A model generated the notes under the pieces. It was not told the DNA's origin. It made no database searches and was given only the letters and a program-made list of their open reading frames with translations. The translations under genes and the position numbers were made by a program. Shown one piece after another: positions 1 to 64,000 of a stretch of 64,000 nt of DNA. The stretch is from Marinicella sp. (GTDB taxonomy: Bacteria; Pseudomonadota; Gammaproteobacteria; Xanthomonadales; Marinicellaceae): positions 640,001 through 704,000 of the forward strand of contig OZ246001.1 of the NCBI GenBank assembly GCA_965230295.1. The letters are read 5' to 3'. Position 1 is the stretch's first letter. Each line of letters opens with the position of its first letter.

Positions 1-596
1 GGACGTTGGTTGATTTGCAACATCTGGTGATTTTTCATGAACTGTAACATGAACACCAAAGGGTAATCTTGTACTGAGGCAAAGTCGCCGGACCACAGGG
101 CACTGACCATCGGAATGATGTGTTCTTCAATGAAATAATCACTGTAATGGTGCTGTCGAAGGTAGTCAAAAACGCCGACTTCTGTGCCAGATGCCATGAT
201 CTCTTCAGCTTGGCCATAAAAACGCTTGATGTCCAACAACATGCGATAAAATTTAGGCTTGAACAAATTTGATTTTTGACAAAATAAGGTTCTTAAACTG
301 GTGGCGTTGTACTCTAAACCTGTGACTCGATTGGCCACCGCAAAACTCATGTCCGATTTGATGGATTCAACCCCATATTTCTTCAACATCGCATTGAAAT
401 GTACGTACACATCTTCATTGAACACGATAAAGCCCGTATCAACATTGATGGTTTTGCCATCAACCATTACAGTTTGCGTATTGGCATGACCACCCAAATA
501 ATCAGCTTGTTCATACAAAGTGTAATCGACTTGACCATTAAGTTGATCTGCCACCATCAAGCCACTGACTCCCCCACCGATGATTGCTACTTTCAT
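1..596 (-). CDS. FAD-dependent oxidoreductase (amine-oxidase-like, fatty-acid modification cluster); 3' end runs off the window; not in ORF track
   Basis: Manual translation from ATG at 596: MKVAIIGGGVSGL (GxGxxG) ... YLGGHANT ... VDTGFIVFNE; start overlaps the desaturase stop (ATGA). Confidence 0.85.
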   Translation of the reverse strand, partial: MKVAIIGGGVSGLMVADQLNGQVDYTLYEQADYLGGHANTQTVMVDGKTINVDTGFIVFNEDVYVHFNAMLKKYGVESIKSDMSFAVANRVTGLEYNATSLRTLFCQKSNLFKPKFYRMLLDIKRFYGQAEEIMASGTEVGVFDYLRQHHYSDYFIEEHIIPMVSALWSGDFASVQDYPLVFMLQFMKNHQMLQINQR

Positions 597-1513
597 GTCC
601 GGGCCTTGATCCTTTTTTTGTTCAACAATTCTTGATTGGGGTATTTCAGATCCCAGATCAGTCCCACTTTGTCCATCATGTATAAGACATAATAACTGAG
701 GTCGATTTGCCACCATTTGAACCCTTGTTTGACTGAACCAGGACTGCAATGGTGGTTGTTATGCCACCCTTCTCCCAAGGTCAAAATGGCCAACAAGAAA
801 TTATTCTTACTGTCATCCTTGGTTTCATAACTGCGAAACCCGAATACATGAGCCAATGAGTTGATGCAATATGTGATGTGAGATAACAACACCGTTGACA
901 CAAAGTAACCCCAGATCACCAATTGCCAGCCAGAGGTATCAAGCTGTGGGTAACTGGTTTGCAACACACTGCCCAATCCAAATAACAACACCGCAAAGAG
1001 TATGGGAAATAAGATGTCAAATCGATCAATGAATTTCAACTCAGGGAATTTTTCCAGATCTTTGACATATTGCGACTTAACAGCAAAATTCTTCTTCATT
1101 AAAAACCATTTCAAGTGACTGTGCCAAAATCCATCTCTGGGAGAGTGGCTGTCTTCTTCAGAATCTGCATGAATGTGGTGATGCCTGTGGTGGGCCGCCC
1201 ACCAAATGGGCCCTCTTTGGGTTGCTGTGGCCCCCAAAACCCCAAAAACAGCCTGGAGCCAACGGTATGTTTTGAATGATTTGTGGGAGAAATAACGGTG
1301 ATAGAAAGCCGTAATGGCAAACATGCGCACCACATAGGACAACAAACAGATCAATACAGCCACCCATGAAATGCCGACAATAAAAACAAACAAACAGGCC
1401 AAATGAATGGCAATGAATGGAATGATTCTGCTCATATCAATGGCATCAGGGTTCTCTAACTGCTCAACTTGGCTTTGGGTGTTGTCAAACCATTTAGTGA
1501 TTGTGTTTTTCAT
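593..1513 (-). CDS. acyl-CoA (delta-9 type) fatty acid desaturase
   Basis: His boxes HRYFSH, HRHHH, HNNHH; LGEGWHNNHH motif; start moved to MKNTIT (1513). Confidence 0.9.
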   Translation of the reverse strand: MKNTITKWFDNTQSQVEQLENPDAIDMSRIIPFIAIHLACLFVFIVGISWVAVLICLLSYVVRMFAITAFYHRYFSHKSFKTYRWLQAVFGVLGATATQRGPIWWAAHHRHHHIHADSEEDSHSPRDGFWHSHLKWFLMKKNFAVKSQYVKDLEKFPELKFIDRFDILFPILFAVLLFGLGSVLQTSYPQLDTSGWQLVIWGYFVSTVLLSHITYCINSLAHVFGFRSYETKDDSKNNFLLAILTLGEGWHNNHHCSPGSVKQGFKWWQIDLSYYVLYMMDKVGLIWDLKYPNQELLNKKRIKART

Positions 1514-1652
1514 TAAGGCAAAATTTATAGGATGAGAATATGATAGAAATCCGTCGGTGAAGATCCTGTGAATGATGATTCTCAATTCTTCACATCAAAT
1601 ACACATGGGTCCAATTACGATGGGAGCTTTAAATGACATTGTTAACAACTGC

Positions 1653-2207
1653 ATGAAAACTCTGATCGCAATTTCAGTGGCCACATTGCTGTTATACGCA
1701 TGCAGCAGGGCGCCAGATTTGAAACCAAATCGAACCGCTGAACAGTATTTTGCTCACTTGGCCAACACACCGGCAACCACAGAACATGACGTGGCACGAA
1801 TTTTTGGTAGAATATTCACTGATTTTAAACAAGGTGCGACTGAAGACAACATCAGGTCAGTTTACGCAGACCAACTGTATTTTAATGACACCTTTAAAAT
1901 CATAGACAACATTGATGAACTTGTTCATTACATGTCACATTCAGCCGGTAATGTTGAAAGTACTGTGGTTGATATATTAGATGTGATTCATACCGATCAG
2001 GATTATTTCATCAGGTGGTCTATGGAAATGAAATTTAAAGTTAAGGGTAAAGCCGTTTTTTCTCAATCCATAGGCATGACCCAACTGCGATTCAATCCAG
2101 CTGGCAAAGTGGTGTTCCATCAGGATTTTTGGGATTCCTCTGAGGCCTTTTATGAGCATTTACCATTTTTGGGACGATTTGTTAAAAAAGTAAAAACCAT
2201 GTTATGA
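1653..2207 (+). CDS. NTF2/SnoaL-like family lipoprotein
   Basis: Lipobox-like LYAC after a hydrophobic stretch; YADQLYFND and FHQDFWDS..FYEHLP motifs of SnoaL-like proteins. Confidence 0.75.
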   Translation: MKTLIAISVATLLLYACSRAPDLKPNRTAEQYFAHLANTPATTEHDVARIFGRIFTDFKQGATEDNIRSVYADQLYFNDTFKIIDNIDELVHYMSHSAGNVESTVVDILDVIHTDQDYFIRWSMEMKFKVKGKAVFSQSIGMTQLRFNPAGKVVFHQDFWDSSEAFYEHLPFLGRFVKKVKTML

Positions 2208-2217
2208 GGAAAGATCC

Positions 2218-2754
2218 ATGAAACTCCTGTTCTCAATTCTGGCTTTGATAATTGCTGGCTCAGTGCGTGCCACTGAACACTTGCCCTCTACAATCGATCA
2301 AAATAACAACCAATACGAACGTTGCAACGCATTCACCTTAAGGTATGCACTGGTCATCAAAGTGGTGGAGATTGGGTGGTATGCGCCCAACTGTTCAGAA
2401 GCTTCTACCATCCTGGAAACCGGCAATAAAATAGTTCGCTTTCATTACTTGAAAAATGTGGATGCTGATTTTTTTAAAGAAAGTGCCGAAGAATACTTTT
2501 TATTGAATTTGGATGATGAAGTATTACAAAAACAATTGACCGAACCCTTGCTGGCTTTCAATGCAGGATATACAGACATTACTGGTGGTGAATATTTTGA
2601 CCTGGTACATTCAGGGGGTAGTCAACTCAGTTTGTATAAAAACCATGAATTACTGACTGTCTCCGACAACAGTGTGTTTTCACAAGCCTATTTTAATATT
2701 TGGTTTGGTAGGAAACCTGTCATCAGTAAATTAAAAAACGCCTTCAGCAATTAA
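2218..2754 (+). CDS. chalcone isomerase-like secreted protein
   Basis: Signal peptide; C-terminal FSQAYFNIWFGRKPV..LK motif; usual neighbour of desaturase clusters. Confidence 0.7.
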   Translation: MKLLFSILALIIAGSVRATEHLPSTIDQNNNQYERCNAFTLRYALVIKVVEIGWYAPNCSEASTILETGNKIVRFHYLKNVDADFFKESAEEYFLLNLDDEVLQKQLTEPLLAFNAGYTDITGGEYFDLVHSGGSQLSLYKNHELLTVSDNSVFSQAYFNIWFGRKPVISKLKNAFSN

Positions 2755-2771
2755 ACCAAAACCCAAAAAAG

Positions 2772-2793
2772 GTTTTGATGTCGACATCAAAAC
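2772..2793. terminator. perfect 22-bp palindrome between convergent genes (possible bidirectional terminator)
   Basis: GTTTTGATGTCGACATCAAAAC is its own reverse complement. Confidence 0.45.
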
Positions 2794-3804
2794 TTAAGCG
2801 ACCACCCTATTCCTACCTTGTTGTTTGGCCTGGTATAACTTGTTATCCGCCAGTTTTAGCATGTCCTCTATCGATTTAGATGGCCCATTGATCACCATGC
2901 CTACGCTGACTGTGACCTCGTGATTCTGCATTTTCTCGATCTTCATTTTTTGGGTTGTTACTCTGATAGATTCTGCCAACTTATAGGCAGATGTATCATA
3001 TGAAAGTGGTATTAATATTAAAAACTCCTCTCCTCCGATTCTGAAAGACTCGCCTTGATCTTTGGTCGCAGATTCAATGATCTGTGCAAACTCTATCAAC
3101 ACTTGATCACCGATGGCATGCCCGTATTGATCATTGATTTCTTTGAAATGATCCAAATCTAACAGCAACATCCCTAATTGTTCTCCTGTTTCCACCGCTG
3201 CTTCTTGCATCTCGTTGAAAATTCGCTCCAATAATATGCGATTATAGAGGTTTGTGAGGTGGTCCTTCACTGCCATTTTTCTGAGTTGGTTTTTGGTTCT
3301 TTGGTTGGCAAACTCGTAAGCGTGCGACAGTATCCAAAACAATGAAGATGTGAAGAAAACATTGCCATAAGAGACATGCTCGGACATCGATGGATGACCA
3401 CTGAACCTCGCCAGAAAAAACCAGGCAGATGTGCTGAAGAAAACAGCTGTGACCATGAACCCGACTTTCACACCCAGCAACAGATAAGAAACCATGGGAA
3501 TCACCAATGCCCAGATAAAAATGCTGTCTGATGACTTTTCAGAAGAAAATGCATAAGTCAAGAATGAGCAAAACAATAACACATAAATCAATGACAGCAG
3601 CTCAATATTGACGTTATCTTTATGCCAATACATATAAACAAGGACTGTCAATGAAAAGGCCGCAACAAAAAACTCAAGTCCAGCCAACAAATAGTGATTG
3701 CGATACACATTCAATACGGCAAACACTGATGCAGCCACCACCGATGACAGCAAAAACACTTGCAAGACTATTTTCTTATGTTTGTCGACTTGACGGTTTA
3801 ACAC
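2794..3804 (-). CDS. membrane-bound diguanylate cyclase
   Basis: About 5-6 TM helices, then DLDHFKEINDQYGH and RIGGEEF. Confidence 0.92.
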   Translation of the reverse strand: MLNRQVDKHKKIVLQVFLLSSVVAASVFAVLNVYRNHYLLAGLEFFVAAFSLTVLVYMYWHKDNVNIELLSLIYVLLFCSFLTYAFSSEKSSDSIFIWALVIPMVSYLLLGVKVGFMVTAVFFSTSAWFFLARFSGHPSMSEHVSYGNVFFTSSLFWILSHAYEFANQRTKNQLRKMAVKDHLTNLYNRILLERIFNEMQEAAVETGEQLGMLLLDLDHFKEINDQYGHAIGDQVLIEFAQIIESATKDQGESFRIGGEEFLILIPLSYDTSAYKLAESIRVTTQKMKIEKMQNHEVTVSVGMVINGPSKSIEDMLKLADNKLYQAKQQGRNRVVA

Positions 3805-3913
3805 AGGGCAGCCACTTTTTACTCACACCCATCCATGTTAGATGAAATTCATCCAATTAACCAGTCAAGACAGCTACTTCATCGAAACTGTGGCCTGTTA
3901 ACAGGCCCCAGTC

Positions 3914-4861
3914 TCACAAATTATTCCGCAACCCCAATTCATATGGGTAAGGAGACAGGTATTTTTGGTTCAACAAGTACTCAACCTGGTAGATTTCCAC
4001 ATAATGCTTCAGCATGGTGATGGGTACGATCAAGTGGACTTTCTGCTCTTTGTATCGTTCAATCAGATTGATGATCGACATTTTCACTTCAGACGGCAGT
4101 TGAGATTTTAAGAAACCCAACATATGTAACAAGACATTGACGTGGTTATTAACTTTAGCCACATGAGTAAGGCATTCGGTAAACAGTTGAAAATAGGCGG
4201 TTAGAATTTCATCAATCGGCCCCACACCTGCATCAGCCACCAATTGCCCAAGCTTTCTGTAATGTGCTTCAGAATGTGCTTGTAAGAGGAACTTATAGCG
4301 GGTGTGAAATGCCACCAGATTTTTAGGTAATGGATCAGCCAAAACATGTTCACGCCAATCATGGTTCGCGAACACTCGGATGATGAAATTTTCGCGCAAT
4401 CTGATGTCATTCAGTCGACCGGCTTCTTCCATAGGCAGTAAAGGATGGTGTTGTTTTAATTGATAGGCAAATGCCCCCATCGCTGGTTCAGTCTCAGGCA
4501 TGCCATTTTGATTGTAAACTTTTACCCTGAACACGCCGCAACTGGGTGATTTTTGCATGAAGATATAGCCACATAAGTCCTTCAATTCCGGTGCTTTGAG
4601 ATCGGCCAATTGGTGCAATTGATCGGTGTAGTCCTGGCTTTGGTCAGTGACATTTTTAACCCTGATTTGATTGTTTTCATTCACCAATCTGATGGGTTCC
4701 CTGGGTATACCCATACCAATTTCTACTTCAGGACAGATGGGCACGAATTCAAACCATTCGGACAAAATCTGACTACAAAAAGGCGAGTTTTTATGTGAAC
4801 CATTGAACCTGACTGGCTGACCCAGCAAACAAGCACTGATGCCGACCCTGATTTTTTTCAT
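3914..4861 (-). CDS. DUF523/DUF1722 (YbgA / 2-thiouracil desulfurase family) protein
   Basis: ISACLLG, CPEVEIG, KSPSCG, EEAGRL, FHTRYK, YLSPYP..L.LRN. Confidence 0.9.
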   Translation of the reverse strand: MKKIRVGISACLLGQPVRFNGSHKNSPFCSQILSEWFEFVPICPEVEIGMGIPREPIRLVNENNQIRVKNVTDQSQDYTDQLHQLADLKAPELKDLCGYIFMQKSPSCGVFRVKVYNQNGMPETEPAMGAFAYQLKQHHPLLPMEEAGRLNDIRLRENFIIRVFANHDWREHVLADPLPKNLVAFHTRYKFLLQAHSEAHYRKLGQLVADAGVGPIDEILTAYFQLFTECLTHVAKVNNHVNVLLHMLGFLKSQLPSEVKMSIINLIERYKEQKVHLIVPITMLKHYVEIYQVEYLLNQKYLSPYPYELGLRNNL

Positions 4862-4922
4862 ACCGTATCTCTGTTCCAAAATGACAGGGTAATTCACAGC
4901 ATGTCAAAAATGTGTAAAAAAA

Positions 4923-6758
4923 TCAGGCTTTGGGTGTTTTTTTCCGCGCCTTGTTTTTTGGCTTGGCTTTGCCTTTCCTGATCGACTTGCGTTTTTTGTT
5001 CTTACTCTTGAAATCCTTTTTCGGCCGCTTGGCTTTTTTAGGTCCATCACCCATTCTTTGAATTTCACTTTTTCTGCCGCATATCCGACCGCCCCACAAC
5101 AGTGACAGGATTTCTTTCGGCATGTCTGCAGGTAAATCAACAGTGGTGACGTGCTCATAAATATCAATCTGACCCACGTAATCACGATCCAACTCAGCTT
5201 CATTACAAATCATTCCAACAATGTTACTGGGTCTGACACCGTGTTTTCTGCCTACTGAAAGTTGAAAACGCTCCATTTTAATGTCTGGATGGGCATTCAA
5301 AGGGACCGGGGTAGGATCGATGAAGTCATTGTCAATGTTCCTCTGGGTTCTCCGATGTGGCTGCCCGCTTTCTGACCGACTGTCTTGCTCCGAAGTTTTG
5401 ATGCCCTTGTTGCGTTCGTGTCTTTCACCTTTGGTCTCTGTCAGCAACATGCCTTTATCACCATGAATCATGTAGGCCAGTGCAGCTGCAATTTGTTTGG
5501 GTGAAAAATCAGTCTCTTGCTCAAATTCATCAACCAGTTGTTGATAAATTGATAAATCCTTGGCAGCCAGGGTCTCAATGATTTGGTTTTTAAACCGCAT
5601 CATGCGGTTGTCATTGATGTCAGCAACCGTAGGAATTGTCATGGATTCTATTGGCTGATTGGTGGCTTTTTCTATCATCCTCAACATCCGCTGTTCTCGG
5701 CGTGAGATGAACAAGATGGCCTCACCTGAACGACCCGCCCTGCCTGTGCGGCCGATGCGGTGTACATATGATTCTGTGTCGTAAGGGATGTCATAATTGA
5801 TGACGTGACTGATGCGGTCCACATCCAACCCGCGAGCCACCACATCAGTACCAATCAAGATATCAATCGAACCATTTTTCAATTTTGATACCAACCGTTC
5901 ACGCTGCTTTTGCACCATATCGCCATTCAAGGCTTCTGCAGAAAACCCACGGGCTTGTAGTTTTTCTGCCAACTCTTCTGTGGCCATTTTGGTGCGTACA
6001 AAAATCAACACCCCATCAAAATCCTCTACCTCCAAAACCCGAGTCAACGCTTCTAATTTTTTCATACCACTGACCATCCAATAACGTTGTTTGATGTTTT
6101 TGGCTGTGGTGGTTTTGGTTTCTATCTTGATGTCAACCGGCTGATGTAGATGATTGACAGCCACTTTTTTAACTTCTTTGGGCATGGTGGCTGAAAACAA
6201 GGCAATTTGCCGATCTTTAGGTGTGTGGCTTAATATCCAATCGACATCATCAATAAAACCCATACGCAGCATCTCATCGGCTTCATCCAACACCAAGGTA
6301 TTCAGCTCATCCAGTTTCAAGGTTTTTCGACGCATGTGGTCCATCACCCGTCCTGGCGTGCCCACCACCACTTGAACGCCACGTTTCAACTTCCTCAATT
6401 GGATGTCATAGCTCTGACCACCATAAATGGGCAAGACATGGAATCCATCTATATGGCGTGCATAAGACTGAAAAGCCTCTGCCACCTGGATCGCTAACTC
6501 ACGAGTCGGCGTTAACACCAACACTTGAACATGTTTGGCTTGCATGTCCAGTCCTGAAATAATCGGTAAGGCAAAAGCAGCGGTTTTACCGGTACCTGTT
6601 TGGGCTTGTCCAAGCACATCTTTGCCGGCCAAGATTGGCGGAATACTGGCTTCTTGAATCGGAGAAGGTTGTTCATAGCCATTTTCCTGAATGGATTTAA
6701 GAATGGCTGGTGAGAGGCCTAAATCATTGAATGAATGGATTTTGTTGGATTTTGACAT
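4923..6758 (-). CDS. deaD: cold-shock DEAD-box RNA helicase DeaD/CsdA
   Basis: AQTGTGKT, PTRELA, DEADEM, SAT, HRIGRTGR; DbpA-type RNA-binding domain; basic tail. Confidence 0.93.
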   Translation of the reverse strand: MSKSNKIHSFNDLGLSPAILKSIQENGYEQPSPIQEASIPPILAGKDVLGQAQTGTGKTAAFALPIISGLDMQAKHVQVLVLTPTRELAIQVAEAFQSYARHIDGFHVLPIYGGQSYDIQLRKLKRGVQVVVGTPGRVMDHMRRKTLKLDELNTLVLDEADEMLRMGFIDDVDWILSHTPKDRQIALFSATMPKEVKKVAVNHLHQPVDIKIETKTTTAKNIKQRYWMVSGMKKLEALTRVLEVEDFDGVLIFVRTKMATEELAEKLQARGFSAEALNGDMVQKQRERLVSKLKNGSIDILIGTDVVARGLDVDRISHVINYDIPYDTESYVHRIGRTGRAGRSGEAILFISRREQRMLRMIEKATNQPIESMTIPTVADINDNRMMRFKNQIIETLAAKDLSIYQQLVDEFEQETDFSPKQIAAALAYMIHGDKGMLLTETKGERHERNKGIKTSEQDSRSESGQPHRRTQRNIDNDFIDPTPVPLNAHPDIKMERFQLSVGRKHGVRPSNIVGMICNEAELDRDYVGQIDIYEHVTTVDLPADMPKEILSLLWGGRICGRKSEIQRMGDGPKKAKRPKKDFKSKNKKRKSIRKGKAKPKNKARKKTPKA

Positions 6759-6864
6759 GATGATTGAGGCACTGCTGAAAAAGTGTGCGGATTATATAGC
6801 AAGCCGAACCAAATAACACAATTAAACGGTGTTAATCCAGTTTATAGCGCAGTTTCATTCAAAA

Positions 6865-7962
6865 TCAGGACTTGTTGACCAAACTCAAGTCATTTTTATA
6901 CAAAGTCATCAGCTTCTTATCCATGACCTTATACCAAAGCGCAGGGATGTATGCCAACAAAAACATGCCCATATAACCTGTAGGCAGTTGAGGTGCTTCT
7001 TCGAAGTGACGCAGGCTTTGATAATGGCGTGCCGGGTTGGCATGGTGATCAGAATGCCTTTGTAAATGAAAGAGCACCAAATTTGAAATCAAGTGATTAG
7101 AATTCCAGGAATGAACCGGCTCACACCTTTGGTATTTACCGTGGGCATCTTTTTGTCTCAATAAACCATAATGTTCAATGTAGTTCGCACTGGTTAACTG
7201 CCACCAAACGATCGGTGCATGTATCATCAAAATCAATAAAGCTGTCCACCCAAATAACCATGTGAACAGGGTGTAAATCAAGGCGGTCAAATAATAAGAA
7301 TGTAATATTTGATTGTCAGTTGAGTACCAGGCCAACCCTTTTCGAGCCAAACGTTGGGTTTCTATTTTCCAAGCCCGCTTGAGGCCCCCTGGGTATTCTC
7401 TCAAGGCAAAGCGATAAATACTCTCTCCCATTCGTGCACTGGCTGTGTCTTCAGGTGTGGCCACTTCTTTATGATGGCCGGCATTGTGTTCAATGTTAAA
7501 ATGTCCATAGGCGCCACTGGCCAACGCCAGCTTAGCCAGATTCTTATCAAGACGAGATTTTTTATGCCCCAATTCATGACCTAAATTGACAGCAAGGCCT
7601 CCAAACACTCCCAAAGTCAATATGATCACAGCATGCATCCACAGTGACAACGATTCAGTCACTAAAAACTCAATGGTGTAATACATCACAAAAAAATGCA
7701 GTGGTAGCATCAAGTATAAAACCCAATTGTAATAGGTGACCGCCTCTAGCTCAGGCACCTGTTGTTCATTCGGATTGCTGTTGTCTTTGGCAAAAATCAA
7801 ATCCAACAAGGGAATGATAAAGTAGATAAAAACCAAAGGAATGAACAGCATCGCTGGGATTTGAGTTTGTTTAAACAAAACCATACCAAGCAAACCAACC
7901 AAGGGCATTAATGTGGACAGTATCCAAAGGTATTTTTTCGGCTTTTGTGATTGTTCAGTCAT
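6865..7962 (-). CDS. alkB: alkane 1-monooxygenase
   Basis: HELGHK, EHNAGHH, NYIEHYGL, LQRHSDHHA signatures. Confidence 0.92.
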   Translation of the reverse strand: MTEQSQKPKKYLWILSTLMPLVGLLGMVLFKQTQIPAMLFIPLVFIYFIIPLLDLIFAKDNSNPNEQQVPELEAVTYYNWVLYLMLPLHFFVMYYTIEFLVTESLSLWMHAVIILTLGVFGGLAVNLGHELGHKKSRLDKNLAKLALASGAYGHFNIEHNAGHHKEVATPEDTASARMGESIYRFALREYPGGLKRAWKIETQRLARKGLAWYSTDNQILHSYYLTALIYTLFTWLFGWTALLILMIHAPIVWWQLTSANYIEHYGLLRQKDAHGKYQRCEPVHSWNSNHLISNLVLFHLQRHSDHHANPARHYQSLRHFEEAPQLPTGYMGMFLLAYIPALWYKVMDKKLMTLYKNDLSLVNKS

Positions 7963-8006
7963 TTTGTCTTACCATCAAGTCAACGAATAATTTTAACATA
8001 TTAGCA

Positions 8007-8028
8007 ATTGACTGACCGGTCGGTCAAT
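8007..8028. promoter_or_regulatory. palindromic operator upstream of alkB (TetR-family-like)
   Basis: ATTGACTGACCGGTCGGTCAAT, 22 bp with one mismatched pair, 45 bp upstream of the alkB ATG. Confidence 0.65.
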
Positions 8029-8196
8029 AGTATTTATAATTTTCAACAATTTTTTTGATTTATTTTGAAAGAAGAAACTACAGGACACTGGTTATCATGT
8101 GTAAATTTGCGATAAGATATTAACTGAGCATCAAGGCTGACTTGAAATATTTGATTAAAGGCAAATATAGGCACTGAGATAAAATTATTTTTTGCT

Positions 8197-8517
8197 ATGT
8201 CCGATAAACAGAATAAACATGAACTGGGTGCAGAACTGCTTGAACAGACAGACACTGAGTTCAAAGAACCCAAAATGTATAAAGTGATGCTTTTGAACGA
8301 TGATTACACACCCATGGATTTTGTCATCGAAGTTTTACAAAAGTTCTTTGATATGGATGAACAAAAAGCCACTCAAATCATGCTCCATGTGCATACCCGG
8401 GGACAAGGCTTGTGTGGCATTTACACCCATGAAGTGGCTGAAACCAAAACGGCTTTGGTGAACGAATATGCCAGAGAGTATGAACATCCTTTGTTGTGTA
8501 TTGCGGAGGTGGTGTGA
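8197..8517 (+). CDS. clpS: Clp protease adaptor ClpS
   Basis: [27 protein letters not shown]. Confidence 0.96.
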
Positions 8518-10799
8518 TGTTAGACATTCATTTAGACCAAAGCATCAATAAAATTTATAAATTGGCACGCAAGCGCCGCCATGAATTATTGACCATGGAA
8601 CATTTGATGTTGGCTTTGATCAACAACAAACATGCCAGCCAAATATTGAACACCGTTGGCGCAGATAAACAATTACTACAACAGGAATTGGAGGTTTTGA
8701 TCGGACAACATGTCAAAATCCTGCCCGCAGACTCAGAGCTGGAAACCCAACCTACCCTGGCCTTCAGGCGCGTCATTCAACGGGCCATTTATTCTGCCCA
8801 ATCTGCAGAATTGAAGAATGTAACCGGAGACCGGGTGTTGGTCGCCATGTTTGATGAAATGGATTCTCATGTGGTTTATTTATTGAACAAACAAGGGATC
8901 ACTCGATTTGATGTGGTGCGCAGCATCGCTCATGGCGACACCGATTCGATCGATGACCCATTAAAACCAGACACCATTGAGCAAAATGATGAGCCATTGG
9001 CTGAAGTTGAGAAAAAGGATTCCGGCAAAGAATTTTTGGTCGACCTCAATGCCAAAGCGGCAGCTGGCGACATCGATCCTTTGATCGGTAGGACCGAAGA
9101 GCTAGAACGCATGATCCAAATTTTGATGCGTCGATCAAAAAACAATCCTTTACTGGTCGGCGAACCCGGTGTTGGTAAAACAGCCATCGCTGAAGGACTG
9201 GCCTTGCATGTCGTCAATAAACAGGTACCACAGGTGATGCAAGATGCCCATGTTTTTGCTCTGGACTTAGGTGGATTGTTGGCAGGAACAAAATACCGAG
9301 GAGACTTTGAAAAACGATTAAAAGCGGTGATCAAGTACATCCAGGGGATTGAACATGCCATCATGTTTATCGATGAAATTCATACCATCATTGGGGCAGG
9401 TGCCGTCTCAGGTGGGTCTTTAGATGCTTCAAATTTATTGAAACCTGCACTCAGTAAAGGAGCTTTGCGCTGTATTGGCGCCACCACACAAGAAGAAGTT
9501 CGCAATGTCTTTGATCGTGATCGAGCCTTGTCCAGAAGATTCCAAAAAATAACCATCACAGAACCCACTCAAGACGAAGCCATTGAAATCATCAAAGGAT
9601 TACAACCCCACTTTGAAGCGTTTCATGGAGTCAACTATGAAGAATCTGCCATCACGGCTGCTGTCAAGATGTCGGCCAAGCACATCAGTGATAAATTTTT
9701 GCCTGACAAAGCCATCGATGCCATCGACGAAGCAGGTTCATGGCAAAAAATAAATGGTCTTCAAGATCAAGCCATCATCGATTCAGACATCAAACGTGTG
9801 GTTGCATCGATCGCAAAAATTCCTGTCGATGACTTGAATCATGAAGACGGTCAACAATTACAAGCCATCGAACGCAATTTACAACATGTGATTTTTGGCC
9901 AGGATGAGGCCATTGATACACTGGCCACAGCCATTAAGATGGCACGCGCAGGCTTGAATCGTGACAACCGCACCGTTGCCAATTTGATTTTTGCTGGACC
10001 AACTGGTGTCGGAAAAACTGAAGTGGTGAAACAATTGTCACACCATTTGGGTTTGAAGTTGATTCGATTTGACATGTCAGAGTACATGGAACCGCACACA
10101 GTGGCGAAAATGATCGGTGCCCCACCAGGGTACGTTGGCCATGACCAAGGCGGTTTGCTGACCGATAAAGTACACCAAACACCTCACAGCATTGTTTTAC
10201 TTGATGAAATCGAAAAAGCACACCCGGATGTGATGAACATCTTGTTGCAAGTTATGGATAATGGAAAATTGACAGACTCTAACGGCAGAGAAACTGATTT
10301 TCGCAATGTGTTGTTGGTGATGACCACCAATGCAGGTGCTGCAGCATTCAGCCAGAATAGCTTTGGATTCTTAGATCAAGACCACAGCTCAGACGCCATG
10401 ATTGAATTAAACCGTCATTTCACCCCTGAATTCCGCAATAGATTAGATGCCATTGTGCCATTTCAGTCGTTAGAAAAAGTTCACATTGAAAAAATAGTTG
10501 ATAAGATCATCATTGAATTGGAACAACAATTAAAAGACCCAGGCATCACCTTCAGTATCAGCCAACAAGCCAGAGAATGGTTGGTTGGTAAAGGTTATAA
10601 CCCGGAGATGGGCGCCAGACCGATGCAAAGAGCCATTGACCAGCACGTGAAGAAACCATTGGTTGATGAAATACTGTTTGGACAGCTGAAAAATGGTGGA
10701 TTGGTCAAAATCAGTGTCATCAATGATGAACTGAATTTTGAAATCATTCCAAGCAGGTTGCTGTTGTCTGCTGTGGAGGAAAGTCCAACAGCACATTGA
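8517..10799 (+). CDS. clpA: Clp protease ATP-binding subunit ClpA
   Basis: Two AAA modules (GEPGVGKT, GPTGVGKT), RFDMSEYME; TGATG coupling to clpS. Confidence 0.96.
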   Translation: MLDIHLDQSINKIYKLARKRRHELLTMEHLMLALINNKHASQILNTVGADKQLLQQELEVLIGQHVKILPADSELETQPTLAFRRVIQRAIYSAQSAELKNVTGDRVLVAMFDEMDSHVVYLLNKQGITRFDVVRSIAHGDTDSIDDPLKPDTIEQNDEPLAEVEKKDSGKEFLVDLNAKAAAGDIDPLIGRTEELERMIQILMRRSKNNPLLVGEPGVGKTAIAEGLALHVVNKQVPQVMQDAHVFALDLGGLLAGTKYRGDFEKRLKAVIKYIQGIEHAIMFIDEIHTIIGAGAVSGGSLDASNLLKPALSKGALRCIGATTQEEVRNVFDRDRALSRRFQKITITEPTQDEAIEIIKGLQPHFEAFHGVNYEESAITAAVKMSAKHISDKFLPDKAIDAIDEAGSWQKINGLQDQAIIDSDIKRVVASIAKIPVDDLNHEDGQQLQAIERNLQHVIFGQDEAIDTLATAIKMARAGLNRDNRTVANLIFAGPTGVGKTEVVKQLSHHLGLKLIRFDMSEYMEPHTVAKMIGAPPGYVGHDQGGLLTDKVHQTPHSIVLLDEIEKAHPDVMNILLQVMDNGKLTDSNGRETDFRNVLLVMTTNAGAAAFSQNSFGFLDQDHSSDAMIELNRHFTPEFRNRLDAIVPFQSLEKVHIEKIVDKIIIELEQQLKDPGITFSISQQAREWLVGKGYNPEMGARPMQRAIDQHVKKPLVDEILFGQLKNGGLVKISVINDELNFEIIPSRLLLSAVEESPTAH

Positions 10800-10803
10800 A
10801 GAA

Positions 10804-11022
10804 TTATTTACTGCGGAATGTGATGCGACCTTTACTTAAATCGTAAGGTGTGAGTTCAACTGTAACGGTATCGCCAGTTAATATTCTGATGTAGTGTTTA
10901 CGCATGCGACCTGAAATGTGAGCGGTTACAATGTGACCGTTCTCCAATTCAACTCTGAACATGGTATTAGGTAAGGTATCAATCACTTTACCTTCTAATT
11001 CAATTACGTCTTCTTTCGCCAT
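10804..11022 (-). CDS. infA: translation initiation factor IF-1
   Basis: [11 protein letters not shown]...[14 protein letters not shown]. Confidence 0.98.
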
Positions 11023-11187
11023 ATATTTACAAGTTTAAAAAACGCGTATTCTATCAGATCTATTTCAATCTTGCATAAAACTTATCAGAAGTTATTCAGC
11101 CTTGATTCAGTTATTCAAACCCCGTCTCAAAACCGGGGGCAGTTAACACTCAATGAATGGGCATGGGTGAGTTTTTACTGTTTCAGT

Positions 11188-11859
11188 TTAATTCAATTGC
11201 CAGTCTATAGGTCTATGACCAGCATCAGTTAAGTATTGATTACATTTGGAAAAATGATGACAACCCAGAAAACCCCTGTGAGCAGACAAAGGAGATGGGT
11301 GCGGCGCTTTTAAGATCAAATGTTTAGCCGGGTCAATTTGACTGCCCTTTTTTTGCGCATAGGCGCCCCAAAGCATAAAAACCACATGCGCAGCTTCGCG
11401 GTTGATGAGCTCAATGATTCGATCGGTGAATTGTTCCCAGCCTCGGCCCTGGTGACTGGCCGCATGGGCCTGTTCTACACTCAGCACACTGTTCAGTAAC
11501 AACACCCCTTGTTTGGCCCAAGCAGTTAAATTACCCGAGCTGTTGTTGATCCCTAAATCTTGGCTGATTTCTTTAAAAATGTTAACCAAAGATGGTGGTG
11601 ACCTGACCCCATCTGGCACAGAAAATGACAAGCCGTGTGCCTGACCTGGACCGTGGTAAGGATCTTGCCCTAATATGACCACTTTAACTTGCTCTAATGG
11701 CGTGGTGTTGAGCGCATTGAACATCAAATTTCCAGGAGGGTAAATGTGTTTTCTTTGTTGTTTTTCTGCCTGGAGGAACGATCTGAGCGAGCGCATATAA
11801 GGCTTTTCAAATTCAGGCTGTAAGTGCCTCAACCAGCTGGGATCAAGTTGTGGGGTCAT
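11188..11859 (-). CDS. ung: uracil-DNA glycosylase
   Basis: GQDPYH, HPSPLS. Confidence 0.97.
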
Positions 11860-12665
11860 GTATTGTTTTGGGTTTTTTCACGATGGAACTGGGTAAACCG
11901 GATTTGAAACTTAATTTTTTTCACCAGGGCCTCCTGGTTGACAGGCTTCCCAATCAGGTCATTGGCACCTAAGTTCAAAATTTGTTTTTGATTCTCGGTA
12001 TTTTCATCCCCTGTCATGATCACAAATGGCATTTCTATTTTATCCATGCCTAAATCATTGCGAACATAGTCCAGAATTTCCAAGGCGGTTTCATTGTTTT
12101 TCAGGTAATAATCTGTCAGGACCAGTTCAAATTGATCATAAGCACTTTCTTTGGTTGGGATGAGTGCTTTGGCGTCGGTCACGTTGATGGTGTGGGTGAT
12201 TTCCAAATTATGATTTTGTAACAGTTTTTTGGTGGCATGAGCCACCACGGCTGAATCTTCAATATACAGGATCTTGCCATTGATTTGGTCATCTGGACGC
12301 AGTAATCCTCGCAGGAATATTTCCAAGCCTTTTTGGCCTGCTGCTTTATCGATGTAGTCAGTCACATCGCTGGTTAACATGCGGTCTTTTAAACGGGCAT
12401 CAACATCACCTGAGACAATGATGACCGGTAGGTAGTGATGATTTTCCCTGACGTATTGGCATATGACAGTGCCATCATCATCCGGCAGGCGCAAAGCAGA
12501 AATGATTAAATCAACACGATTGTTTTGTAGTTTATCAATGGCTTGTGCCACAGTGTCCACAGAAAATACATCTGTATATGGCCTGATTTTTTTAACCAGC
12601 TTCTCTGTCAATCTTCTGGCTAACTTAGAAGAGTCAGCAATCAAAACTTTTTGTGATTCACTCAT
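11856..12665 (-). CDS. tandem-receiver response regulator without output domain
   Basis: Two REC domains (IADSS...LIISAL; YIEDS...VLTDYY...MTG...KP). Confidence 0.85.
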
Positions 12666-12748
12666 GCGATCATTGTACACCAATCATTGCTATCCAACGG
12701 GCCGATTGTCTAAATTTGTGTGTGTCATCATAAAATCAAAGCCATTTC

Positions 12749-13684
12749 TTATAAATTTCTGATGTGGTTGGTGGCACTGATTCTGGCACCTGCCCATGAA
12801 ATGAACACCACGATTATAATAAACCACATCACTTCAAAGCCAAAAGGCGTTCTTAACTGAATAGATTGGCCGAAGGATGCTGACAATTCCTGGATGGGGG
12901 CAGCCAACCACCATAAAGTCAAATTCAACAACAAAATAGCGAGCATGGCCGCAACCAAGCCATAATAAATCCCGCCATATAAGAACCGCCGGCGTATCTG
13001 TCCAGCTGTGGCGCCGAGTAATTTCTTCAAACCAATCTCGCCCTTGTGAGCTGACACTTCACTGCCAATTGAGTGGCTCAAAAATACAAACACGATGATC
13101 AAGAAAACCACTATGCTGGCTTGCATCAAATAATAAAATGCTTGGGTGAGTGATTTAAGCTGATTGAACCAATCAGAATCAAAACTCACATAATCAATGT
13201 CTGCGTGTAATTGCAGTTTCTGAGTCATGCTTTGAATCTGTTCGGTGGTGGCATTGGGGTGTGGCTTAAGTAAAATTTGATCAGGCAATTCGTGGGTTTT
13301 GATCACGTCAATGATTTGGTTCAATTGTGGGTCTTCATTGAGGTTGGCTTTGATGGTGTCATTATCGACCACAGTGACTTCAGCAATCAGGTTTCGGTCA
13401 TTCAAATCATGCTTCAACGCCGTAACTTGATTGACATCCAAGCCTTTTTTTAAGAACAGCGCGACACTGCCCTGCCCTTGCCACTGATCCTCCACTTCAG
13501 CAAAATTTTGCCACATGGTCCACATGATCAATGGTAAATAAAAACAAATGCCCAGGGTTATGACCGTAAACAAACTGGCATAAGGAGATTTCAATGGCAT
13601 TCTGAAGCCTTCTGCCATGGCCCTTAGGTGGCCCCGGTACCAGCGTTTGAATGGACTTGGAATTTGTTTAGCGGGTTGATTCAT
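12749..13684 (-). CDS. ftsX: cell division permease FtsX
   Basis: TM1, periplasmic domain, then EIGLKKLLGAT..IRRRFLY; follows ftsE. Confidence 0.88.
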   Translation of the reverse strand: MNQPAKQIPSPFKRWYRGHLRAMAEGFRMPLKSPYASLFTVITLGICFYLPLIMWTMWQNFAEVEDQWQGQGSVALFLKKGLDVNQVTALKHDLNDRNLIAEVTVVDNDTIKANLNEDPQLNQIIDVIKTHELPDQILLKPHPNATTEQIQSMTQKLQLHADIDYVSFDSDWFNQLKSLTQAFYYLMQASIVVFLIIVFVFLSHSIGSEVSAHKGEIGLKKLLGATAGQIRRRFLYGGIYYGLVAAMLAILLLNLTLWWLAAPIQELSASFGQSIQLRTPFGFEVMWFIIIVVFISWAGARISATNHIRNL

Positions 13685-14352
13685 GACGGTCGGTAATCAT
13701 CTATCAATTGTCCTGAATCCAGAATCAAAACCCGTTTCCGCAATCGTTTGATCAAAATCAAATCATGAGAAGCAATCACCACCGTGGTACCCGCATCATT
13801 GATTTTCATGAACAGCTCCATCAATTCCAGTGACAAATCAGGGTCTAAGTTACCTGTGGGCTCATCTGCCAACAAAATGTCCGGCTTACTGACAATGGCC
13901 CGAGCGATTCCAACCCTTTGTTGTTGCCCACTGGACAATTGACTCGGATAATATTGTAGTTTTTCGGCCAAGCCAACTTGCTGCAATATGACTCGAGACT
14001 GTTTCAAACTTTCACTTTGACCATATCCCCTGATCCATAAAGACAAAGCCACATTGTCTAGAATCGTGCGGTTCTCTAGCAGCCTGTGGTCTTGAAAAAT
14101 CATACCCAGGCCCTGGCGGTATTTGGGCAGTTGATGTTCCTTTAACTGTCTCAATTGATAACCATTGACATTGGCCTGACCATAACTCATTTCTTCAATT
14201 TTCATGATGAGTTTCAGAATTGAAGTTTTACCCGCACCTGAATGTCCTGTGAGGAACAGCATCTCACCAGCTTCAACTCCAAAACTGACATCCGCCAAGG
14301 CTTTGTTGTGTTTGCCATAGGACTTACTGACTCGGTTGAATTCTATGATCAT
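13681..14352 (-). CDS. ftsE: cell division ATP-binding protein FtsE
   Basis: GHSGAGKT, IFQDHRLL, LSSGQQQRVGIARA, ADEPTGNLD. Confidence 0.93.
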   Translation of the reverse strand: MIIEFNRVSKSYGKHNKALADVSFGVEAGEMLFLTGHSGAGKTSILKLIMKIEEMSYGQANVNGYQLRQLKEHQLPKYRQGLGMIFQDHRLLENRTILDNVALSLWIRGYGQSESLKQSRVILQQVGLAEKLQYYPSQLSSGQQQRVGIARAIVSKPDILLADEPTGNLDPDLSLELMELFMKINDAGTTVVIASHDLILIKRLRKRVLILDSGQLIDDYRPS

Positions 14353-14369
14353 GCTTAAGAATATCTGGG

Positions 14370-15587
14370 TTATTGAATGATGGTATTGATTTGAAAAATA
14401 GGCAACAACATGGCCAAAACGATAAATAATACCATCAAACCGACAAATAAAATAGCCAAAGGCTGGATGGCCCCAATCAGGGTTTTGATTTTATTCTCCA
14501 CATCTTTTTCCTGAACCAAGGCGGATCTGACCAACATTTGACTCAGTTGTCCACCTTGTTCACCAGAATGCACCAATTTTATGCTCAATGGCGGGAATTG
14601 CCCTGTATTTTTCATCGCTTGTGCCAACGAGCTGCCTTCTCTGACCGCTGTTGCTGTTTGTTCACAGGCTTGTTTAATGATTTCATTGTTGACCACTTTT
14701 TTGGCCAAGGATAAAGAGGACACGATGGGTACTGCACTTTGCGTCAAAATGCCTAATGTGCGGGTAAACCTGGCCGCCTGTGCGACGCGGATTAACCGGC
14801 CGATACCAGGCACCCTTAATAGCAGTTGGTGCCAAGCCAATCGAAACGGCGGGTAATTGCGCAACACCAAAAAGCCCACCAATAACAACAGCATAAACAG
14901 CAACAGATACAAGCCGTAGTTTGACAAAAAACCACTCAATGATATCAATACCCGAGTCATGGCTGGTAATTGAACTTGGCTGCTTTCAAAAACCTGAATC
15001 ACTTTAGGCACAATATAAACCATCAAACCAGCCACCACCAATATGGCTGTCACCATCAACACCATGGGGTAAATCAACGCTGAAGTAGACTGCTTGCCCA
15101 TTTCATCACGTGTTTCTAAATAGTCAGCAAGCTGTAACAGCACGGGTTCTAACTGACCTGACTGTTCACCGGCTTCAATACTGGTTGCAATCAGTTCATC
15201 AAAAGCTTTAGGAAAAATTCGCATCGCAGACGCCAATGACTGCCCTTCCATAACTTTGGCGTGGATGGTGGATAGAATTCGCTCACTGTTCTTGCTTTCA
15301 CTTTGTTCTATCAATGTTTTCAAGGCATCATCAATGGGCAGACCGGCTTGCACCAGAGTGGCCAATTGTCTGATCAACAATGGCAATTCAGTTTTCTTTA
15401 ATGACAACCGTTGAGTTCGCAGCTGGCTTTGGTTTTGAGGGGAGCGCTCTATGACTTGAGATATTTGGACAGGGGTCAGCGCTTGGTTGCGCAACAATTG
15501 CCTGGCTTGTTTTTCGTTGTCAGCCTGGATGATGCCTTTTTTCTGCTTGCCACTGGAATCTATAGAGGTGTATTCAAACGCTTCCAT
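14370..15587 (-). CDS. gspF: type II secretion inner membrane protein F
   Basis: RQLATLVQAGLP, AGEQSGQL, ALIYP; last gene of the gspCDEF run. Confidence 0.92.
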   Translation of the reverse strand: MEAFEYTSIDSSGKQKKGIIQADNEKQARQLLRNQALTPVQISQVIERSPQNQSQLRTQRLSLKKTELPLLIRQLATLVQAGLPIDDALKTLIEQSESKNSERILSTIHAKVMEGQSLASAMRIFPKAFDELIATSIEAGEQSGQLEPVLLQLADYLETRDEMGKQSTSALIYPMVLMVTAILVVAGLMVYIVPKVIQVFESSQVQLPAMTRVLISLSGFLSNYGLYLLLFMLLLLVGFLVLRNYPPFRLAWHQLLLRVPGIGRLIRVAQAARFTRTLGILTQSAVPIVSSLSLAKKVVNNEIIKQACEQTATAVREGSSLAQAMKNTGQFPPLSIKLVHSGEQGGQLSQMLVRSALVQEKDVENKIKTLIGAIQPLAILFVGLMVLFIVLAMLLPIFQINTIIQ

Positions 15588-15592
15588 CGATT

Positions 15593-17077
15593 CTACCCAC
15601 TGTGTATGACACGTAAAATTTCATCAACCGTGGTCTGACCTGCCAACAGCTTTTCCCTGGCATCAGCTTGGATGCTGGAGTGAACCTGGTGGGCATAAGC
15701 GGCCAACTCACTTTCAGCTTTGTTCTGATGAATCATGCTTTTGAGTTGCTGATCCATGGTGATGATTTCAAACACACCCAGCCGACCCGAATAAGCTTGA
15801 TTAACCGGCAATGTTTCATCGGCCTGGAAAATCGAAGTGGTGTCACTTGGCAGAGACAGGGCTTGGATCATCTGTGCATCCAAAGCTTGGGGTATTCGCG
15901 TTTCGGGATCTAGCTGTTTGACCAATCGTTGCGCAATAACAGCCTTGACAGATGATGCCAACAAGAACGGTGGCACTCCCATATCAATCAGTCGTGTGAT
16001 GGCCCCAACCGCTGTGTTGGTGTGTAAAGTAGAAAAAACCAAGTGTCCTGTTAAACTGGCCTGAATCGCAATTTCAGCCGTTTCTAAATCGCGTATCTCA
16101 CCAATCATGATGACATCTGGATCTTGACGCAAGATGGCACGCAATCCCCTGGCAAAAGACATGTCAACCTTGCTGTTGACTTGAGTTTGGCTGATACCTT
16201 CCAAATGGTATTCAATGGGATCTTCTATCGTCATGATATTGCGCGAACGCTCATTGATGGCTTCAATCGCAGCATATAAACTGGTGGTTTTACCAGAACC
16301 CGTCGGGCCAGTCACCAAAATGATGCCATGGGGTAATTTAACCAATTGCTGCATCATATCTAAATGGGCTTGGTTCATGCCCAATTGTTTCAAACTTAAT
16401 TGGCCTGCTTGTTTATCCAACAGCCGCATCACGATGCGTTCACCAAATGCACCAGGGATGGTTGAGACCCTCACATCGATGGGATGGGCCGCAATTTTCA
16501 ATGAGATGCGTCCGTCTTGAGGCAGTCGCTTTTCAGCAATGTCTAATTTGGACATGATTTTTACCCGCGAAGCAATCATTTGAGCCAAGGATCGATCTGG
16601 GGTCAACACCTCTTGTAACTCACCATCCACTCGATACCTGATCGACAAATGATTTTCACCAGGTTCAATATGAATGTCTGAAGCATTGACCTTAACTGCA
16701 TCAGCCAACAAGGCATTGATCAGACGGATGATTGGGGCATCGTCGTTACTCTCTAACAAGTCTTCTGGTTCTGCCAACACTTCAGCTATTTTTGTTAACT
16801 CTGCTTCGCTGCTGTCTAAATCAGCCACCACATCATCGGTCATGGATTGTTGGTGGTGGTAGATTTTTTGGATGACTTGCTGGTATTCCTCAACCGCAAA
16901 AAAGGTCATTTCAACTGGCTTTTTACTCAGCCGCTGCAATTCAGCAATGGCTGCAGGTGATGCCTTTTTGGAAACAGCCAAGGTGATGGTGCCATCTGGT
17001 TGTTGCTGTAAGATGGTGGCCCCGCGATTTTTCGCAAAGCTGTAAGATGGCAACTTAACAGGGGTGAATTCAGACAT
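15593..17077 (-). CDS. gspE: type II secretion ATPase E
   Basis: ASDIHIEP, GPTGSGKT, LRQDPDVIMIGEIRD, STLHTN. Confidence 0.95.
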   Translation of the reverse strand: MSEFTPVKLPSYSFAKNRGATILQQQPDGTITLAVSKKASPAAIAELQRLSKKPVEMTFFAVEEYQQVIQKIYHHQQSMTDDVVADLDSSEAELTKIAEVLAEPEDLLESNDDAPIIRLINALLADAVKVNASDIHIEPGENHLSIRYRVDGELQEVLTPDRSLAQMIASRVKIMSKLDIAEKRLPQDGRISLKIAAHPIDVRVSTIPGAFGERIVMRLLDKQAGQLSLKQLGMNQAHLDMMQQLVKLPHGIILVTGPTGSGKTTSLYAAIEAINERSRNIMTIEDPIEYHLEGISQTQVNSKVDMSFARGLRAILRQDPDVIMIGEIRDLETAEIAIQASLTGHLVFSTLHTNTAVGAITRLIDMGVPPFLLASSVKAVIAQRLVKQLDPETRIPQALDAQMIQALSLPSDTTSIFQADETLPVNQAYSGRLGVFEIITMDQQLKSMIHQNKAESELAAYAHQVHSSIQADAREKLLAGQTTVDEILRVIHSG

Positions 17078-17082
17078 CAAAT

Positions 17083-18966
17083 TTACTGGTCGTTAGATTC
17101 AGCACCATCCAATGCCGGTAAGGTTGGCTCGCCTCGCCTGAAAGCTTCAGGTGAAATTTCATCCAACTGCTGTTGACGAATTTCATTGTAACGCTGTTTA
17201 CTGATGGCCTCTTGCTGTAAGTCATCACGCAATATTTGCGGGTGAATAAAAATCATCAAATTACGCTTGGTGCGCGTGCGCTTTTTGGTTCTGAATAAAT
17301 TTTTAATCAGAGGGATGTCACCAAGCACCGGTACTTTCTTAATGGTCTCTTGGACCGAATCATCGATCAAACCACCCAATACCAATATGGAATCATCTGG
17401 AATCATCACTGAAGTACTTAATGTACGTTTCTTGGTCACCAAATCAACAGCACTCACCGCTGTGGCATCGATGCTGGAAATCTCTTGTGCAATGTCAACC
17501 ACAATTTGGCCACCTTCATTGATGTGTGGTGTGACAGTCAGTGACAAGCCCACATCTTCACGCTGAATGGTGGTGAACGGGTTGGGCGTACCTTGTGAGT
17601 CTGAATTTCCGGTTGCGGAAAATTGCCCGGTCACGAAGGGCACTTCTTGACCCACAGACAGCGAAGCTTCCTGATGATTTAAGGTAACCACCGAAGGTGT
17701 TGATAAAATGTTGTTGTTACCATTGATACCGATGGCTTTCAATAAACCACCAAATTTCAGGATTTGCTCGCCATTGTTTCCGGTTCCAAAATTCAAGTAC
17801 CCCAAATTCAAACCGCCTGCCAACAAACTACCAAATACATCGACTGGATCGTCTGCACCCAAGTTAGGCAAGGTGTTACCTGTGAATGACCCGCCGACTA
17901 TACCGTCATCACTGTCGCCAGCTATCGGCGCAAACCAATCCACTCCCAGTTCTTTGGAGTTATCCACTGACACCTCAGCAATGATGGCTTCGATCAAAAC
18001 CTGTTGTCTTCTGATATCAAGCATCTCAACAGCTTGCTGGACATTGCGATAAATGGCTGGTGGTGCATTGATCACCAGAGAATTGGTTTCCATATGGGCT
18101 TGGATACTGACATTTTGTTCTGTATTCTCACCTTGGCCACGCTTGGCCAATGTTTCCAAGATCGGAACCAACTTATCAGCAGAAGCGTATTTCAAATACA
18201 CCACTTGGGCTTGTGTGTTGGTATCCAAAGGCACGTCCAAACGTGAAATGATGTTCATTATTTTGGTTTTCAATGATGGATTGGCATTGATAATCACCGC
18301 ATTGGTTCTGGTGTCTGGCACAATTTTTGATTGTGGCCCCAAAGCATTGGATGTCTCCAACAGTTGAGACAAGGTGTCAGCCACATCCTGGGCATTGGCA
18401 TATTGCAAGGGGATCAGGTCGATTGATGAATCAGATTTTCGGTCAATGTTATTGATCAACTGTTCCATTTTATCCACATTGGCGGCTTTGTCCGAAACGA
18501 TCAACAAATTCGAATCTTTGTTACTGATTAATTTGGCTTTGTTGTTCATTGATTTAAGCATTTGCATCACTTCTTCTACAGGAATGTGTTTGATGCGGAA
18601 TATTTTTGTCATCAATTGATCCGGGTGATCACTGGTTAAACCAGCCAAAGGGTTACTTTTTGCAATGGGTATGATCTTGATGGTGTCGCCTTGGGTTTCA
18701 GTAGTGAAACCATTGACACTTAAGATGGATAAAAACAAATCGTAGATCTTGTCTTCTGGCACCGGCTGACCTGAAATCACAGTGATCTTACCGGTCACTT
18801 CAGGGTCAATCACAAAATTCTTGCCAGTGATGTCACTGATGGTTTCTACCAATAACCTGATTTCCGTGTCCTGCAAATTCAGAGTGTGCATGTGATTTTC
18901 GGCCCAGGTGTTGCCAGCTATTGCCAAAAAGAACAGACAGATTAGGGTTATTCGCGTTTTTTTCAT
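17083..18966 (-). CDS. gspD: type II secretion secretin D
   Basis: Signal peptide, N0-N3 domains, QVLIEAIIAEV, VPVLGDIPLI..LF. Confidence 0.94.
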   Translation of the reverse strand: MKKTRITLICLFFLAIAGNTWAENHMHTLNLQDTEIRLLVETISDITGKNFVIDPEVTGKITVISGQPVPEDKIYDLFLSILSVNGFTTETQGDTIKIIPIAKSNPLAGLTSDHPDQLMTKIFRIKHIPVEEVMQMLKSMNNKAKLISNKDSNLLIVSDKAANVDKMEQLINNIDRKSDSSIDLIPLQYANAQDVADTLSQLLETSNALGPQSKIVPDTRTNAVIINANPSLKTKIMNIISRLDVPLDTNTQAQVVYLKYASADKLVPILETLAKRGQGENTEQNVSIQAHMETNSLVINAPPAIYRNVQQAVEMLDIRRQQVLIEAIIAEVSVDNSKELGVDWFAPIAGDSDDGIVGGSFTGNTLPNLGADDPVDVFGSLLAGGLNLGYLNFGTGNNGEQILKFGGLLKAIGINGNNNILSTPSVVTLNHQEASLSVGQEVPFVTGQFSATGNSDSQGTPNPFTTIQREDVGLSLTVTPHINEGGQIVVDIAQEISSIDATAVSAVDLVTKKRTLSTSVMIPDDSILVLGGLIDDSVQETIKKVPVLGDIPLIKNLFRTKKRTRTKRNLMIFIHPQILRDDLQQEAISKQRYNEIRQQQLDEISPEAFRRGEPTLPALDGAESNDQ

Positions 18967-19829
18967 GGTTGAAACTCTGATAAGTTGAGGTTAAGGTTCA
19001 TTTTACGGCCATTTCGCATCACCGTAACATTCACATCTGCATTGCTTTCTAATTGTTTTTGGAGGGTCAGGATGTTTTGATAGGATATCTCCACACCATT
19101 AACCGCTACAATTTGATCATTGGAGCGCAAACCTTGTTTGACCAATGCACTGCTGCCGGATAATTGGGAAACCCGCAAGCCGGCAATTTGTCCCTGATTG
19201 TCTCTGACCACACTGACCTTACTGGCCATTTGTGCGATTTTATTCGGATCATACTTCTGCTGATCTAACATCTCTTGCCAGTCAGATGACTTTTTGATGT
19301 GATTTGCTATCCGTTGGGATGATGCTTCACGGTTAGCCACAGTTGGATTTTTTCTGGGTTGGGTGCTGGTTGAAATGTTGCGGCCTTTACTGAGGGACAA
19401 CTTTTCATTGCGATTGCCTGAACGCTTAAGCACCAAATGGTCATCATGGATGGCTGCCAGTTCAGCCAAACCAAATACATCGTCGCCGACTTGAAACTTC
19501 TTCTCATCACCTTGGGTATTGCGTATATAAGCACGACCTTGAGCAGGATCATCACTGGCAAAAATACCAGTCACGATCAGATTCAAAGCCGTTTCACCTT
19601 GCAGTAAATCAAGCGGTAACTCGGTTTCTGAAGAGGAACCAAATAGGTGGTAAGTGGATGGCTTTGGGCGTTGGTTGAAACTGGTCAGTTGAGTGGGTCT
19701 TGCAGTGACGGCTTCGATGTCACTTGCCTGGTGTTTGGGGAACAAAACAAACTGCACCCACAACCAAGCAATCAGCCCCAGCAGCACCCAAGTAATGATT
19801 GGTTTTAAATGTTTTTTGTAACTACTCAA
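18963..19829 (-). CDS. gspC: type II secretion protein C (HR + PDZ)
   Basis: N-terminal TM, HLFG/LIVTGIF homology region, C-terminal PDZ-like GLRSNDQIVAVNG. Confidence 0.85.
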   Translation of the reverse strand: MSSYKKHLKPIITWVLLGLIAWLWVQFVLFPKHQASDIEAVTARPTQLTSFNQRPKPSTYHLFGSSSETELPLDLLQGETALNLIVTGIFASDDPAQGRAYIRNTQGDEKKFQVGDDVFGLAELAAIHDDHLVLKRSGNRNEKLSLSKGRNISTSTQPRKNPTVANREASSQRIANHIKKSSDWQEMLDQQKYDPNKIAQMASKVSVVRDNQGQIAGLRVSQLSGSSALVKQGLRSNDQIVAVNGVEISYQNILTLQKQLESNADVNVTVMRNGRKMNLNLNLSEFQP

Positions 19830-19999
19830 GGAGCCTCTGAAAAATGTCTAAAATCTTTACTTGGCATGAATCTCATTTCAAGCACTGCTTTGGGTCATTT
19901 TAAGGTGCGGTGAGCAACTTTGCAATAACCCAGAACAATCTTAAAACAGTTCAGGATTTTACCGAATTCGGCTTTTTTGAGGCTCCTGGATTCAATCCA

Positions 20000-21772
20000 T
20001 CAAAACTCTGCTTCAGTGATGTCCATTAAGGTCTGGGCACCCGTCATGATGGTGGCTTTCAATGAATGACATCTGGGTAGAATTTTATTGAAGTAAAAGG
20101 CAGCAGTTTTCTTTTTTCCACTGTAAAAATCTGCACCCAACTGACCTTTGTTGTTTTCTGCTGAGGCATACATTTGTGCCCAGAAATAGGCCAGGACCAC
20201 ATAGCCAGACAACATCAGGTAATCCACTGATGCAGCACCCACTTCGTCTGGATTCTGCATGGCTTGACCAACGATGTGTTGTGTCACCTCTTGCCACATA
20301 TTGAGGTAACTTTGTAAATCATCATTCAACGGTGTGTTGTTGTCGTTGATGAAGGCCTGAATCAAATCAGCTATTTCACCCAATTGGCCTTTTTGCATCA
20401 TCAACATTTTACGCCCTGTCAGGTCAAGTGCCTGAATGCCGGTTGTGCCTTCATATAAGGTGAAAATCTTGGCATCACGGTGCCATTGTTCCTGGCCATG
20501 TTCACGGATGTAACCGTGTCCACCGTAAACCTGAACACCATAATTGGTGGCTTCCATCGCGACTTCGGTTAAAAATGCTTTGATGATGGGCGTTAAGAAT
20601 GCCAACAGTTGTTCTGCTTTTTGCACCTCATCAGCATCCTGACTGTGTTTGATCACTTCAATTTTTTGACCCACAAAATAAGCCATCGCACGGTTACCTT
20701 CGGCAAAGGCTTTTTGAGTCAACAACATGCGTCTGACATCGGCATGAACGATGATTGGGTCAGCCGGTTTATTGGGTAATTTAGGTCCTGTGGCAGAGCG
20801 CATTTGTAAACGGTCTTTGGCATAGGCCAAAGCATTTTCATAGGATGCTTGGGTGGCTGACAAACCTTGAATGCCGGTGTTTAAGCGTGCGCCATTCATC
20901 ATGGTAAACATGATTTTTAAACCATCATTGCCTTCGCCGATCAAATAACCTTTGGCATCATCAAAGTTCATCACACAGGTGGCCGAGCCATTCAAGCCCA
21001 TTTTGTGTTCAATACTCGCTGCTGCCAATGAATTGCGTTCACCCACTTCGTTGTTTTCATTCAACATGAATTTAGGCACCAAAAACAAAGAGATGCCCTT
21101 GGTCCCTTTGGGCGCATCCGGCAATCTGGCCAACACCAAATGAACGATGTTGTCTGCCAAATCATGCTCACCGGAGGTGATGAAAATTTTGGTACCTGTG
21201 ATTGCATAGAGCTTATCGTCAAGCGGTTTTGCCGAGGTGTTCACCAAACCCAAATCTGTACCACAGTGAGGCTCGGTCAGACACATCGTACCTGTCCATT
21301 CACCGGTGGTTAATTTGGGTAAGAACTGCTGTTTATGTAAGTCAGAAGCGAAATGCTCAATCAATTCCCGGGCACCATGGGTTAATCCCGGGTAGTTAGA
21401 CCAACCTGGACAGTAATAAGTGTTGAGCTCGCCCAAAATCAACTGCAACCAATAACTCAAACCTTGGCCACCATATTCAGGGTCACCATCCAATGAAGCC
21501 CATCCAGATTCGCAATAGTCTTTATAAAGTTGTTTAAAGCCATCTGGTGTGGTCACAGTATCGCCTTCATGACGACATGCCTGCTCATCGGCATTGCGAT
21601 TTAGGGGGCCTGCATTTTCATGCAAAAACTTTGAGGCTTCTTCCACAATGGTCATGAATGTTTCGGCATCGATCTCTTCATGCACACCGAGGTTTTGATA
21701 ATGAGAAGTGAGGTCAAGCACTTCATCGGCTATGAACTGAATGTCTTTAATTGGTGCGGGTATATTGGCCAT
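20000..21772 (-). CDS. acyl-CoA dehydrogenase (about 590-aa class)
   Basis: MCLTEPHCGTDLG, GTKIFIT, EHKMG, QVYGGHGYI, YEGTTGIQALDL. Confidence 0.93.
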   Translation of the reverse strand: MANIPAPIKDIQFIADEVLDLTSHYQNLGVHEEIDAETFMTIVEEASKFLHENAGPLNRNADEQACRHEGDTVTTPDGFKQLYKDYCESGWASLDGDPEYGGQGLSYWLQLILGELNTYYCPGWSNYPGLTHGARELIEHFASDLHKQQFLPKLTTGEWTGTMCLTEPHCGTDLGLVNTSAKPLDDKLYAITGTKIFITSGEHDLADNIVHLVLARLPDAPKGTKGISLFLVPKFMLNENNEVGERNSLAAASIEHKMGLNGSATCVMNFDDAKGYLIGEGNDGLKIMFTMMNGARLNTGIQGLSATQASYENALAYAKDRLQMRSATGPKLPNKPADPIIVHADVRRMLLTQKAFAEGNRAMAYFVGQKIEVIKHSQDADEVQKAEQLLAFLTPIIKAFLTEVAMEATNYGVQVYGGHGYIREHGQEQWHRDAKIFTLYEGTTGIQALDLTGRKMLMMQKGQLGEIADLIQAFINDNNTPLNDDLQSYLNMWQEVTQHIVGQAMQNPDEVGAASVDYLMLSGYVVLAYFWAQMYASAENNKGQLGADFYSGKKKTAAFYFNKILPRCHSLKATIMTGAQTLMDITEAEF

Positions 21773-21774
21773 AA

Positions 21775-21792
21775 TTCAAACGTTTGTTTTAA
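21775..21792. promoter_or_regulatory. PsrA-like operator abutting the acyl-CoA dehydrogenase start
   Basis: TTCAAACGTTTGTTTTAA fits the AAAC-N4-GTTT palindrome of PsrA-type fatty-acid regulators; lies 2 nt upstream of the ATG. Confidence 0.7.
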
Positions 21793-21929
21793 AAAGAAAA
21801 GCATTTTAACATTGCTTATGTGAGAATAAAATAAACCAGCAGTAAATTTTGTGACTAAATCGAACAGCCGCTGGGTCAGTCTGCTCTACTTATGTGAAAT
21901 TGGGAAAAAACACACGAAGGTATATGCCT

Positions 21930-22570
21930 TGAATTCACGGAAAGCTGCTAAGCAGTTTGACCCGCCGAGCCGGTTAGGCAAATCATGCAATCATGGCGAT
22001 TTTGCAAAGCAAAGAAGCCTTGATGTAATGATTGATTAGCCGTGAGCTTTTGTTATAGCGGCCGCTATCGCTCCTAGCTATCGCGGCAGACCTACATCCA
22101 TGTAGTCACCTCTGATACCGGCATCCTGCCTCCTCAGAGGACTTACTTCCATGTAAGCCAATCAGAGGCGAAGAGAATAGCCAATGAGCATATGGTGATT
22201 TGACGAAGTCAAGAAACCTTATGTGAATGGCGTTATAGCACAGGCAATGAAAGTTGGGCGGTTTTATCGAAGATAAAGAAGCCCGATTTGAATGCCGCAG
22301 TGCGTGCGAGGTAGCAAGTCTTGTTCGCCTCGGCAGCTACCGCATCGATCCCCAGGACGGGGTGAATGCAGAGAATTGTTGGGAACAATTCCTGCCTGCT
22401 ATCGCTGCATACTTACATCCATGTAAGCAGTCGTTTTCACTTTTGTCTGGAACAGACATGCAGTGCGAAGCAACTGCTCAGACAATAGTCTGTAAAGGTC
22501 GGTTTATTTGCGCAGCAAATATGAAGACCTGTCAGACCATGAACCAGAATGAAGCCCCAAGAACATTCCT
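21930..22570. repeat. mosaic of nested short palindromic/hairpin elements, including the right part of a MITE-like element
   Basis: Three CTTACATCCATGTAAG-type palindromes (22092, 22142, 22412); four GRT/GAA hairpin modules; 24-bp identity and a shared terminus with the 61.2-kb element. Confidence 0.8.
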
Positions 22571-22572
22571 TT

Positions 22573-23697
22573 TTAAAATGACTTGAGCGCTGACAAAAGT
22601 GCTTGATTCACCAGATCAATCCCGGCATTGTTGAAATGTGTTGGATCTCCAAAATACTGGCACGATTTTTTATCGGCAAACAAATCACGCAAGTCGATTA
22701 ACTTAAAATTTGGGTGATCATCAAAAGCGGCAATGATTTGTTGGGTAATGATTCCCGCATTTTGCGGTTTGTAGATGTAATCATGTGACTCATGTTCTGG
22801 CAACAACAACAAAACAAAATCTTTATTTTGTTGCAAGACATGGTCAATCAAAGTCGTCCAATTCTTGATCAATTGTGCCTGATTTTTCACCGGAGGCACC
22901 GGTAAATTTTTAGCGGCCCTCAGTTTTGCTATCGGGGTGCTGCAACTGCGATGTATAAAACTGAAGCCATCTAACTCAGTCACTGTGTGATCGATCACAC
23001 GGGTACTTTGAATGCAATCATCGATGGTTTTTAAAGGGTGTGCACACAGGTCATCTTTAACTTCTTTTTTGAAATTCAAAATGGCATCAATTGAGCCTTT
23101 TCTATTGGCGTATCTAATCCTGTTAAACCTGAATTTCGGGTTGTTAATGAATGCTTTTATGTCTGCAAAGTAAGTGACCCATGCCAACGAATAAAAGTGT
23201 CTTAACCACTCGTCATAAGGATGCAACGGCCGATAATTATCAAAATCCATGAATGCTTTGAAAGGCCATGCAACCTTGTATTGCTTATTCATATAGCTGT
23301 AATGAGCAAAGCCGTTTTCACTGATGCCAAGCATCACGCCTTGAAGTGAAGACATGTTCGCCATTGACCAGTCAATGGTGGTTTGGATGGACACAAAGTT
23401 AGCACTGCCAAATGACATTCGGGTGTGGACCAAACCTTGTTTCTGGCGTAACGCTGCAACATGTTGGTGGTTGATGCCCCAGTCCACCCTTGAATCGCCC
23501 ACTGTAATCCAGTTGATTTGATCAAGACCCTGGGACTCAATGGCTTTCAATCTATAGGTGACATCTCCTAAAAAAGATTCAGGCTTAACCCATTTGTCAT
23601 ACCACCCCACTCTGAGCATGATTTCGGTGATTAAAAACAAGCCCAGCAACACCACCCAGGGTAACCAGAATTTTTTATGTTTAAAAAATGACCACAT
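22573..23697 (-). CDS. membrane-anchored SGNH-hydrolase-like partner of the MBOAT protein
   Basis: N-terminal TM, GDSR (block I Ser), C-terminal DPTH (DxxH); directly downstream of the MBOAT gene. Confidence 0.65.
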   Translation of the reverse strand: MWSFFKHKKFWLPWVVLLGLFLITEIMLRVGWYDKWVKPESFLGDVTYRLKAIESQGLDQINWITVGDSRVDWGINHQHVAALRQKQGLVHTRMSFGSANFVSIQTTIDWSMANMSSLQGVMLGISENGFAHYSYMNKQYKVAWPFKAFMDFDNYRPLHPYDEWLRHFYSLAWVTYFADIKAFINNPKFRFNRIRYANRKGSIDAILNFKKEVKDDLCAHPLKTIDDCIQSTRVIDHTVTELDGFSFIHRSCSTPIAKLRAAKNLPVPPVKNQAQLIKNWTTLIDHVLQQNKDFVLLLLPEHESHDYIYKPQNAGIITQQIIAAFDDHPNFKLIDLRDLFADKKSCQYFGDPTHFNNAGIDLVNQALLSALKSF

Positions 23698-23698
23698 A

Positions 23699-25108
23699 TC
23701 AGAACTGGAAATACATGAATGATTCGGCTTCCTGCGCACCAAAAAACACCAACAACAAGAGGAACAGTGATTGCCAGGTGACGTATGTCATGGTGCCCAT
23801 TTGGGTACAACGTTCAGCAAAACCATAATTAAAAGTCACTTTATGTAGCACCATTAAACCAACGACCAACGGGAACCCGAAACCATAAAAATCACTCAGT
23901 CTAACACCACCACTCATGGTAAAGATGTTTTCAATCATTTGAGTGCTTTGAGAAAAATCTTCCGCCCTGAAGAAAATCCACGCAAAACACACCAGATTAA
24001 AGACCAACATCCACTTCAATAACCTGACCCACTTAAGCTCTAAATTCCAAGATAAGGCCGGGTATTGTGCCAGTTTTCTTTCAATGGCAAGGTACACCCC
24101 ATGTAAAACACCCCACACGGCAAAGTTCCATGAAGCGCCATGCCATAAACCGCCCAAAAACATGGTTAAAAATAAATTTCTTTGCGTTTTCCAAGACCCC
24201 TTTCTGTTACCACCCAGGCTGATGTAAAGGTAATCTCTCAACCACCTAGATAAAGTCATGTGCCAGCGTCGCCAGAAATCCTGCACAGATAAGGCCACAT
24301 AAGGGTGATTGAAGTTTTTAGGAAACTGGAAGCCCAACAACAAGGCCACACCAATGGCAATGTCGGTATAGCCCGAGAAATCAAAATAGATTTGAAAAGC
24401 GAATGCATACACGGCAATCAGGGTCGTGATACCGCTCACACCTTCAGGATCATTGAAAACCGGATCTGCAATCAGGGCCAAATTATCAGCAAACACCACT
24501 TTTTTCACCAAGCCCAAAGTGATGATGAACACCCCTTTTTGCGCCATGTTAAAACTGAAGTGGCGTTTTTCATCAAGCTGTTGAAAGAATTCGGAGGCCC
24601 GTACAATTGGACCTGCAACCAGCTGAGGGAAAAATGAAACAAACAAAGCATAATCTGAAATTTGATGCCTGGGCGTGAGTTCTTTTCGATAAATATCGAT
24701 TGTGTAACTCAGACTTTGAAAGGTATAAAATGAAATACCAACCGGCAACAAAATATCTATGGCTGCCAACTGGTAATCATAACCAGTTGCCGCCATCACC
24801 TGATTGGCGCTGTTAAACACAAAATTGATGTATTTAAAGAACCCCAATATACCCAGGTTAACCAATAAGCTGATGTTTAAATATTTTCTGGGGTTATCGG
24901 CTTTGAAACACTTCAAACCGATGACGTAATCGGCACAGATGGTGACATAGATCAGAATCAAATAGGTCCAGTTCCACTGTCCATAAAAGAAGGCACTGGC
25001 AGCAACTAAAAACCAAATTTCCAGCCTTTTTGAATAAATCCGACACAATGCACTGACCAGCAACACCACAACCAGAAAAACAAAAAAGTCGACACTGTTA
25101 AAAAGCAA
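23699..25108 (-). CDS. MBOAT family O-acyltransferase (AlgI/DltB-like)
   Basis: LPVGISFYTFQ, FFPQLVAGPI, DFSGYTDIAIG, FWRRWHMTLSRWLRDYLYI, GLWHGA, FMYFQF. Confidence 0.94.
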   Translation of the reverse strand: MLFNSVDFFVFLVVVLLVSALCRIYSKRLEIWFLVAASAFFYGQWNWTYLILIYVTICADYVIGLKCFKADNPRKYLNISLLVNLGILGFFKYINFVFNSANQVMAATGYDYQLAAIDILLPVGISFYTFQSLSYTIDIYRKELTPRHQISDYALFVSFFPQLVAGPIVRASEFFQQLDEKRHFSFNMAQKGVFIITLGLVKKVVFADNLALIADPVFNDPEGVSGITTLIAVYAFAFQIYFDFSGYTDIAIGVALLLGFQFPKNFNHPYVALSVQDFWRRWHMTLSRWLRDYLYISLGGNRKGSWKTQRNLFLTMFLGGLWHGASWNFAVWGVLHGVYLAIERKLAQYPALSWNLELKWVRLLKWMLVFNLVCFAWIFFRAEDFSQSTQMIENIFTMSGGVRLSDFYGFGFPLVVGLMVLHKVTFNYGFAERCTQMGTMTYVTWQSLFLLLLVFFGAQEAESFMYFQF

Positions 25109-25208
25109 ATTTAAATAAAGATCCGTTTACAAATCTTTTGCCAATGAGAAAACTGGATTTTACCAAATAAGCCTTCAGTAGCCAGAATTTATTTTAGACC
25201 ACCACTGA

Positions 25209-26132
25209 TTAACTCTTGATTGCGTTGAAATAGTCTGACATTTCTGCTCGCATGGCTTGATCAGGGACTTGTCCAATCAGAGATTGCATGTTTTCTTGCA
25301 TGTGAGTTAATTGACTGGTGGCAGGAATGGCACAGGTCACTGCTGGATGTGAAATCACGAATTTCAAAAAAAACTGTGCCCAGCTGTCACAACCGATCTC
25401 GCTGGCCCAATCTGGCAGTTGTTTGCCAGCCACACGGGTGAACAGGCCACCTGTCTGGAAAGGCCGGTTGATGATAACCGCAACACCACGATCTTGAGCC
25501 AAAGGCAGCAGGTAGTTTTCTGCTTCCCGATCCTGGATGTTGTAGGTGAATTGTACAAAGTCTATGCGGTGCGACCTGATCAAATCAATCAACTCACTGT
25601 GACGTCGCCCATGCGAAGTGGTGACTCCTGTGTACTTGATTTTCCCCTCAGCTTTCCATTGATTTAAAGTCGTTAAATGCTGCTGCCAATCCAACAGGTT
25701 ATGTACTTGCATCAAGTCCATGTGGTCCAGCCCCCAAAGTTTGATTGACTGATTCATTTGTTCAATGCCCATTCGCTGGCCTGGAATCCATACTTTTGTA
25801 GCAGCAAACAATGATTTTGCCTTGTTCACTTGAGGCAAAACAGCACCCAATAATTGTTGGGCATTCCCATACATCGGTGAGGAATCAATAAGCTGGCCTC
25901 CACCCGCAAAAAATGCCTCAAGTATGGCCACATATTTGTTCAGATTGATTCGTTCTGGAGAATGATCAAAGGTAATCCATGTTCCCATACCTACGGCTGG
26001 AATGGACGCCCCGGTTGAAGGGATGGTTTTTTGCAACAGCAATGAACCATTTTTCGCCAATAAGGAATTTGGAAGTTTTATGGCCAGTCCCATCAAGGCC
26101 ATGGCTTGCAACAGTTTTCTGCGTGTGTACAT
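25209..26132 (-). CDS. aldo/keto reductase with Tat-like signal
   Basis: TRRKLL twin-arginine; GMGTW, IDSSPMYG, ATKVW, DLMQVHNL, IPATS. Confidence 0.88.
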   Translation of the reverse strand: MYTRRKLLQAMALMGLAIKLPNSLLAKNGSLLLQKTIPSTGASIPAVGMGTWITFDHSPERINLNKYVAILEAFFAGGGQLIDSSPMYGNAQQLLGAVLPQVNKAKSLFAATKVWIPGQRMGIEQMNQSIKLWGLDHMDLMQVHNLLDWQQHLTTLNQWKAEGKIKYTGVTTSHGRRHSELIDLIRSHRIDFVQFTYNIQDREAENYLLPLAQDRGVAVIINRPFQTGGLFTRVAGKQLPDWASEIGCDSWAQFFLKFVISHPAVTCAIPATSQLTHMQENMQSLIGQVPDQAMRAEMSDYFNAIKS

Positions 26133-26209
26133 GAATCAATCCACCTCTTGATTGATTATATGGACTGAAATACTTGTGATTGGTTCCCATAGTTTCATTT
26201 ATTCAGACC

Positions 26210-26234
26210 AGAGTGGCGTGTGTGACGCCACTCT
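26210..26234. terminator. hairpin downstream of the 26256-26774 gene
   Basis: AGAGTGGCGT-gtgtg-ACGCCACTCT, perfect 10-bp stem. Confidence 0.55.
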
Positions 26235-26255
26235 TTGTTACCCTTGGTTACCCAC

Positions 26256-26774
26256 TCATTGTTTGATTTTCTTGATCTCATTATTCAACATGAACACTTC
26301 TTTTTCAAACTGTTGTAAGTCGTATTTTTGTTGTAATTGACTCAATTCGTGGTTGTATTCCTTGATACCATATTGGTAGTACAAGTCTTTGATTTCCGCC
26401 TCGAAACCAGGGTAATAAATTCCAAATGATCCGGGGTGCAAGAACGGGCACGACAAACACCTTGGCGGAAATGGTGATTTTAACCAGGCAGCCAAATCCA
26501 GTTCTGGAACGGTACTGGTTCTTGGACCACAAGGCAAAGACCTCGATGGATCGACCGACACGGATCTGGGGTCCGGGGCTCGAGGGAACATGCTCACATA
26601 GTTGGCAATAATGTTCGCTTCGTTTTCCTGGCATGCGGCTTCTGTTTCACCTGCCGGCTGCGCGCTGTGATCATCAGTAAATACCACCAGTGAACTGTAA
26701 CCAGTGGTGAACGATTGTGCCCAAGAACCTGAGAAACCCAGACTTAAGATGGTGATTAATAATATTCTTTTCAT
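26256..26774 (-). CDS. secreted hypothetical protein (Pro-rich middle, CxxC, helical C-terminus)
   Basis: AAGGAG RBS; signal peptide MKRILLITILSLGFSGSWA; CLSC. Confidence 0.75.
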   Translation of the reverse strand: MKRILLITILSLGFSGSWAQSFTTGYSSLVVFTDDHSAQPAGETEAACQENEANIIANYVSMFPRAPDPRSVSVDPSRSLPCGPRTSTVPELDLAAWLKSPFPPRCLSCPFLHPGSFGIYYPGFEAEIKDLYYQYGIKEYNHELSQLQQKYDLQQFEKEVFMLNNEIKKIKQ

Positions 26775-27161
26775 GATTTTACTCCTTAAATAATTAAATT
26801 TTTCTTCACCGATTCAGATCAGTGACGTCAATTTAAGTCGTATAGAAAGCAAAATTCATGACATGCAGGGGGTGCAATTACGACAGCCAGTGATTGAATT
26901 GAGAACAGTTTCACAATATGGCTGAAGCGACGAATCATTTGTCCTTGAACCATTGACAAGTATGGTTATGAACACCAGAGACCAATGTGCTTATTGATTT
27001 AAGTAACCCAACTAAAATATTTTTGTCTCAGTCCCTTTTCAGGTGAGTATGCCTTATAGGCTACACAGGTTTATCAATGATGATGTCATGGTTTTTGTAC
27101 TAATTACGTAATAAATACAGAGGCTCGTGTGAGTCTATTATCTTTAAATTGTGGGGTGTAT

Positions 27162-27401
27162 ATGAGAAAGACAGGATTGTGTGTGATCCTTTTGTTCAGC
27201 CAACTGGCGTTTGGGCAATTGGAGATTAACAAAAAACTGATAGGTCATTCCGGCCAGCAATCAGAAAGTGACAACTATGAGCTGACAGCCAATATTACAC
27301 AGGGCATCAGTAATCAAAATATGTTGTCTGCCAACTATGCGTTGCAAGCTGGTTTCTGGCAGGAGAACACAGATTTAATTTTCAAAAGTGATTTGGATTG
27401 A
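27162..27401 (+). CDS. small secreted protein (79 aa) with C-terminal DLIF motif; putative adaptor
   Basis: Signal peptide ending AFG; YELTANITQ...YALQAGFW; ends TDLIFKSDLD; 9 nt before the fibre gene. Confidence 0.75.
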   Translation: MRKTGLCVILLFSQLAFGQLEINKKLIGHSGQQSESDNYELTANITQGISNQNMLSANYALQAGFWQENTDLIFKSDLD

Positions 27402-27410
27402 GGTGGGGTT

Positions 27411-28796
27411 ATGAAATATATGAAGATATTATTGTTGGCAGTCGTTTCGACTTCGGTTATGGCTGTACCATTAACAACGGAGTTTACTTTTCAGGGTGAG
27501 TTGATAGACTCAGGATCACCAGCCAATGGTGACTTCGACGTAAACTTCAGGTTGTACGATACTGCAGCCGGCGGTTCGGAAGTTGGTACTGTAGTATTTG
27601 TAGACGATTTAACTGTGAGTAACGGTTTGATCCAAACCGACATCGATTTTGGAGATGTACCATTCATGGGAGAGGCTGTTTGGGTACAGGTTGAAATCAG
27701 GCCGGGTACCAGTGTGGGAGCCTTTGAGGTTTTGAGCCCAAGACAAAAGGTCACATTAACACCATATTCAATACAGTCTATGTTTGTTGCCGATGGTGGC
27801 GTCACTTCCAGCAGCATCGCTAATGATGCTGTGGGTACCGCAGAAATTGATTCATCAGAAGTACAACAACGCGTTTCAGGAACCTGCCCAGTGGGTTCTG
27901 CCATGCGTGTGATCAATGAATCTGGGACAGTGACTTGTCAAGCAGCAGATGACAATGACTGGAGTATCGTGGGCAATTTCACCAGTTCAAACACACCTTT
28001 TGTGGGAATCAATACCACCAGCAGTATCGGCTCAGGATCATTCATGGTCAAAAGTCCTTTTTCAGATACATTCGGTGGCATGTTTGTGGATGTGGATGGC
28101 ACAGGATTTGAACAACCATTTTATGGCTATGCCACCAATGGTAGTTTTCGGGCATGGTCAGAATTCAATGAAAACGCCGATCAAATACGCTTCAATATCA
28201 ATAACAGCTACAAATTGGCCCTAGACAGCAATGGAAGATTGGGTGTTAATGAAACCAACCCACAACGAAACCTGCATGTGGACGGGAATGCAAGAATTGA
28301 AGATTTGGGTTTTGTTGGGTCTGGTCGTGCACAGGTCTTGGTCGAACCTGATGGTGATCTCGTCACAGGTCCCACAACACACACCATTGCCGTTCCACCG
28401 GCCGCTTTCACCGTTGAAGAGCCAGGTGACAGTTTTCAAAAAGTTTTGGGTAACGGACATGCCTTTATTCTGAGTGGTTTTGGTGCCTTATCAGCACCGG
28501 TGTATTTACCGGATGGCGCTGTTGTGACACGAGTGGATGTATGGTATCTGGACAATTCTGTTCAGGACTTGACTTTACGGCTCAGGCGCTCATCTCACAC
28601 TTCGATCAGTAACAGTGACCTGGCTGCTATTCTACCCAGCGGGAGTGTGGCAGGTATTCGTACCGCAGCGGATACCAGCATCAGTGTTCCAACGATTGAC
28701 AATGATGCCTTTTCCTATTATTTCAGGGTCTTTTCAAGCAATTGGACAGGTGTCAACATGGGTATCAGGGCCGTGAAGATCACATACAGATTATAA
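27411..28796 (+). CDS. secreted mosaic fibre/adhesin-like protein
   Basis: Signal peptide; N-terminal FTFQGEL..FRLYD..NGLI..IDFG domain; V(T/G)xxxI repeats; QRVSGTCP..GTVTC; tail-fibre-like GRLGVNETNP..LHVDG; beta-rich C-terminus. Confidence 0.75.
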   Translation: MKYMKILLLAVVSTSVMAVPLTTEFTFQGELIDSGSPANGDFDVNFRLYDTAAGGSEVGTVVFVDDLTVSNGLIQTDIDFGDVPFMGEAVWVQVEIRPGTSVGAFEVLSPRQKVTLTPYSIQSMFVADGGVTSSSIANDAVGTAEIDSSEVQQRVSGTCPVGSAMRVINESGTVTCQAADDNDWSIVGNFTSSNTPFVGINTTSSIGSGSFMVKSPFSDTFGGMFVDVDGTGFEQPFYGYATNGSFRAWSEFNENADQIRFNINNSYKLALDSNGRLGVNETNPQRNLHVDGNARIEDLGFVGSGRAQVLVEPDGDLVTGPTTHTIAVPPAAFTVEEPGDSFQKVLGNGHAFILSGFGALSAPVYLPDGAVVTRVDVWYLDNSVQDLTLRLRRSSHTSISNSDLAAILPSGSVAGIRTAADTSISVPTIDNDAFSYYFRVFSSNWTGVNMGIRAVKITYRL

Positions 28797-28818
28797 AGTT
28801 GATTGACAGAATAAAGAC

Positions 28819-28848
28819 ATCACACAGGCATGTCTTGTCTGTGTGATT
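28819..28848 (+). terminator. putative terminator of the adaptor-fibre operon
   Basis: ATCACACAGGCA-tgtct-TGTCTGTGTGAT stem followed by T residues. Confidence 0.5.
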
Positions 28849-28964
28849 TCAGGGTATTGAATAAACAGTTTAAACGCAATTAAAAACCACATGCTCAGAA
28901 ACGAGAAAACCCCATGGTTTGGGGCTTCCTAGATCATTCTTTAAGTTTTATTCTAAGGTGTCAG

Positions 28965-29438
28965 TTAGAACGGGATTTCGTCATCAAAGTCATCGAAATT
29001 CGGTGCCGGGTTGTTGTTTTGTTGTTGCTGTTGGTTGTTGGCTCTGGGTGCAGATGGCATGGACTGACCACCACCGCCAAAACCACCTGATCCGGAATCG
29101 CCACCTCTGCCACCCAGCATTTGCATTTCATTGGCCAGGATTTCTGTGGTGTAACGGTCTTGACCGTTCTGGTCTTGCCATTTGTTGGTCCTCAACTTGC
29201 CTTCAATGTAGACTTGGCTGCCTTTTTTCAGGTATTCACCGGCTATTTCAGCCAAACGGCTAAAAAACACCACACGGTGCCATTCTGTTTTTTCTTGTCT
29301 GTTGCCTTCCTTGTCTTTCCAGCTTTCTGTGGTTGCCACAGAAATGGTGGTTACTGCTGCGCCAGCTGGGGTGTACCTGACTTCAGGATCATTTCCTAAA
29401 TTGCCAACCAAGATGACTTTGTTGATGCCTCTTGCCAT
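28965..29438 (-). CDS. ssb: single-stranded DNA-binding protein
   Basis: [15 protein letters not shown]...DFDDEIPF. Confidence 0.98.
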
Positions 29439-29623
29439 GATGTGGTTCCTAAAATTTAAAGGTAGATTATAGGGTGCACCTTGATCTGATTCAACAGCGT
29501 ATCTTGATTTAGAATGAGATAAAACACCCTACGTGTGAGAAATCATTGACGGGTAAATAAGAATACAGCTAAAGATAATGAGGGTTCAAATTCAGACAAT
29601 GGCTTTTATTTGGAGCAAAAGCA

Positions 29624-30148
29624 ATGAAACGGATCCCACAGCAAGGGTTTACTTTGATTGAATTGATCATCGCATTAAGTATGTTGTCGATATTGACAGC
29701 CTATGCCATACCCAATTACCGAACTTTTAAATTAAACAAAAGCATGACCACAGAAGTGAATCGCTTGGTGGCCACCATCAATTATGCAAGGAGCAAAAGC
29801 ATCATTCTTCAAGAACATGTGATCCTGTGTGCCACCGAATCTTACATCAGTTGCGACGGCAACAGTCAATGGCACCTGGGGTGGATGGTGTTTGTAGACT
29901 TTGACCGAAACAAGGTGTTTGGCGAGAATGACCTGATGCTGCAAAATGAAATCAGCATGACCGGAAACTTAACGGCCAGAACTTCGCAATTCAGACCCCG
30001 GATCAGGTTTGATCAAACCGGGTTTGCACCAGGTACCAACTTAACCATACGATTTTGTGATGAGCGCGGCCAGGAGCATGGCAAAGCCATCGTGATCAGC
30101 AATGTAGGACGCCCCCGAGTGGCTCAATCAATCAACACCTGTGGTTGA
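29624..30148 (+). CDS. fimT: FimT/GspH family minor pilin (orphan)
   Basis: Prepilin cleavage site QQG/FTLIEL; YARSKSI, WHLGWMVFVD; C-terminal GRPR. Confidence 0.82.
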   Translation: MKRIPQQGFTLIELIIALSMLSILTAYAIPNYRTFKLNKSMTTEVNRLVATINYARSKSIILQEHVILCATESYISCDGNSQWHLGWMVFVDFDRNKVFGENDLMLQNEISMTGNLTARTSQFRPRIRFDQTGFAPGTNLTIRFCDERGQEHGKAIVISNVGRPRVAQSINTCG

Positions 30149-30149
30149 G

Positions 30150-30476
30150 TTAATTGGTGGTAAAACTTTCGCCACAGCCACATGAACCTGTGGCATTGGG
30201 GTTTTTATAGACAAAGATTTGGTTGATGCCTTGTTTCTCATAGTCAATCACAGTGCCTTGAACCTTATCGATGGCATCTTTGGGGACGATCAACGTCACA
30301 CCTTTGTCTTCAAGTGTTACTTCGTCTGCTTTGACTTCATGCGCCAGGGCCACATCGTATCCCCAACCAGAACAACCCATCTTTTTCACAGCCACCCTGA
30401 AACCAAGAGCGGCTTCATCCAATGACATGAAGTGTAAGATCCTATCTGCGGCTTGTTGGGTTAATTGTAATGACAT
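30150..30476 (-). CDS. HesB/IscA family Fe-S carrier
   Basis: GCSG and NPNA..SCGCGESF motifs; start moved to MSLQLT. Confidence 0.92.
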   Translation of the reverse strand: MSLQLTQQAADRILHFMSLDEAALGFRVAVKKMGCSGWGYDVALAHEVKADEVTLEDKGVTLIVPKDAIDKVQGTVIDYEKQGINQIFVYKNPNATGSCGCGESFTTN

Positions 30477-30585
30477 GGTTTTTAAATGTTTTCCTAGGTC
30501 AATGATTAATATGCGGGAGTTTACGCTGAATTCAAGAAAAATTGTAGTGAGAATTGAGATATATACAGCAGTTTTTCTCTTGGGC

Positions 30586-30616
30586 AAAAAAAAACAGCAA
30601 CCTTCCTTGGCTGCTG
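30586..30616 (-). terminator. rho-independent terminator after the phasin gene
   Basis: Minus strand CAGCAGCC-aaggaa-GGTTGCTG followed by T9. Confidence 0.8.
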
Positions 30617-30659
30617 CTGGGGGACGAGGTACAAACTCGTGATTGATTATGCGCTTAAA

Positions 30660-31055
30660 TTAAGCGGCTTTTTTCTCAATCTTTTTGATTTCTTTGATCA
30701 AAGTTTCAACACGCTTGCTCAAACCTTTCAAATCATCTGCAGTTGGGATGTCCAATTTGTTCAAGGCACTTTCAACTTTGGTTTCAAAGACGTTTTCAAT
30801 TTTGTTGAACTGCTTTGAAGCGATGTTTTTGATGTTGTTTAATTTGCCTTCAGTTTTCTTGGTCAGTTTATCCACTGATTTTTTAGATTTTTTCTCTAAA
30901 GATTGGCCTTCTTTCAATAAGTTGCCATAAAACTTGTTGGCTTCTTTTGAAACATTGTCATAAACTTTAGTGGCTTCTTTCTGTGCGATTGAAACGACAC
31001 CTAAGCCGGCTAATACTGCATTTTTTACTGATTCTTTAACTTGTTTTGTATTCAT
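30660..31055 (-). CDS. phasin-family (PhaF/PhaI-like) granule-associated protein
   Basis: LAGLG...EG..LE, FE.KV..ALNKLDIPT..D...LSKRVETL. Confidence 0.78.
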   Translation of the reverse strand: MNTKQVKESVKNAVLAGLGVVSIAQKEATKVYDNVSKEANKFYGNLLKEGQSLEKKSKKSVDKLTKKTEGKLNNIKNIASKQFNKIENVFETKVESALNKLDIPTADDLKGLSKRVETLIKEIKKIEKKAA

Positions 31056-31172
31056 GTGACACCTCATTAAGTTGTGTTTTATTGTTGATGTGCGTATAGT
31101 AATCAGCAGTTGTAGAGTAAACACACTAAACCACATAATTTTTAAAATAAATCATAAAAATCTTAAAAAATC

Positions 31173-31934
31173 ATGAATATCAATAATTGGGAAAACACCG
31201 AAGATCAATTTATCAAAGCCATGGATGAGGATGAGCTTTTGTCAAACTGGGACCAGTTACATGCAGCCGACCTGGCCACTGCCCCTGAAGGAGAGCTACT
31301 TGCCGCTTGGTTGTTGTTTCATAATGGCCACTATGCACAAGCTGCCGAAGCTGCTCAAGAACTGGGTGCAGCAGGATTGCCGGTGTTGTTGCGTTCAGTG
31401 GTGGCCTACACCGATTACATTTGTGAAGATGAAGAAGAATGCACGCAGCTTTTGGAACAAGCTTATTTAATGGGTGAATCATCTGATACCGATGAAGTCA
31501 ATGGTCTTTTCACCACAGCCTTGGCCATGGGCAGGTACTCACAATCAATTTCTATCACCAAAGCCTTGTCTAAAGGATTGGGTGGCAAAGTCAAAAACAT
31601 CTTAACTGCTGTACTTGAAGCGGAACCGGGTCATGCTGAGGCTCATTTAGCCATGGCCATGTACCATGCTGAAATTATCGATAAAGTCGGTGCCACATTG
31701 GGCGGTTTAACTTATGGCGCGAAACCGAAAATCGCGCACCAACACATTGATCAGGCCCTTGAGTTGGTATCCAATGCCATCAATTTAATCGAGGCAGGCA
31801 ATGCCATGATTTTACTTAAAGGTGATAAAGGTATGGATGAGGCCACAGATTTATACAGCCAGGCAGCTGAAGTTGAGCCATTAGACGCGCTGCAAGCCAT
31901 GGACGTTGATTTTGCCGCCTCTCAACTGGAATGA
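31173..31934 (+). CDS. acidic TPR-like hypothetical protein
   Basis: Helical repeats (AW..FH.G.Y..A; ALAMGRYSQ; P.HAEAHLA); divergent from the phasin gene. Confidence 0.65.
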   Translation: MNINNWENTEDQFIKAMDEDELLSNWDQLHAADLATAPEGELLAAWLLFHNGHYAQAAEAAQELGAAGLPVLLRSVVAYTDYICEDEEECTQLLEQAYLMGESSDTDEVNGLFTTALAMGRYSQSISITKALSKGLGGKVKNILTAVLEAEPGHAEAHLAMAMYHAEIIDKVGATLGGLTYGAKPKIAHQHIDQALELVSNAINLIEAGNAMILLKGDKGMDEATDLYSQAAEVEPLDALQAMDVDFAASQLE

Positions 31935-31958
31935 AATGAACTGCTGTTTTGTTGTGAC

Positions 31959-32870
31959 TTAGGCCAACAAGCCTGCAGGTAACATGGATTCAGCTTTGTC
32001 ACGACTGGAAGTAAAACTGACCACTTCATACGCTGATTCGTCAGCCAACAAAGCCCTGGCCAATTCATTGTTCAATGCATGCCCGGATTTATATCCGTGG
32101 TAGGCACCTATGATGGGATGACCCAACTGATAGATGTCGCCAATGGCGTCCAGCAGTTTATGTCTGACAAATTCCGCTTCATAACGCAATCCATCGTTAT
32201 TCAGGACCCGATAATCATCCAATACGATGGCATTGTCCATACTGCCACCTAAGCCCAGGTTGTTATTACGCAACATTTCAATGTCACGCATAAACCCGAA
32301 TGTTCTGGCTCTGGAAATTTCTTTGATAAATGACTGACTGTTCAAGTCAATATCGGCATGATTGCAATGGTCCTCAAATGCCGGATGATCAAACTCAATA
32401 TCAAATGAAAACATACTGCCTGAATAAGGCTTGAGCGAAGCATGCTTATCAGCCACTTCGATCTTGACTTCTTTTTTGATTTTAATGAATTTTCGTGCGG
32501 CTTTTTGCTCTTCTACACCAGCTGACTGGATTAAAAACACAAAAGGTCCTGCGGAACCATCCATCACCGGCACTTCTGAAGCACTCAAATCAACATAACA
32601 ATTGTCAATATTCATACCGGCAAAAGCTGCCATCAAGTGTTCAACAGTTCCAACTTTGATGCCATTTTTTACCAGTGTGGTGGACATGCTGGTCTCACCA
32701 ACATGGGTCGCCATGGCTTTGATTGAAACCGGACGTTTGTAGTCGACACGGCGAAACACAATCCCGGTATCAACTGGTGCTGGTCTTAAAGTGATGAATA
32801 CTTTTTGTCCCGAATGTATCCCTACACCCGTTGCTCTGACGGTATTTTTTAAGGTTTTTTGTGTAATCAT
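31959..32870 (-). CDS. lpxC: UDP-3-O-acyl-GlcNAc deacetylase
   Basis: [23 protein letters not shown]. Confidence 0.97.
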
Positions 32871-33018
32871 AGGCGAATATTACTGATTGTTATAATCAAT
32901 TTTTGTGAATTGTATCACACTGATGACATCAATCAACGGCTTTTGTGGTATTTTTACAACGACTGTGACTTTTATGCCACAAAATCCAGCGTACACCAAT
33001 CCAGTCCGATGTGAACTT

Positions 33019-33053
33019 AAAAGGTGCCGGCCACAGGAGGTGGTGTGGCCGGC
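33019..33053 (-). terminator. hairpin/terminator between ftsZ and lpxC
   Basis: Perfect 10-bp stem GCCGGCCACA/TGTGGCCGGC, followed on the minus strand by ACCTTTT. Confidence 0.55.
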
Positions 33054-33139
33054 TAAGTTGACGTTTTATGCTGACGACCTAAACGGGGTGATTCGGCCGA
33101 CTTATCGTTATTATTCTTAACCTGATCAATTCACACACA

Positions 33140-34318
33140 TCAATCCAGTTGATTCCTTAAAAATGTTGGAATGTCTAAATAATCATCGTTCTCAACATCG
33201 GCTTTACCATCTCGCAGTTGATCAATCACTGCTTGACCACTGCCGCTGGTAGCTGCCGGGGCCACTTCCTGGTCATCTCGAGTGGCTCTGATGGGTTGCT
33301 CAACGCGATTGTTGGTGGCATTGCGCACAATTTCAACCGACTTGAATTGCTTTTGTTTAACGGTCTTGTTCAAACCAGTGGCCACCACAGTCACTCTGAT
33401 TTCATCCTTCATATCCATATCAATCGATGTACCCACAACCACTGTGGCTTCATCAGAAGCATACTCTTTGATCAAATCACCAATTTCTTCATATTCACCA
33501 ATGGTCATATCCATGCCAGCTGTGATGTTAACCAAAACACCGTTGGCACCATGCATATCAATGTCTTCCAACAGGGGTGAATTCATGGCCAATTCGGTGG
33601 CCGCAGCGGCTCGGTCATCGCCTTTTCCAGCGCCTGAGCCCATCATGGCCATACCCATTTCTGACATCACTGTTTTGACATCAGCGAAATCAACATTGAC
33701 CAAACCCGGGCAAGTGATCAACTCAGCGATGCCTTGAACAGCACCTTGCAACACGTCATTGGCTGCTTTGAATGCATTCAGCAAAGTCACATCACGGCCA
33801 AAGTGAGTTAATAACTTGGCATTAGGAATGGTGATTAACGAATCCACATGCTGCTCAAGGTCCTGGATACCTTTGTTGGCCACATCCATTCTTCTCTTGC
33901 CTTCAAAAGGAAATGGCTTGGTCACCACTGCCACCGTTAAAATGCCCATTTCTTTGGCAATTTGAGCAATCACTGGTGCCGCTCCGGTCCCAGTACCACC
34001 ACCCATACCTGCTGTGATGAATACCATATCGGTGTTGGCCAAACACTCTTTCAAGTTTTCTGTATCCTCCAAAGCGGCTTGTCTTCCCACTTCCGGGTTG
34101 GCGCCTGCGCCCAAGCCTTTGGTGACATTTTGGCCAATTCTGACCACATTTTTACAATGGGTCTTTTCCAAGGCCTGCATATCAGTATTGGCGCAGATGA
34201 ATTCCACACCATCGATGTCAGCCTCAACCATCTGTTGTACGGTGTTACCACCGCCGCCGCCAACGCCAATCACTTTGATGACTGCGCCGTTGTCTTCTGT
34301 TTCCATTAATTCAAACAT
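33140..34318 (-). CDS. ftsZ: cell division protein FtsZ
   Basis: GGGTGTG; C-terminal DYLDIPTFLR. Confidence 0.98.
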   Translation of the reverse strand: MFELMETEDNGAVIKVIGVGGGGGNTVQQMVEADIDGVEFICANTDMQALEKTHCKNVVRIGQNVTKGLGAGANPEVGRQAALEDTENLKECLANTDMVFITAGMGGGTGTGAAPVIAQIAKEMGILTVAVVTKPFPFEGKRRMDVANKGIQDLEQHVDSLITIPNAKLLTHFGRDVTLLNAFKAANDVLQGAVQGIAELITCPGLVNVDFADVKTVMSEMGMAMMGSGAGKGDDRAAAATELAMNSPLLEDIDMHGANGVLVNITAGMDMTIGEYEEIGDLIKEYASDEATVVVGTSIDMDMKDEIRVTVVATGLNKTVKQKQFKSVEIVRNATNNRVEQPIRATRDDQEVAPAATSGSGQAVIDQLRDGKADVENDDYLDIPTFLRNQLD

Positions 34319-34383
34319 GTTATATACCTCCGATCATTATTTTTAATCTCATTGATGATTATTCGATTGCTCATTGCAGTCCC

Positions 34384-35607
34384 TCAGTAATCACCTAAAA
34401 ACCACTTTTTAAATTGATGTAACCAACCTTCTGATTCCATCACAGTGTCGGTAACGAAGTCTGTGTTACCGCCATATTGCAACAATCCAACACCCGTGGC
34501 ATGTACTGGATTATTAACAACCTCTTTCAATCCAGCCACATCGACTGGTAAGCCCAAACGTACGGGCACATGAAATATTTCTTCTGCCAACTCGACAGCA
34601 CCTTCCATTCTGGAGGCCCCACCGGTCAGTACAATGCCAGCTGCTATCAAATCTATGTAGCCACTGCGTTGTAAATCAGCTTGCACCAAGCTGAATAATT
34701 CTTCATATCTGGGTTCCACCACTTCAGCCAGCGTTTGTCGAGCCAATCGCCTGGGTTGACGATCACCGACACTGGGCACTGAAATGGTTTCTTCTGCTGA
34801 TGCCAATTGACGTAAAGCGCAAGCATATTTCAACTTGATATCCTCAGCATGTTGGGTCGGCGTACGCATCGATACAGCAATGTCATTGGTCACCTGATCA
34901 CCAGCAATGGGGATGGCCGATACATGCCTGATGGCGCCATTGGTGAATACGGCTATGTCAGTGGTCCCTGCTCCGATGTCGACCATACAAACGCCCAATT
35001 CTTTTTCATCTTCAGTCAACACCGCAGTAGATGAGGCCAACTGTTCGACAATCATTTGATCCACCGACAAACCACAACGGGCCACACACTTGGTGATGTT
35101 CTGCGCTGCGCTTTCCGAACCAGTGATTAAATGTACACGTGCTTCTAATCGCACACCTGACATCCCGATGGGATGCCTGATGCCATCTTGGCCATCAATG
35201 ACATATTCTTGTGGCAACACATGCAGCACTTTCTGATCATTGGGAATGGGGACTGCTTTGGCAGCATCCAATACCTTTTCAACGTCAGTTTTACTGACTT
35301 CTTTATCTTTAATGGCCACAATGCCATCTGAATTGATGCTGCGGATGTGGCTACCTGCTATGCCCACATAAACTGACTGAATTTCACAACCCGCCATTAA
35401 CTCTGCCTCTTCGATGGCTCTTTTGATTGATTGCACGGTTGATTCGATATCAACAACCACACCCCGTTTCAACCCACGGGAGGGCGATGAACCGATACCA
35501 ACCACTTCAATTGAACCATCAGGGTGGTGTTCACCAACAATGGCAACCACTTTGGAAGTACCAATGTCTAAACCAACCTGTAATTTTGTTTCATGCTTCT
35601 TTGCCAT
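34384..35607 (-). CDS. ftsA: cell division protein FtsA
   Basis: GLDIGTSKV, DIGAGTTD, LTGG. Confidence 0.97.
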   Translation of the reverse strand: MAKKHETKLQVGLDIGTSKVVAIVGEHHPDGSIEVVGIGSSPSRGLKRGVVVDIESTVQSIKRAIEEAELMAGCEIQSVYVGIAGSHIRSINSDGIVAIKDKEVSKTDVEKVLDAAKAVPIPNDQKVLHVLPQEYVIDGQDGIRHPIGMSGVRLEARVHLITGSESAAQNITKCVARCGLSVDQMIVEQLASSTAVLTEDEKELGVCMVDIGAGTTDIAVFTNGAIRHVSAIPIAGDQVTNDIAVSMRTPTQHAEDIKLKYACALRQLASAEETISVPSVGDRQPRRLARQTLAEVVEPRYEELFSLVQADLQRSGYIDLIAAGIVLTGGASRMEGAVELAEEIFHVPVRLGLPVDVAGLKEVVNNPVHATGVGLLQYGGNTDFVTDTVMESEGWLHQFKKWFLGDY

Positions 35608-35609
35608 TT

Positions 35610-36350
35610 TTATCCCATGTCTCGCAAACCAAAGTTAAACTTCTTCATCGTCATTTCATTGCCTTCACGCCACTTGACCACATAGCCATTGCTGTAACGC
35701 AAATCCACCCTTTCAGGCAAACGATCGGAAGCAGCCAATAACTGTTCCCATGTTTCTGCCAATCGCAACACCCTGGCTTCATGTTTCTCAGATCCCAGCA
35801 AAACTTCTAATCCATTTCTGAGGATCAGTTGCCAATCGCCTCGTTCATTGACCCTGGCTTCATTGATTTCATAACCCACCGGTTTCAACAGTTGGTTAAA
35901 GCGCTTGAAATGTTGCAGCGTGATTTCAGAGTTTTCACTGATACCATATATTCTGGGTAATGCCTTGAGGTGATCAACAGCATCCACTTTGAACACTTCA
36001 CCCGATTGATTCAACAAATCGTTACCATTCCAAATGGCGATGGCCTGATGTTCCTTTATAGTAATTTTCAGGGTGTTCGGCCATTGCTTCACAACATGTG
36101 CATAGCGAACCCAAGACATCGATTCAATGTTGTCTTTAACCTGTTCTGCATCCAGTCTAAAAAAAGAACGCTCTGGTGTTTTAGCGACCATCAGCCGCAA
36201 CTGCTCTGGTGTGATTCTTTCATATTCTGCGGCCACTTCTAATTGAGTGATGCGCCAGCGATCGGATTGAATCAAACCACTCATCATTGCCACAACCAGT
36301 AACAACACCAACAAAGAAAAAATAATGGTCAGTTGCAATGTCTTACTCAT
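35610..36350 (-). CDS. ftsQ: cell division protein FtsQ
   Basis: TM, POTRA (WV....V.KQWPNTL), VDLRYSNG; position in dcw. Confidence 0.9.
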   Translation of the reverse strand: MSKTLQLTIIFSLLVLLLVVAMMSGLIQSDRWRITQLEVAAEYERITPEQLRLMVAKTPERSFFRLDAEQVKDNIESMSWVRYAHVVKQWPNTLKITIKEHQAIAIWNGNDLLNQSGEVFKVDAVDHLKALPRIYGISENSEITLQHFKRFNQLLKPVGYEINEARVNERGDWQLILRNGLEVLLGSEKHEARVLRLAETWEQLLAASDRLPERVDLRYSNGYVVKWREGNEMTMKKFNFGLRDMG

Positions 36351-37251
36351 CACCACCTCCCTGCTCTGCTGTTGACAAGATGGTTGCCACCAATTGTTTG
36401 AAATCCCAGCCATAGACAGCAGCGGCTTTAGGCAAGAGGCTGTTGTTGGTCATCCCAGGTGTGGTGTTGACTTCCAAGAACCAACGCCTGCCTTGTTCGT
36501 CAATGATGAAATCAACTCGACACCAACCTCTGATTTTCAATGCTTGGTAAGCGGTTTTGGCATCTTCCTGTAAAGCCAATTGCCACTTTTCAGCAAAGTT
36601 TGCCGGGCAGTGGTATTGGGTTTCTGAACTTTGGTACTTGGCCTGGTAATCGTACAACTCCGAGGCCGGCACGATGCTGACAACAGGTAACACCACATTT
36701 CCCACCACGCCAACAGTGCATTCAATGCCCTCAATGTAATCTTCCACCAATAAGCTCTCAGCCACTTCAAAAGCACTGGCAACAGCTTGTCTAAGTTCTG
36801 CTTCGTTGTTGGCCTTATATAACCCCACACTTGATCCTTCTGTGGCAGGTTTAACAATCCAAGGCCCAGTTCCCTGGACATCCAATTCATCCGGGGAATT
36901 TAACAATTGACTTTTTGGTGTCAACAAACCTGCTTGTGCAACCAGTGTTTTCGCCAAGTCTTTGTGCCAGCTGACGCAGGCTCCACTGAAATCGCCACAT
37001 GTTGACCGGTATCCTTCCAAATTCAACCAAGCAGCCAGTTGGCCATCTTCACCATCGGCACCATGTAAAATATTGAAGACCACATCAATGTCATTTTTAT
37101 CAATCCGCTTCAAGGCTTCCAAGTCATTGACCTTCAACACTTGATGCCCCAATGCAATCAATGCTTGCTCAACAGCGGCGCCAGACTGTAAAGAAACCGA
37201 ACTTTCTGCTGTTGAACCGCCCATCAATAAAGCCACCGATAATTCAGCCAT
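36343..37251 (-). CDS. ddl: D-alanine--D-alanine ligase
   Basis: LHGADGEDG, VKPATEGSS, YDYQAKY, LEVNTTPGMT. Confidence 0.95.
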   Translation of the reverse strand: MAELSVALLMGGSTAESSVSLQSGAAVEQALIALGHQVLKVNDLEALKRIDKNDIDVVFNILHGADGEDGQLAAWLNLEGYRSTCGDFSGACVSWHKDLAKTLVAQAGLLTPKSQLLNSPDELDVQGTGPWIVKPATEGSSVGLYKANNEAELRQAVASAFEVAESLLVEDYIEGIECTVGVVGNVVLPVVSIVPASELYDYQAKYQSSETQYHCPANFAEKWQLALQEDAKTAYQALKIRGWCRVDFIIDEQGRRWFLEVNTTPGMTNNSLLPKAAAVYGWDFKQLVATILSTAEQGGGDE

Positions 37252-38677
37252 GAGTGCCTCCTGTTGATTGCCCGGCAACCATGCTTTGAATCAAGGCGCC
37301 AATGTTGCCTGCACCCACCATCAAGACCACATCATCCGCTTCAACCACATGATTCAAGGCATTGGGTACGGTGTTGATGTCATGAACAAACACAGGATCC
37401 AATTTACCCCTGTTGCGAATACTGCGGCACAAGTCATTACCAGTGGCACCAGAAATGACCGCTTCACCCGCTGGATACACTTCACTGAGCATCAGCAAAT
37501 CCACGCCATTGAGCACATCACTGAAGTCATCAAACAAATCACGGGTTCTGCTGAACCTGTGCGGTTGAAATACCAGAACCAAACGATTACCCGGCCAACC
37601 ATCACGACATGCCTTAATCGCAGCAGCCAGTTCAGTTGGGTGGTGAGCATAATCATCAATCAATGTCACTTGGACATCATTGATCTGTTGTTCAGGGTAT
37701 ATATTGAATCGTCTGCCCACTCCATTGAATTCAGCCAAAGCTTTTTTCATGGCAGCCAAATCAACGTCCAACTCGATACCAATCGCTATGGCAGCCAAGG
37801 CGTTTTGCACGTTGTGCTCACCCGGTAGGTTAAGTATCACCTGTTGTAAAACCGGTTGATCATTGATCATCACATCAAATGTTATGTGTTGCTTCACTTG
37901 CTTTAAGTTGATCGCTTGCACCTGTGCACGATCGGTCAACCCATATGTGATTTGGTGCCTGGAAATGTTGTTAGACAACTGATACACATGATCATCATCT
38001 ACACATAAAACAGTCACGCCATAAAAAGGTACTCGGTGCAAGAAGGTTTCAAATGATTGTTTCAACTGATCCAAGTCATTATCGAAAGTGGCCATGTGGT
38101 CCTCATCAATGTTGGTAACCACTGCCATCACAGGTTGTAACAATTGGAACGAACCATCTGACTCATCGGCTTCAGCCACCAAATATTCGCTGGTGCCTAA
38201 ACCTGCATTGGTTCCTGCAGAAGTCAACAAACCACCTATCACAAAAGTTGGATCCATCCCGGCTTCTGTTAAAATACTGGCCACTAAACTGGTCGTGGTG
38301 GTTTTACCATGGGTTCCTGCCACCGCAATGCCCACTTTAAATCGCATCAATTCAGCCAGCATTTCTGCCCGGGTTAGCACTGGAATTTGTGCTGCTCTGG
38401 CTGCTTTCAGTTCCTGGTTTTCTGCTTTGATTGCTGATGAATACACCACCACATCAGCCAATTCAACATGAGCTGCATCATGGCCAATCTTCACACCTAT
38501 ACCCATCTGGATCAAACGGTCAGTGACTTTTCCAGCATTCAAATCAGAGCCACTGACTTTAAAATCCAGGTTGTGCAAAACCTCAGCAATGCCTGACATG
38601 CCTGAACCACCAATACCAATCAAATGGATACTTCTCATGCGGCTGGCAAATTTATGTTCCGGGTTCAGGTAGCTCAT
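37244..38677 (-). CDS. murC: UDP-N-acetylmuramate--L-alanine ligase
   Basis: GIGGSGMSG, GTHGKTTT, EADESD, DDYAHHP. Confidence 0.97.
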   Translation of the reverse strand: MSYLNPEHKFASRMRSIHLIGIGGSGMSGIAEVLHNLDFKVSGSDLNAGKVTDRLIQMGIGVKIGHDAAHVELADVVVYSSAIKAENQELKAARAAQIPVLTRAEMLAELMRFKVGIAVAGTHGKTTTTSLVASILTEAGMDPTFVIGGLLTSAGTNAGLGTSEYLVAEADESDGSFQLLQPVMAVVTNIDEDHMATFDNDLDQLKQSFETFLHRVPFYGVTVLCVDDDHVYQLSNNISRHQITYGLTDRAQVQAINLKQVKQHITFDVMINDQPVLQQVILNLPGEHNVQNALAAIAIGIELDVDLAAMKKALAEFNGVGRRFNIYPEQQINDVQVTLIDDYAHHPTELAAAIKACRDGWPGNRLVLVFQPHRFSRTRDLFDDFSDVLNGVDLLMLSEVYPAGEAVISGATGNDLCRSIRNRGKLDPVFVHDINTVPNALNHVVEADDVVLMVGAGNIGALIQSMVAGQSTGGTHG

Positions 38678-39723
38678 GCTTCCAACACCTCCTCACAAAT
38701 GTCAGCAATGGTTGCTGAAACATGGGGCTTTTTGATTGCAATCAATGCATTTTGCATGGCTGTTCGGTTGTCTGGCTCTAACAAGTATTTGAATTGTTTG
38801 ATGAACTCAGATTGATCTGAAGATTCCTGCCAAATCAATGCGGCATCTTTATTAACCAAACTCTGCGCATTGTGCGTTTGGTGATCATCCACTGCATGTG
38901 GGTAGGGCACAAATATGGTTGGAATGCCTACCAATGAAATTTCCGCAATGGTCAAAGCCCCTGCCCGGCATATACACAAGTCTGCCCATTGATACGCCGC
39001 TGCCATGTTTTGAATAAATTCCTTTAAATCAACTTCCATAGATAAATCACCATAGGCAGCTTTGGTGGCACTTAATTTTCCTTTGCCACACTGATGCTTG
39101 ATTTTTATTTCTCCTTGTTCAATCCAACTTGAAAGACAATTTGGAATCAATGCGTTCAAACTTTGCGCACCCAATGAACCACCCAACACCAGTACATTGA
39201 TGGGGGCGCTGCGATTGAATTGCTTTTCAATCTTTTCAATGCTGTCGCGAACAGGGTTCCCCACCCATTGTGAATTGAATTGTCCGTTCAAATCGAAACC
39301 TGTCAGCACCGCATTGGCTTTTTTAGCCAAATTCCTATTGGTCATACCAAACACACTGTTTTGTTCGTGCACAATCAGCTTGGTTGAACATAACCTGGAT
39401 GCGAAACCCCCAGGTGCTGCGACATAACCACCCATGCTGATGGCAGCGTCGATGGCGTTACTTTTGAAAAATCGGCGCGCTTGCCAGATGCCTTTCAACA
39501 ACCTGAACGGCATCGTCATTAAGCCCAAAATTCCACGCCCGCGTAATGGCTTGATCGACAATAAAGTTAATTGGATGCCATGCTGCTTAACAATGCGTTC
39601 TTCCATGCCACCAACGGCACCCAACCAAAAAATTCGATGCCCTTTCTTTTGTAATGATTTGGCCACCGCAATACCGGGGAAAATGTGTCCGCCGGTACCT
39701 CCGGCCATGATGGCAAAGTTCAT
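38674..39723 (-). CDS. murG: undecaprenyl-PP-MurNAc-pentapeptide GlcNAc transferase
   Basis: GGTGGH, HEQN, GNPVR, GGSLGA, DDHQTHNA. Confidence 0.96.
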   Translation of the reverse strand: MNFAIMAGGTGGHIFPGIAVAKSLQKKGHRIFWLGAVGGMEERIVKQHGIQLTLLSIKPLRGRGILGLMTMPFRLLKGIWQARRFFKSNAIDAAISMGGYVAAPGGFASRLCSTKLIVHEQNSVFGMTNRNLAKKANAVLTGFDLNGQFNSQWVGNPVRDSIEKIEKQFNRSAPINVLVLGGSLGAQSLNALIPNCLSSWIEQGEIKIKHQCGKGKLSATKAAYGDLSMEVDLKEFIQNMAAAYQWADLCICRAGALTIAEISLVGIPTIFVPYPHAVDDHQTHNAQSLVNKDAALIWQESSDQSEFIKQFKYLLEPDNRTAMQNALIAIKKPHVSATIADICEEVLEA

Positions 39724-40895
39724 GCGGCCACCTCCCCTTTCACTGCCCTGAAATGCATTTTTCGATTTTCGTAAGAAATCCTGAAAACCACACTCATGGC
39801 TATGATATTCATCATGATGGCACTGCCACCAGAAGAGATGAACGGCAAGGTCAATCCTTTGGTCGGCAACATGCCCAAATTCACACCCATGCTTAAAAAT
39901 GCTTGCAAAGCCATCCAAACAGCAATGCCAGTGCACATAAAGCCAGCAAAATCATTGCCTTGATCAAACGCCGTTCTGGCCACCTTAAATATCCTAAAGA
40001 TCAGCAACACAAACAGACCAATTAAAAACAACACGCCAAGAAAACCCAACTCCTCTGCGTAAACAGCAAAAATGAAATCGGTGTGTGCTTCAGGTAAATA
40101 AAACAATTTTTGGATACTTGAACCAATGCCCACACCGGTGATTTCACCACGGCCTACAGCAATCAATGCCTGCACCAACTGGAACCCTGCATTGAATGGA
40201 TCTTGCCAAGGATCAACGAAATTAACCAACCGTTTCACCCGGTAAGGCTCAGCCCAAGCTATCACCATCATGGCAGACCCAGCCAATAAACTGATGACTG
40301 ACAAATCACGGTATCGAGCTCCGGCTATGTAGATCATGATCAAAGTGATGATCAACAACAGCACGGCTGAACCAAAATCAGGCTGTACCAACAACAGCCC
40401 GGCAATCACCACCACCATCACCAACGGCTTCAGCACACCAAGCATCGAGTGCTGGATGCTCTTTTTGTGTTTAACCACATAAGTGGCCAAGGACATGATC
40501 AAAGCCAACTTAATGGCTTCAACCACCTGAAACCTTGAAATGCCTAAATTGATCCACCTTCTGGCACCATTGACTTCCACACCAATTCCAGGGATCAACA
40601 CCAGGACCAATGCCAACACGCCCAAGATCAAAGCCGGGCGACTCAAGCGATTCATCCAGTCTGATGAAATGTTCATAACCAGAACGCCAATCACAGTACC
40701 CAGACCAATGAACAACACGTGCCTGTTGAAATAATAAAATGGATCATTGACTGAATTTTCCGCCACTGCAATGGATGCCGATGCCACCATGACTGCACCA
40801 ATGGTCAGCAAAGCCAAAAATGCCAGACCCAACCAAGCATCTACGCCTACCACGTACCAACTTGCTTTGAGTTTTTTGTTATTTGCTGCTGTCAT
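39720..40895 (-). CDS. ftsW: SEDS peptidoglycan polymerase FtsW
   Basis: GARRWI, QPDFG, LPEAHTDFIF, LPFISSGG. Confidence 0.96.
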   Translation of the reverse strand: MTAANNKKLKASWYVVGVDAWLGLAFLALLTIGAVMVASASIAVAENSVNDPFYYFNRHVLFIGLGTVIGVLVMNISSDWMNRLSRPALILGVLALVLVLIPGIGVEVNGARRWINLGISRFQVVEAIKLALIMSLATYVVKHKKSIQHSMLGVLKPLVMVVVIAGLLLVQPDFGSAVLLLIITLIMIYIAGARYRDLSVISLLAGSAMMVIAWAEPYRVKRLVNFVDPWQDPFNAGFQLVQALIAVGRGEITGVGIGSSIQKLFYLPEAHTDFIFAVYAEELGFLGVLFLIGLFVLLIFRIFKVARTAFDQGNDFAGFMCTGIAVWMALQAFLSMGVNLGMLPTKGLTLPFISSGGSAIMMNIIAMSVVFRISYENRKMHFRAVKGEVAA

Positions 40896-40898
40896 GCT

Positions 40899-41981
40899 TT
40901 ATCTGATCTTCAATGTAGCCAAACCAATCAATACCAAAATGATCGAAATGATCCAAAAACGCACGATCACTTTGGGCTCTGCCCAACCTTTCAGTTCGAA
41001 ATGATGATGAATCGGCGCCATTCTAAAAATACGTTTGCCAGTCAGCTTATAGGAAGTCACTTGCAAGATAACCGACACGGTCTCCATCACAAAAATTCCA
41101 CCCATGATGAAAAACACAAATTCCTGTCTGGTCACAAAGGCCACCAATCCCAATGCGGCACCTAAAGCCAAGGCACCCACATCGCCCATGAATACTTGTG
41201 CCGGATAAGTGTTGAACCACAAAAAGCCCAATCCTGAACCAGCAATCGCAGCACAAAAGATAGTCATCTCACCGGTTCCTGGAATGAATGGCAGTAACAA
41301 GTAATCTGAAATAACAGCATTGCCTGATACATAAGCAAACACACCCAACGCAGACCCAACCAACACGGTTGGCATGATTGCCAACCCATCTAAACCATCG
41401 GTTAAATTAACCGCATTACTGGAACCCACAATGACAAAGTATCCCAGGGGAATGGCCAACAAACCCAAAGACCAGTTGTAGTCACTGATCATTGGCAGAA
41501 CCAATTGCTCTCTGATGCTGCTGTGTCCATATTCATACAAATACAAAACAGCCAAAATACCGACTAAAGATTGCATGCTGTATTTCCACTTGGCGGAAAG
41601 TCCAGCTGAGCTTTTTAAATGAATTTTTTTGTAATCATCTACCCATCCAATCAAACCAAAGCCAAACAACACGAACAATGACAACCAAATGTATTGATTG
41701 GTCAAATCACCCCACAATAAAGTGGTCATGATGATGATCGCCAGTATCATGGCACCACCCATGGTGGGTGTGCCTTGTTTACTTAAGTGAGACTCAGGGC
41801 CTAGACTTCTGACTTGCTGTCCAATTTGTTTGATTTGCAAAGTTCTGATAAACCAAGGACCCAAAAACAAAGACAACAACAAAGCCGATAAAGCTGCCAT
41901 GATGGCCCTGAAGGTCAAATAATTAAACAAGTTCAAACCTGAAAACTGTTCACTGAACTGTTGTGCCAACCAATAAATCAT
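40899..41981 (-). CDS. mraY: phospho-MurNAc-pentapeptide transferase
   Basis: [30 protein letters not shown]. Confidence 0.97.
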
Positions 41982-43339
41982 GCGACTTTCCCCTTAATGA
42001 GTACATCGACCACACGTTCCAAACGCATGCTTCTGGATCCTTTCACCAAGACCGTTCCCTGGTCTGGCTGGTGTTGTTTTAAATGGGTCATCAAATCTTC
42101 AACCGCATTGAAGGACAAACATTCAAACCCTGCTGCTGTTGTGTCGCCAGTAGATTCAATTTGGCACACGGTATCGGCATATTCTCCCACTGCCAAAATT
42201 CGGTCTATCCCTTGTTGTTGTGCATATTGGCCCACTGCCTGGTGCATTTGGGTGGCAAATTCACCCAATTCAGCCATGTCACCCAAAATCAATGTGGTTG
42301 GTTTTGATTGTTCTTTCAATACATCAATCGCAGCATTCACCGAGGCAGGATTGGCGTTGTAGCTGTCATCAATCACTTGAACCTGGTTGTCATCTTTGAC
42401 ACATTGCAGGCGGCCCGCTTCAGGAATGAATCCCCGCAAACCGGTTGAAATTTCAGCAAAACTGACATGTAGAGACAGTGCAATCGCAACCACAGCAGTC
42501 GCATTGATGTAATTGTGCCGCCCAATGACAGGTAAATCCAGGTCAAATGTTTCACCTCGCCTTGTAATGACCTGATAAGACTGGTCTTTTTCAATCAATC
42601 GAAAGTCCGCACCCTCAACTGTGCCAAATTTAACCAATTTGCCTTTAACTTTTTGCCCAAACTCAGCTGCATAAGGGGAATCGGCATTGATCACCGCCAA
42701 GCCATCACGGCTCAATGCCTCATAAATTTCTGCTTTACCAATCGCGATGTTGGCCTCACTGCCAAATCGTCCCACATGGGCGTTACTGACATTGGTGATC
42801 AAAGCCACATCTGGCTTAATGATGCTGGTTAAGTGTGCAATGTCACCGATTTGTGCAGCCCCCATTTCTATGACGGCCACCTGGTCAGTTTTACTGATTG
42901 ATAACAACGACAAAGGCACACCAATTTCATTGTTGTAATTGCCGCTGGTGGCATAACAATCGTATTTTTGGGTCAACACAGAAAACAACATGTTTTTCAC
43001 AGTGGTCTTACCGTTTGAACCGGTGATACCAACGACTTTTACACCGGTCTGTTTAACCCAAGCCGCTGACAAAGCCTGCAAGGCCACCAAAGTGTCTTTG
43101 ACGATCAACTGAGGCACATCAACTTCAACCGCATTGGCCACCAATACGGCTGCTGCGCCTTGCTGAACGGCCGCTTGACAAAAGGCTTCGCCATCAAAGA
43201 ACTCACCTTTCAAAGCCACAAATAATTTGCCACTGCAATCTGTTCGCGAATCTGTTGTGACACCTTGGATCCGGGCTTCTTTGCCGACCAAGCTACCCCC
43301 AACCACAGCTGCAATTTGATGTAAATTCATCTGAATCAT
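41978..43339 (-). CDS. murF: UDP-MurNAc-tripeptide--D-Ala-D-Ala ligase
   Basis: [27 protein letters not shown]. Confidence 0.96.
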
Positions 43340-44841
43340 ACCGCCACCTGCAACAGTTCTTTGATCACATCCAAGTCGTTGAATGGCATCAATTTACCTT
43401 CCACTTCTTGGGTCGACTCATGACCTTTACCGGCCACCAACACAATATCTCCCGCTTGACTTTGATCAATGGCATACACAATGGCCTGCTGGCGATTATT
43501 GATCACATGCGGTTTACTTTGCATACCAAACTCAATGTCCTCAATGATTTGTCCTGAGGCTTCATAGCGGGGGTTGTCATCGGTCAAAACCACCCTATCA
43601 GCCAATTTTTCAGCAATGGCTCCCATCATGGCACGCTTGCCTTTATCTCTATTACCACCACAACCAAACACACACCACAATTGGTTTTTGGTATGCGCCC
43701 TCAAGGCTTTCAACACCTGCTCCAAGGCATCGGGGGTGTGCGCATAATCAACCACCAAAATCGATTCATTGCTGTGGTTGTCAATGCGATTCATACGACC
43801 TGGAACGGGTTTCAACTGCGACACCACTGGTTCCAACTGATTCAATTCAAAACCCTGGTGGTGCAATGCCGCCACAACAGCCAAGGTGTTGTGGACATTG
43901 AATTCGCCCAACAAAGCCGTAGCAAAAACATATTCTTCATTGTTGGTTCGCAGGTCAAATGCGATTCCAGAAGGTAATAACCTGATGTTATTGGCCAAAT
44001 AATCTGATGCTTTGTTGGTGATGCCATAAGACAATGTAGCCACTTTTCTCAGCGAGTCATCTAACCAATTTTTGCCGATTTCATCATCACCATTGATCAC
44101 ACTGATGCCTGGCTTAAAATCAACAAACAGTTTTAATTTGGCTGCAGCATAGGCCTTCATGGTCTTGTGGTAATCCAAATGGTCACGACTTAAGTTGGTA
44201 AAAATCGCTGTTTGTACTTCAGTGCCTTTGAACCTGTGTTGTTCCAATGCATGAGACGACACTTCGATACAAACTTGTTGGTAACCTGCTGCCAGCATTT
44301 GTGCCATGCTTTTTTGAATGGCCAAGGCCGATGGCGTGGTATTTTGCATGCTGGTCAATTGATCTATACCACCCACACCCAGCGTACCAATGTAACCAGC
44401 TTTAACACCCAATTGCTCCAAAGCATGCATCATCAACCATGCTGTTGAGGTTTTGCCGTTGGTTCCGGTAATGGCTGTGACTGAAAGTTGTCGACTGGGG
44501 TGATCGTAAAAGGCACAGGCCAGATCACCCAACGCATCACTCAAGCCAGGACATTCAATGACAGGGATTTTCAATGGTTTCTGGCGACCCACATAAGCCG
44601 CCCTTTCAGCCTTGGTTGGCTCTGCCAAAACTGCAATGGCGCCAGCTCGCTCTGCTTGATAGGCATAGTCCAGGCCATGTACATTGAATCCTGACAATGC
44701 AATGAACACATCGCCTGGTTGAACTTCGCGACTGTCTAAGCACAAGTCGTTGATCTTTTGTGCCACATCATTGACAGCTGTGTCACTGGCGGATAAGTCC
44801 AAGGCTGTCAACAGCCACTGCATATTTTTAACCTTCAGCAT
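43336..44841 (-). CDS. murE: UDP-MurNAc-dipeptide--meso-DAP ligase
   Basis: TGTNGKTS, DHLDYH, DYAHTPD, DNPR (DAP specificity); GGAGG RBS before MLKVKN. Confidence 0.96.
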   Translation of the reverse strand: MLKVKNMQWLLTALDLSASDTAVNDVAQKINDLCLDSREVQPGDVFIALSGFNVHGLDYAYQAERAGAIAVLAEPTKAERAAYVGRQKPLKIPVIECPGLSDALGDLACAFYDHPSRQLSVTAITGTNGKTSTAWLMMHALEQLGVKAGYIGTLGVGGIDQLTSMQNTTPSALAIQKSMAQMLAAGYQQVCIEVSSHALEQHRFKGTEVQTAIFTNLSRDHLDYHKTMKAYAAAKLKLFVDFKPGISVINGDDEIGKNWLDDSLRKVATLSYGITNKASDYLANNIRLLPSGIAFDLRTNNEEYVFATALLGEFNVHNTLAVVAALHHQGFELNQLEPVVSQLKPVPGRMNRIDNHSNESILVVDYAHTPDALEQVLKALRAHTKNQLWCVFGCGGNRDKGKRAMMGAIAEKLADRVVLTDDNPRYEASGQIIEDIEFGMQSKPHVINNRQQAIVYAIDQSQAGDIVLVAGKGHESTQEVEGKLMPFNDLDVIKELLQVAV

Positions 44842-46561
44842 CTGCACCTCCATTGGCAGCGGATTGCGCTGCTCTGACATCGGCCAAAGTCCTGTTCAAT
44901 TGATCTGCAGGGACATTCAACAACCGCAATCCAGTTTTCATGATCTCGGCAAAAACCGGTGCAGCCACCAACCCCCCATAGTAATCTTCACCTTGTGGAT
45001 TGTTGATACTGACAGCCACCACCAAGCGAGGTGAATTGACTGGAGAAAAGCCAACAAATGACGACATGTATTTGTCTGAATACCCGCCTTTTTCAGCGAT
45101 TCTGGCCGTTCCTGTTTTACCGGCCACACTGTAATTTGGAATGAAGGCCTTGTGTCCTTCGTTGTCGTTAACCACATGAGACAACATGTCTGTTAACTGC
45201 GAGGCAATCATCGGATCAATGATGGCTTTGTCTTCATTGATGTTGCCTTTAATGAATGTGGGCGCACGGTACCTGCCCTGATTGGCTATCACGGCATAAG
45301 CGGACGCCAACTGCAATGTAGTCACCGACAAGTTATATCCTCTGGACAAAGCGGCGTGGTCGGCCGTACGCCAACGGTCATGGTGGGGCAAATACCCTGC
45401 TGACTCACCCATAAACCCGCTGCCTGAAGACTGACCAAAACCAAATCGCTGATAGACATCCCACAAATGCTCTTTGCCCAAACCCAGCACCAATTTAGCC
45501 ACCCCAATATTACTGGACTTAACCAAAATATCCACCAGGCTGAGCTCGCCATAATCTCTGAAATCATGGATCACGAACCCATCAACCTCATATTCTCCTG
45601 GTGAAGTGTTAACCACTGAGTCTGGCGTGTATTCCGCGCTCTCTAGCGCAGCAACCACGGCGAAAGGCTTCATCACTGATCCAGGCTCATAGATGTCTGT
45701 AACCGACCGGTTGCGCAAACCTTCATTGGTCTCTTTACTGCCATTGGGGTTAAACGAAGGTTGGTTAACCATGGCCAATATTTCACCGGTTTTCACATCC
45801 AGAATAACCGCAGAACCTGATGTGGCCCGATGTAAATATACGGCTTTTTTCAATGCCAGATAAGCGGCATACTGTAACCGCCGATCTAAACTCAAATGCA
45901 AATCCTTACCAGGCTTGGCAGCCACCAACTCATCCACATCTATGTCTGCAACCACCTGTCCCAACAGGTCTTTAACCACTGTCTTTTTACCTGACGTGCC
46001 TGTTAACCAGTTATCATATGTTCGCTCTAACCCTTCTTGACCCACATCTTCCACGTCGGTAAAACCAACCACATTGGCCAGTATTTCACCTGTTGGATAA
46101 TACCGCTTAAACTCTGTTCTGAACTCTACGCCTTTCATATTCAATGCCTTTACTGAATCAGCAAGCATGGGCGTGATGCGCCGTTTGATGAATAAGAACT
46201 GACGGTCTTTTCTGGATGTGATGACCTGTTTCAATTCATCGGCATCCAAATCCAACACCTCGGCCAACTGCTCAACCTTGCTGAATTGATCCAACAGTTG
46301 TCCAGGCACAATACCGACCGATACCATGGCTGTGCTCAAGGCCAAAGGTTCGCCATTGCGGTCATAAATAGAACCCCTTGAAACCGGAATCTCCACTTCA
46401 CGTACATGTCGTTTTTCACCTTGGCTTTGATAGAATTCTGCGCCTTTGATTTGAATTGAAAAGGCCCGAACAACCACCACCACAAAGCAACACAGCAAAA
46501 ATGCCATCACTATGGCAATCCTTAAACTGATGTTAACTTGTTTGTGTTGTGATTTTCTCAT
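44828..46561 (-). CDS. ftsI: penicillin-binding protein 3
   Basis: RGSIYDRNG, SVMK, SSN, KTG. Confidence 0.96.
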   Translation of the reverse strand: MRKSQHKQVNISLRIAIVMAFLLCCFVVVVVRAFSIQIKGAEFYQSQGEKRHVREVEIPVSRGSIYDRNGEPLALSTAMVSVGIVPGQLLDQFSKVEQLAEVLDLDADELKQVITSRKDRQFLFIKRRITPMLADSVKALNMKGVEFRTEFKRYYPTGEILANVVGFTDVEDVGQEGLERTYDNWLTGTSGKKTVVKDLLGQVVADIDVDELVAAKPGKDLHLSLDRRLQYAAYLALKKAVYLHRATSGSAVILDVKTGEILAMVNQPSFNPNGSKETNEGLRNRSVTDIYEPGSVMKPFAVVAALESAEYTPDSVVNTSPGEYEVDGFVIHDFRDYGELSLVDILVKSSNIGVAKLVLGLGKEHLWDVYQRFGFGQSSGSGFMGESAGYLPHHDRWRTADHAALSRGYNLSVTTLQLASAYAVIANQGRYRAPTFIKGNINEDKAIIDPMIASQLTDMLSHVVNDNEGHKAFIPNYSVAGKTGTARIAEKGGYSDKYMSSFVGFSPVNSPRLVVAVSINNPQGEDYYGGLVAAPVFAEIMKTGLRLLNVPADQLNRTLADVRAAQSAANGGADAEG

Positions 46562-46827
46562 CGCACTATGACCAAAACCTGTTCATCTTCTGGCAATTTC
46601 ATGTTCAATTGCTCTCTTGCCACTTGCTCTATGCGGTTATTAGAGACCAGCGTGGACTTTTCAATTTGTAAACGCGCCCATTCGGCGTTCAATTCCAATT
46701 TCTCTTTCTCAATTTGCTGGGTTTCAGCAAACAATTTTCTTGTTTCATTCTGGTTGTACACATAGCTGACCAACACACTGATCAGCAACAACGCCAACAC
46801 CACAGTCAAAACATTGTGCAGGCTCAT
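46558..46827 (-). CDS. ftsL: cell division protein FtsL
   Basis: TM plus coiled coil, EW.RL.IE, RIE..AR..L.M; between rsmH and ftsI. Confidence 0.9.
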   Translation of the reverse strand: MSLHNVLTVVLALLLISVLVSYVYNQNETRKLFAETQQIEKEKLELNAEWARLQIEKSTLVSNNRIEQVAREQLNMKLPEDEQVLVIVR

Positions 46828-47747
46828 ACTTTTTCGGCCACTCGCATGATGGCACTGCGTGCACGCACATTGTCATCATGGTCTACCGCCTTGGTTGGCT
46901 TACCCACCAATTTCAAAACCGGTTGCTTGGCATCTGCCGGAATGATGGGCATGCGCCTGTCAACTTTTTCCGGCTTAGACAAAGTCCGCATAAATCGTTT
47001 CACCAATCGATCTTCCAATGAGTGAAAACTGATCACCACCAAACGCCCGCCTTGATTCAACAATTCCAGAGCCACAGGCAACACACGTTCGACTTGACCC
47101 AGCTCGTCATTGATGAAAATTCGGATGGCTTGAAACACACGGGTTGCCGGATGTTTCTTTACCTTATAAAAAGGCGGATTGATTTCTTTGACCACATCCA
47201 CCAGATCAAATGTTGTTTTGAATGGTTTATCAGCGCGCACTTCAACAATTTTTCGAGCAATGCGGCCGGCATTTTTTTCTTCGGCATAACGCCAAAAAAC
47301 CCTTTTCATTTCCTCGGCAGAGGCCGAATTGATCCAATCTGCTGCGGTCATGCCTGAGGCATTGTTCATGCGCATATCCAAGGGACCGTCTTGCTGAAAA
47401 CTGAAACCCCGATCAGCTTGATCGATTTGTGGCGAAGAGACACCAAAATCAAACAAAATACCATCGAACTTCACATTCGTCTCAGACAGCTCAGTCAACA
47501 CCTGCTCAAAGCCACCGGAATACACAGAAACTCGAGCATCTTTATGCGCCAATGCATCGGCAACAGCTATGGCCTCCGGATCACAATCCACCACCGTCAA
47601 ACGCCCTGATTCGCCCAATTCAGACAAAATCAACTGACTGTGACCACCACGCCCAAAGGTGGCATCCAAATAGGTTCCGGCATTTTTCACAGTGAGGGCT
47701 TCTACTGCTTGGTTAAGTAGAACGGTTTGGTGCAAAGCTTGTTCCAT
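46824..47747 (-). CDS. rsmH: 16S rRNA m4C1402 methyltransferase
   Basis: DATFGRGGHS, GVSSPQ, PLDMRM, SFHSLEDR. Confidence 0.97.
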   Translation of the reverse strand: MEQALHQTVLLNQAVEALTVKNAGTYLDATFGRGGHSQLILSELGESGRLTVVDCDPEAIAVADALAHKDARVSVYSGGFEQVLTELSETNVKFDGILFDFGVSSPQIDQADRGFSFQQDGPLDMRMNNASGMTAADWINSASAEEMKRVFWRYAEEKNAGRIARKIVEVRADKPFKTTFDLVDVVKEINPPFYKVKKHPATRVFQAIRIFINDELGQVERVLPVALELLNQGGRLVVISFHSLEDRLVKRFMRTLSKPEKVDRRMPIIPADAKQPVLKLVGKPTKAVDHDDNVRARSAIMRVAEKV

Positions 47748-48196
47748 CACAACACCAGGGATTTCATGGCATCAGACACTTCGCCATTCATGGCCGGCAC
47801 CTGATGTCTGGTTTTCTGCAAGGCGTCTTCGTTCCAAATTTCAAACTTACCGCCCAAGCCCAACATCACCACGCGTTTTTCCATGGAAGCCACCTGTCGC
47901 AATGTGATGGGCAATAAAATTCTGGATCCTTTGTCCGGTACCACATGATAAGCACTACCCACCAAGCGGCGTTGCAATGCGCGGTGCATCGGATCAAAAG
48001 TGGACAGCGACATCACTGAATCACGAACTTTTTCCCATTCATGTTCAGGGTACAGCCACAAAGAGTCATTTTCATAGGCATTATAAGTCAGCACCAAACG
48101 GTTTTCGCAGACGTCAGCAATCGGTTGTCGATACATAGAAGGTATCGCCAATCGACCTTTAACGTCTAAATTCAATGCCACTTCACCGTAAAACAC
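47747..48196 (-). CDS. mraZ: division/cell wall cluster regulator MraZ
   Basis: LDVKGRLAIP, LWLYP..EW, FEIW; probable GTG start at 48196. Confidence 0.92.
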   Translation of the reverse strand: MFYGEVALNLDVKGRLAIPSMYRQPIADVCENRLVLTYNAYENDSLWLYPEHEWEKVRDSVMSLSTFDPMHRALQRRLVGSAYHVVPDKGSRILLPITLRQVASMEKRVVMLGLGGKFEIWNEDALQKTRHQVPAMNGEVSDAMKSLVL

Positions 48197-48240
48197 TACA
48201 AAATCCCACAAAAATACTACTTAACTCCACAATTATGCAC
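48196..48240 (-). promoter_or_regulatory. MraZ-binding direct repeats
   Basis: Minus strand GTGCA-N5-GTGGA-N5-GTAGT-N6-GTGGG-N5-GTAGT, roughly 10-bp periodic GTGG-type boxes. Confidence 0.65.
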
Positions 48241-48547
48241 TTTATGACTAAACACAGGCTAAGTCAAGCCAGAAATAGAAAAATATGAATAGAATCAATG
48301 ACTTATAAGATATTTTACATTAAATAAACGCTGTAAGTTATTGATTTGTATGGAATGGTTAATGTTTAACCAATGTCATCATAGGCAGAAATACCACCCA
48401 AATCACTCCATAAAGCAGAACTTTTGTGTTGTTAGCACCACCGGTGGTGAAACGTGGGGGAATTATACTTAAAACCATGACTTGAGCCACCTGACAATGC
48501 CATGTAATTATGGTAGTTTGATTATAAGAAACCAAAGGATTGCAACA

Positions 48548-48937
48548 ATGAAATGCCCCCATGATCAAACCCATTTAAAACTGATGGCCAACAGCGCCTC
48601 ATTGTCTCACCGTTGTCCATCATGCTTCGGATTCTTTTTATCTGGCAAAGCTGTACAAGCCTTTAAACACAACCACGAATCTGACATTCTGGATCTACTG
48701 GCCACCACAGCACCGCAAGCAGAATCAGCAACAATTTGTCCAAGCTGTACTCAATCTATGGAATTAAAACATATAGATGACATTGAACTTGATTGCTGCA
48801 CCCATTGTGGTGGCATTTGGTTTGATCCCACAGAACTAGAAAACCTTGTTGACCGACATGGCCACTCACCCAGAAACCACAATGAAACAATAGCTTCTGC
48901 ATTATTAGACTTCTTGGGAGCCCTTATCCCATTCTGA
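48548..48937 (+). CDS. double zinc-ribbon (zf-TFIIB-like) protein
   Basis: MKCP, CPSCFG, CPSC, LDCCTHCGGIWFD..EL. Confidence 0.75.
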   Translation: MKCPHDQTHLKLMANSASLSHRCPSCFGFFLSGKAVQAFKHNHESDILDLLATTAPQAESATICPSCTQSMELKHIDDIELDCCTHCGGIWFDPTELENLVDRHGHSPRNHNETIASALLDFLGALIPF

Positions 48938-49057
48938 TCGCGCTTTCATCATTGAGCGCTCAAACGCAACACCCAACAGCCCGCACTGAATAAAGTCATT
49001 CGATGGCTCGATCAAATAACTTAAGTTACAATAACATCAGTTTTCACCTTAAAACAC

Positions 49058-50923
49058 ATGGACTTAAAGGTCATTCAATTTACTTTCATTGCCATTCTAT
49101 TGGTCAGCATATCTGACCTCAACGCCCAAGACATCCCTGAACCATACCAACAACTGGACCAACTCATCAGCAGCGACCCCCAGGCGGCGTTACAACAATT
49201 GGTTGCCATAGAAATCGATGAAGCCGATCCCACTGAGACTGCCATTCACCATTACACCTTAAGCCGGGCTTATATCAGCTTGGTCTACCCTGACAAAGCA
49301 CTGGAAGCGGCCAATCTGGCCATGTCCCTGTTGCCAGAAGATCGCCCTGAAAAATTGTATTACCGCATCTTGATGACCCAAACCCAAGCCATGGAAATCA
49401 GCGGTCTGGCTGCAGAGGCGCTACCCATGGCCAAACAAGCCGTTACCTGGACTGAACGAGCCGGCGATATGGAAATGCTGATAGATGCCCTGATAGGCTT
49501 GGGCTACATTGAAAACAGCTTAGGCAATTCTGTTGGGGCATTAAGCGCTTTTTTGCAAGCCTACAACACAGCCCCTGATTCCGGTATCAGTAATTCCAAA
49601 AGTGCAGTGGCCAGCAGTGTTGCTTTGGTGTACGAATACCGCAAAGAATTTGACTTGGCCATCCCTTATTTTCAAGAATCAGTGGACCACCAACGCCAAC
49701 AGAATAACTTATTGGAGCTGTCAATTTCGCTGTATGGCTTGGGCCGAGCCAACAAAAACATTGGGAAACTCGAACTGGGGCATTCCCAACTGCAAGAATC
49801 ATTAGATATCTCAAGGCAGATTGGTGACCACCAGGGTGTTGCCTATGCATTGAAAGAAATGGTGCCCATAGCCATCAATGCCAATGAGTTAGGTTCCGCT
49901 GAAGACATGTTAAATGAAGCCATTGCACTGTTTGAACAAAGCCAAAATCACTACATGCTGTTGGATGTTTATAAGACCATGGCCGTCTTGCAGCTGAAAA
50001 AAGGCCATTCAGACACCGCTCAAGCCAACCTGAACCTGGCCAGAGAGCATGTTAACCAAACGCGGATGCCTAGCCAGTCTCTTGCTCTGGATGAAGTAGA
50101 AACCATGATCATGGCCGCCCGAGGAGAACATGCCAACGCCTACAACAAGCTGACCGAGGTGATGCACAAAAAACAAAAGCTGCTTTCTGGCCAAAGTACA
50201 CGCCAACTGCATGAACTCAGAACCCAGGCAGAACTGGAAAGCAAAGAACAGGCCAATTTATTATTGAGTCAGGAAAACGAGAACCAGAAACTATTGTTGA
50301 AACAAGAAGAGCAGCAAAACCAGATTCTATTGATCAGCTTGCTCACCGCTTTGTTGATAGCCATCATTCTGATCATGGCTGCTTTGCAAAACCGAAAACA
50401 AAAAAGAAAATTATTCCAACTGGCAAACTTTGACCCATTAACCCAGTTACCCAATCGTGCTCACACATTAGATAAATTAAGCACAGAGCAAAGCCTATTG
50501 CATTCAAACGAAGACATGTTGATCGCCATGCTTGACCTTGATCACTTTAAACAAGTCAACGACCAACTGGGCCACGAAGCTGGTGACCAGGTTTTGAAAC
50601 AAATGGGCGAGTTGTGTAGAGAACTGATACACCCTCCTCACTTTGTTGGGCGTTTGGGTGGCGAGGAATTTTTACTGGCATTATTCAACACCAGCCTGAC
50701 TGAGGCTGAAGCCTTGATAGACCAAATGAGGGCAAAATACCAAAGCCTGTTCAAGGATTTACTCAATGATTGCGGAGCAGGCCGGCTGCAGATGGGGTTT
50801 TCTGCAGGCATCACTCAATGCCATCGCAATGACACCCTTAAAACCTGTATCAAAGCAGCTGACATGGCCATGTATGAAGCCAAGAATACCGGCAGAAATC
50901 GAACACTCACCGCTTCACACTGA
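49058..50923 (+). CDS. TPR-containing membrane diguanylate cyclase
   Basis: Signal peptide, TPR-like helices, TM, DLDHFKQVND.LGH, RLGGEEF. Confidence 0.9.
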   Translation: MDLKVIQFTFIAILLVSISDLNAQDIPEPYQQLDQLISSDPQAALQQLVAIEIDEADPTETAIHHYTLSRAYISLVYPDKALEAANLAMSLLPEDRPEKLYYRILMTQTQAMEISGLAAEALPMAKQAVTWTERAGDMEMLIDALIGLGYIENSLGNSVGALSAFLQAYNTAPDSGISNSKSAVASSVALVYEYRKEFDLAIPYFQESVDHQRQQNNLLELSISLYGLGRANKNIGKLELGHSQLQESLDISRQIGDHQGVAYALKEMVPIAINANELGSAEDMLNEAIALFEQSQNHYMLLDVYKTMAVLQLKKGHSDTAQANLNLAREHVNQTRMPSQSLALDEVETMIMAARGEHANAYNKLTEVMHKKQKLLSGQSTRQLHELRTQAELESKEQANLLLSQENENQKLLLKQEEQQNQILLISLLTALLIAIILIMAALQNRKQKRKLFQLANFDPLTQLPNRAHTLDKLSTEQSLLHSNEDMLIAMLDLDHFKQVNDQLGHEAGDQVLKQMGELCRELIHPPHFVGRLGGEEFLLALFNTSLTEAEALIDQMRAKYQSLFKDLLNDCGAGRLQMGFSAGITQCHRNDTLKTCIKAADMAMYEAKNTGRNRTLTASH

Positions 50924-50949
50924 GCAAAACTGACTGACAGGAAAATCAA

Positions 50950-50970
50950 GGTGCCCACATAATGAGCACC
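50950..50970. terminator. hairpin between convergent cyclase and icd genes
   Basis: GGTGCCCA-cataa-TGAGCACC imperfect stem. Confidence 0.35.
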
Positions 50971-50984
50971 TCAGTATGATTTAA

Positions 50985-53207
50985 TTAAATTGAATCAATG
51001 ATTTTATTGAATGTTTCACTGGGTCGCATCGCTGTTTCAGCCATGGCATCATTGGGTTCAAAATAACCACCAATCTCGACCGGCGAACCTTGTGCGTCAA
51101 TCAATTCCTGCTGAATTTTATCTTCGTTACTTTGCAATTGATCAAAAACAGAACTGAAATTGGCTTTCAATTGGGCATCATCATCCTGACGAGACAGGGC
51201 TTTGGCCCAATACTTAACCAGGTAATACTGCGAACCCCGGTTGTCAATCTCATTGACTTTTCTGGATGGTGCCTTGTTGTGCATCAGATAACGCTGATTG
51301 GCATCATCCAAAGCTTCGGCCAAAACCTTGGCTTGTTGGTTGTTGGTTTTTTCAGCCAAGTCTTCCAAAGAAACTGCCAGTGCCAAAAATTCACCCAAGG
51401 AATCCCAGCGTAAATGCCCCTCTTCAACAAACTGCTGAACGTGCTTGGGCGCCGATCCGCCTGCACCGGTTTCAAACAAACCGCCACCCGCCAATAACGG
51501 TACGATGGACAACATTTTGGCGCTGGTGCCCAGCTCCAAGATCGGAAACAAATCCGTCAGGTAATCTCGCAACACATTGCCAGTCACTGAGATGGTATCC
51601 AGACCAGCAGTGACACGCTCACAGGTGTAACGCATGGCAGCCCGGGGGTTCATCACTTTGATTTCTAAACCATCGGTGTCGTGGTCTTGTAGGTAAGTAT
51701 TGACCTTTTCAATCAAATTGCGGTCATGTGCACGGTTTTCATCCAACCAGAATATCGCGGCTGAGCCTGTGTTTTTGGCCCTGGTCACAGCCAGTTTAAC
51801 CCAGTCACGAATCGGCAAATCTTTGGTTTGACAAGCACGCCAAATGTCACCCACTTCGACATCATGTTGCATCAGGATCTCACCGACTGCATTGACCACT
51901 CGCATCATGCCTGCTTTTGACACTTCAAAAGTTTTGTCGTGTGAACCATACTCTTCAGCTTTTTGTGCCATCAATCCCACATTACAAACATTGCCCATGC
52001 TGACCACATCAAAAGCACCGTTTTCCTGGCAATATTCAATGATTTCCTGGTAAATGCCTGCATAACTGCGATCAGGGATGATGGCCAAAGTATCTTGCAA
52101 CTTACCTTCAGCGTTCCACATTTGGGCAGATGACTTGATGGCGGCAGGCATCGAAGCATCAATGATGACATTGTTAGGCACATGTAAATTAGTGATGCCT
52201 TTGTCGGAGTCAACCATGGCCAAAGCAGGTTGTGATGCATAACAAGCCTCGATATCGGCTTTGATTTCAGCTTGCTTGGCAGCAGGTAAATCTTGTATTT
52301 TGTTATAGACACTGCCAATGCCATTATTGACCTCTACCCCAATTTCCTCAAACAAGTCAGCATGTTTCTTGAACACATCAGCATAGTAGACTTCAACCGC
52401 ATGACCAAACATGATGGGATCAGACACCTTCATCATGGTGGCTTTGAGGTGCAATGAAAGCAACAAATCAGAAGATTTCGCTGATTTGATGGCTTTGTCG
52501 AAGAAGCTTCTTAAAGCAGTGACACTCATGCAAGATGAGTCGATGACTTCATGGGCCTGTAATTGCAAACCTGATTTCATCACCGTAACCTGGCCACTTT
52601 CATCCACATGTTCGATGCGCACTTCGCCAGCGGCTGGCATCACATAAGACTGCTCACTGCCATAAAAATCATTGGCCTCCATATGCGCCACACGGGTTTT
52701 GGAGTCTTTGGCGATGGCACCCAATCGATGTGGGTTTTCCTTGGCATAGGCTTTAACGGCTGCTGCCACTCGGCGATCAGAATTGCCTTCACGCAAGACC
52801 GGGTTTACGGCACTGCCCAATACTTTGGCATACCTGTTTTGAATGTCCTGCTCAGCATCGTTGGCAGATTCTTCAGGGTAATCAGGTAAATCATAACCAT
52901 GGCCTTGTAATTCTTTGATAGCGGCATTCAACTGAGGAATCGAAGCTGAAATATTAGGTAATTTGATGATGTTGGCAGCTGGTGTTTTGGCCAACTCCCC
53001 CAACTCAGAAAGGGCATCTTCAACCCGCTGTTCGGCTTTTAACCGATCTGAAAACTGTGCCAAAATACGGCTGGCCAATGAAATGTCTTTGGTTTCAACC
53101 TCAACACCAGCTTGAGAGGCAAATTTTTGTACGATGGGTAAAAAAGAATAAGTCGCCAAGGCTGGCGCCTCATCTGTGATGGTGTAGATGATGGTCTGTT
53201 TTGTCAT
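50985..53207 (-). CDS. icd: monomeric NADP-dependent isocitrate dehydrogenase
   Basis: [49 protein letters not shown]. Confidence 0.97.
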
Positions 53208-53358
53208 GTCCGCTCCAGTATTTTTAATATGGCCCATAATCATCCAGACCTGGGTGCCAGAAATTTCGGAGCGGATTATAACAAATCAGACCTGTGAATA
53301 CACGGCATCACTGGAACTATATCCAATAATCTCTACCTTGTTATGTATCAGGCATCAA

Positions 53359-54738
53359 TCACTGAAATCCATCAGCAAAAATCAGGTCATCCTGAGACTT
53401 GATTCTGATGGCAAAGCCATTGGTTACCTGGTTAATCACTTCAACTTCATAACCATCAATCGGGTCAACAAAGGTCTCACCGACTTTCCACATCACCCCT
53501 TCAGTATCGGCATAATTGGCGGCAGGAGCATCGCCATCGACCACCCAAGGCGGTTCGTTTCTTCCCGTATCCACATGATGAATAATCACCGCTGTATCAA
53601 CAATGTTACTCTCATACTGACCTGATGCTTGTCTGGATTCAATCACATAAAAGGTTCCGTCACTCAAGGGTATGCGGGCAAATTTATAATTGATGAAGGC
53701 GGTTGAAGCGGTCCAATTAACGATCAAAACTTCATCGGTGCTGCTGTTAGCAATGAAACCATCGGAATCATCCACCCAACCCAAGTTGTGTTTAAAATGC
53801 ATGTTGATGTGTTTACCCAAGCGGCCATAGACACTATCGTTTACTGCATAACCAGTGGCTGAACTCATCACATCCCAGGGGCTGTCATAGGGGTTGTCGT
53901 CACCGTCAGAGTTGTTGGCATGCGGCAGACCAAATCCATGCCCCATTTCATGGGCAATCACCCCCTCATTAGCAAATGCCCAGGGAGGATTCCAAGTTGT
54001 ACGCCATAATTTCTGCAAACCATCCAAATTGGCAAAACGACCGCCGCCCCAGGCGCAACAGTCCAACACATCATTGAACATCATGTTGATACCAACAAAG
54101 CTGCTGCCATTGGCACCCGTGGCAAAGTTCACCAAGGGGTCAGCCGCATCGGTGCAATCATCAAACAACAAGTCAAGATCAGAATCAAAATTAGACCCCG
54201 GGTTTGGAATGTAGGTGGTTTGTGGACTGGGTAAATCCACCCAATCAATGGCCAAAGAACCTACCACATTGATTTTATTAAAAGAAACTTCACGCCAATA
54301 ATGATCCAAACCAGCCGGTTGGTTGGCATACATGTTTTGAAAAAACGAGAGGTTTTCAGGCTCAGCATTTTTGTCACTGAACTTACATAAAATCGACACC
54401 CAGGGTTGCGGACCAGTAACACCGCCGACCCCTCGGCTGACTCCTTCAAGCAACTCCAACGCCTGTAATTTATTCTCACGACCATCAAACATTGGCGGGT
54501 GCTTGAGTGTTGCCGAAACCTTCAAACCAGCCCATTCTCTGATTGGCATGCGCTGCTCAAAAGCTGAACTTAAACTGAGCGGAATTTTATGGGTTTCAGT
54601 TTGGATAAAATACCGTTGGTGGTATTGTTCAGATGGTGGCTTGGCATCACCGATTTCATACACCAACACACCTTCTATTTTGTCAGCGTGGACCCAGCTG
54701 CTGATTGAAACAAGACACAATACCCATAGTAACTTCAT
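53359..54738 (-). CDS. secreted metzincin-type metalloprotease (M6/M11-like) with C-terminal DDLIFADGFQ
   Basis: Signal peptide; HEMGHGFGLPH (HExxHxxGxxH); Met-turn-like WDVMS. Confidence 0.85.
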   Translation of the reverse strand: MKLLWVLCLVSISSWVHADKIEGVLVYEIGDAKPPSEQYHQRYFIQTETHKIPLSLSSAFEQRMPIREWAGLKVSATLKHPPMFDGRENKLQALELLEGVSRGVGGVTGPQPWVSILCKFSDKNAEPENLSFFQNMYANQPAGLDHYWREVSFNKINVVGSLAIDWVDLPSPQTTYIPNPGSNFDSDLDLLFDDCTDAADPLVNFATGANGSSFVGINMMFNDVLDCCAWGGGRFANLDGLQKLWRTTWNPPWAFANEGVIAHEMGHGFGLPHANNSDGDDNPYDSPWDVMSSATGYAVNDSVYGRLGKHINMHFKHNLGWVDDSDGFIANSSTDEVLIVNWTASTAFINYKFARIPLSDGTFYVIESRQASGQYESNIVDTAVIIHHVDTGRNEPPWVVDGDAPAANYADTEGVMWKVGETFVDPIDGYEVEVINQVTNGFAIRIKSQDDLIFADGFQ

Positions 54739-54829
54739 AACCGTAAAACCTTTTTGTTAAACAAGTCATTGATTCTAAAGGTAAGAACCAGATTTGTATC
54801 TATTTTTCAAGCAAAACAGTCTGACAATT

Positions 54830-55609
54830 TCACGATCTGTGAACTGACAACAAATTTCTCAAGATATTTTTCCATAATTGACGCAATATTTCACTCTTTG
54901 TCGATAATGACAAGTCAGGATCAAGATAACAAGACTTGGCATGTTCCAGTTGAATGGCGTGAACATGCTGATGAGGCCGCCCGTAGTGGCGTGTGATGTG
55001 ACCACCCTTGAATCGCCCATTGACGACATGACTGAATTCAGATTGTGCAGTCAGCATCTCATTAACCAGATGCTCGTATTCAGCCGCACAACTTTGGCCA
55101 GAAAATGTACCGACATTGATGTCCGGCAAGTGACCCTCAAAAAATCTGGGCACTTCATCATCGATGCTGTGGGCATCGATCAATAAACAATACCCATGGT
55201 TTTGAACCGCAGTCTGAATCATGGCATTCAGCTGGTCATGATAAGGCTGCCAATACAACTCGATGCGGCGGTTAACCTCTGTTTGATCAGGCTCCTTACC
55301 TGCTTGATATATGGTTTGAAAATCAAAAGTACTGGTGGGACACAACTCTGTTTCAGCTTGGTTGCTGTATAAAGCTTCACCAGAGGCTGGCCGGTTCAAG
55401 TCGATCAAGTGCCGGGAATAATTGGCCGATATTTTCGAATATTTGAGGTCTGTGAACTCGAACACTGGATCGATCAAATAATCCCGATCTGTTGACTCAA
55501 GAATCCCGGGCTTCATGGTAACCAACACCTCATCCGGTATCAGTGCACCATCATGTGGCACACTGATCACCAATGGTGAGTCTGCCTGAATCAGCTCAAA
55601 GATGGACAT
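54830..55609 (-). CDS. hutG: N-formylglutamate deformylase
   Basis: SVPHDG, IDLNR, YWQPYH, DAHSI, NGRFKGGHITRHYG, AIQLE. Confidence 0.93.
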   Translation of the reverse strand: MSIFELIQADSPLVISVPHDGALIPDEVLVTMKPGILESTDRDYLIDPVFEFTDLKYSKISANYSRHLIDLNRPASGEALYSNQAETELCPTSTFDFQTIYQAGKEPDQTEVNRRIELYWQPYHDQLNAMIQTAVQNHGYCLLIDAHSIDDEVPRFFEGHLPDINVGTFSGQSCAAEYEHLVNEMLTAQSEFSHVVNGRFKGGHITRHYGRPHQHVHAIQLEHAKSCYLDPDLSLSTKSEILRQLWKNILRNLLSVHRS

Positions 55610-57120
55610 AAGGCTGGCAGGTATTTATTCAATTCCCCGGAAATCACCAATTGTTGCATGTGATTGATGTCAGGGGACAACAAACGATCCTGGGCCAAAA
55701 AGGGTACGTCCTCACGAACTTTTTCATACACCGCAAACAACGATTGAGAGGTTTTTAGGTTGTCATGAAAATCAATACTTTGGCAGGCTGCCATCATTTC
55801 AATACCCACCACTGCAGCCGAGTTTTCTGCCAAGTCAGTGAGCTTCCTGCCCGCAAAGGTCGCCATACTGACATGATCTTCCTGATTGGCTGAGGTTGGG
55901 ATCGTGTCGACACTGGCTGGATGTGCCAAGGTTTTGTTTTCAGAAGCCAAGGCGGCGGCTGTCACATGGGCAATCATAAAGCCTGAGTTGACTCCAGAAT
56001 CTGGTACCAGGAAAGCAGGCAGGCGACTCAAAGCCGGATCAATCAACATTGCCATGCGACGCTCTGACATGTTGACCATATCCGTCATGCCAATGCCTAA
56101 AAAGTCAGCCACCAAGGCCACTGGTTCAGCATGAAAATTTCCACCAGAGAGCACATCACCCTGTTCAGCAAACACCAATGGATTGTCGGTCGCCGCATTG
56201 GCTTCAATCAATAATTTTTCAGACACGTAATTAATGGTGTCCAGAACGGCACCCATGACTTGTGGCTGACAACGCAAGCAATACGGATCCTGAACCCGAT
56301 CACAATCCTCATGAGAGACCACAATCTCACTGCCTTTAAGCAAACCCCGAATGGCTCTGGCAACCTGGATCTGACCCGTTTGTCGACGCGCCTGGTGGAT
56401 GCGCTCATCAAATGGCGCCAATGATCCTTTGGCCGCATCAATTGATAAGGCACCAGCCAACACGGCTGCATTGAAACAGTTTTCCGCCAGAAACAAACCT
56501 TTCAGTGCCAAGGCTGTGGATACTTGCGTTCCATTGAGCAAAGCCAAACCTTCTTTGGGGCCCAATTTAATGGGTTGTAAACCCGCTTGATTCAAAGCAT
56601 CCATCGCTGGCATCACTTGATCCTGATAGCTCGCTTCACCCAAACCAATCATGACCGCGGTTAAATGAGCCAACGGTGACAAGTCTCCTGAAGCACCCAC
56701 AGAACCTTTTTCAGGTATGATGGGGTAAATTTCGTGATTGATCATGTCTAACAACAACGACAAGGTTTTGGGGTGGATGCCTGACACACCTTGTGACAAA
56801 CTCATGGCTTTGAGCGCCATGATTAATCGAGTGGTGTTGGTATCAATCGGATCACCCACGCCCACTGCGTGTGAAATCACCAAATTTCGCTGCAGTGTGT
56901 CCAATTCATCTTTGGCAATTTTCACATTGGCCAGTAAGCCAAAACCTGTATTCACGCCATAGACTGTGCTTTCTGATGCCGCCACATCTTCGATGGTCTT
57001 TCGTGACTTGATCACACCTTGAAGCATGTGATCATCGACAGTTATCCGGGTGGCTTGTTGCCAGATTTGTCGCAGGTCATGTAATGTAAACCCCTCATGG
57101 GTGATGGTAAATGTCATCAT
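55591..57120 (-). CDS. hutH: histidine ammonia-lyase
   Basis: [14 protein letters not shown] (MIO), [15 protein letters not shown]. Confidence 0.96.
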
Positions 57121-58802
57121 TGCTGCCCCCCTTTGCGGTTAATCATGGGTAAATTCAATCCATGCTCTTCGGCACAGTTGATCGCGATGTCATAACCCGC
57201 ATCGGCGTGACGCATGACGCCGGTTGCCGGATCATTCCACAACACCCGACCAATTCGCTCGGCCGCGGCATCCGTCCCGTCACAACAGATCACCACACCT
57301 GAATGCTGTGAATACCCCATACCCACACCGCCACCATGATGCAGTGACACCCAAGTGGCACCACTGGCTGTATTCAACAAGGCATTGAGCAAAGGCCAGT
57401 CAGAAACGGCGTCTGAACCATCTGCCATGCTTTCCGTTTCTCGATTGGGTGAGGCCACTGAACCAGAATCCAAATGATCGCGACCAATCACCACCGGTGC
57501 TTTCAGTTCTCCGGATTTGACCATTTCATTGAACGCCAGACCTAGTTTATGCCGCTGTCCCAAACCCACCCAACAGATTCTGGCTGGTAAGCCTTGGAAC
57601 TGAATGCGCTCTCTGGCCATGTCCAGCCAATTGTGTAAGTGTGGATCATCTGGAATCAATTCTTTCACTTTGGCATCGGTTTTGTAGATGTCTTCAGGAT
57701 CTCCGGATAAGGCCGCCCAACGGAAAGGTCCCACGCCTCGACAAAACAAAGGCCTCACATATGCGGGTACAAAGCCAGGAAAAGCAAAAGCATCCTCAAC
57801 CCCGACATTGAAGGCCTCTTGGCGGATGTTGTTGCCATAATCTACAGTTGGTATACCCAAAGCATGAAAGTCCAACATGGCTTGTACTTGAACCGCCATA
57901 GATGCCCTTGCAGCTTTGGCCACGCCTTTGGGATCGGTTTTGGCAGATGCGCGCCATTGTTCAACACTCCACCCCTGCGGCAAATAACCATTCACCGGAT
58001 CGTGTGCAGAGGTTTGATCGGTGACCAAATCCGGCCTGATGCCCTGTTGATACATGTCAGCAAACACATCTGCTGCATTACCCAAGAGACCGATTGACAC
58101 GGCCTTTCCGGCATCATTGGCTTGGTTCAACAGAGACATGGCTTCTTCAATTGAGTGGGCTTTTTTATCTACATAACCCGTTTTCAAACGGAAATCTATG
58201 CGGGTCTCATCACACTCTACAGCGATCATGCCATAACCTGCCATGGTTGCCGCCAAGGGTTGTGCACCGCCCATGCCTCCCAAACCTCCTGTCAATATCC
58301 ATTTACCTGCCGTTTGACCATCAAAATGTTGACGGCCAGCTTCAACAAATGTTTCATAGGTGCCTTGAACTATGCCTTGTGAACCAATATAAATCCAGGA
58401 CCCGGCGGTCATTTGCCCATACATCATCAAGCCCTTTTTATCCAACTCATTGAAATGATCCCAATGGGCCCAGTTGGGTACCAAATTAGAGTTAGCGATC
58501 AAAACCCGTGGTGCATCTTCATGGGTTCTGAACACCCCTACTGGCTTACCCGATTGAACCAACAGGGTTTCATTGGCCTGCAACTTTTTAAGTGCTGCCA
58601 CAATGGCATCAAAACAGGCCCAGTTACGGGCCGCTTTTCCAATGCCACCGTAGACCACCAAATCCTCCGGTCGCTCTGCCACCACAGGGTCTAAGTTGTT
58701 CATCAACATGCGCAACGGCGCTTCAGTTAACCAAGACTGGGCATTGAGCTCAGTGCCTATGGGCGCTTTGACCACCCGATTGTTGTTATCCTTTGTTGTC
58801 AT
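57117..58802 (-). CDS. hutU: urocanate hydratase
   Basis: [32 protein letters not shown]. Confidence 0.98.
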
Positions 58803-58830
58803 GATGTCGTACCAATATGTTTGTCTGATG

Positions 58831-59295
58831 TTATTTCTTTTGAGATTCTTTGGCCGCTTGAAAACGGGCCAATAAATCTCGCTGTTTTAAGCTTTTGATT
58901 GCAGCTGTTAATACCGCATACAGATCAGTGTCAATTTCAGCCGATAGATCTGCATACACTTGGTGCAATGAATTTTCATTCAATAACTGTGCTTGCGTCA
59001 TACCCAAAGGCGTTAATCGATACAGCATCCTGCGCCTGTCATCTGGATCATTTCTCACATCAATCAGGTCCAGCTTCAACAACCTGGGTAACTTTTGTTT
59101 AACCAATTGATGCGATTGTCTCAAAGCTTTGGCCAATTCAGTCACCGATGCCTGATCGACAGTAAAGAGTGTATGGATGATAGAACAGGATTTCACCGGC
59201 ACTATGATACCCAGTGATTGATAAATCGGTTTGATTTGTTCGCTGATCAAATTTCCCAAATCATCAGCCTGCTTACCGATGAAGGAACGTGTCAT
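58831..59295 (-). CDS. MarR family transcriptional regulator
   Basis: [17 protein letters not shown]...LT..G wing; start moved to MTRSFI. Confidence 0.85.
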
Positions 59296-59438
59296 GAATT
59301 GAATGTTCGAGTCTTTGATCATGCTTTTATGCAATATGTTGCGCAATATGTTGTCTATTCTCCCATTGCCATTGGCTCTTGTCAACGAAATGCGCTTGTT
59401 ATTCTTCAATGTTGTATTATTTTAGGTGATTTTATTGT

Positions 59439-59457
59439 AATGAGAATGATTATCATT
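59439..59457. promoter_or_regulatory. Fur box
   Basis: AATGAGAATGATTATCATT; core TGAGAAT-G-ATTATCA has one mismatch to the 7-1-7 TGATAAT-N-ATTATCA consensus. Confidence 0.75.
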
Positions 59458-59482
59458 TATATTTAGAACTTTAAACAAACCA

Positions 59483-60094
59483 ATGCTTATGACCTGGCAA
59501 ATTAATCTGATCAATGACTTTCGCTGTAGCGGAGAAACCTGTCTTGAATTAACACACCACCACCGTTATTGTCAGTTGCGCAATTGGTTTGGACCATTTG
59601 CTCAACGATTATTCAACAGCATAAAAGATCAATTATTGAGATCCAATGATGATTCCGTAATCCATCAAATTATTGTTGATAAGCAGTTTGCCCAATATTT
59701 ATTGGTTCAAGCCAGCTTCCTTCATCAACGCTGCATGCACCAATACCAGGTCCATCAAGACATTCATGACAAAGGCATCACCTACTCACATGAATTGGGC
59801 GAATTACTGCTGTATGTGCGCATGACTCCTCAACACCCAAGCCAACAAACTTTGGAGCATTTTATTGACACTCAGCTGGCATGGTGTGATGAAACAGAAC
59901 AAGCCATCCATACTTTACTGGAATCAAAGCTCATCCAAAAAATCAAATTCAATCAACAGACTTACTATGATAAGAACCCTTACCCTCACGACCACATACT
60001 GAATCTAGATACCAACATTTTATCCGACTATACAGGTCAAGAATACATGGGCTCAACTTCGCTACAAATCATTAACCACAACCAGACTTTTTAA
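59483..60094 (+). CDS. hypothetical protein with degenerate Fur/Irr-like C-terminal domain
   Basis: KGITYS...QHPS...LLESKLIQKI...YYDKNPYPHDHI resembles the Fur-family pattern. Confidence 0.55.
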   Translation: MLMTWQINLINDFRCSGETCLELTHHHRYCQLRNWFGPFAQRLFNSIKDQLLRSNDDSVIHQIIVDKQFAQYLLVQASFLHQRCMHQYQVHQDIHDKGITYSHELGELLLYVRMTPQHPSQQTLEHFIDTQLAWCDETEQAIHTLLESKLIQKIKFNQQTYYDKNPYPHDHILNLDTNILSDYTGQEYMGSTSLQIINHNQTF

Positions 60095-60191
60095 CCCCAA
60101 GTCATGACCAGTGTTTAATTTCAGTTCATTGCGCTCAAATCAATTGAAATTAATTTATTTAGATGTTAATCTAATTATCTATTTATATAAT

Positions 60192-61178
60192 ATGACTGAA
60201 CCCATGTACAAACCAACATTAAAATACATGGCCATTGCATCCATGTTGATCAATACCATTGCCGCATCAGCTGAATCGCCAGAAAAAGAGATTCAAGTAG
60301 ATGTCAATGGCTATGTATTAAGTGGCGTTTATCAAGCTGCCACCAAAAACCAAGACTCAATTAAAAAGGCAATCCTTATCATTGCAGGCTCTGGAGCCAC
60401 AGACCGCAATGGCAACAATGAAGGCATGGGGCTGATCAACAACAGCTATAAAATGTTGGCTGATGCATTGAATCAGGCAGGTTTCGCGGTCCTTAGAACC
60501 GACAAACGCGGCGTTGGGAAAAGTGCCAGCCCAGATTTTGATATGAGCCAAACAGTATTCAAAGATTATGTCAATGATGTGTCGATTTGGATTGATTTAT
60601 TACAACAGTCTCATGACGAGATCACCGTCATTGGTCACAGTCTGGGTGGTTTGATGATGATGCAAGCTGCCCAATCATCTGAAGTCGATCATGTCATAGC
60701 CTTGGCCAGCGTAGCTGACTCAGGGTACGCAACCATCAAAAGACAAATGGGGGATCAACCCGAATTTGTGAGTCAAGCCGCCATCCCTCTTTTAGATCGC
60801 CTGGCTAAGCAAGAAAGCATACCAGCTGAAGAAGTACCACCTTTCTTAAATGCCCTGTTCAGTCCAAAGATTCAAAAATACATGCAATCCTTTATGTTGC
60901 TGGAACCCAAAGCTGAATTAGCTAAGCTGGCCATACCTGCCCTGGTGATAATTGGGGATACCGACATCCAAATCACAGTCAAAGAAAGCGAACAAATGGC
61001 AGCAAATTTAAGCCACGTCTCATTCGAAGTCATTAAAGGCATGAACCATGTATTGAAGCCAGCCCCTGAAGAACGTCAAGCCAATCTGGCCACCTACTCG
61101 CAAGCTGAATTACCACTGCACCCAGATTTAGTACCAACGATATTAGAATTCTTGAAAAACAGCCCATACAAGCCGTGA
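60192..61178 (+). CDS. secreted alpha/beta hydrolase
   Basis: IAGSGATDRNGN, DKRGVG, GHSLGG, GDTDIQ, MNHVLK. Confidence 0.88.
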   Translation: MTEPMYKPTLKYMAIASMLINTIAASAESPEKEIQVDVNGYVLSGVYQAATKNQDSIKKAILIIAGSGATDRNGNNEGMGLINNSYKMLADALNQAGFAVLRTDKRGVGKSASPDFDMSQTVFKDYVNDVSIWIDLLQQSHDEITVIGHSLGGLMMMQAAQSSEVDHVIALASVADSGYATIKRQMGDQPEFVSQAAIPLLDRLAKQESIPAEEVPPFLNALFSPKIQKYMQSFMLLEPKAELAKLAIPALVIIGDTDIQITVKESEQMAANLSHVSFEVIKGMNHVLKPAPEERQANLATYSQAELPLHPDLVPTILEFLKNSPYKP

Positions 61179-61206
61179 AGCAGGAGAATTGTTGACCGAT
61201 CAAATA

Positions 61207-61371
61207 AGGAATGTTCTTGGGGCTCCATTCACTTTTGTCTGGAACAGACATCCGAAGTGAGCAAACGCGAACTTGAGGTAAAATTAGAGTTAGAAGATGC
61301 TGGTTTTTTTGTGCAACAAAAAAGAAGGCATTTCTAACCATTCTCCAGAATGAAGTCCCAAGGGCATTCCT
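61207..61371. mobile_element. 165-bp MITE-like element with imperfect 24-bp terminal inverted repeats, flanked by TA
   Basis: TA|AGGAATGTTCTTGGGGCTCCATTC ... GAATGAAGTCCCAAGGGCATTCCT|TA (20/24); partial related copy at 22436-22570. Confidence 0.7.
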
Positions 61372-61456
61372 TACTATCTGACTTGAGGATAAGAAAGTGG
61401 TGGTCATCTGAGGTTAAACTTCTGTAAAATGAGGTGATTCAATCAAACATAATCAC

Positions 61457-62140
61457 ATGAAGTTCGAATCAACTGATCGCCAAATTCGCAGTTTTGTTTT
61501 GAGAAAGGGAAAGATGACCACGGGTCAGCGTAAAGCGGTCGAAGAGTTGATGCCTTTGTTTGCCTTTGATCCTAAAGAACCCATTGATTTTCAAAAGTTA
61601 TTTGGCAATGACAATCCGGTATGGCTCGACATCGGTTTTGGCAATGGTGAGTCAATCATTCATGCCGCTCAAATGTTCCCTGACATCAACTTTCTAGGGA
61701 TTGAAGTCCATTTACCTGGCGTGGGTCATTTACTCATGGCCATCAAAGAGCATGAACTGAATAATGTTCGCATCATCAGAAATGATGCAGTTGATATGTT
61801 AAACCTTTATATCAATGACGGCACATTAGCGGCCATCCACATTTATTTCCCTGACCCATGGCACAAGAAACGCCACCACAAAAGACGCATCATGAATCAA
61901 GGTTTTTTAGATTTGATTAAAAACAAACTGAGTCAAGGTGGCCGCTTACATTATGCTTCAGACTGGGAACCCTATGCTGTTGAAGTTCAGGAATTATTCT
62001 CACACAACAATTGGTTATCCAATCAACAAACTGACAATGGTTTTGCACCCCGGCCTGAATGGCGACCTGTGACTAAGTTCGAAAGGCGGGGACAAAAACT
62101 GGAACACGGCACTTACGATTTAATCATGACCAAAAGCTGA
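61457..62140 (+). CDS. trmB: tRNA (guanine-N7)-methyltransferase
   Basis: DIGFGNG, GIEVH, FPDPWHKKRH, SDWEPYA, TKFE. Confidence 0.96.
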   Translation: MKFESTDRQIRSFVLRKGKMTTGQRKAVEELMPLFAFDPKEPIDFQKLFGNDNPVWLDIGFGNGESIIHAAQMFPDINFLGIEVHLPGVGHLLMAIKEHELNNVRIIRNDAVDMLNLYINDGTLAAIHIYFPDPWHKKRHHKRRIMNQGFLDLIKNKLSQGGRLHYASDWEPYAVEVQELFSHNNWLSNQQTDNGFAPRPEWRPVTKFERRGQKLEHGTYDLIMTKS

Positions 62141-63978
62141 TGGAAATGTTGCCTCTGACCAATGAGATGCTCATGGTGTTTGCCATTTTGGCTTACACCG
62201 TATTGATGTTCGTCACAGAGGTCATACGCATAGATGTCGCCGCGCTGTTGATTTTGGTTATGCTGGGCCTCTCCGGCCTGGTACCTGACACCCACCTGTT
62301 TGATGGCTTTGCTTCCAATGCCGTGATTGCCATCATTGCAGTGATGATCTTGGGAGCCGGTTTAGACCGCACCGGGGTCATGACGGCCGTGGCCAACCTG
62401 ATTTTAAGAATAGGCGGTAAAACAGAAAAAACAGTCATGCCAGTGGTCTCACTCACTGTAGGCGGCATTTCTGGATTCATGCAAAACGTGGGAGCCACCG
62501 CCTTGTTTCTACCGGTCATGAGTAAAATTTCCAGCGCTGCAGAATTGCCCATATCCCGGTTATTGATGCCGATGGGTTTTTGTGCCATTCTTGGTGGCAC
62601 TGTTACCATGGTGGGCTCGTCTCCATTGATCTTATTGAATGATTTGATCGCCACATCAAACCGTTCATTACCTCCCGGCGCGGACACCATGCCGACATTT
62701 AACCTGTTTGCCACCACCCCCATAGGCTTGGCCTTATTGGCCAGTGGTGTCATCTACTTTTTATTGATCGGTCGTTTTTTGTTGCCTCAAGCCAAAGACA
62801 TTGCCCACGGACACAACCACAAATCCGACAGCTATTTCAGGGACAATTACGGCATAGAAAAGACCATCACAGAAATGATTGTGAATAAAGACAGTCCATT
62901 GGTCGGTAAAATGATACAAGAATTGGAATTTGACACCCACATTCCTCATATTGTTGCCCTCTATACCGAAGATGAATCCATGCTGTCACCACCACGCAGT
63001 AAATTTATTTGGAATGGCGCTGTACTGGGCGTGATGGGCAGCAAGCAACAGATTGAAGATTTTGCAGAAGAATTCAATCTGACCATTTTGCCCAAATTGA
63101 AACAGTTTAAATTGGACTTCAACCCATCTATATCCGGGACATCGGAAGCAGTGGTGGTCCCTGGATCTCGTTATTTAGGTGTCAAACTGTCAGAATTCCA
63201 TTTTCGCAAGGAATTTGCCATCACCATTTTGGCCGTTTCCAGAAGCAATCGCATTTACACTGGCGAAGAAATGTATAACCTGGAATTACAGCTGGGTGAC
63301 ACATTCATCATACATGGACGGTGGACTGACCAAATGGGATTGGGTCGATCGCGGAATGTGGCGTTGGTCAGTGATGTACCGGCAGACCCACAACGACCAC
63401 AGAAAATTCCATTTGCATTGTTGTTCTTCTCAATCAGTATATGCCTGGTCATCTTCACTGATCTGAAACTGTCTTTGTCTCTGTTAACTGGCGCCATTGG
63501 CATGATCATTTTTGGGGTGTTGAATATGGACGAAGCCTACCGCGCCGTGAGTTGGAAAACAGTGTTTCTGCTGGCGTGCCTGATACCACTGGGTTATGCA
63601 ATGGAGCACACCGGTGCAGCGGCCTGGATCGCGCAACAAGCCATCAACACATTAGGCACCGTTCCACAAATCATTTATCAACTGGCCATAGCCACACTGG
63701 CCACCCTCTTTTCTTTGGTCATGTCAAATGTAGGTGCCACCGTGTTGTTGGTTCCCCTGGCCATCAACATCGCCTTAGAAACAGGCGGCAACCCAGTGGT
63801 TTATGCATTGATAGTGGCAATTTCAACCTCCAATGCTTTTATACTTCCCACCCATCAGGTGTCCGCCTTGATCATGGGGCCAGGTGGTTACAGTGTTAAA
63901 GAATTTCTCAAAGTCGGCAGCATCATGACCCTCTTGTTCCTGGCCGTTTCACTGACCATGATTAACTGGCTCTTTTAA
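62140..63978 (+). CDS. SLC13-family permease with TrkA-C domains
   Basis: Multi-TM halves (FMQNVGA, GGTVTMVGSS, MSNVGA, PTHQ) around two TrkA-C-like domains; TGATG coupling to trmB. Confidence 0.9.
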   Translation: MEMLPLTNEMLMVFAILAYTVLMFVTEVIRIDVAALLILVMLGLSGLVPDTHLFDGFASNAVIAIIAVMILGAGLDRTGVMTAVANLILRIGGKTEKTVMPVVSLTVGGISGFMQNVGATALFLPVMSKISSAAELPISRLLMPMGFCAILGGTVTMVGSSPLILLNDLIATSNRSLPPGADTMPTFNLFATTPIGLALLASGVIYFLLIGRFLLPQAKDIAHGHNHKSDSYFRDNYGIEKTITEMIVNKDSPLVGKMIQELEFDTHIPHIVALYTEDESMLSPPRSKFIWNGAVLGVMGSKQQIEDFAEEFNLTILPKLKQFKLDFNPSISGTSEAVVVPGSRYLGVKLSEFHFRKEFAITILAVSRSNRIYTGEEMYNLELQLGDTFIIHGRWTDQMGLGRSRNVALVSDVPADPQRPQKIPFALLFFSISICLVIFTDLKLSLSLLTGAIGMIIFGVLNMDEAYRAVSWKTVFLLACLIPLGYAMEHTGAAAWIAQQAINTLGTVPQIIYQLAIATLATLFSLVMSNVGATVLLVPLAINIALETGGNPVVYALIVAISTSNAFILPTHQVSALIMGPGGYSVKEFLKVGSIMTLLFLAVSLTMINWLF

Positions 63979-64000
63979 TTTGGCAGGCCTGTTCAATCTT

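Follow-up and report, generated by a model that had tools for sequence, protein, structure and literature searches.

A 64,000-nt stretch of DNA from Marinicella sp. (contig OZ246001.1, positions 640,001 to 704,000), referred to here as the window, contains five hairpins that share an internal loop while their stems differ, which raises the question of what larger structure such a module belongs to and whether it acts as DNA or as RNA. An earlier note on this DNA had described the module as a GRT/GAA internal loop under a 3-nt apical loop, and direct reading finds all five hairpins exactly where it had placed them, all on the + strand (Table 1). With a descriptor that asks for an outer stem no shorter than 3 bp, then G[AG]T, an inner stem of 5-9 bp, a loop of 3-5 nt and GAA, G.T pairs being allowed, the 4.0-Mb host genome gives 146 matches (75 and 71 on the two strands), against 10, 11 and 16 in three dinucleotide-preserving genome shuffles and 10 to 33 for eight control descriptors with other internal-loop letters. 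The shuffle comparison that the note had proposed thus returns a 9- to 15-fold excess and not equality. The matches comprise 67 distinct sequences with many different stems, the outer stems varying among GGC, GCC, GTTAC, AATTGC and others; the setting is intergenic, with 13 of 139 hairpins inside crude ORFs, and T-runs are absent after the hairpins.

The conserved hairpin core is longer than was first read, namely G-R-T-T-T ... A-A-G-A-A, and amounts to a 2x2 purine loop closed by a U.G wobble. Among the 53 distinct hairpins with this core, the apical loop has 3 nt in 43, and 24 of those are GNA; C-G closure is found in most and the triloops are mostly C-GAA-G or C-GNA-G, so that the remark on GNA triloops in the earlier note holds genome-wide. 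Such C-GAA-G and C-GNA-G triloops are very stable DNA mini-hairpins, whereas structured RNAs favor tetraloops. The selection on pairing that had been suggested is borne out by the 60 distinct hairpins of the cassettes, where the recurrent module is real and pairing is kept on one strand (584 Watson-Crick, 56 G.T and 16 A.C pairs). The GRU/GAA loop is a recurring motif of a whole element family. A K-turn was dropped as a candidate for the motif, there being no 3-nt bulge, as was a sarcin-ricin loop, for which the consensus is wrong.

Four of the five hairpins lie in a single element of 633 nt. It belongs to a modular family built on a core of about 150 nt, in which no larger form was found, and is one of seven copies of this size class in the host genome. 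This copy sits between an acyl-CoA dehydrogenase gene (20000-21772, - strand) and a 389-aa ORF (22573-23742, - strand), and a Pfam search of the ORFs within it gave no match. Coverage by other copies in the genome rises at 21939 and falls at 22571, and in run X2 one contig passes straight from 21939 to 22573, with 0 letters between, and so leaves out exactly 633 nt. This empty site, which is one site in one low-depth contig (depth 5.8) where insertion and precise excision look the same, reads G/TTAAAA, with the slash at the joint, and the joint has no microhomology. The element family is apparently mobile DNA: a strain closely related to the one that carries this copy lacks it precisely. Around the orthologous gene in 23 relatives, the covariance model detects no element out to 1.5 kb; the upstream neighbor of that gene differs in other species.

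Table 1. Features of the element and its relative in the window (positions are those of the 64,000-nt window).
Feature	Position	Strand	Basis or remark
Full-length modular element, 633 nt	21940-22572	+	ORF-less copy; holds hairpins 1-4
Left flank, putative target motif, TCACG here	21935-21939	+	C-NNN-G in most copies; kept in the empty site
P1, 5' core hairpin, 7 bp, 3-nt loop	21942-21958	+	7/7 pairs with compensatory changes in 43 aligned elements
GGTTAGG, 5' half of the near-invariant GGUUGG/UCAGAG junction	21972-21978	+	Columns 42-45 and 61-64 invariant in alignment A1
Hairpin cassette 1, replacing the short P3 hairpin; includes hairpin 1 (21995-22019)	21977-22041	+	Direct reading
ATCAGAG, 3' half of the conserved junction	22161-22167	+	Core alignments
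Hairpin cassette 2, GCCA-ATGAG-stem-(GGT GAT ... GAA ACC)-stem-TGAA-TGGC; includes hairpin 2 (22194-22218)	22180-22231	+	
Hairpin cassette 3, GGCA-ATGAA-stem-(GGGC GGT ... GAA GCCC)-stem-TGAA-TGCC; includes hairpin 3 (22256-22284)	22243-22296	+	
P4 long-range helix, 5' arm, TTGTTC (core consensus ATGTTC)	22321-22326	+	Partner GAACAT, 22561-22566
P5 core hairpin, 5' arm	22434-22459	+	Comparison with 149-bp copies
Hairpin 4, within the 3'-domain extension	22496-22530	+	Direct reading
Right-end module, GAATGAAGCCCCAAGAACATTCCTT	22547-22571	+	98 genome matches; 3' side of both P4 and the P5 outer stem
Rearranged relative; includes hairpin 5 (61297-61331)	61206-61372	+	Inverted right-end piece (61206-61238) fused to the 3' domain

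The core begins with a 5' hairpin, P1, followed by a long hairpin, P2/P3, with the near-invariant GGUUGG/UCAGAG junction mid-way; in the 3' domain CAUGUUC...GUGG pairs with the conserved right end around hairpin P5, which bears the same G-R-U / G-A-A type of loop as the cassettes. Larger copies carry additional GRU/GAA hairpin cassettes at core loops and junctions. The grammar of cassette 1 recurs with other stems, cassette 2 also has an outer tandem-G.A loop, and the outer stem of cassette 3, AGTT/GATT, requires two G.T pairs on the + strand. The junction itself shares a 5'-GGUU / AGAR-3' motif with the cassettes, and its columns (51-54 and 73-77 in alignment A3, n = 43) are near-constant, with UG in 40, UA in 42, GC in 42 and GU in 33. 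In the 633-nt copy the 5' arm of P5 is reused in a small GTCTG-GAA-CAGAC hairpin, after which comes a 92-nt extension; the joint from 22454 to 22547, with AAAGT between, occurs in other copies. The right-end module is structural and supplies the 3' arms of P4 and the P5 outer stem. The relative that holds hairpin 5 has a different extension and a right end of its own (61348-61372). Its fusion point is the palindromic P5 stem, and this rearrangement gives the locus a false look of terminal inverted repeats.

The host genome, which is Marinicella-like, contains 78 BLAST matches, 103 loci in all, and 88 matches to the covariance model; left and right ends form 61 pairs, of 149 to 633 bp. Near-identical copies (95-98% identity) are scattered across the entire chromosome, and tandem arrays have units of 104-122 bp. 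By covariance model the element is present in 22 of 24 genomes of the genus and in two other genera of the order; the 150 other families of the class yield none. The main host is thus one marine genus. Species of a single genus differ in copy number, from 0 to 83, with 80 or more copies in several genomes and absence from others of the genus. The elements account for several large "empty" intergenic gaps in the genomes that bear them, and probably cause many of the breaks between contigs in draft assemblies from this genus. A 634-bp query in distant mode matched nothing in plasmid and phage collections. The Rfam check suggested in the earlier note leaves the module with no Rfam family to account for it, ROOL, GOLLD, OLE, HEARO and the ribozymes included: the whole 64-kb window gives 0 matches at gathering score, and relaxing the limit to E 10 adds just SNORD47 (E 8.1) and MESTIT1_3 (E 2.8), both at chance level. 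The window has no tRNA or tmRNA, and a full-text literature search returned nothing on repeats of Marinicella or on an element of such description.

Compensatory change strongly supports conservation of the core fold in the alignments. The RNAalifold consensus structure of 18 core copies has 41 pairs, and compensatory changes are seen at 15 of these. In 43 copies from three genera, double changes occur in 32 of the 41 pairs, 92.7% of cells are paired, compared with 74.7% after shuffling (a value as high as the real one came up in 0 of 500 shuffles), and the covariation score is 0.489 against 0.06-0.08 when the partners are slid by 1-3 columns, these counts being taken from an alignment fitted to the model and from copies that are non-independent within one genome. 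The long-range helix P4 pairs RNAalifold columns 91-96 with 152-157, and 6/6 of its pairs have compensatory changes in alignment A3. The covariation is as strong as in a curated RNA family. In the core alignment G.T outnumbers A.C by 162 to 21, about 8:1, and in the cassettes by 56 to 16; since G.T so far exceeds A.C, the + strand of the window is the folding strand. Folding with DNA parameters gives z -7.2 for the top strand and z -5.6 for the bottom strand; with RNA parameters the + strand is the stabler in 32 of 43 copies. The fold looks RNA-like, with conserved G.U, tandem G.A and insertion of hairpins into loops, features that are at least as typical of structured RNA.

The ends of the copies are sharp and their flanks unrelated. 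Terminal inverted repeats are lacking (GAAAGCTGC... and ...ACATTCCTT, at the two ends, are not inverted copies of each other), and a search of 61 end pairs for target duplications of 2 to 5 nt at any offset gave at most a few matches (the best 3-mer count was 4/61, with 1.3 expected) and none at the empty site. The left flank has the form C-NNN-G, in which C and G are kept and the three bases between are variable: in the host genome the base 4 nt ahead of GGAAAG is C at 50 of 65 left ends, and in copies from other genomes C is found in 24/33 and G in 21/33. Because the empty site already has this motif, it lies outside the inserted DNA. The right flank follows W-W-T. Two candidates for the right side were dropped: a poxvirus-type topoisomerase site, TCCTT, at the right end, which is not conserved in genomes G033 or G024, and an outward promoter suggested by a frequent TATAAT in the right flank, where the right end has no -35.

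The orientation of the copies follows replication. With the GC-skew minimum at 1,719,421 and dnaA at 1,721,237 marking the origin, 42 of 58 complete copies and 76 of 103 loci, counted in a single genome, have their top (folding) strand on the lagging strand; about 73% of copies thus share an orientation relative to replication, and about 73% of loci are head-on. Orientation is independent of the flanking genes, the upstream gene being co-oriented in 33/58 copies. According to PMC3971601, the active strand of IS200/IS605 lies on the lagging-strand template and IS91 is biased towards the lagging strand. The folding strand here is mostly on the leading-strand template, the reverse of IS200/IS605, and because of this reversal a simple model in which hairpins form on the exposed lagging-strand template needs an extra assumption.

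We then consider which enzyme could mobilize these elements. The earlier note had read the hairpin as a recognition module for an ssDNA-acting enzyme, and had looked to a transposase or integrase gene flanked by it. The module does belong to something that behaves like mobile DNA; the flanked gene is absent: nowhere in the genome do a left and a right end on the same strand lie 0.9-10 kb apart, and no same-strand end pair exceeds 900 bp. In genome G024, six copies have ordinary genes beside them, among these a two-component system, transporters and DsbC. Profiles for TnpB (PF07282), reverse transcriptase (PF00078) and IS110 (PF01548) have 0 matches in the element's own genome, with positive controls; Y2_Tnp (PF04986) and RRXRR (PF14239) also have 0 matches, as do their controls, so that these two blanks carry no information. 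One Y1_Tnp gene (HUH, RAYT-like) is present (L019, 1300-1863, 39.9 bits). Its ORF is flanked by GTTGAC-TTCA-GTCAAC and GTCGAC-TGAA-GTCGAC hairpins and not by GRT/GAA modules; 112 of 151 genomes of the order encode Y1_Tnp, most of them without the element, and it was not found in G021 (81 copies, 99% complete), G024, G033, G015 or G013; and a protein search with the genome's own RAYT gave an ortholog in 1 of 5 genomes rich in the element. The distribution of the Y1 transposase does not follow that of the element. IS91 and other Y2 HUH elements resemble the family in having no target duplication, a short motif at one end, unlike ends, tandem copies and, according to PMC3971601, a lagging-strand bias for IS91. 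That bias is defined by the IS91 gene, which the element lacks, and Y2_Tnp is undetected in the genome under a profile silent in its controls too. Classical MITEs of the DDE type differ in their terminal inverted repeats and target duplication of fixed length, neither of which is seen here.

Among the alternative explanations, chance hairpins, ordinary terminators or integron attC-like sites are close to refuted, and we give them almost no weight. Hairpins are common in intergenic DNA and the empty site resembles the integron crossover G/TTRRRY; however, the descriptor excess over shuffles is large, no T-run follows the hairpins, the copies are dispersed and form no cassette arrays, and attC needs RYYYAAC ... 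GTTRRRY boxes closing the hairpin where the 67 variants here have freely varying outer stems. The next candidate, REP/REPIN sequences moved by the genome's RAYT or a palindrome-associated derivative of IS200/IS605, gains from the single Y1_Tnp gene and from several shared traits. REP, REPIN and BIME repeats, like this family, are short, imperfectly palindromic sequences in which an asymmetric mismatch singles out one strand, both dispersed and in tandem clusters, intergenic, without terminal inverted repeats or target duplications, and thought to act as ssDNA; IS200/IS605 and PATEs likewise have neither inverted repeats nor duplications, and have a one-sided short motif, subterminal hairpins and a replication-linked bias. 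Some of these REP features are treated in PMC3116915 and PMC3184786, the others being general background. Against this, the unit here is a multi-helix fold of about 150 nt with a long-range helix and not one hairpin or inverted doublet; the RAYT gene bears another hairpin type and does not co-occur with the element; the end hairpins are unrelated, P1 being AAGCTGC/GCAGCTT and P5 TTCACTTTTGT/ACAAAAGTGAA, unlike those of PATEs, which resemble each other and are bound by one TnpA; the target is a degenerate C-NNN-G and not a fixed sequence of 4-5 nt; no TnpB was found in the genome; and the sign of the orientation bias is opposite to that given for IS200/IS605 in PMC3971601. We therefore regard this origin as very improbable.

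A passive repeat of the REP/BIME, ERIC or BOX kind, with a host DNA function (nucleoid or gyrase binding, fork handling) or a role in transcript punctuation, and spread by recombination or duplication only, accounts for the modular mosaic build, the tandem arrays, the intergenic setting, the ends that often abut stop codons (right 10/36, left 8/33) and the depletion between divergent genes, where 8 of 58 copies lie. BOX in pneumococcus and ERIC/IRU in enterobacteria are non-coding modular repeats with fixed ends, variable internal hairpin modules and about a hundred copies per genome; they share with the present family set insertion places, a strong predicted structure and the lack of a known mobilizing agent. 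They have no sequence relation to it and no Rfam match links them, the inverted ends and TA-type duplication of BOX and ERIC are missing here, and the fold is shown here by covariation across genera. Exact presence/absence polymorphism without microhomology, nearly identical copies over the whole chromosome, the swings in copy number within the genus and the sharp boundaries between unrelated flanks all argue against purely passive spread, which we consider unlikely. A further reading takes the copies to be, or to lie in, transcripts whose GRU/GAA and tandem-G.A loops bind protein or build tertiary structure, for example an RNA that scaffolds or guides an undiscovered partner, or an mRNA stabilizer or processing signal, with the DNA mobilized in trans as in ORF-less copies of transposon-borne RNAs. 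The multi-helix fold with its strong covariation across genera, the conserved G.U of the invariant junction (UG 40/43, GU 33/43), the recurrent tandem G.A motifs, growth by hairpins inserted into loops and the stability of the + strand under RNA parameters speak for it. The earlier suggestion of a protein-binding motif in one structured RNA survives in the conserved multi-helix fold and fails in that this is a dispersed repeat of roughly 100 loci and not one RNA gene. HEARO/IscB omega RNA, TnpB omega RNA and IS110 bridge RNA have about 150-200 nt, hairpins with conserved internal loops, and ORF-less copies too; here, however, no partner gene is found (PF07282 and PF01548 give 0 matches, and PF14239 gives 0 with a silent control), the internal loops are constant while the stems vary, the reverse of what guide loops would lead one to expect, and Rfam offers no match. 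A promoter or terminator signal inside the element is not above shuffles, orientation tracks replication and is unrelated to the flanking genes, triloops dominate over the tetraloops preferred by structured RNAs, and no reverse transcriptase was found in the genome either. The transcript reading is possible, and we hold it with considerable doubt.

Because triloops dominate, no promoter or terminator signal is apparent and the top strand has a z of -7.2 under DNA parameters, we favor DNA over RNA. We propose, at about an even chance, that the hairpins serve as recurring structural modules in a family of non-coding, non-autonomous mobile elements, which is mobilized in trans and folded as a single strand. 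By form and not by homology, the family is a mosaic interspersed repeat of the BIME/BOX/ERIC kind, being non-coding, multi-copy and intergenic with fixed ends and variable hairpin modules; it appears kin in form to these repeats, with no known enzyme found, and on the mobile-element reading as a whole we stand midway between acceptance and doubt. For mobilization the fold would act as single-stranded DNA. A trans-acting strand-transfer enzyme may recognize the recurring GRU/GAA purine loop and its closing U.G pair, cut the element precisely and join it 3' of C-NNN-G during replication, such that in most cases the top strand would come to have the nascent lagging-strand sequence. Secondary recombination would produce the tandem arrays and the gain of cassettes.

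The usual bacterial interspersed repeats are simple hairpins or inverted-repeat MITEs with a guessable enzyme, and this family departs from them in several ways together: a multi-helix fold, exact ends, strain-level polymorphism, no duplication, a degenerate target, reversed orientation and no enzyme found. More tentatively, and with the balance rather against it, the family may be the substrate or RNA component of an undescribed mobility system, in which a folded single strand of about 150 nt, identified by its repeated G-R-U/G-A-A purine loop, enters the nascent lagging strand 3' of C-NNN-G and leaves no duplication, or a scaffold RNA serves an undiscovered partner; the enzyme of such a system would be none of the known ssDNA transposases, given that TnpB, reverse transcriptase and IS110 were not found and Y1 does not co-occur, the Y2 profile being uninformative. 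As a defined and abundant substrate, the element family offers a starting point for a new strand-transfer enzyme or a new RNA-protein system.

The hairpins described in the earlier note, five in number, each with a GRT/GAA internal loop, occur letter for letter as written there. We described the motif as an outer stem of 3 bp or more, then G[AG]T, an inner stem of 5 to 9 bp, a loop of 3 to 5 nt and GAA, allowing G.T pairs; over both strands of the host genome this descriptor matched 146 sites, compared with 10 to 33 for each of eight control descriptors with altered loop letters. Three dinucleotide-preserving shuffles of the genome gave 10, 11 and 16 matches; the note had taken equal richness of shuffled sequence as grounds for abandoning the motif, and the counts show the opposite. 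The recurrence of the hairpin is thus confirmed and lies well beyond chance. The 146 sites comprise 67 distinct sequences. Outer stems such as GGC/GCC, GCC/GGC, GTTAC/GTAAC, AATTGC/GCAATT and AGGGTTGC/GCGGCCCT were seen, the inner stems are as variable as the outer ones, and the fixed letters are G-R-T-T-T ... A-A-G-A-A.

The window comes from a single contig of 4.008 Mb, in which it occupies positions 640001-704000; the nearest relatives of its acyl-CoA dehydrogenase, with identities up to 88%, are titled Marinicella. Hairpins 1-4 lie within a repeat at 21939-22571, which has 78 BLAST matches in the genome, among them full-length copies at 95-98% identity; at 21939 the coverage by other genome copies climbs from 1 to above 60, and at 22571 it drops back. 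The BLAST matches group into 103 loci, and left and right ends can be paired in 61 copies, which range from 149 bp (14 copies) to 633 bp (seven copies). ORFs within the 633-bp copy have no Pfam match. The stop codon of the neighboring 389-aa ORF abuts the right end of the element, and this ORF shares a 44-nt overlap with the adjoining MBOAT (AlgI-like) O-acyltransferase gene (22573-25108 for the pair). The 633-bp copy also contains three small hairpins of the form CTAC/CTTAC-(A/T)TCCAT-GTAG/GTAAG with a conserved UCCA-containing loop, two of which fall inside a 28-nt internal direct repeat (89% identity).

Features of the element and its surroundings, in window coordinates unless the own genome is named, with the predicted helices of the core
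Feature	Position	Strand	Description
Acyl-CoA dehydrogenase gene	20000-21772	-	One border of the 800-bp gap holding hairpins 1-4
389-aa ORF, no Pfam match	22573-23742	-	Other border of the 800-bp gap holding hairpins 1-4
Hairpins 1-4	21995-22019, 22194-22218, 22256-22284, 22496-22530	+	GRT/GAA internal loop
Hairpin 5	61297-61331	+	GRT/GAA internal loop
Small hairpins	22092-22105, 22142-22157, 22412-22427		UCCA-containing loop
Internal direct repeat	22077-22104, 22398-22425		28 nt
Tandem arrays	Own genome 1488810-1489180, 2890150-2890850, 1313040-1313404, 2177482-2177726, 2499664-2499959		3-6 near-identical 104-122-bp units each
P1			5' hairpin of the core (RNAalifold, alignment A1)
P2			Six variable pairs flanking invariant GGUUGG ... 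UCAGAG (RNAalifold, A1)
P3			Short hairpin, often with tandem G.A pairs (RNAalifold, A1)
P4			Long-range helix, CAUGUUC with GAACAU of the conserved right end (RNAalifold, A1)
P5			3' hairpin of the core (RNAalifold, A1)

The smallest form of the element is its core, to which the larger forms add further hairpin cassettes at set positions. The 215-bp copies, for instance, contain a 66-bp cassette with its own hairpin, GTTAC-GGT-TTTGCC-AAT-GGCAAA-GAA-GTAAC; a longer grammar recurs in many cassettes, GGCA-AUGAA-stem-[outer stem-GGU-UUU..AAA-GAA-outer stem]-stem-UGAA-UGCC, which amounts to a second internal loop with tandem G.A pairs. A strand-neutral scan found 139 hairpins, 41 of them outside the subfamily of the element and several of these in tandem arrays that retain the cassette grammar, where each unit has one GGT/GAA hairpin and a GGTTGG...CAGAG junction. 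Overlapping tandem matches to our covariance model were also seen in two compared genomes, G008 (contig 50) and G015 (contigs 12 and 19). Hairpin 5 belongs to a rearranged relative, in which a right-end piece (61206-61238) lies inverted and meets a forward 3' domain precisely at the palindrome of the P5 stem; the inverted fragment resembles what a strand switch or an inversion at a hairpin would yield. The apparent terminal inverted repeats of this relative are a false appearance produced by the same joining of the inverted piece at P5.

Contigs from a second sequencing run of the same study differ from the window by scattered single bases. One of these, of 164 nt (119 nt and 45 nt on either side), joins 21939 directly to 22573 with no letters between, and thus a close strain carries the empty site, GAATTCACG abutting TTAAAATGAC; the evidence is this one contig, at a depth of 5.8, in which insertion and precise excision look alike. 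The inserted piece is exactly 633 nt, GAAAGC...CATTCCTTT, and the joint has no microhomology, which argues against slippage. In 23 relatives, no covariance-model match lies within 1.5 kb of the orthologous gene. The element ends have no inverted repeats, and no flanking duplication of 2-5 nt surrounds the 61 complete copies. The flanks show a weak pattern: 50 of 65 copies have a C four bases ahead of GGAAAG, separated from it by three bases that are variable and A/T-rich, and the right flank begins W-W-T. Taken with the empty site, the left-flank C marks C-NNN-G as a putative feature of the target; copies in other genomes have the C in 24 of 33 cases and the G in 21 of 33. In the 61 complete copies a stop codon is found only a few bases from the ends more often than we expected; among ends facing the 3' end of a gene, 10 of the 36 on the right and 8 of the 33 on the left touch one. 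This proximity could reflect a target preference for TAA-like A/T-rich triplets, or selection.

RNAalifold analysis of 18 core copies from seven subfamilies of the own genome (alignment A1) predicted 41 pairs, with compensatory changes in 15. Because the conserved right end is predicted to pair in P4, it is a structural part rather than an enzyme-binding terminal repeat. Among 43 aligned copies from three genera (alignment A3), standard pairs fill 92.7% of cells, compared with 74.7% in shuffles, and none of 500 shuffles attained the observed value; both-sided changes occur in 32 of the 41 pairs. The covariation score is 0.489, against 0.196 when shuffled and 0.06-0.08 with partners slid by 1-3 columns, in an alignment that was fitted to the model and whose within-genome copies are mutually related. 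Copies in G033, a genome of another family, have nearly every stem altered with pairing retained. The 3' hairpin in G024, outside the genus, reads GCC-GGT-TTTCGCCT-GCA-AGGCGAAA-GAA-GGC, a textbook form of the GRT/GAA motif; the motif is thus the core 3' hairpin of the family and not an ornament. The GGUUGG/UCAGAG junction is the same motif as the GRU/GAA hairpins, 5'-GGUU paired with AGAR-3', and comprises one U-A pair, one U.G wobble and two purine-purine oppositions.

The + strand of the window is the strand that folds, since non-Watson-Crick pairs are lopsided: G.T outnumbers A.C by 56 to 16 in 60 distinct cassette hairpins, by 162 to 21 in the core alignment, and by 89 to 21 when the positions at which G.U predominates are excluded. 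Under DNA parameters each strand of the 633-nt copy folds with far greater stability than its shuffles (z of -7.2 and -5.6), which favors neither DNA nor RNA. The fold may act as RNA, and the conserved G.U pairs at the junction, the recurring tandem G.A pairs and the enlargement of the element by hairpins added at loops are all consistent with this; we consider it the less likely reading. In favor of single-stranded DNA, triloops prevail: of 53 distinct hairpins 43 have them, including 24 with GNA, and the closing pair is mostly C-G. C-GNA-G is an unusually stable DNA mini-hairpin, whereas structured RNAs prefer tetraloops. Neither the 633-bp copy nor the one core copy searched has a promoter-like or terminator-like signal above shuffles, and the orientation of the element tracks replication and is indifferent to neighboring genes.

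With the origin placed by the GC-skew minimum at 1,719,421 and dnaA at 1,721,237, and with the skew maximum at 3,857,364 taken as the terminus, the folding strand is the lagging-strand sequence in 42 of 58 complete copies and at 76 of 103 loci; crude gene calls fall on the leading strand in only 60.5% of cases. The bias is alike across four gene-context classes and is thus a replication effect rather than a transcription effect. Passages of PMC3971601 treat strand biases of such elements as intrinsic to the transposition mechanism, with a leading-strand lean for IS200, IS200/IS605 and IS607 and a lagging-strand lean for IS91 and ISL3; by that account our element leans in the reverse direction to IS200/IS605. 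Its bias would be consistent with the element being joined into the lagging strand as that strand is synthesized, or with copies being lost more readily when their better-folding strand is on the exposed template.

From A1 we built a covariance model, which gave full-length matches in 22 of 24 genomes of the genus and none in the other two, with copy numbers of 88 (own genome), 83, 81, 47, 25, 20, 18, 13 and then smaller. Core copy number runs from 0 (G003, G018) to more than 80 (G019, G021) in species of one genus with similar genome sizes. Across the order, 14 of 151 sampled genomes, representing 3 of 64 genera, have matches; outside the genus these are G024 (6 matches) and G033 (16 matches, up to 79 bits). 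The 150 genomes searched from other families of the class gave no match, and the element is not present in the plasmid and phage collections.

The searches made found no mover of the element. A search of the own genome for a left end with a right end 0.9-10 kb after it on the same strand found none, and TnpB, reverse transcriptase and IS110 transposase have no match there. Searches for Y2 and RRXRR gave nothing in the control genomes either, so their blank result here carries no weight. The sole Y1 HUH transposase of this genome is RAYT-like (187 aa, 39.9 bits, L019:1300-1863, outside the window) and is flanked by hairpins of another family (GTTGAC-TTCA-GTCAAC, GTCGAC-TGAA-GTCGAC, GGTGAC-...-GTCACC), probably a separate, classical REP family. 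Some copies of the element have similar GGAC-TTCAG-TCC hairpins nearby. Of 151 genomes of the order, 112 have Y1_Tnp; it was not found in G021 (81 copies, 99% complete), G024 (100% complete), G033, G015 or G013, and an ortholog of the own RAYT protein exists in just one of five element-rich genomes. The neighbors of the six G024 copies are ordinary genes.

In form the element resembles the BIME, BOX and ERIC mosaic interspersed repeats, with ends that are fixed and internal hairpins that vary in number. It resembles the single-stranded DNA elements REPIN/RAYT, IS200/IS605 and IS91 in having no inverted repeats, no duplication, a one-flank motif and a strand bias, but fails the defining tests of these families. 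Rfam has no match, and the full-text literature searched holds no description of such an element, either in this genus or of this form. The earlier note had read the hairpins as a recognition module for a single-stranded DNA enzyme or as part of a structured RNA; a strand-specific, structure-selected module of something mobile is what survives of this, while the readings as a lone structured RNA and as the flank of a neighboring HUH or tyrosine enzyme gene do not. Our best reading, to which we give about an even chance, is that these repeats form a new family of trans-mobilized non-coding elements, whose conserved single-strand fold would be the substrate of a putative replication-linked strand-transfer system, and there is a real chance that the mechanism behind the element is itself new.

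Follow-up and report, generated by a model that had tools for sequence, protein, structure and literature searches.

The window, a stretch of 64,000 nucleotides of the Marinicella sp. genome, contains two adjacent genes encoding a secreted protein of 79 residues and a larger one resembling phage tail fibres and the mosaic adhesive trimer (MAT) fibres of Bdellovibrio (Table 1). An earlier, sequence-only reading had described the first as a signal-peptide protein made of a short core and the tail TDLIFKSDLD, located 9 nt upstream of a 461-residue signal-peptide fibre devoid of this tail. Open reading frames and translations bear out each of these points: the two genes end and start at 27401 and 27411, respectively, and the fibre C-terminus reads ...KITYRL. 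Judging from its layout, the spacer implies co-transcription of the two genes, and their translation is probably coupled. The hairpin that follows the fibre stop codon is absent from the list produced by a consensus terminator scan, and a promoter and terminator scan of the locus returned sites no more frequently than in shuffled sequence. Both genes are single-copy in this genome.

Table 1. Features of the gene pair, in window coordinates
Feature	Position	Strand	Description
Small partner gene	27162..27401	+	79 aa + stop; secreted, putative beta-hairpin 'core' protein with C-terminal tag; from ORF and translation
Signal peptide of small protein, MRKTGLCVILLFSQLAFG	27162..27215	+	Residues 1-18; plausible, read from sequence; mature start QLEINKK
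Conserved core of small protein	27216..27368	+	Residues 19-69; ...EI..S...GGG.S....Y.L.G.IGQ......GG.Y.L.GGFW; candidate fibre-binding part
C-terminal tag TDLIFKSDLD	27369..27398	+	Variant of D-[LVI]-[IL]-F-x-x-[GD]-[FL]-[ED]-COOH ('GFE tail')
Spacer	27402..27410	+	9 nt; GAGGTGG Shine-Dalgarno-like stretch overlaps stop codon of small gene
Fibre gene	27411..28796	+	461 aa + stop; MAT-like, tail-fibre-like adhesin without C-terminal tag
Fibre N-terminal domain	27465..27806	+	Residues 19-132, FTFQGEL...SPRQKVTLTPYS; proposed docking site for small protein
Fibre neck and shaft	27807..28373	+	Residues 133-321; includes RVSGTCPVGSAMRVINESGTVTC, GGMFV...PFYGYATNGSFRAW block and GRLGVNETNPQRNLHVDG
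Fibre C-terminal head	28374..28793	+	Residues 322-461; CBM-like beta-sandwich, presumed ligand-binding tip
Hairpin after fibre stop	28816..28850	+	Possible terminator closing the two-gene unit; RNAfold dG -19.9 kcal/mol, 14-pair stem

A hydrophobic N-terminus is present in all aligned relatives of the small protein. Its core, which reads SGQQSESDNYELTANITQG...NYALQAGFW, is conserved across phyla: Q47 and G64 are invariant and the GGFW motif nearly so (alignments A1, A3 and A8), while in the tag D71 and F74 are invariant among small proteins (A1). The profile built from A1 recovered 10,216 representative relatives at E<=1e-3; a word-seeded search with the small protein returned only two close relatives. 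Scans of Pfam, NCBIfam and PHROG yielded no family above noise for the small protein, nor for the full-length fibre, the sole PHROG match being phrog_18874 (unknown function) at E 0.3, with none at E<=0.1. Comparison of profile A8 with PDB sequences likewise gave no match for the small protein, and modelled alone it reached a pLDDT of only 57 (132 aligned sequences). Elsewhere the core is found fused to LamG (L025) or to PKD domains (L146), in tandem and in giant repeat proteins, so it may have partners other than fibres. Among 300 other sampled Gammaproteobacteria genomes, at least two contain the core, a floor obtained by scoring 17 candidates at most per genome.

Is the C-terminal tail a particularity of this short protein? 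The sequence-only reading took it for a sorting or anchoring tag, and in this genome the tag motif does end many proteins: among 9,247 stop-to-stop ORFs with a minimum length of 80 aa, 100 have it within their last 21 residues, versus two ORFs for an internal window of 21 residues and three for reversed tails. This is far beyond chance and makes the tail a genome-wide C-terminal tag. A signal peptide, crudely defined, is present in 87 of the 100 carriers. The 79-residue protein is the shortest carrier of all, and nothing follows DLIFKSDLD. Known sorting or attachment modules were sought in it as well, but Pfam and NCBIfam scans detected no T9SS C-terminal domain (CTD; TIGR04183 or PF18962), and the Pfam scan no dockerin type I (PF00404).

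In the fibre, the signal peptide (MKYMKILLLAVVSTSVMA|V) is followed by TEFTFQGEL and the N-terminal domain. This domain is conserved across phyla (alignment A7) and is the sole part common to all partner fibres; relatives differ downstream of it. In a monomer model, residues 24-114 have a pLDDT of about 85-93. Blocks of the neck and shaft are conserved too (alignment A2) and were modelled at a pLDDT of 30-60. The 'fibre-like repeats' mentioned in the sequence-only reading were overstated, since the sequence contains the full G-x-[VL]-G-[IV]-x4-P...LHV.G segment just once, at residues 275-292, together with an incomplete copy, FVGINTT. Its beta-rich head, on the other hand, was recovered in the model, with strands throughout residues 323-460 and a pLDDT of about 85-93. 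Structural alignment (VIA-align) with carbohydrate-binding modules of families CBM22, CBM6, CBM35, CBM36 and CBM15 gave Z scores of 10-11.7 and an rmsd of about 3 A over 115-134 residues, and Foldseek agrees with a CBM-like head. For the fibre, the best Foldseek matches were the lambda gpJ fibre and the Bdellovibrio fibres Bd2133 and Bd2439, all trimeric, whereas the window's fibre was modelled as a monomer only. Searches with the N-terminal domain were less informative: the search for longer proteins that carry it gave one unnamed match, an Atlas search gave unnamed clusters only, and profile A7 gave just two matches among PDB sequences, at E 0.35-0.67.

The likeness to Bdellovibrio fibres extends to the N-terminal domain. 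Aligning 35 of our N-domains (A7) with six N-domains of Bdellovibrio MAT fibres (A5) by hhalign gave a probability of 95.4% and an E-value of 1.7e-8 over 105 columns, and A2 against A5 gave 83.6%. By this profile comparison, the N-domains of our fibre and of MAT fibres are distantly homologous. The dedicated family model NF053851 (Bdello_MAT_N, cut-off 60 bits) did not match the window's fibre at E<=1; it matched 8 of 84 homologues weakly (best E 7.5e-4) and the L026 fibre with 34.7 bits (E 1.4e-8). In both kinds of fibre, the signal peptide leads straight into a conserved beta-rich N-domain, the shaft that comes next resembles tail fibres and the tip is swappable, and both exist in S74 and non-S74 forms; PF13884 (S74) occurs in 8 of 98 homologues of the window's fibre, and the Pfam scan found none in that fibre itself. 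The variable, independent C-terminal tip by which MAT fibres are recognised corresponds here to the CBM-like head.

Some differences set the two apart. Our N-domain is about 115 residues long, without the roughly 30 residues inserted in its Bdellovibrio counterpart, and the fibre has 461 residues versus open frames of 522-4,503 aa for Bdellovibrio MAT fibres. The window's fibre has a small tagged partner gene, whereas no match to the small core was obtained at E<=0.1, with two profiles, in five Bdellovibrio genomes that each contain 6-27 MAT N-domains, although one of the profiles (A8) matched four of four genomes in a positive control. A homologous N-domain is thus not always in need of a small partner.

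The adjacency of the two genes noted in the window recurs in other genomes. A small tagged gene lies less than 2 kb from the fibre in all 21 related loci (L003-L023), directly upstream in 19 of them and nearby in L010 and L020. Of 150 small-gene matches listed within the family, 114 have the start of a fibre N-domain 0-400 nt further downstream on the same strand (44 genomes), and nine further matches are located just downstream of a long fibre. Seen from the fibre side, 23 of the 150 family N-domain matches listed have no adjoining small gene, some of them in arrays or at contig ends. Copy numbers of the two genes per genome are correlated (Spearman 0.95 over 44 genomes, in which relatives are not independent points). 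In two loci, a single small gene precedes an array of fibres, four in L027 and two in L028, which share only the N-domain.

Beyond the family, we retrieved 80 loci from various phyla with a degenerate DNA pattern of the core, together with 2 kb of flanking sequence. All 80 contain a small-core ORF, and at least 42 an N-domain ORF within the flank. Gene order is variable, the fibre preceding the small gene in 29 cases and following it in 18. The remaining 38 loci have no N-domain within 2 kb. Five of these were rechecked: two contain a long fibre whose N-domain falls just past the flank and one has an N-domain about 2.7 kb away, while genome G352 has no N-domain anywhere and L116 none on its 7.2-kb contig. 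At least seven named phyla share the adjacency, with the two genes close together or overlapping.

The C-terminal appendage of the small partner varies with the lineage. It is a FYRLxxP tail in 13 of 13 Verrucomicrobiota proteins, a YLP-like tail in 11 of 14 Chloroflexota proteins (one of which, in L133, scores above the cut-off of NF050076, the putative YLP-box sorting motif), and the GFE tail in both Lysobacterales proteins; among Planctomycetota, 28 proteins carry WLxxCPxxWPLK and eight end in G-C. Known modules are found at the same place. An Eisenbacteria small partner (L180) carries a T9SS CTD, with 24.0 bits for TIGR04183 (cut-off 23) and 39.5 for FlgD_ig (cut-off 27), and its neighbouring fibre has none. 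Dockerin_1 is above cut-off on four small partners (P0106, P0176, L026 and L161), the lineages concerned being Dehalococcoidia and another gammaproteobacterial family. The T9SS CTD is a known outer-membrane export signal, whereas dockerins are attachment modules and not export signals. The sequence-only reading had proposed that in other phyla the small partner carries a different anchor, such as a T9SS CTD, and this swapping is real. None of the tails occurs on a fibre, be it among 19 related or 37 cross-phylum ones. The fibre of L139 ends in a hydrophobic helix followed by RRRQ, which could anchor its own C-terminus. We first supposed that each lineage uses its tail as a tag throughout the genome, but abandoned this, as CPxxWPL[KR] followed by a stop was found only 0-5 times per genome in four planctomycete genomes.

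Does the small protein actually contact the fibre? Structure prediction of the complex gave a score of 0.54 (0.55, 0.54 and 0.54 in three runs), versus 0.02 for the best of three controls, and the runs agree in at least 71% of contacts. Of 80 solved complexes, 58 attain the mark we used, as do 2 of 110 mismatched pairs; at scores of 0.60 or less, however, only 7 of the 80 solved complexes attain it, along with both passing mismatches. The fold of the small partner is itself uncertain in these models (pLDDT 46-48). The prediction thus weakly suggests, as the sequence-only reading proposed, that the small protein binds the fibre. Donor-strand complementation by the tail is one conceivable mode of contact.

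The reading that we prefer, with a probability of about 0.6, is that the small protein is a trans-acting adaptor that binds the fibre N-domain and supplies it with an anchoring or sorting tag. The 461-residue protein would be a secreted adhesin of tail-fibre type, belonging with MAT fibres in the wider sense and composed of the conserved N-domain, a shaft and a variable CBM-like tip binding some ligand, probably a glycan, and it may be trimeric like its best structural matches. The adaptor would be exported by Sec, and its beta-hairpin core (GTIGQ...GGFW) would bind the N-domain, probably folding upon binding. The nine-residue tag (D-L-I-F-x-x-G/D-F/L-E/D), the same label as that of some 100 other exported proteins, would deliver the complex to the cell surface or hold it there with the fibre tip pointing outward. 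Here the GFE tag sits on a carrier that is little more than the tag and a candidate binding core, paired with an untagged fibre.

Such an arrangement is reminiscent of known systems. In cellulosomes, dockerin-cohesin scaffoldins provide modular adaptors linking a cargo-binding part to an anchoring part, and the dockerins on some small partners recall them. Unlike cellulosome adaptors, our candidate consists of a hairpin core of about 50 residues that belongs to no known family and is not a cohesin, and its cargo is a fibre rather than an enzyme. With T9SS cargo and Tat 'hitch-hikers' it shares the principle that the sorting signal of one polypeptide could serve a bound partner, as suggested by the CTD carried by the L180 small partner only; the small protein of the window differs from T9SS cargo in having no CTD. 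Our literature search retrieved no case of a T9SS CTD supplied in trans to a fibre.

A closer parallel, at first sight, is offered by phage Tfa and gp38-type proteins, which are encoded by a small gene beside the fibre gene, are required in trans for a functional fibre and act at its tip. By analogy, the small protein could be an assembly factor, either a chaperone for folding or trimerisation or a cap at the fibre base, whose tag merely routes this helper to the compartment of the fibre. This would suit a variable gene order in which the small gene often comes right after the fibre, the position of phage assembly genes, as well as the poor fold of the small protein on its own, and the complex prediction fits any kind of binding. 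However, the small protein differs from Tfa and gp38 by its signal peptide, by a tail of the sorting or anchoring type and by its link to the N-domain, the conserved end of the fibre. The targets of phage assembly proteins are the variable tips, whereas our small protein is conserved beside tips that vary, and a single small gene serves two to four fibres with only the N-domain in common. Considering also the lack of any PHROG match at E<=0.1, and a swapping among recognised anchoring and sorting modules that would be unexpected for a transient chaperone, we regard this explanation as unlikely.

Alternatively, the two genes may encode co-regulated but independent surface proteins, the small one being a tagged exoprotein, such as a matrix or lectin-like hairpin module, that does not bind the fibre. 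The 38 loci with no fibre domain within 2 kb, the genome that has none at all, the fusions to LamG and PKD domains, the tandem and giant repeat forms, and the Bdellovibrio fibres that manage without the small protein all leave room for this. Yet independent proteins would hardly account for close or overlapping adjacency across phyla in variable order, for copy numbers that track each other or for a complex score far above controls, and the mature protein, a core and tag of about 60 residues, has little else to act with. We hold this second alternative to be quite improbable.

A last possibility, piggy-back export, is a variant of the preferred reading that differs in the role of the tag, which would direct passage across the outer membrane; the untagged fibre would then depend on a complex with the tagged small protein to get out of the periplasm, anchoring being secondary or absent. 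The CTD borne by the L180 small partner but not by its fibre, and the roughly 100 GFE-tagged exoproteins of this genome, would suit it, but we find it the least probable of the three, as other lineages place dockerins on the small partner and as the cultured relative Wenzhouxiangella, in the part of Sorokin 2020 (PMC7691419) considered here, keeps its lytic proteases cell-bound and releases no free proteolytic activity into its medium, a sign of retention at the cell.

To return to the adaptor with its anchoring or sorting tag, the replacement of orphan tags by one another, and by the T9SS CTD and dockerin, both known anchors, on a single kind of small protein argues that, as far as sequences tell, these are functionally equivalent labels for surface sorting or attachment. 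Given the hundred or so tagged exoproteins of this genome, and a cultured proteolytic predator of the same family whose lytic enzymes are described in that part of the paper as cell-bound, the tag system is probably central to the feeding of these organisms. A unit of core and tag of about 60 residues would also lend itself, by its small size, to surface display.

That bacterial cells carry tail-fibre-like adhesins, as exemplified by Bdellovibrio MAT fibres, is a recent finding, and the way in which the conserved N-terminal end of these adhesins is held on the cell was stated as an open point. Caulton 2024 (PMC10769870), in the part of the article consulted, notes that the MAT N-domain 'would presumably tightly bind a surface element' and names no partner there. 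Our literature search found neither a MAT-fibre partner nor a tail-fibre-like adaptor of this kind, the supplements of Caulton 2024, which possibly list neighbour genes, being set aside. The module described here is a concrete candidate for the link between fibre N-domain and cell in at least seven named phyla, through a small secreted adaptor that belongs to no catalogued family. One might go further and see in the hairpin core, about 50 residues long, a cross-phylum 'socket' for MAT-like N-domains and in the tail an interchangeable address label, together a general system for trans-anchoring or piggy-back export. We advance this generalisation tentatively, at somewhat less than even odds. 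Should it be true, the GFE, YLP-box, FYRLxxP and WLxxCPxxWPLK tails, which occupy the same position as T9SS CTDs and dockerins, would be surface sorting or attachment signals, and the partner of the MAT N-domain would receive its first candidate class.

The L026 locus, whose small partner bears a dockerin, presents two further particularities. The next gene encodes a PEP-CTERM/VPLPA-CTERM protein; we considered a cohesin in this neighbour and rejected it, as Pfam at E<=0.01 gave PEP-CTERM only. In addition, the CPR pilus tip pilin model PamT (NF058579, cut-off 240 bits), which does not match the small protein of the window, matches that of L026 weakly and as a lead only, with 26.4 bits over profile positions 6-82.

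The gene arrangement described in the sequence-only reading was confirmed by translation of both ORFs: a tagged protein of 79 amino acids precedes, by 9 nt, an untagged fibre of 461. Both signal peptides are typical. The small protein is made up of a short core (…SGQQSESDNYELTANITQG…NYALQAGFW) followed by the tail TDLIFKSDLD; the fibre has TEFTFQGEL directly after its signal peptide and a C-terminus, …KITYRL, that does not include this tail. Since GAGGTGG overlaps the stop codon of the small gene and a strong hairpin follows the fibre gene, the two genes look like one transcription unit. Each is present in a single copy in the 4.0-Mb genome, and neither product matched a family in Pfam, NCBIfam or PHROG. 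The flanking genes, assigned by eye (aldo-keto-reductase-like, MBOAT-like, ssb and pseudopilin-like), are unrelated to the pair, and no phage-like genes were found around it in the window.

Coordinates of the gene pair and of other loci discussed in the text (L, locus fetched from another genome; G000, genome of the window)
Feature	Position	Strand	Remarks
Small-protein ORF, 79 aa	27162-27401	+	translation; signal peptide, core, tail
Fibre ORF, 461 aa	27411-28796	+	translation; signal peptide at start
Strong hairpin 3' of fibre gene	28816-28850	+	-19.9 kcal/mol
Pseudopilin-like ORF, 174 aa	29624-30148	+	prepilin-type N-terminus (…GFTLIELIIAL…), FimT/GspH-like minor pseudopilin by eye; ~0.8 kb downstream, past ssb; no link to the pair seen
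Second tag carrier in the window, 465-aa ORF	53359-54756	-	crude signal peptide; ends exactly DLIFADGFQ
Tag motif after signal peptide	G000:C1:1551084-1558118	-	…SIDLIFATGFEAP…
Tag motif after signal peptide	G000:C1:2454322-2454921	+	…MANDLIFKTGFENQ…
N-terminal core module in a large LamG (Laminin_G_3) protein	L025:1468-3210	+	1,281-aa open frame; no fibre found in the locus
Three consecutive genes	L026:1-2454		another gammaproteobacterial family
Small-core protein of L026	L026:1228-1788	-	residues 20-94: 26.4 bits to the N-terminal part of PamT (NF058579, cut-off 240)
Chloroflexota N-domain fibre	L139:49-1884	+	hydrophobic helix, then RRRQEEQ, at the 'tip' end
Chloroflexota 487-aa ORF	L146:1794-3257	+	core, PKD domains and YLP-box-like end; between two N-domain fibres

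About ten relatives match the fibre over its full length (50-86% identity), and some 85 more proteins resemble it mainly over the first ~130 residues, which include its N-terminal domain (N-domain); the S74 chaperone domain (PF13884) occurs in 8 of 98 fibre homologues. N-domain matches were found in 37 of 44 genomes of the family, with up to 20 per genome, and small-protein matches in 40 of 44; the copy numbers of the two are correlated (Spearman 0.95 over the 44 genomes, although relatives do not count as independent). Adjacency was counted among 150 listed matches of each kind, the two sets having 43 and 7 further members. Among the small-gene matches listed, 114 of 150 are followed on their own strand by an N-domain whose start is 0-400 nt away, 9 come immediately after a long fibre, 6 are otherwise placed and 21 have no listed N-domain on the same contig. 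Among the N-domain matches listed, 23 of 150 have no small gene beside them. We closely inspected 14 fetched stretches. A single small gene precedes four tandem fibres in L027 and two in L028. A diverged small-gene subtype is located downstream of fibres of 620-830 aa; in L037 and L040, the stretches inspected showed no small gene. None of the 19 fibres in the 14 stretches carries at its C-terminus a tag of the TDLIFKSDLD type (the GFE tail). The cassettes of L010, L011, L014 and L015 adjoin a divergent or convergent gene whose product resembles, by eye, a winged-helix (CadC/OmpR-type) regulator carrying TPR-like repeats.

Does the pairing extend beyond these relatives? When species-representative genomes were searched with a degenerate DNA version of the core motif, it matched at least 121 stretches; 80 of them were retrieved together with their 2-kb flanks. 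Their record titles place these in Planctomycetota (42), Chloroflexota (14), Verrucomicrobiota (13), Acidobacteriota and Lysobacterales (2 each), Gemmatimonadota, Sumerlaeota and Eisenbacteria (1 each) and other bacteria (4). Each of the 80 has a small-core ORF, hydrophobic at its N-terminus, and at least 42 have an N-domain ORF in the 2-kb flank, the fibre being upstream of the small gene 29 times and downstream 18 times. The value of 42 is a lower bound, since a recheck of five 'negative' loci in their genomes recovered two fibres (780 and 1,005 aa) with the N-domain just past the flank and one N-domain ~2.7 kb off; another of these loci is on a short contig, and one of the five genomes has no N-domain anywhere.

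Tabulated by phylum, the C-terminal appendage of the small protein follows lineage. It is FYRLxxP in 13 of 13 Verrucomicrobiota partners, YLP-like in 11 of 14 from Chloroflexota (with NF050076 above cut-off in L133) and a GFE tail in both Lysobacterales. In Planctomycetota, 28 partners end in WLxxCPxxWPLK, 8 in G-C (with a weak GC-dockerin likeness, below cut-off) and 6 otherwise. The Eisenbacteria partner (L180) has a T9SS type A CTD (TIGR04183, 24.0 bits vs 23; FlgD_ig, 39.5 vs 27) and a Dehalococcoidia partner (L161) has Dockerin_1. None of these lineage tails was seen on the 37 fibres with a complete C-terminus. The anchor swapping first suggested for other phyla, with a T9SS CTD on the small partner as its example, thus has a direct counterpart here. 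That the tail is interchanged with a T9SS CTD and with dockerins points to one functional class of labels, made up of the GFE tail, the YLP-box and FYRLxxP. The end of the L139 fibre resembles a membrane anchor or a sorting signal belonging to the fibre itself.

The GFE tail is a genome-wide tag. We searched every stop-to-stop ORF of 80 aa or more in the window's genome (9,247) for [D..]-[LIV..]-[LIVM]-[FY]-x-x-[GDN..]-[FLY]-[EDQ] in the last 21 residues and found it in 100, mostly as the final residues; the same pattern hit 2 ORFs in an internal control segment and 3 when tails were reversed. A crude signal-peptide test was passed by 87 of the 100 carriers, the shortest of which is the small protein. 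In a few proteins of this genome the motif is directly behind the signal peptide and not C-terminal, so the label seems able to act from either terminus of the mature protein. The planctomycete tail was ruled out as a general tag, with 0-5 occurrences per genome: CPxxWPL[KR]-stop was counted 2, 3 and 5 times in G351, G353 and G354 (the planctomycete genomes of L130, L162 and L120) and 0 times in a fourth. Both copies in G351 end small-core genes, and this tail seems private to the small-core family, unlike the GFE tail.

A profile derived from 21 small proteins and run against 1.84 billion proteins matched 10,216 representatives at E<=1e-3, a number that falls to 1,238 at E<=1e-10. By this profile, the family of the small protein is very large and uncatalogued; most of its members are 80-130 aa long, and some have two or three tandem cores. 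Among the best 149 of the 10,216, 114 have the tail by a strict pattern; the other 35 mostly have looser variants by eye, and about ten have other ends, such as Dockerin_1. Gammaproteobacteria in general rarely have this family: the core was found in at least 2 of 300 other sampled genomes (few candidates were scored per genome), namely those of L025 and L026. A giant protein of 5,306 aa, P0177, contains 24 partial core-hairpin matches, and its last residues resemble, by eye, a T9SS type B sorting domain. The genes of L026 encode a PEP-CTERM/VPLPA-CTERM protein (211 aa, weakly like floc_PepA), a small-core protein with TSP3/Dockerin_1 repeats at its end and an N-domain fibre, and could form an anchor-adaptor-fibre chain; no cohesin was found at E<=0.01. 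The CPR pilus tip pilin PamT is described in the available text of a preprint (10.64898/2026.03.03.709456) as a strand-accepting truncated Ig-like domain, and its weak match to the L026 small protein may be signal-peptide likeness only.

The fibre monomer model is confident at the N-domain (24-114) and head (320-461), not at the shaft. Foldseek ranks the lambda gpJ central fibre and the Bdellovibrio fibres Bd2133 and Bd2439 as its closest structures, and structure alignment of the head with many carbohydrate-binding modules (CBMs) gives Z scores of 10-11.7. According to the available text of Caulton et al. (2024, PMC10769870), all 21 mosaic adhesive trimer (MAT) fibres of Bdellovibrio share a beta-rich domain of ~130 aa behind the signal peptide, which is presumed there to attach tightly to some element of the surface. 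NCBIfam Bdello_MAT_N weakly matched the L026 fibre and 8 of 84 fibre homologues. Comparison of six MAT N-domains with 35 of the window-fibre kind gave a profile-profile probability of 95.4% (E 1.7e-8, 105 columns), the MAT domain carrying an insertion of ~30 residues. Given this match, the fibre is a distant relative of MAT fibres, though not a member by the curated cut-off. The available part of a 2026 review names no partner for the MAT N-domain. Five Bdellovibrio genomes have 6-27 MAT N-domains each, and two small-core profiles had no match in them; one of these profiles matched 4 of 4 positive-control genomes.

Folded alone (132 aligned sequences), the small protein reached a pLDDT of 57. 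Modelled with fibre residues 19-132, its mature form scored 0.55, 0.54 and 0.54 in three runs, against 0.02 for the best of three controls; the runs share at least 71% of contacts, with a partner pLDDT of at least 46. Of 80 solved complexes, 58 attain the scoring mark, as do 2 of 110 mismatched pairs; 7 of the 80 and both passing mismatches do so with scores of 0.60 or less. These counts hold only roughly for this pair because alignments made for this analysis were used. Gene context already sets a high prior, to which the score adds modest support. Binding of the small protein to the N-domain, as first proposed, is weakly favoured by the complex model.

In the proposed mechanism, Sec would export both proteins, the core would dock on the conserved N-domain (the sole part common to all partner fibres) and the tail would serve as the surface-sorting or attachment label proper to the lineage, leaving the CBM-like tip free. 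The label could signal either passage across the outer membrane (piggy-back export) or continued attachment. A tag for export only is one rival; according to the available text of Sorokin et al. (2020, PMC7691419), a cultured Wenzhouxiangella preys on Gram-positive cells and releases no free proteolytic activity, which fits retention at the surface. Alternatively, the small protein might be an assembly factor for the fibre. Two independent, co-expressed proteins are the remaining rival, against which stand the matched copy numbers and recurrent adjacency. The reading as an adaptor supplying the anchor in trans came out positive in all comparative tests run and weakly so in complex modelling. 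The fibre is of a known kind; the adaptor family and its pairing with fibres turned up neither in Pfam, NCBIfam or PHROG nor in the literature searched.

Fibres with the small gene downstream often have, by eye, a heptad-like, coiled-coil-looking end (…LKQRLEALE…) and no globular head. Such ends were seen in the cross-phylum loci L123, L136, L149, L153, L156, L157, L162, L171, L174, L177 and L182, and also in L030 and L032-L034.
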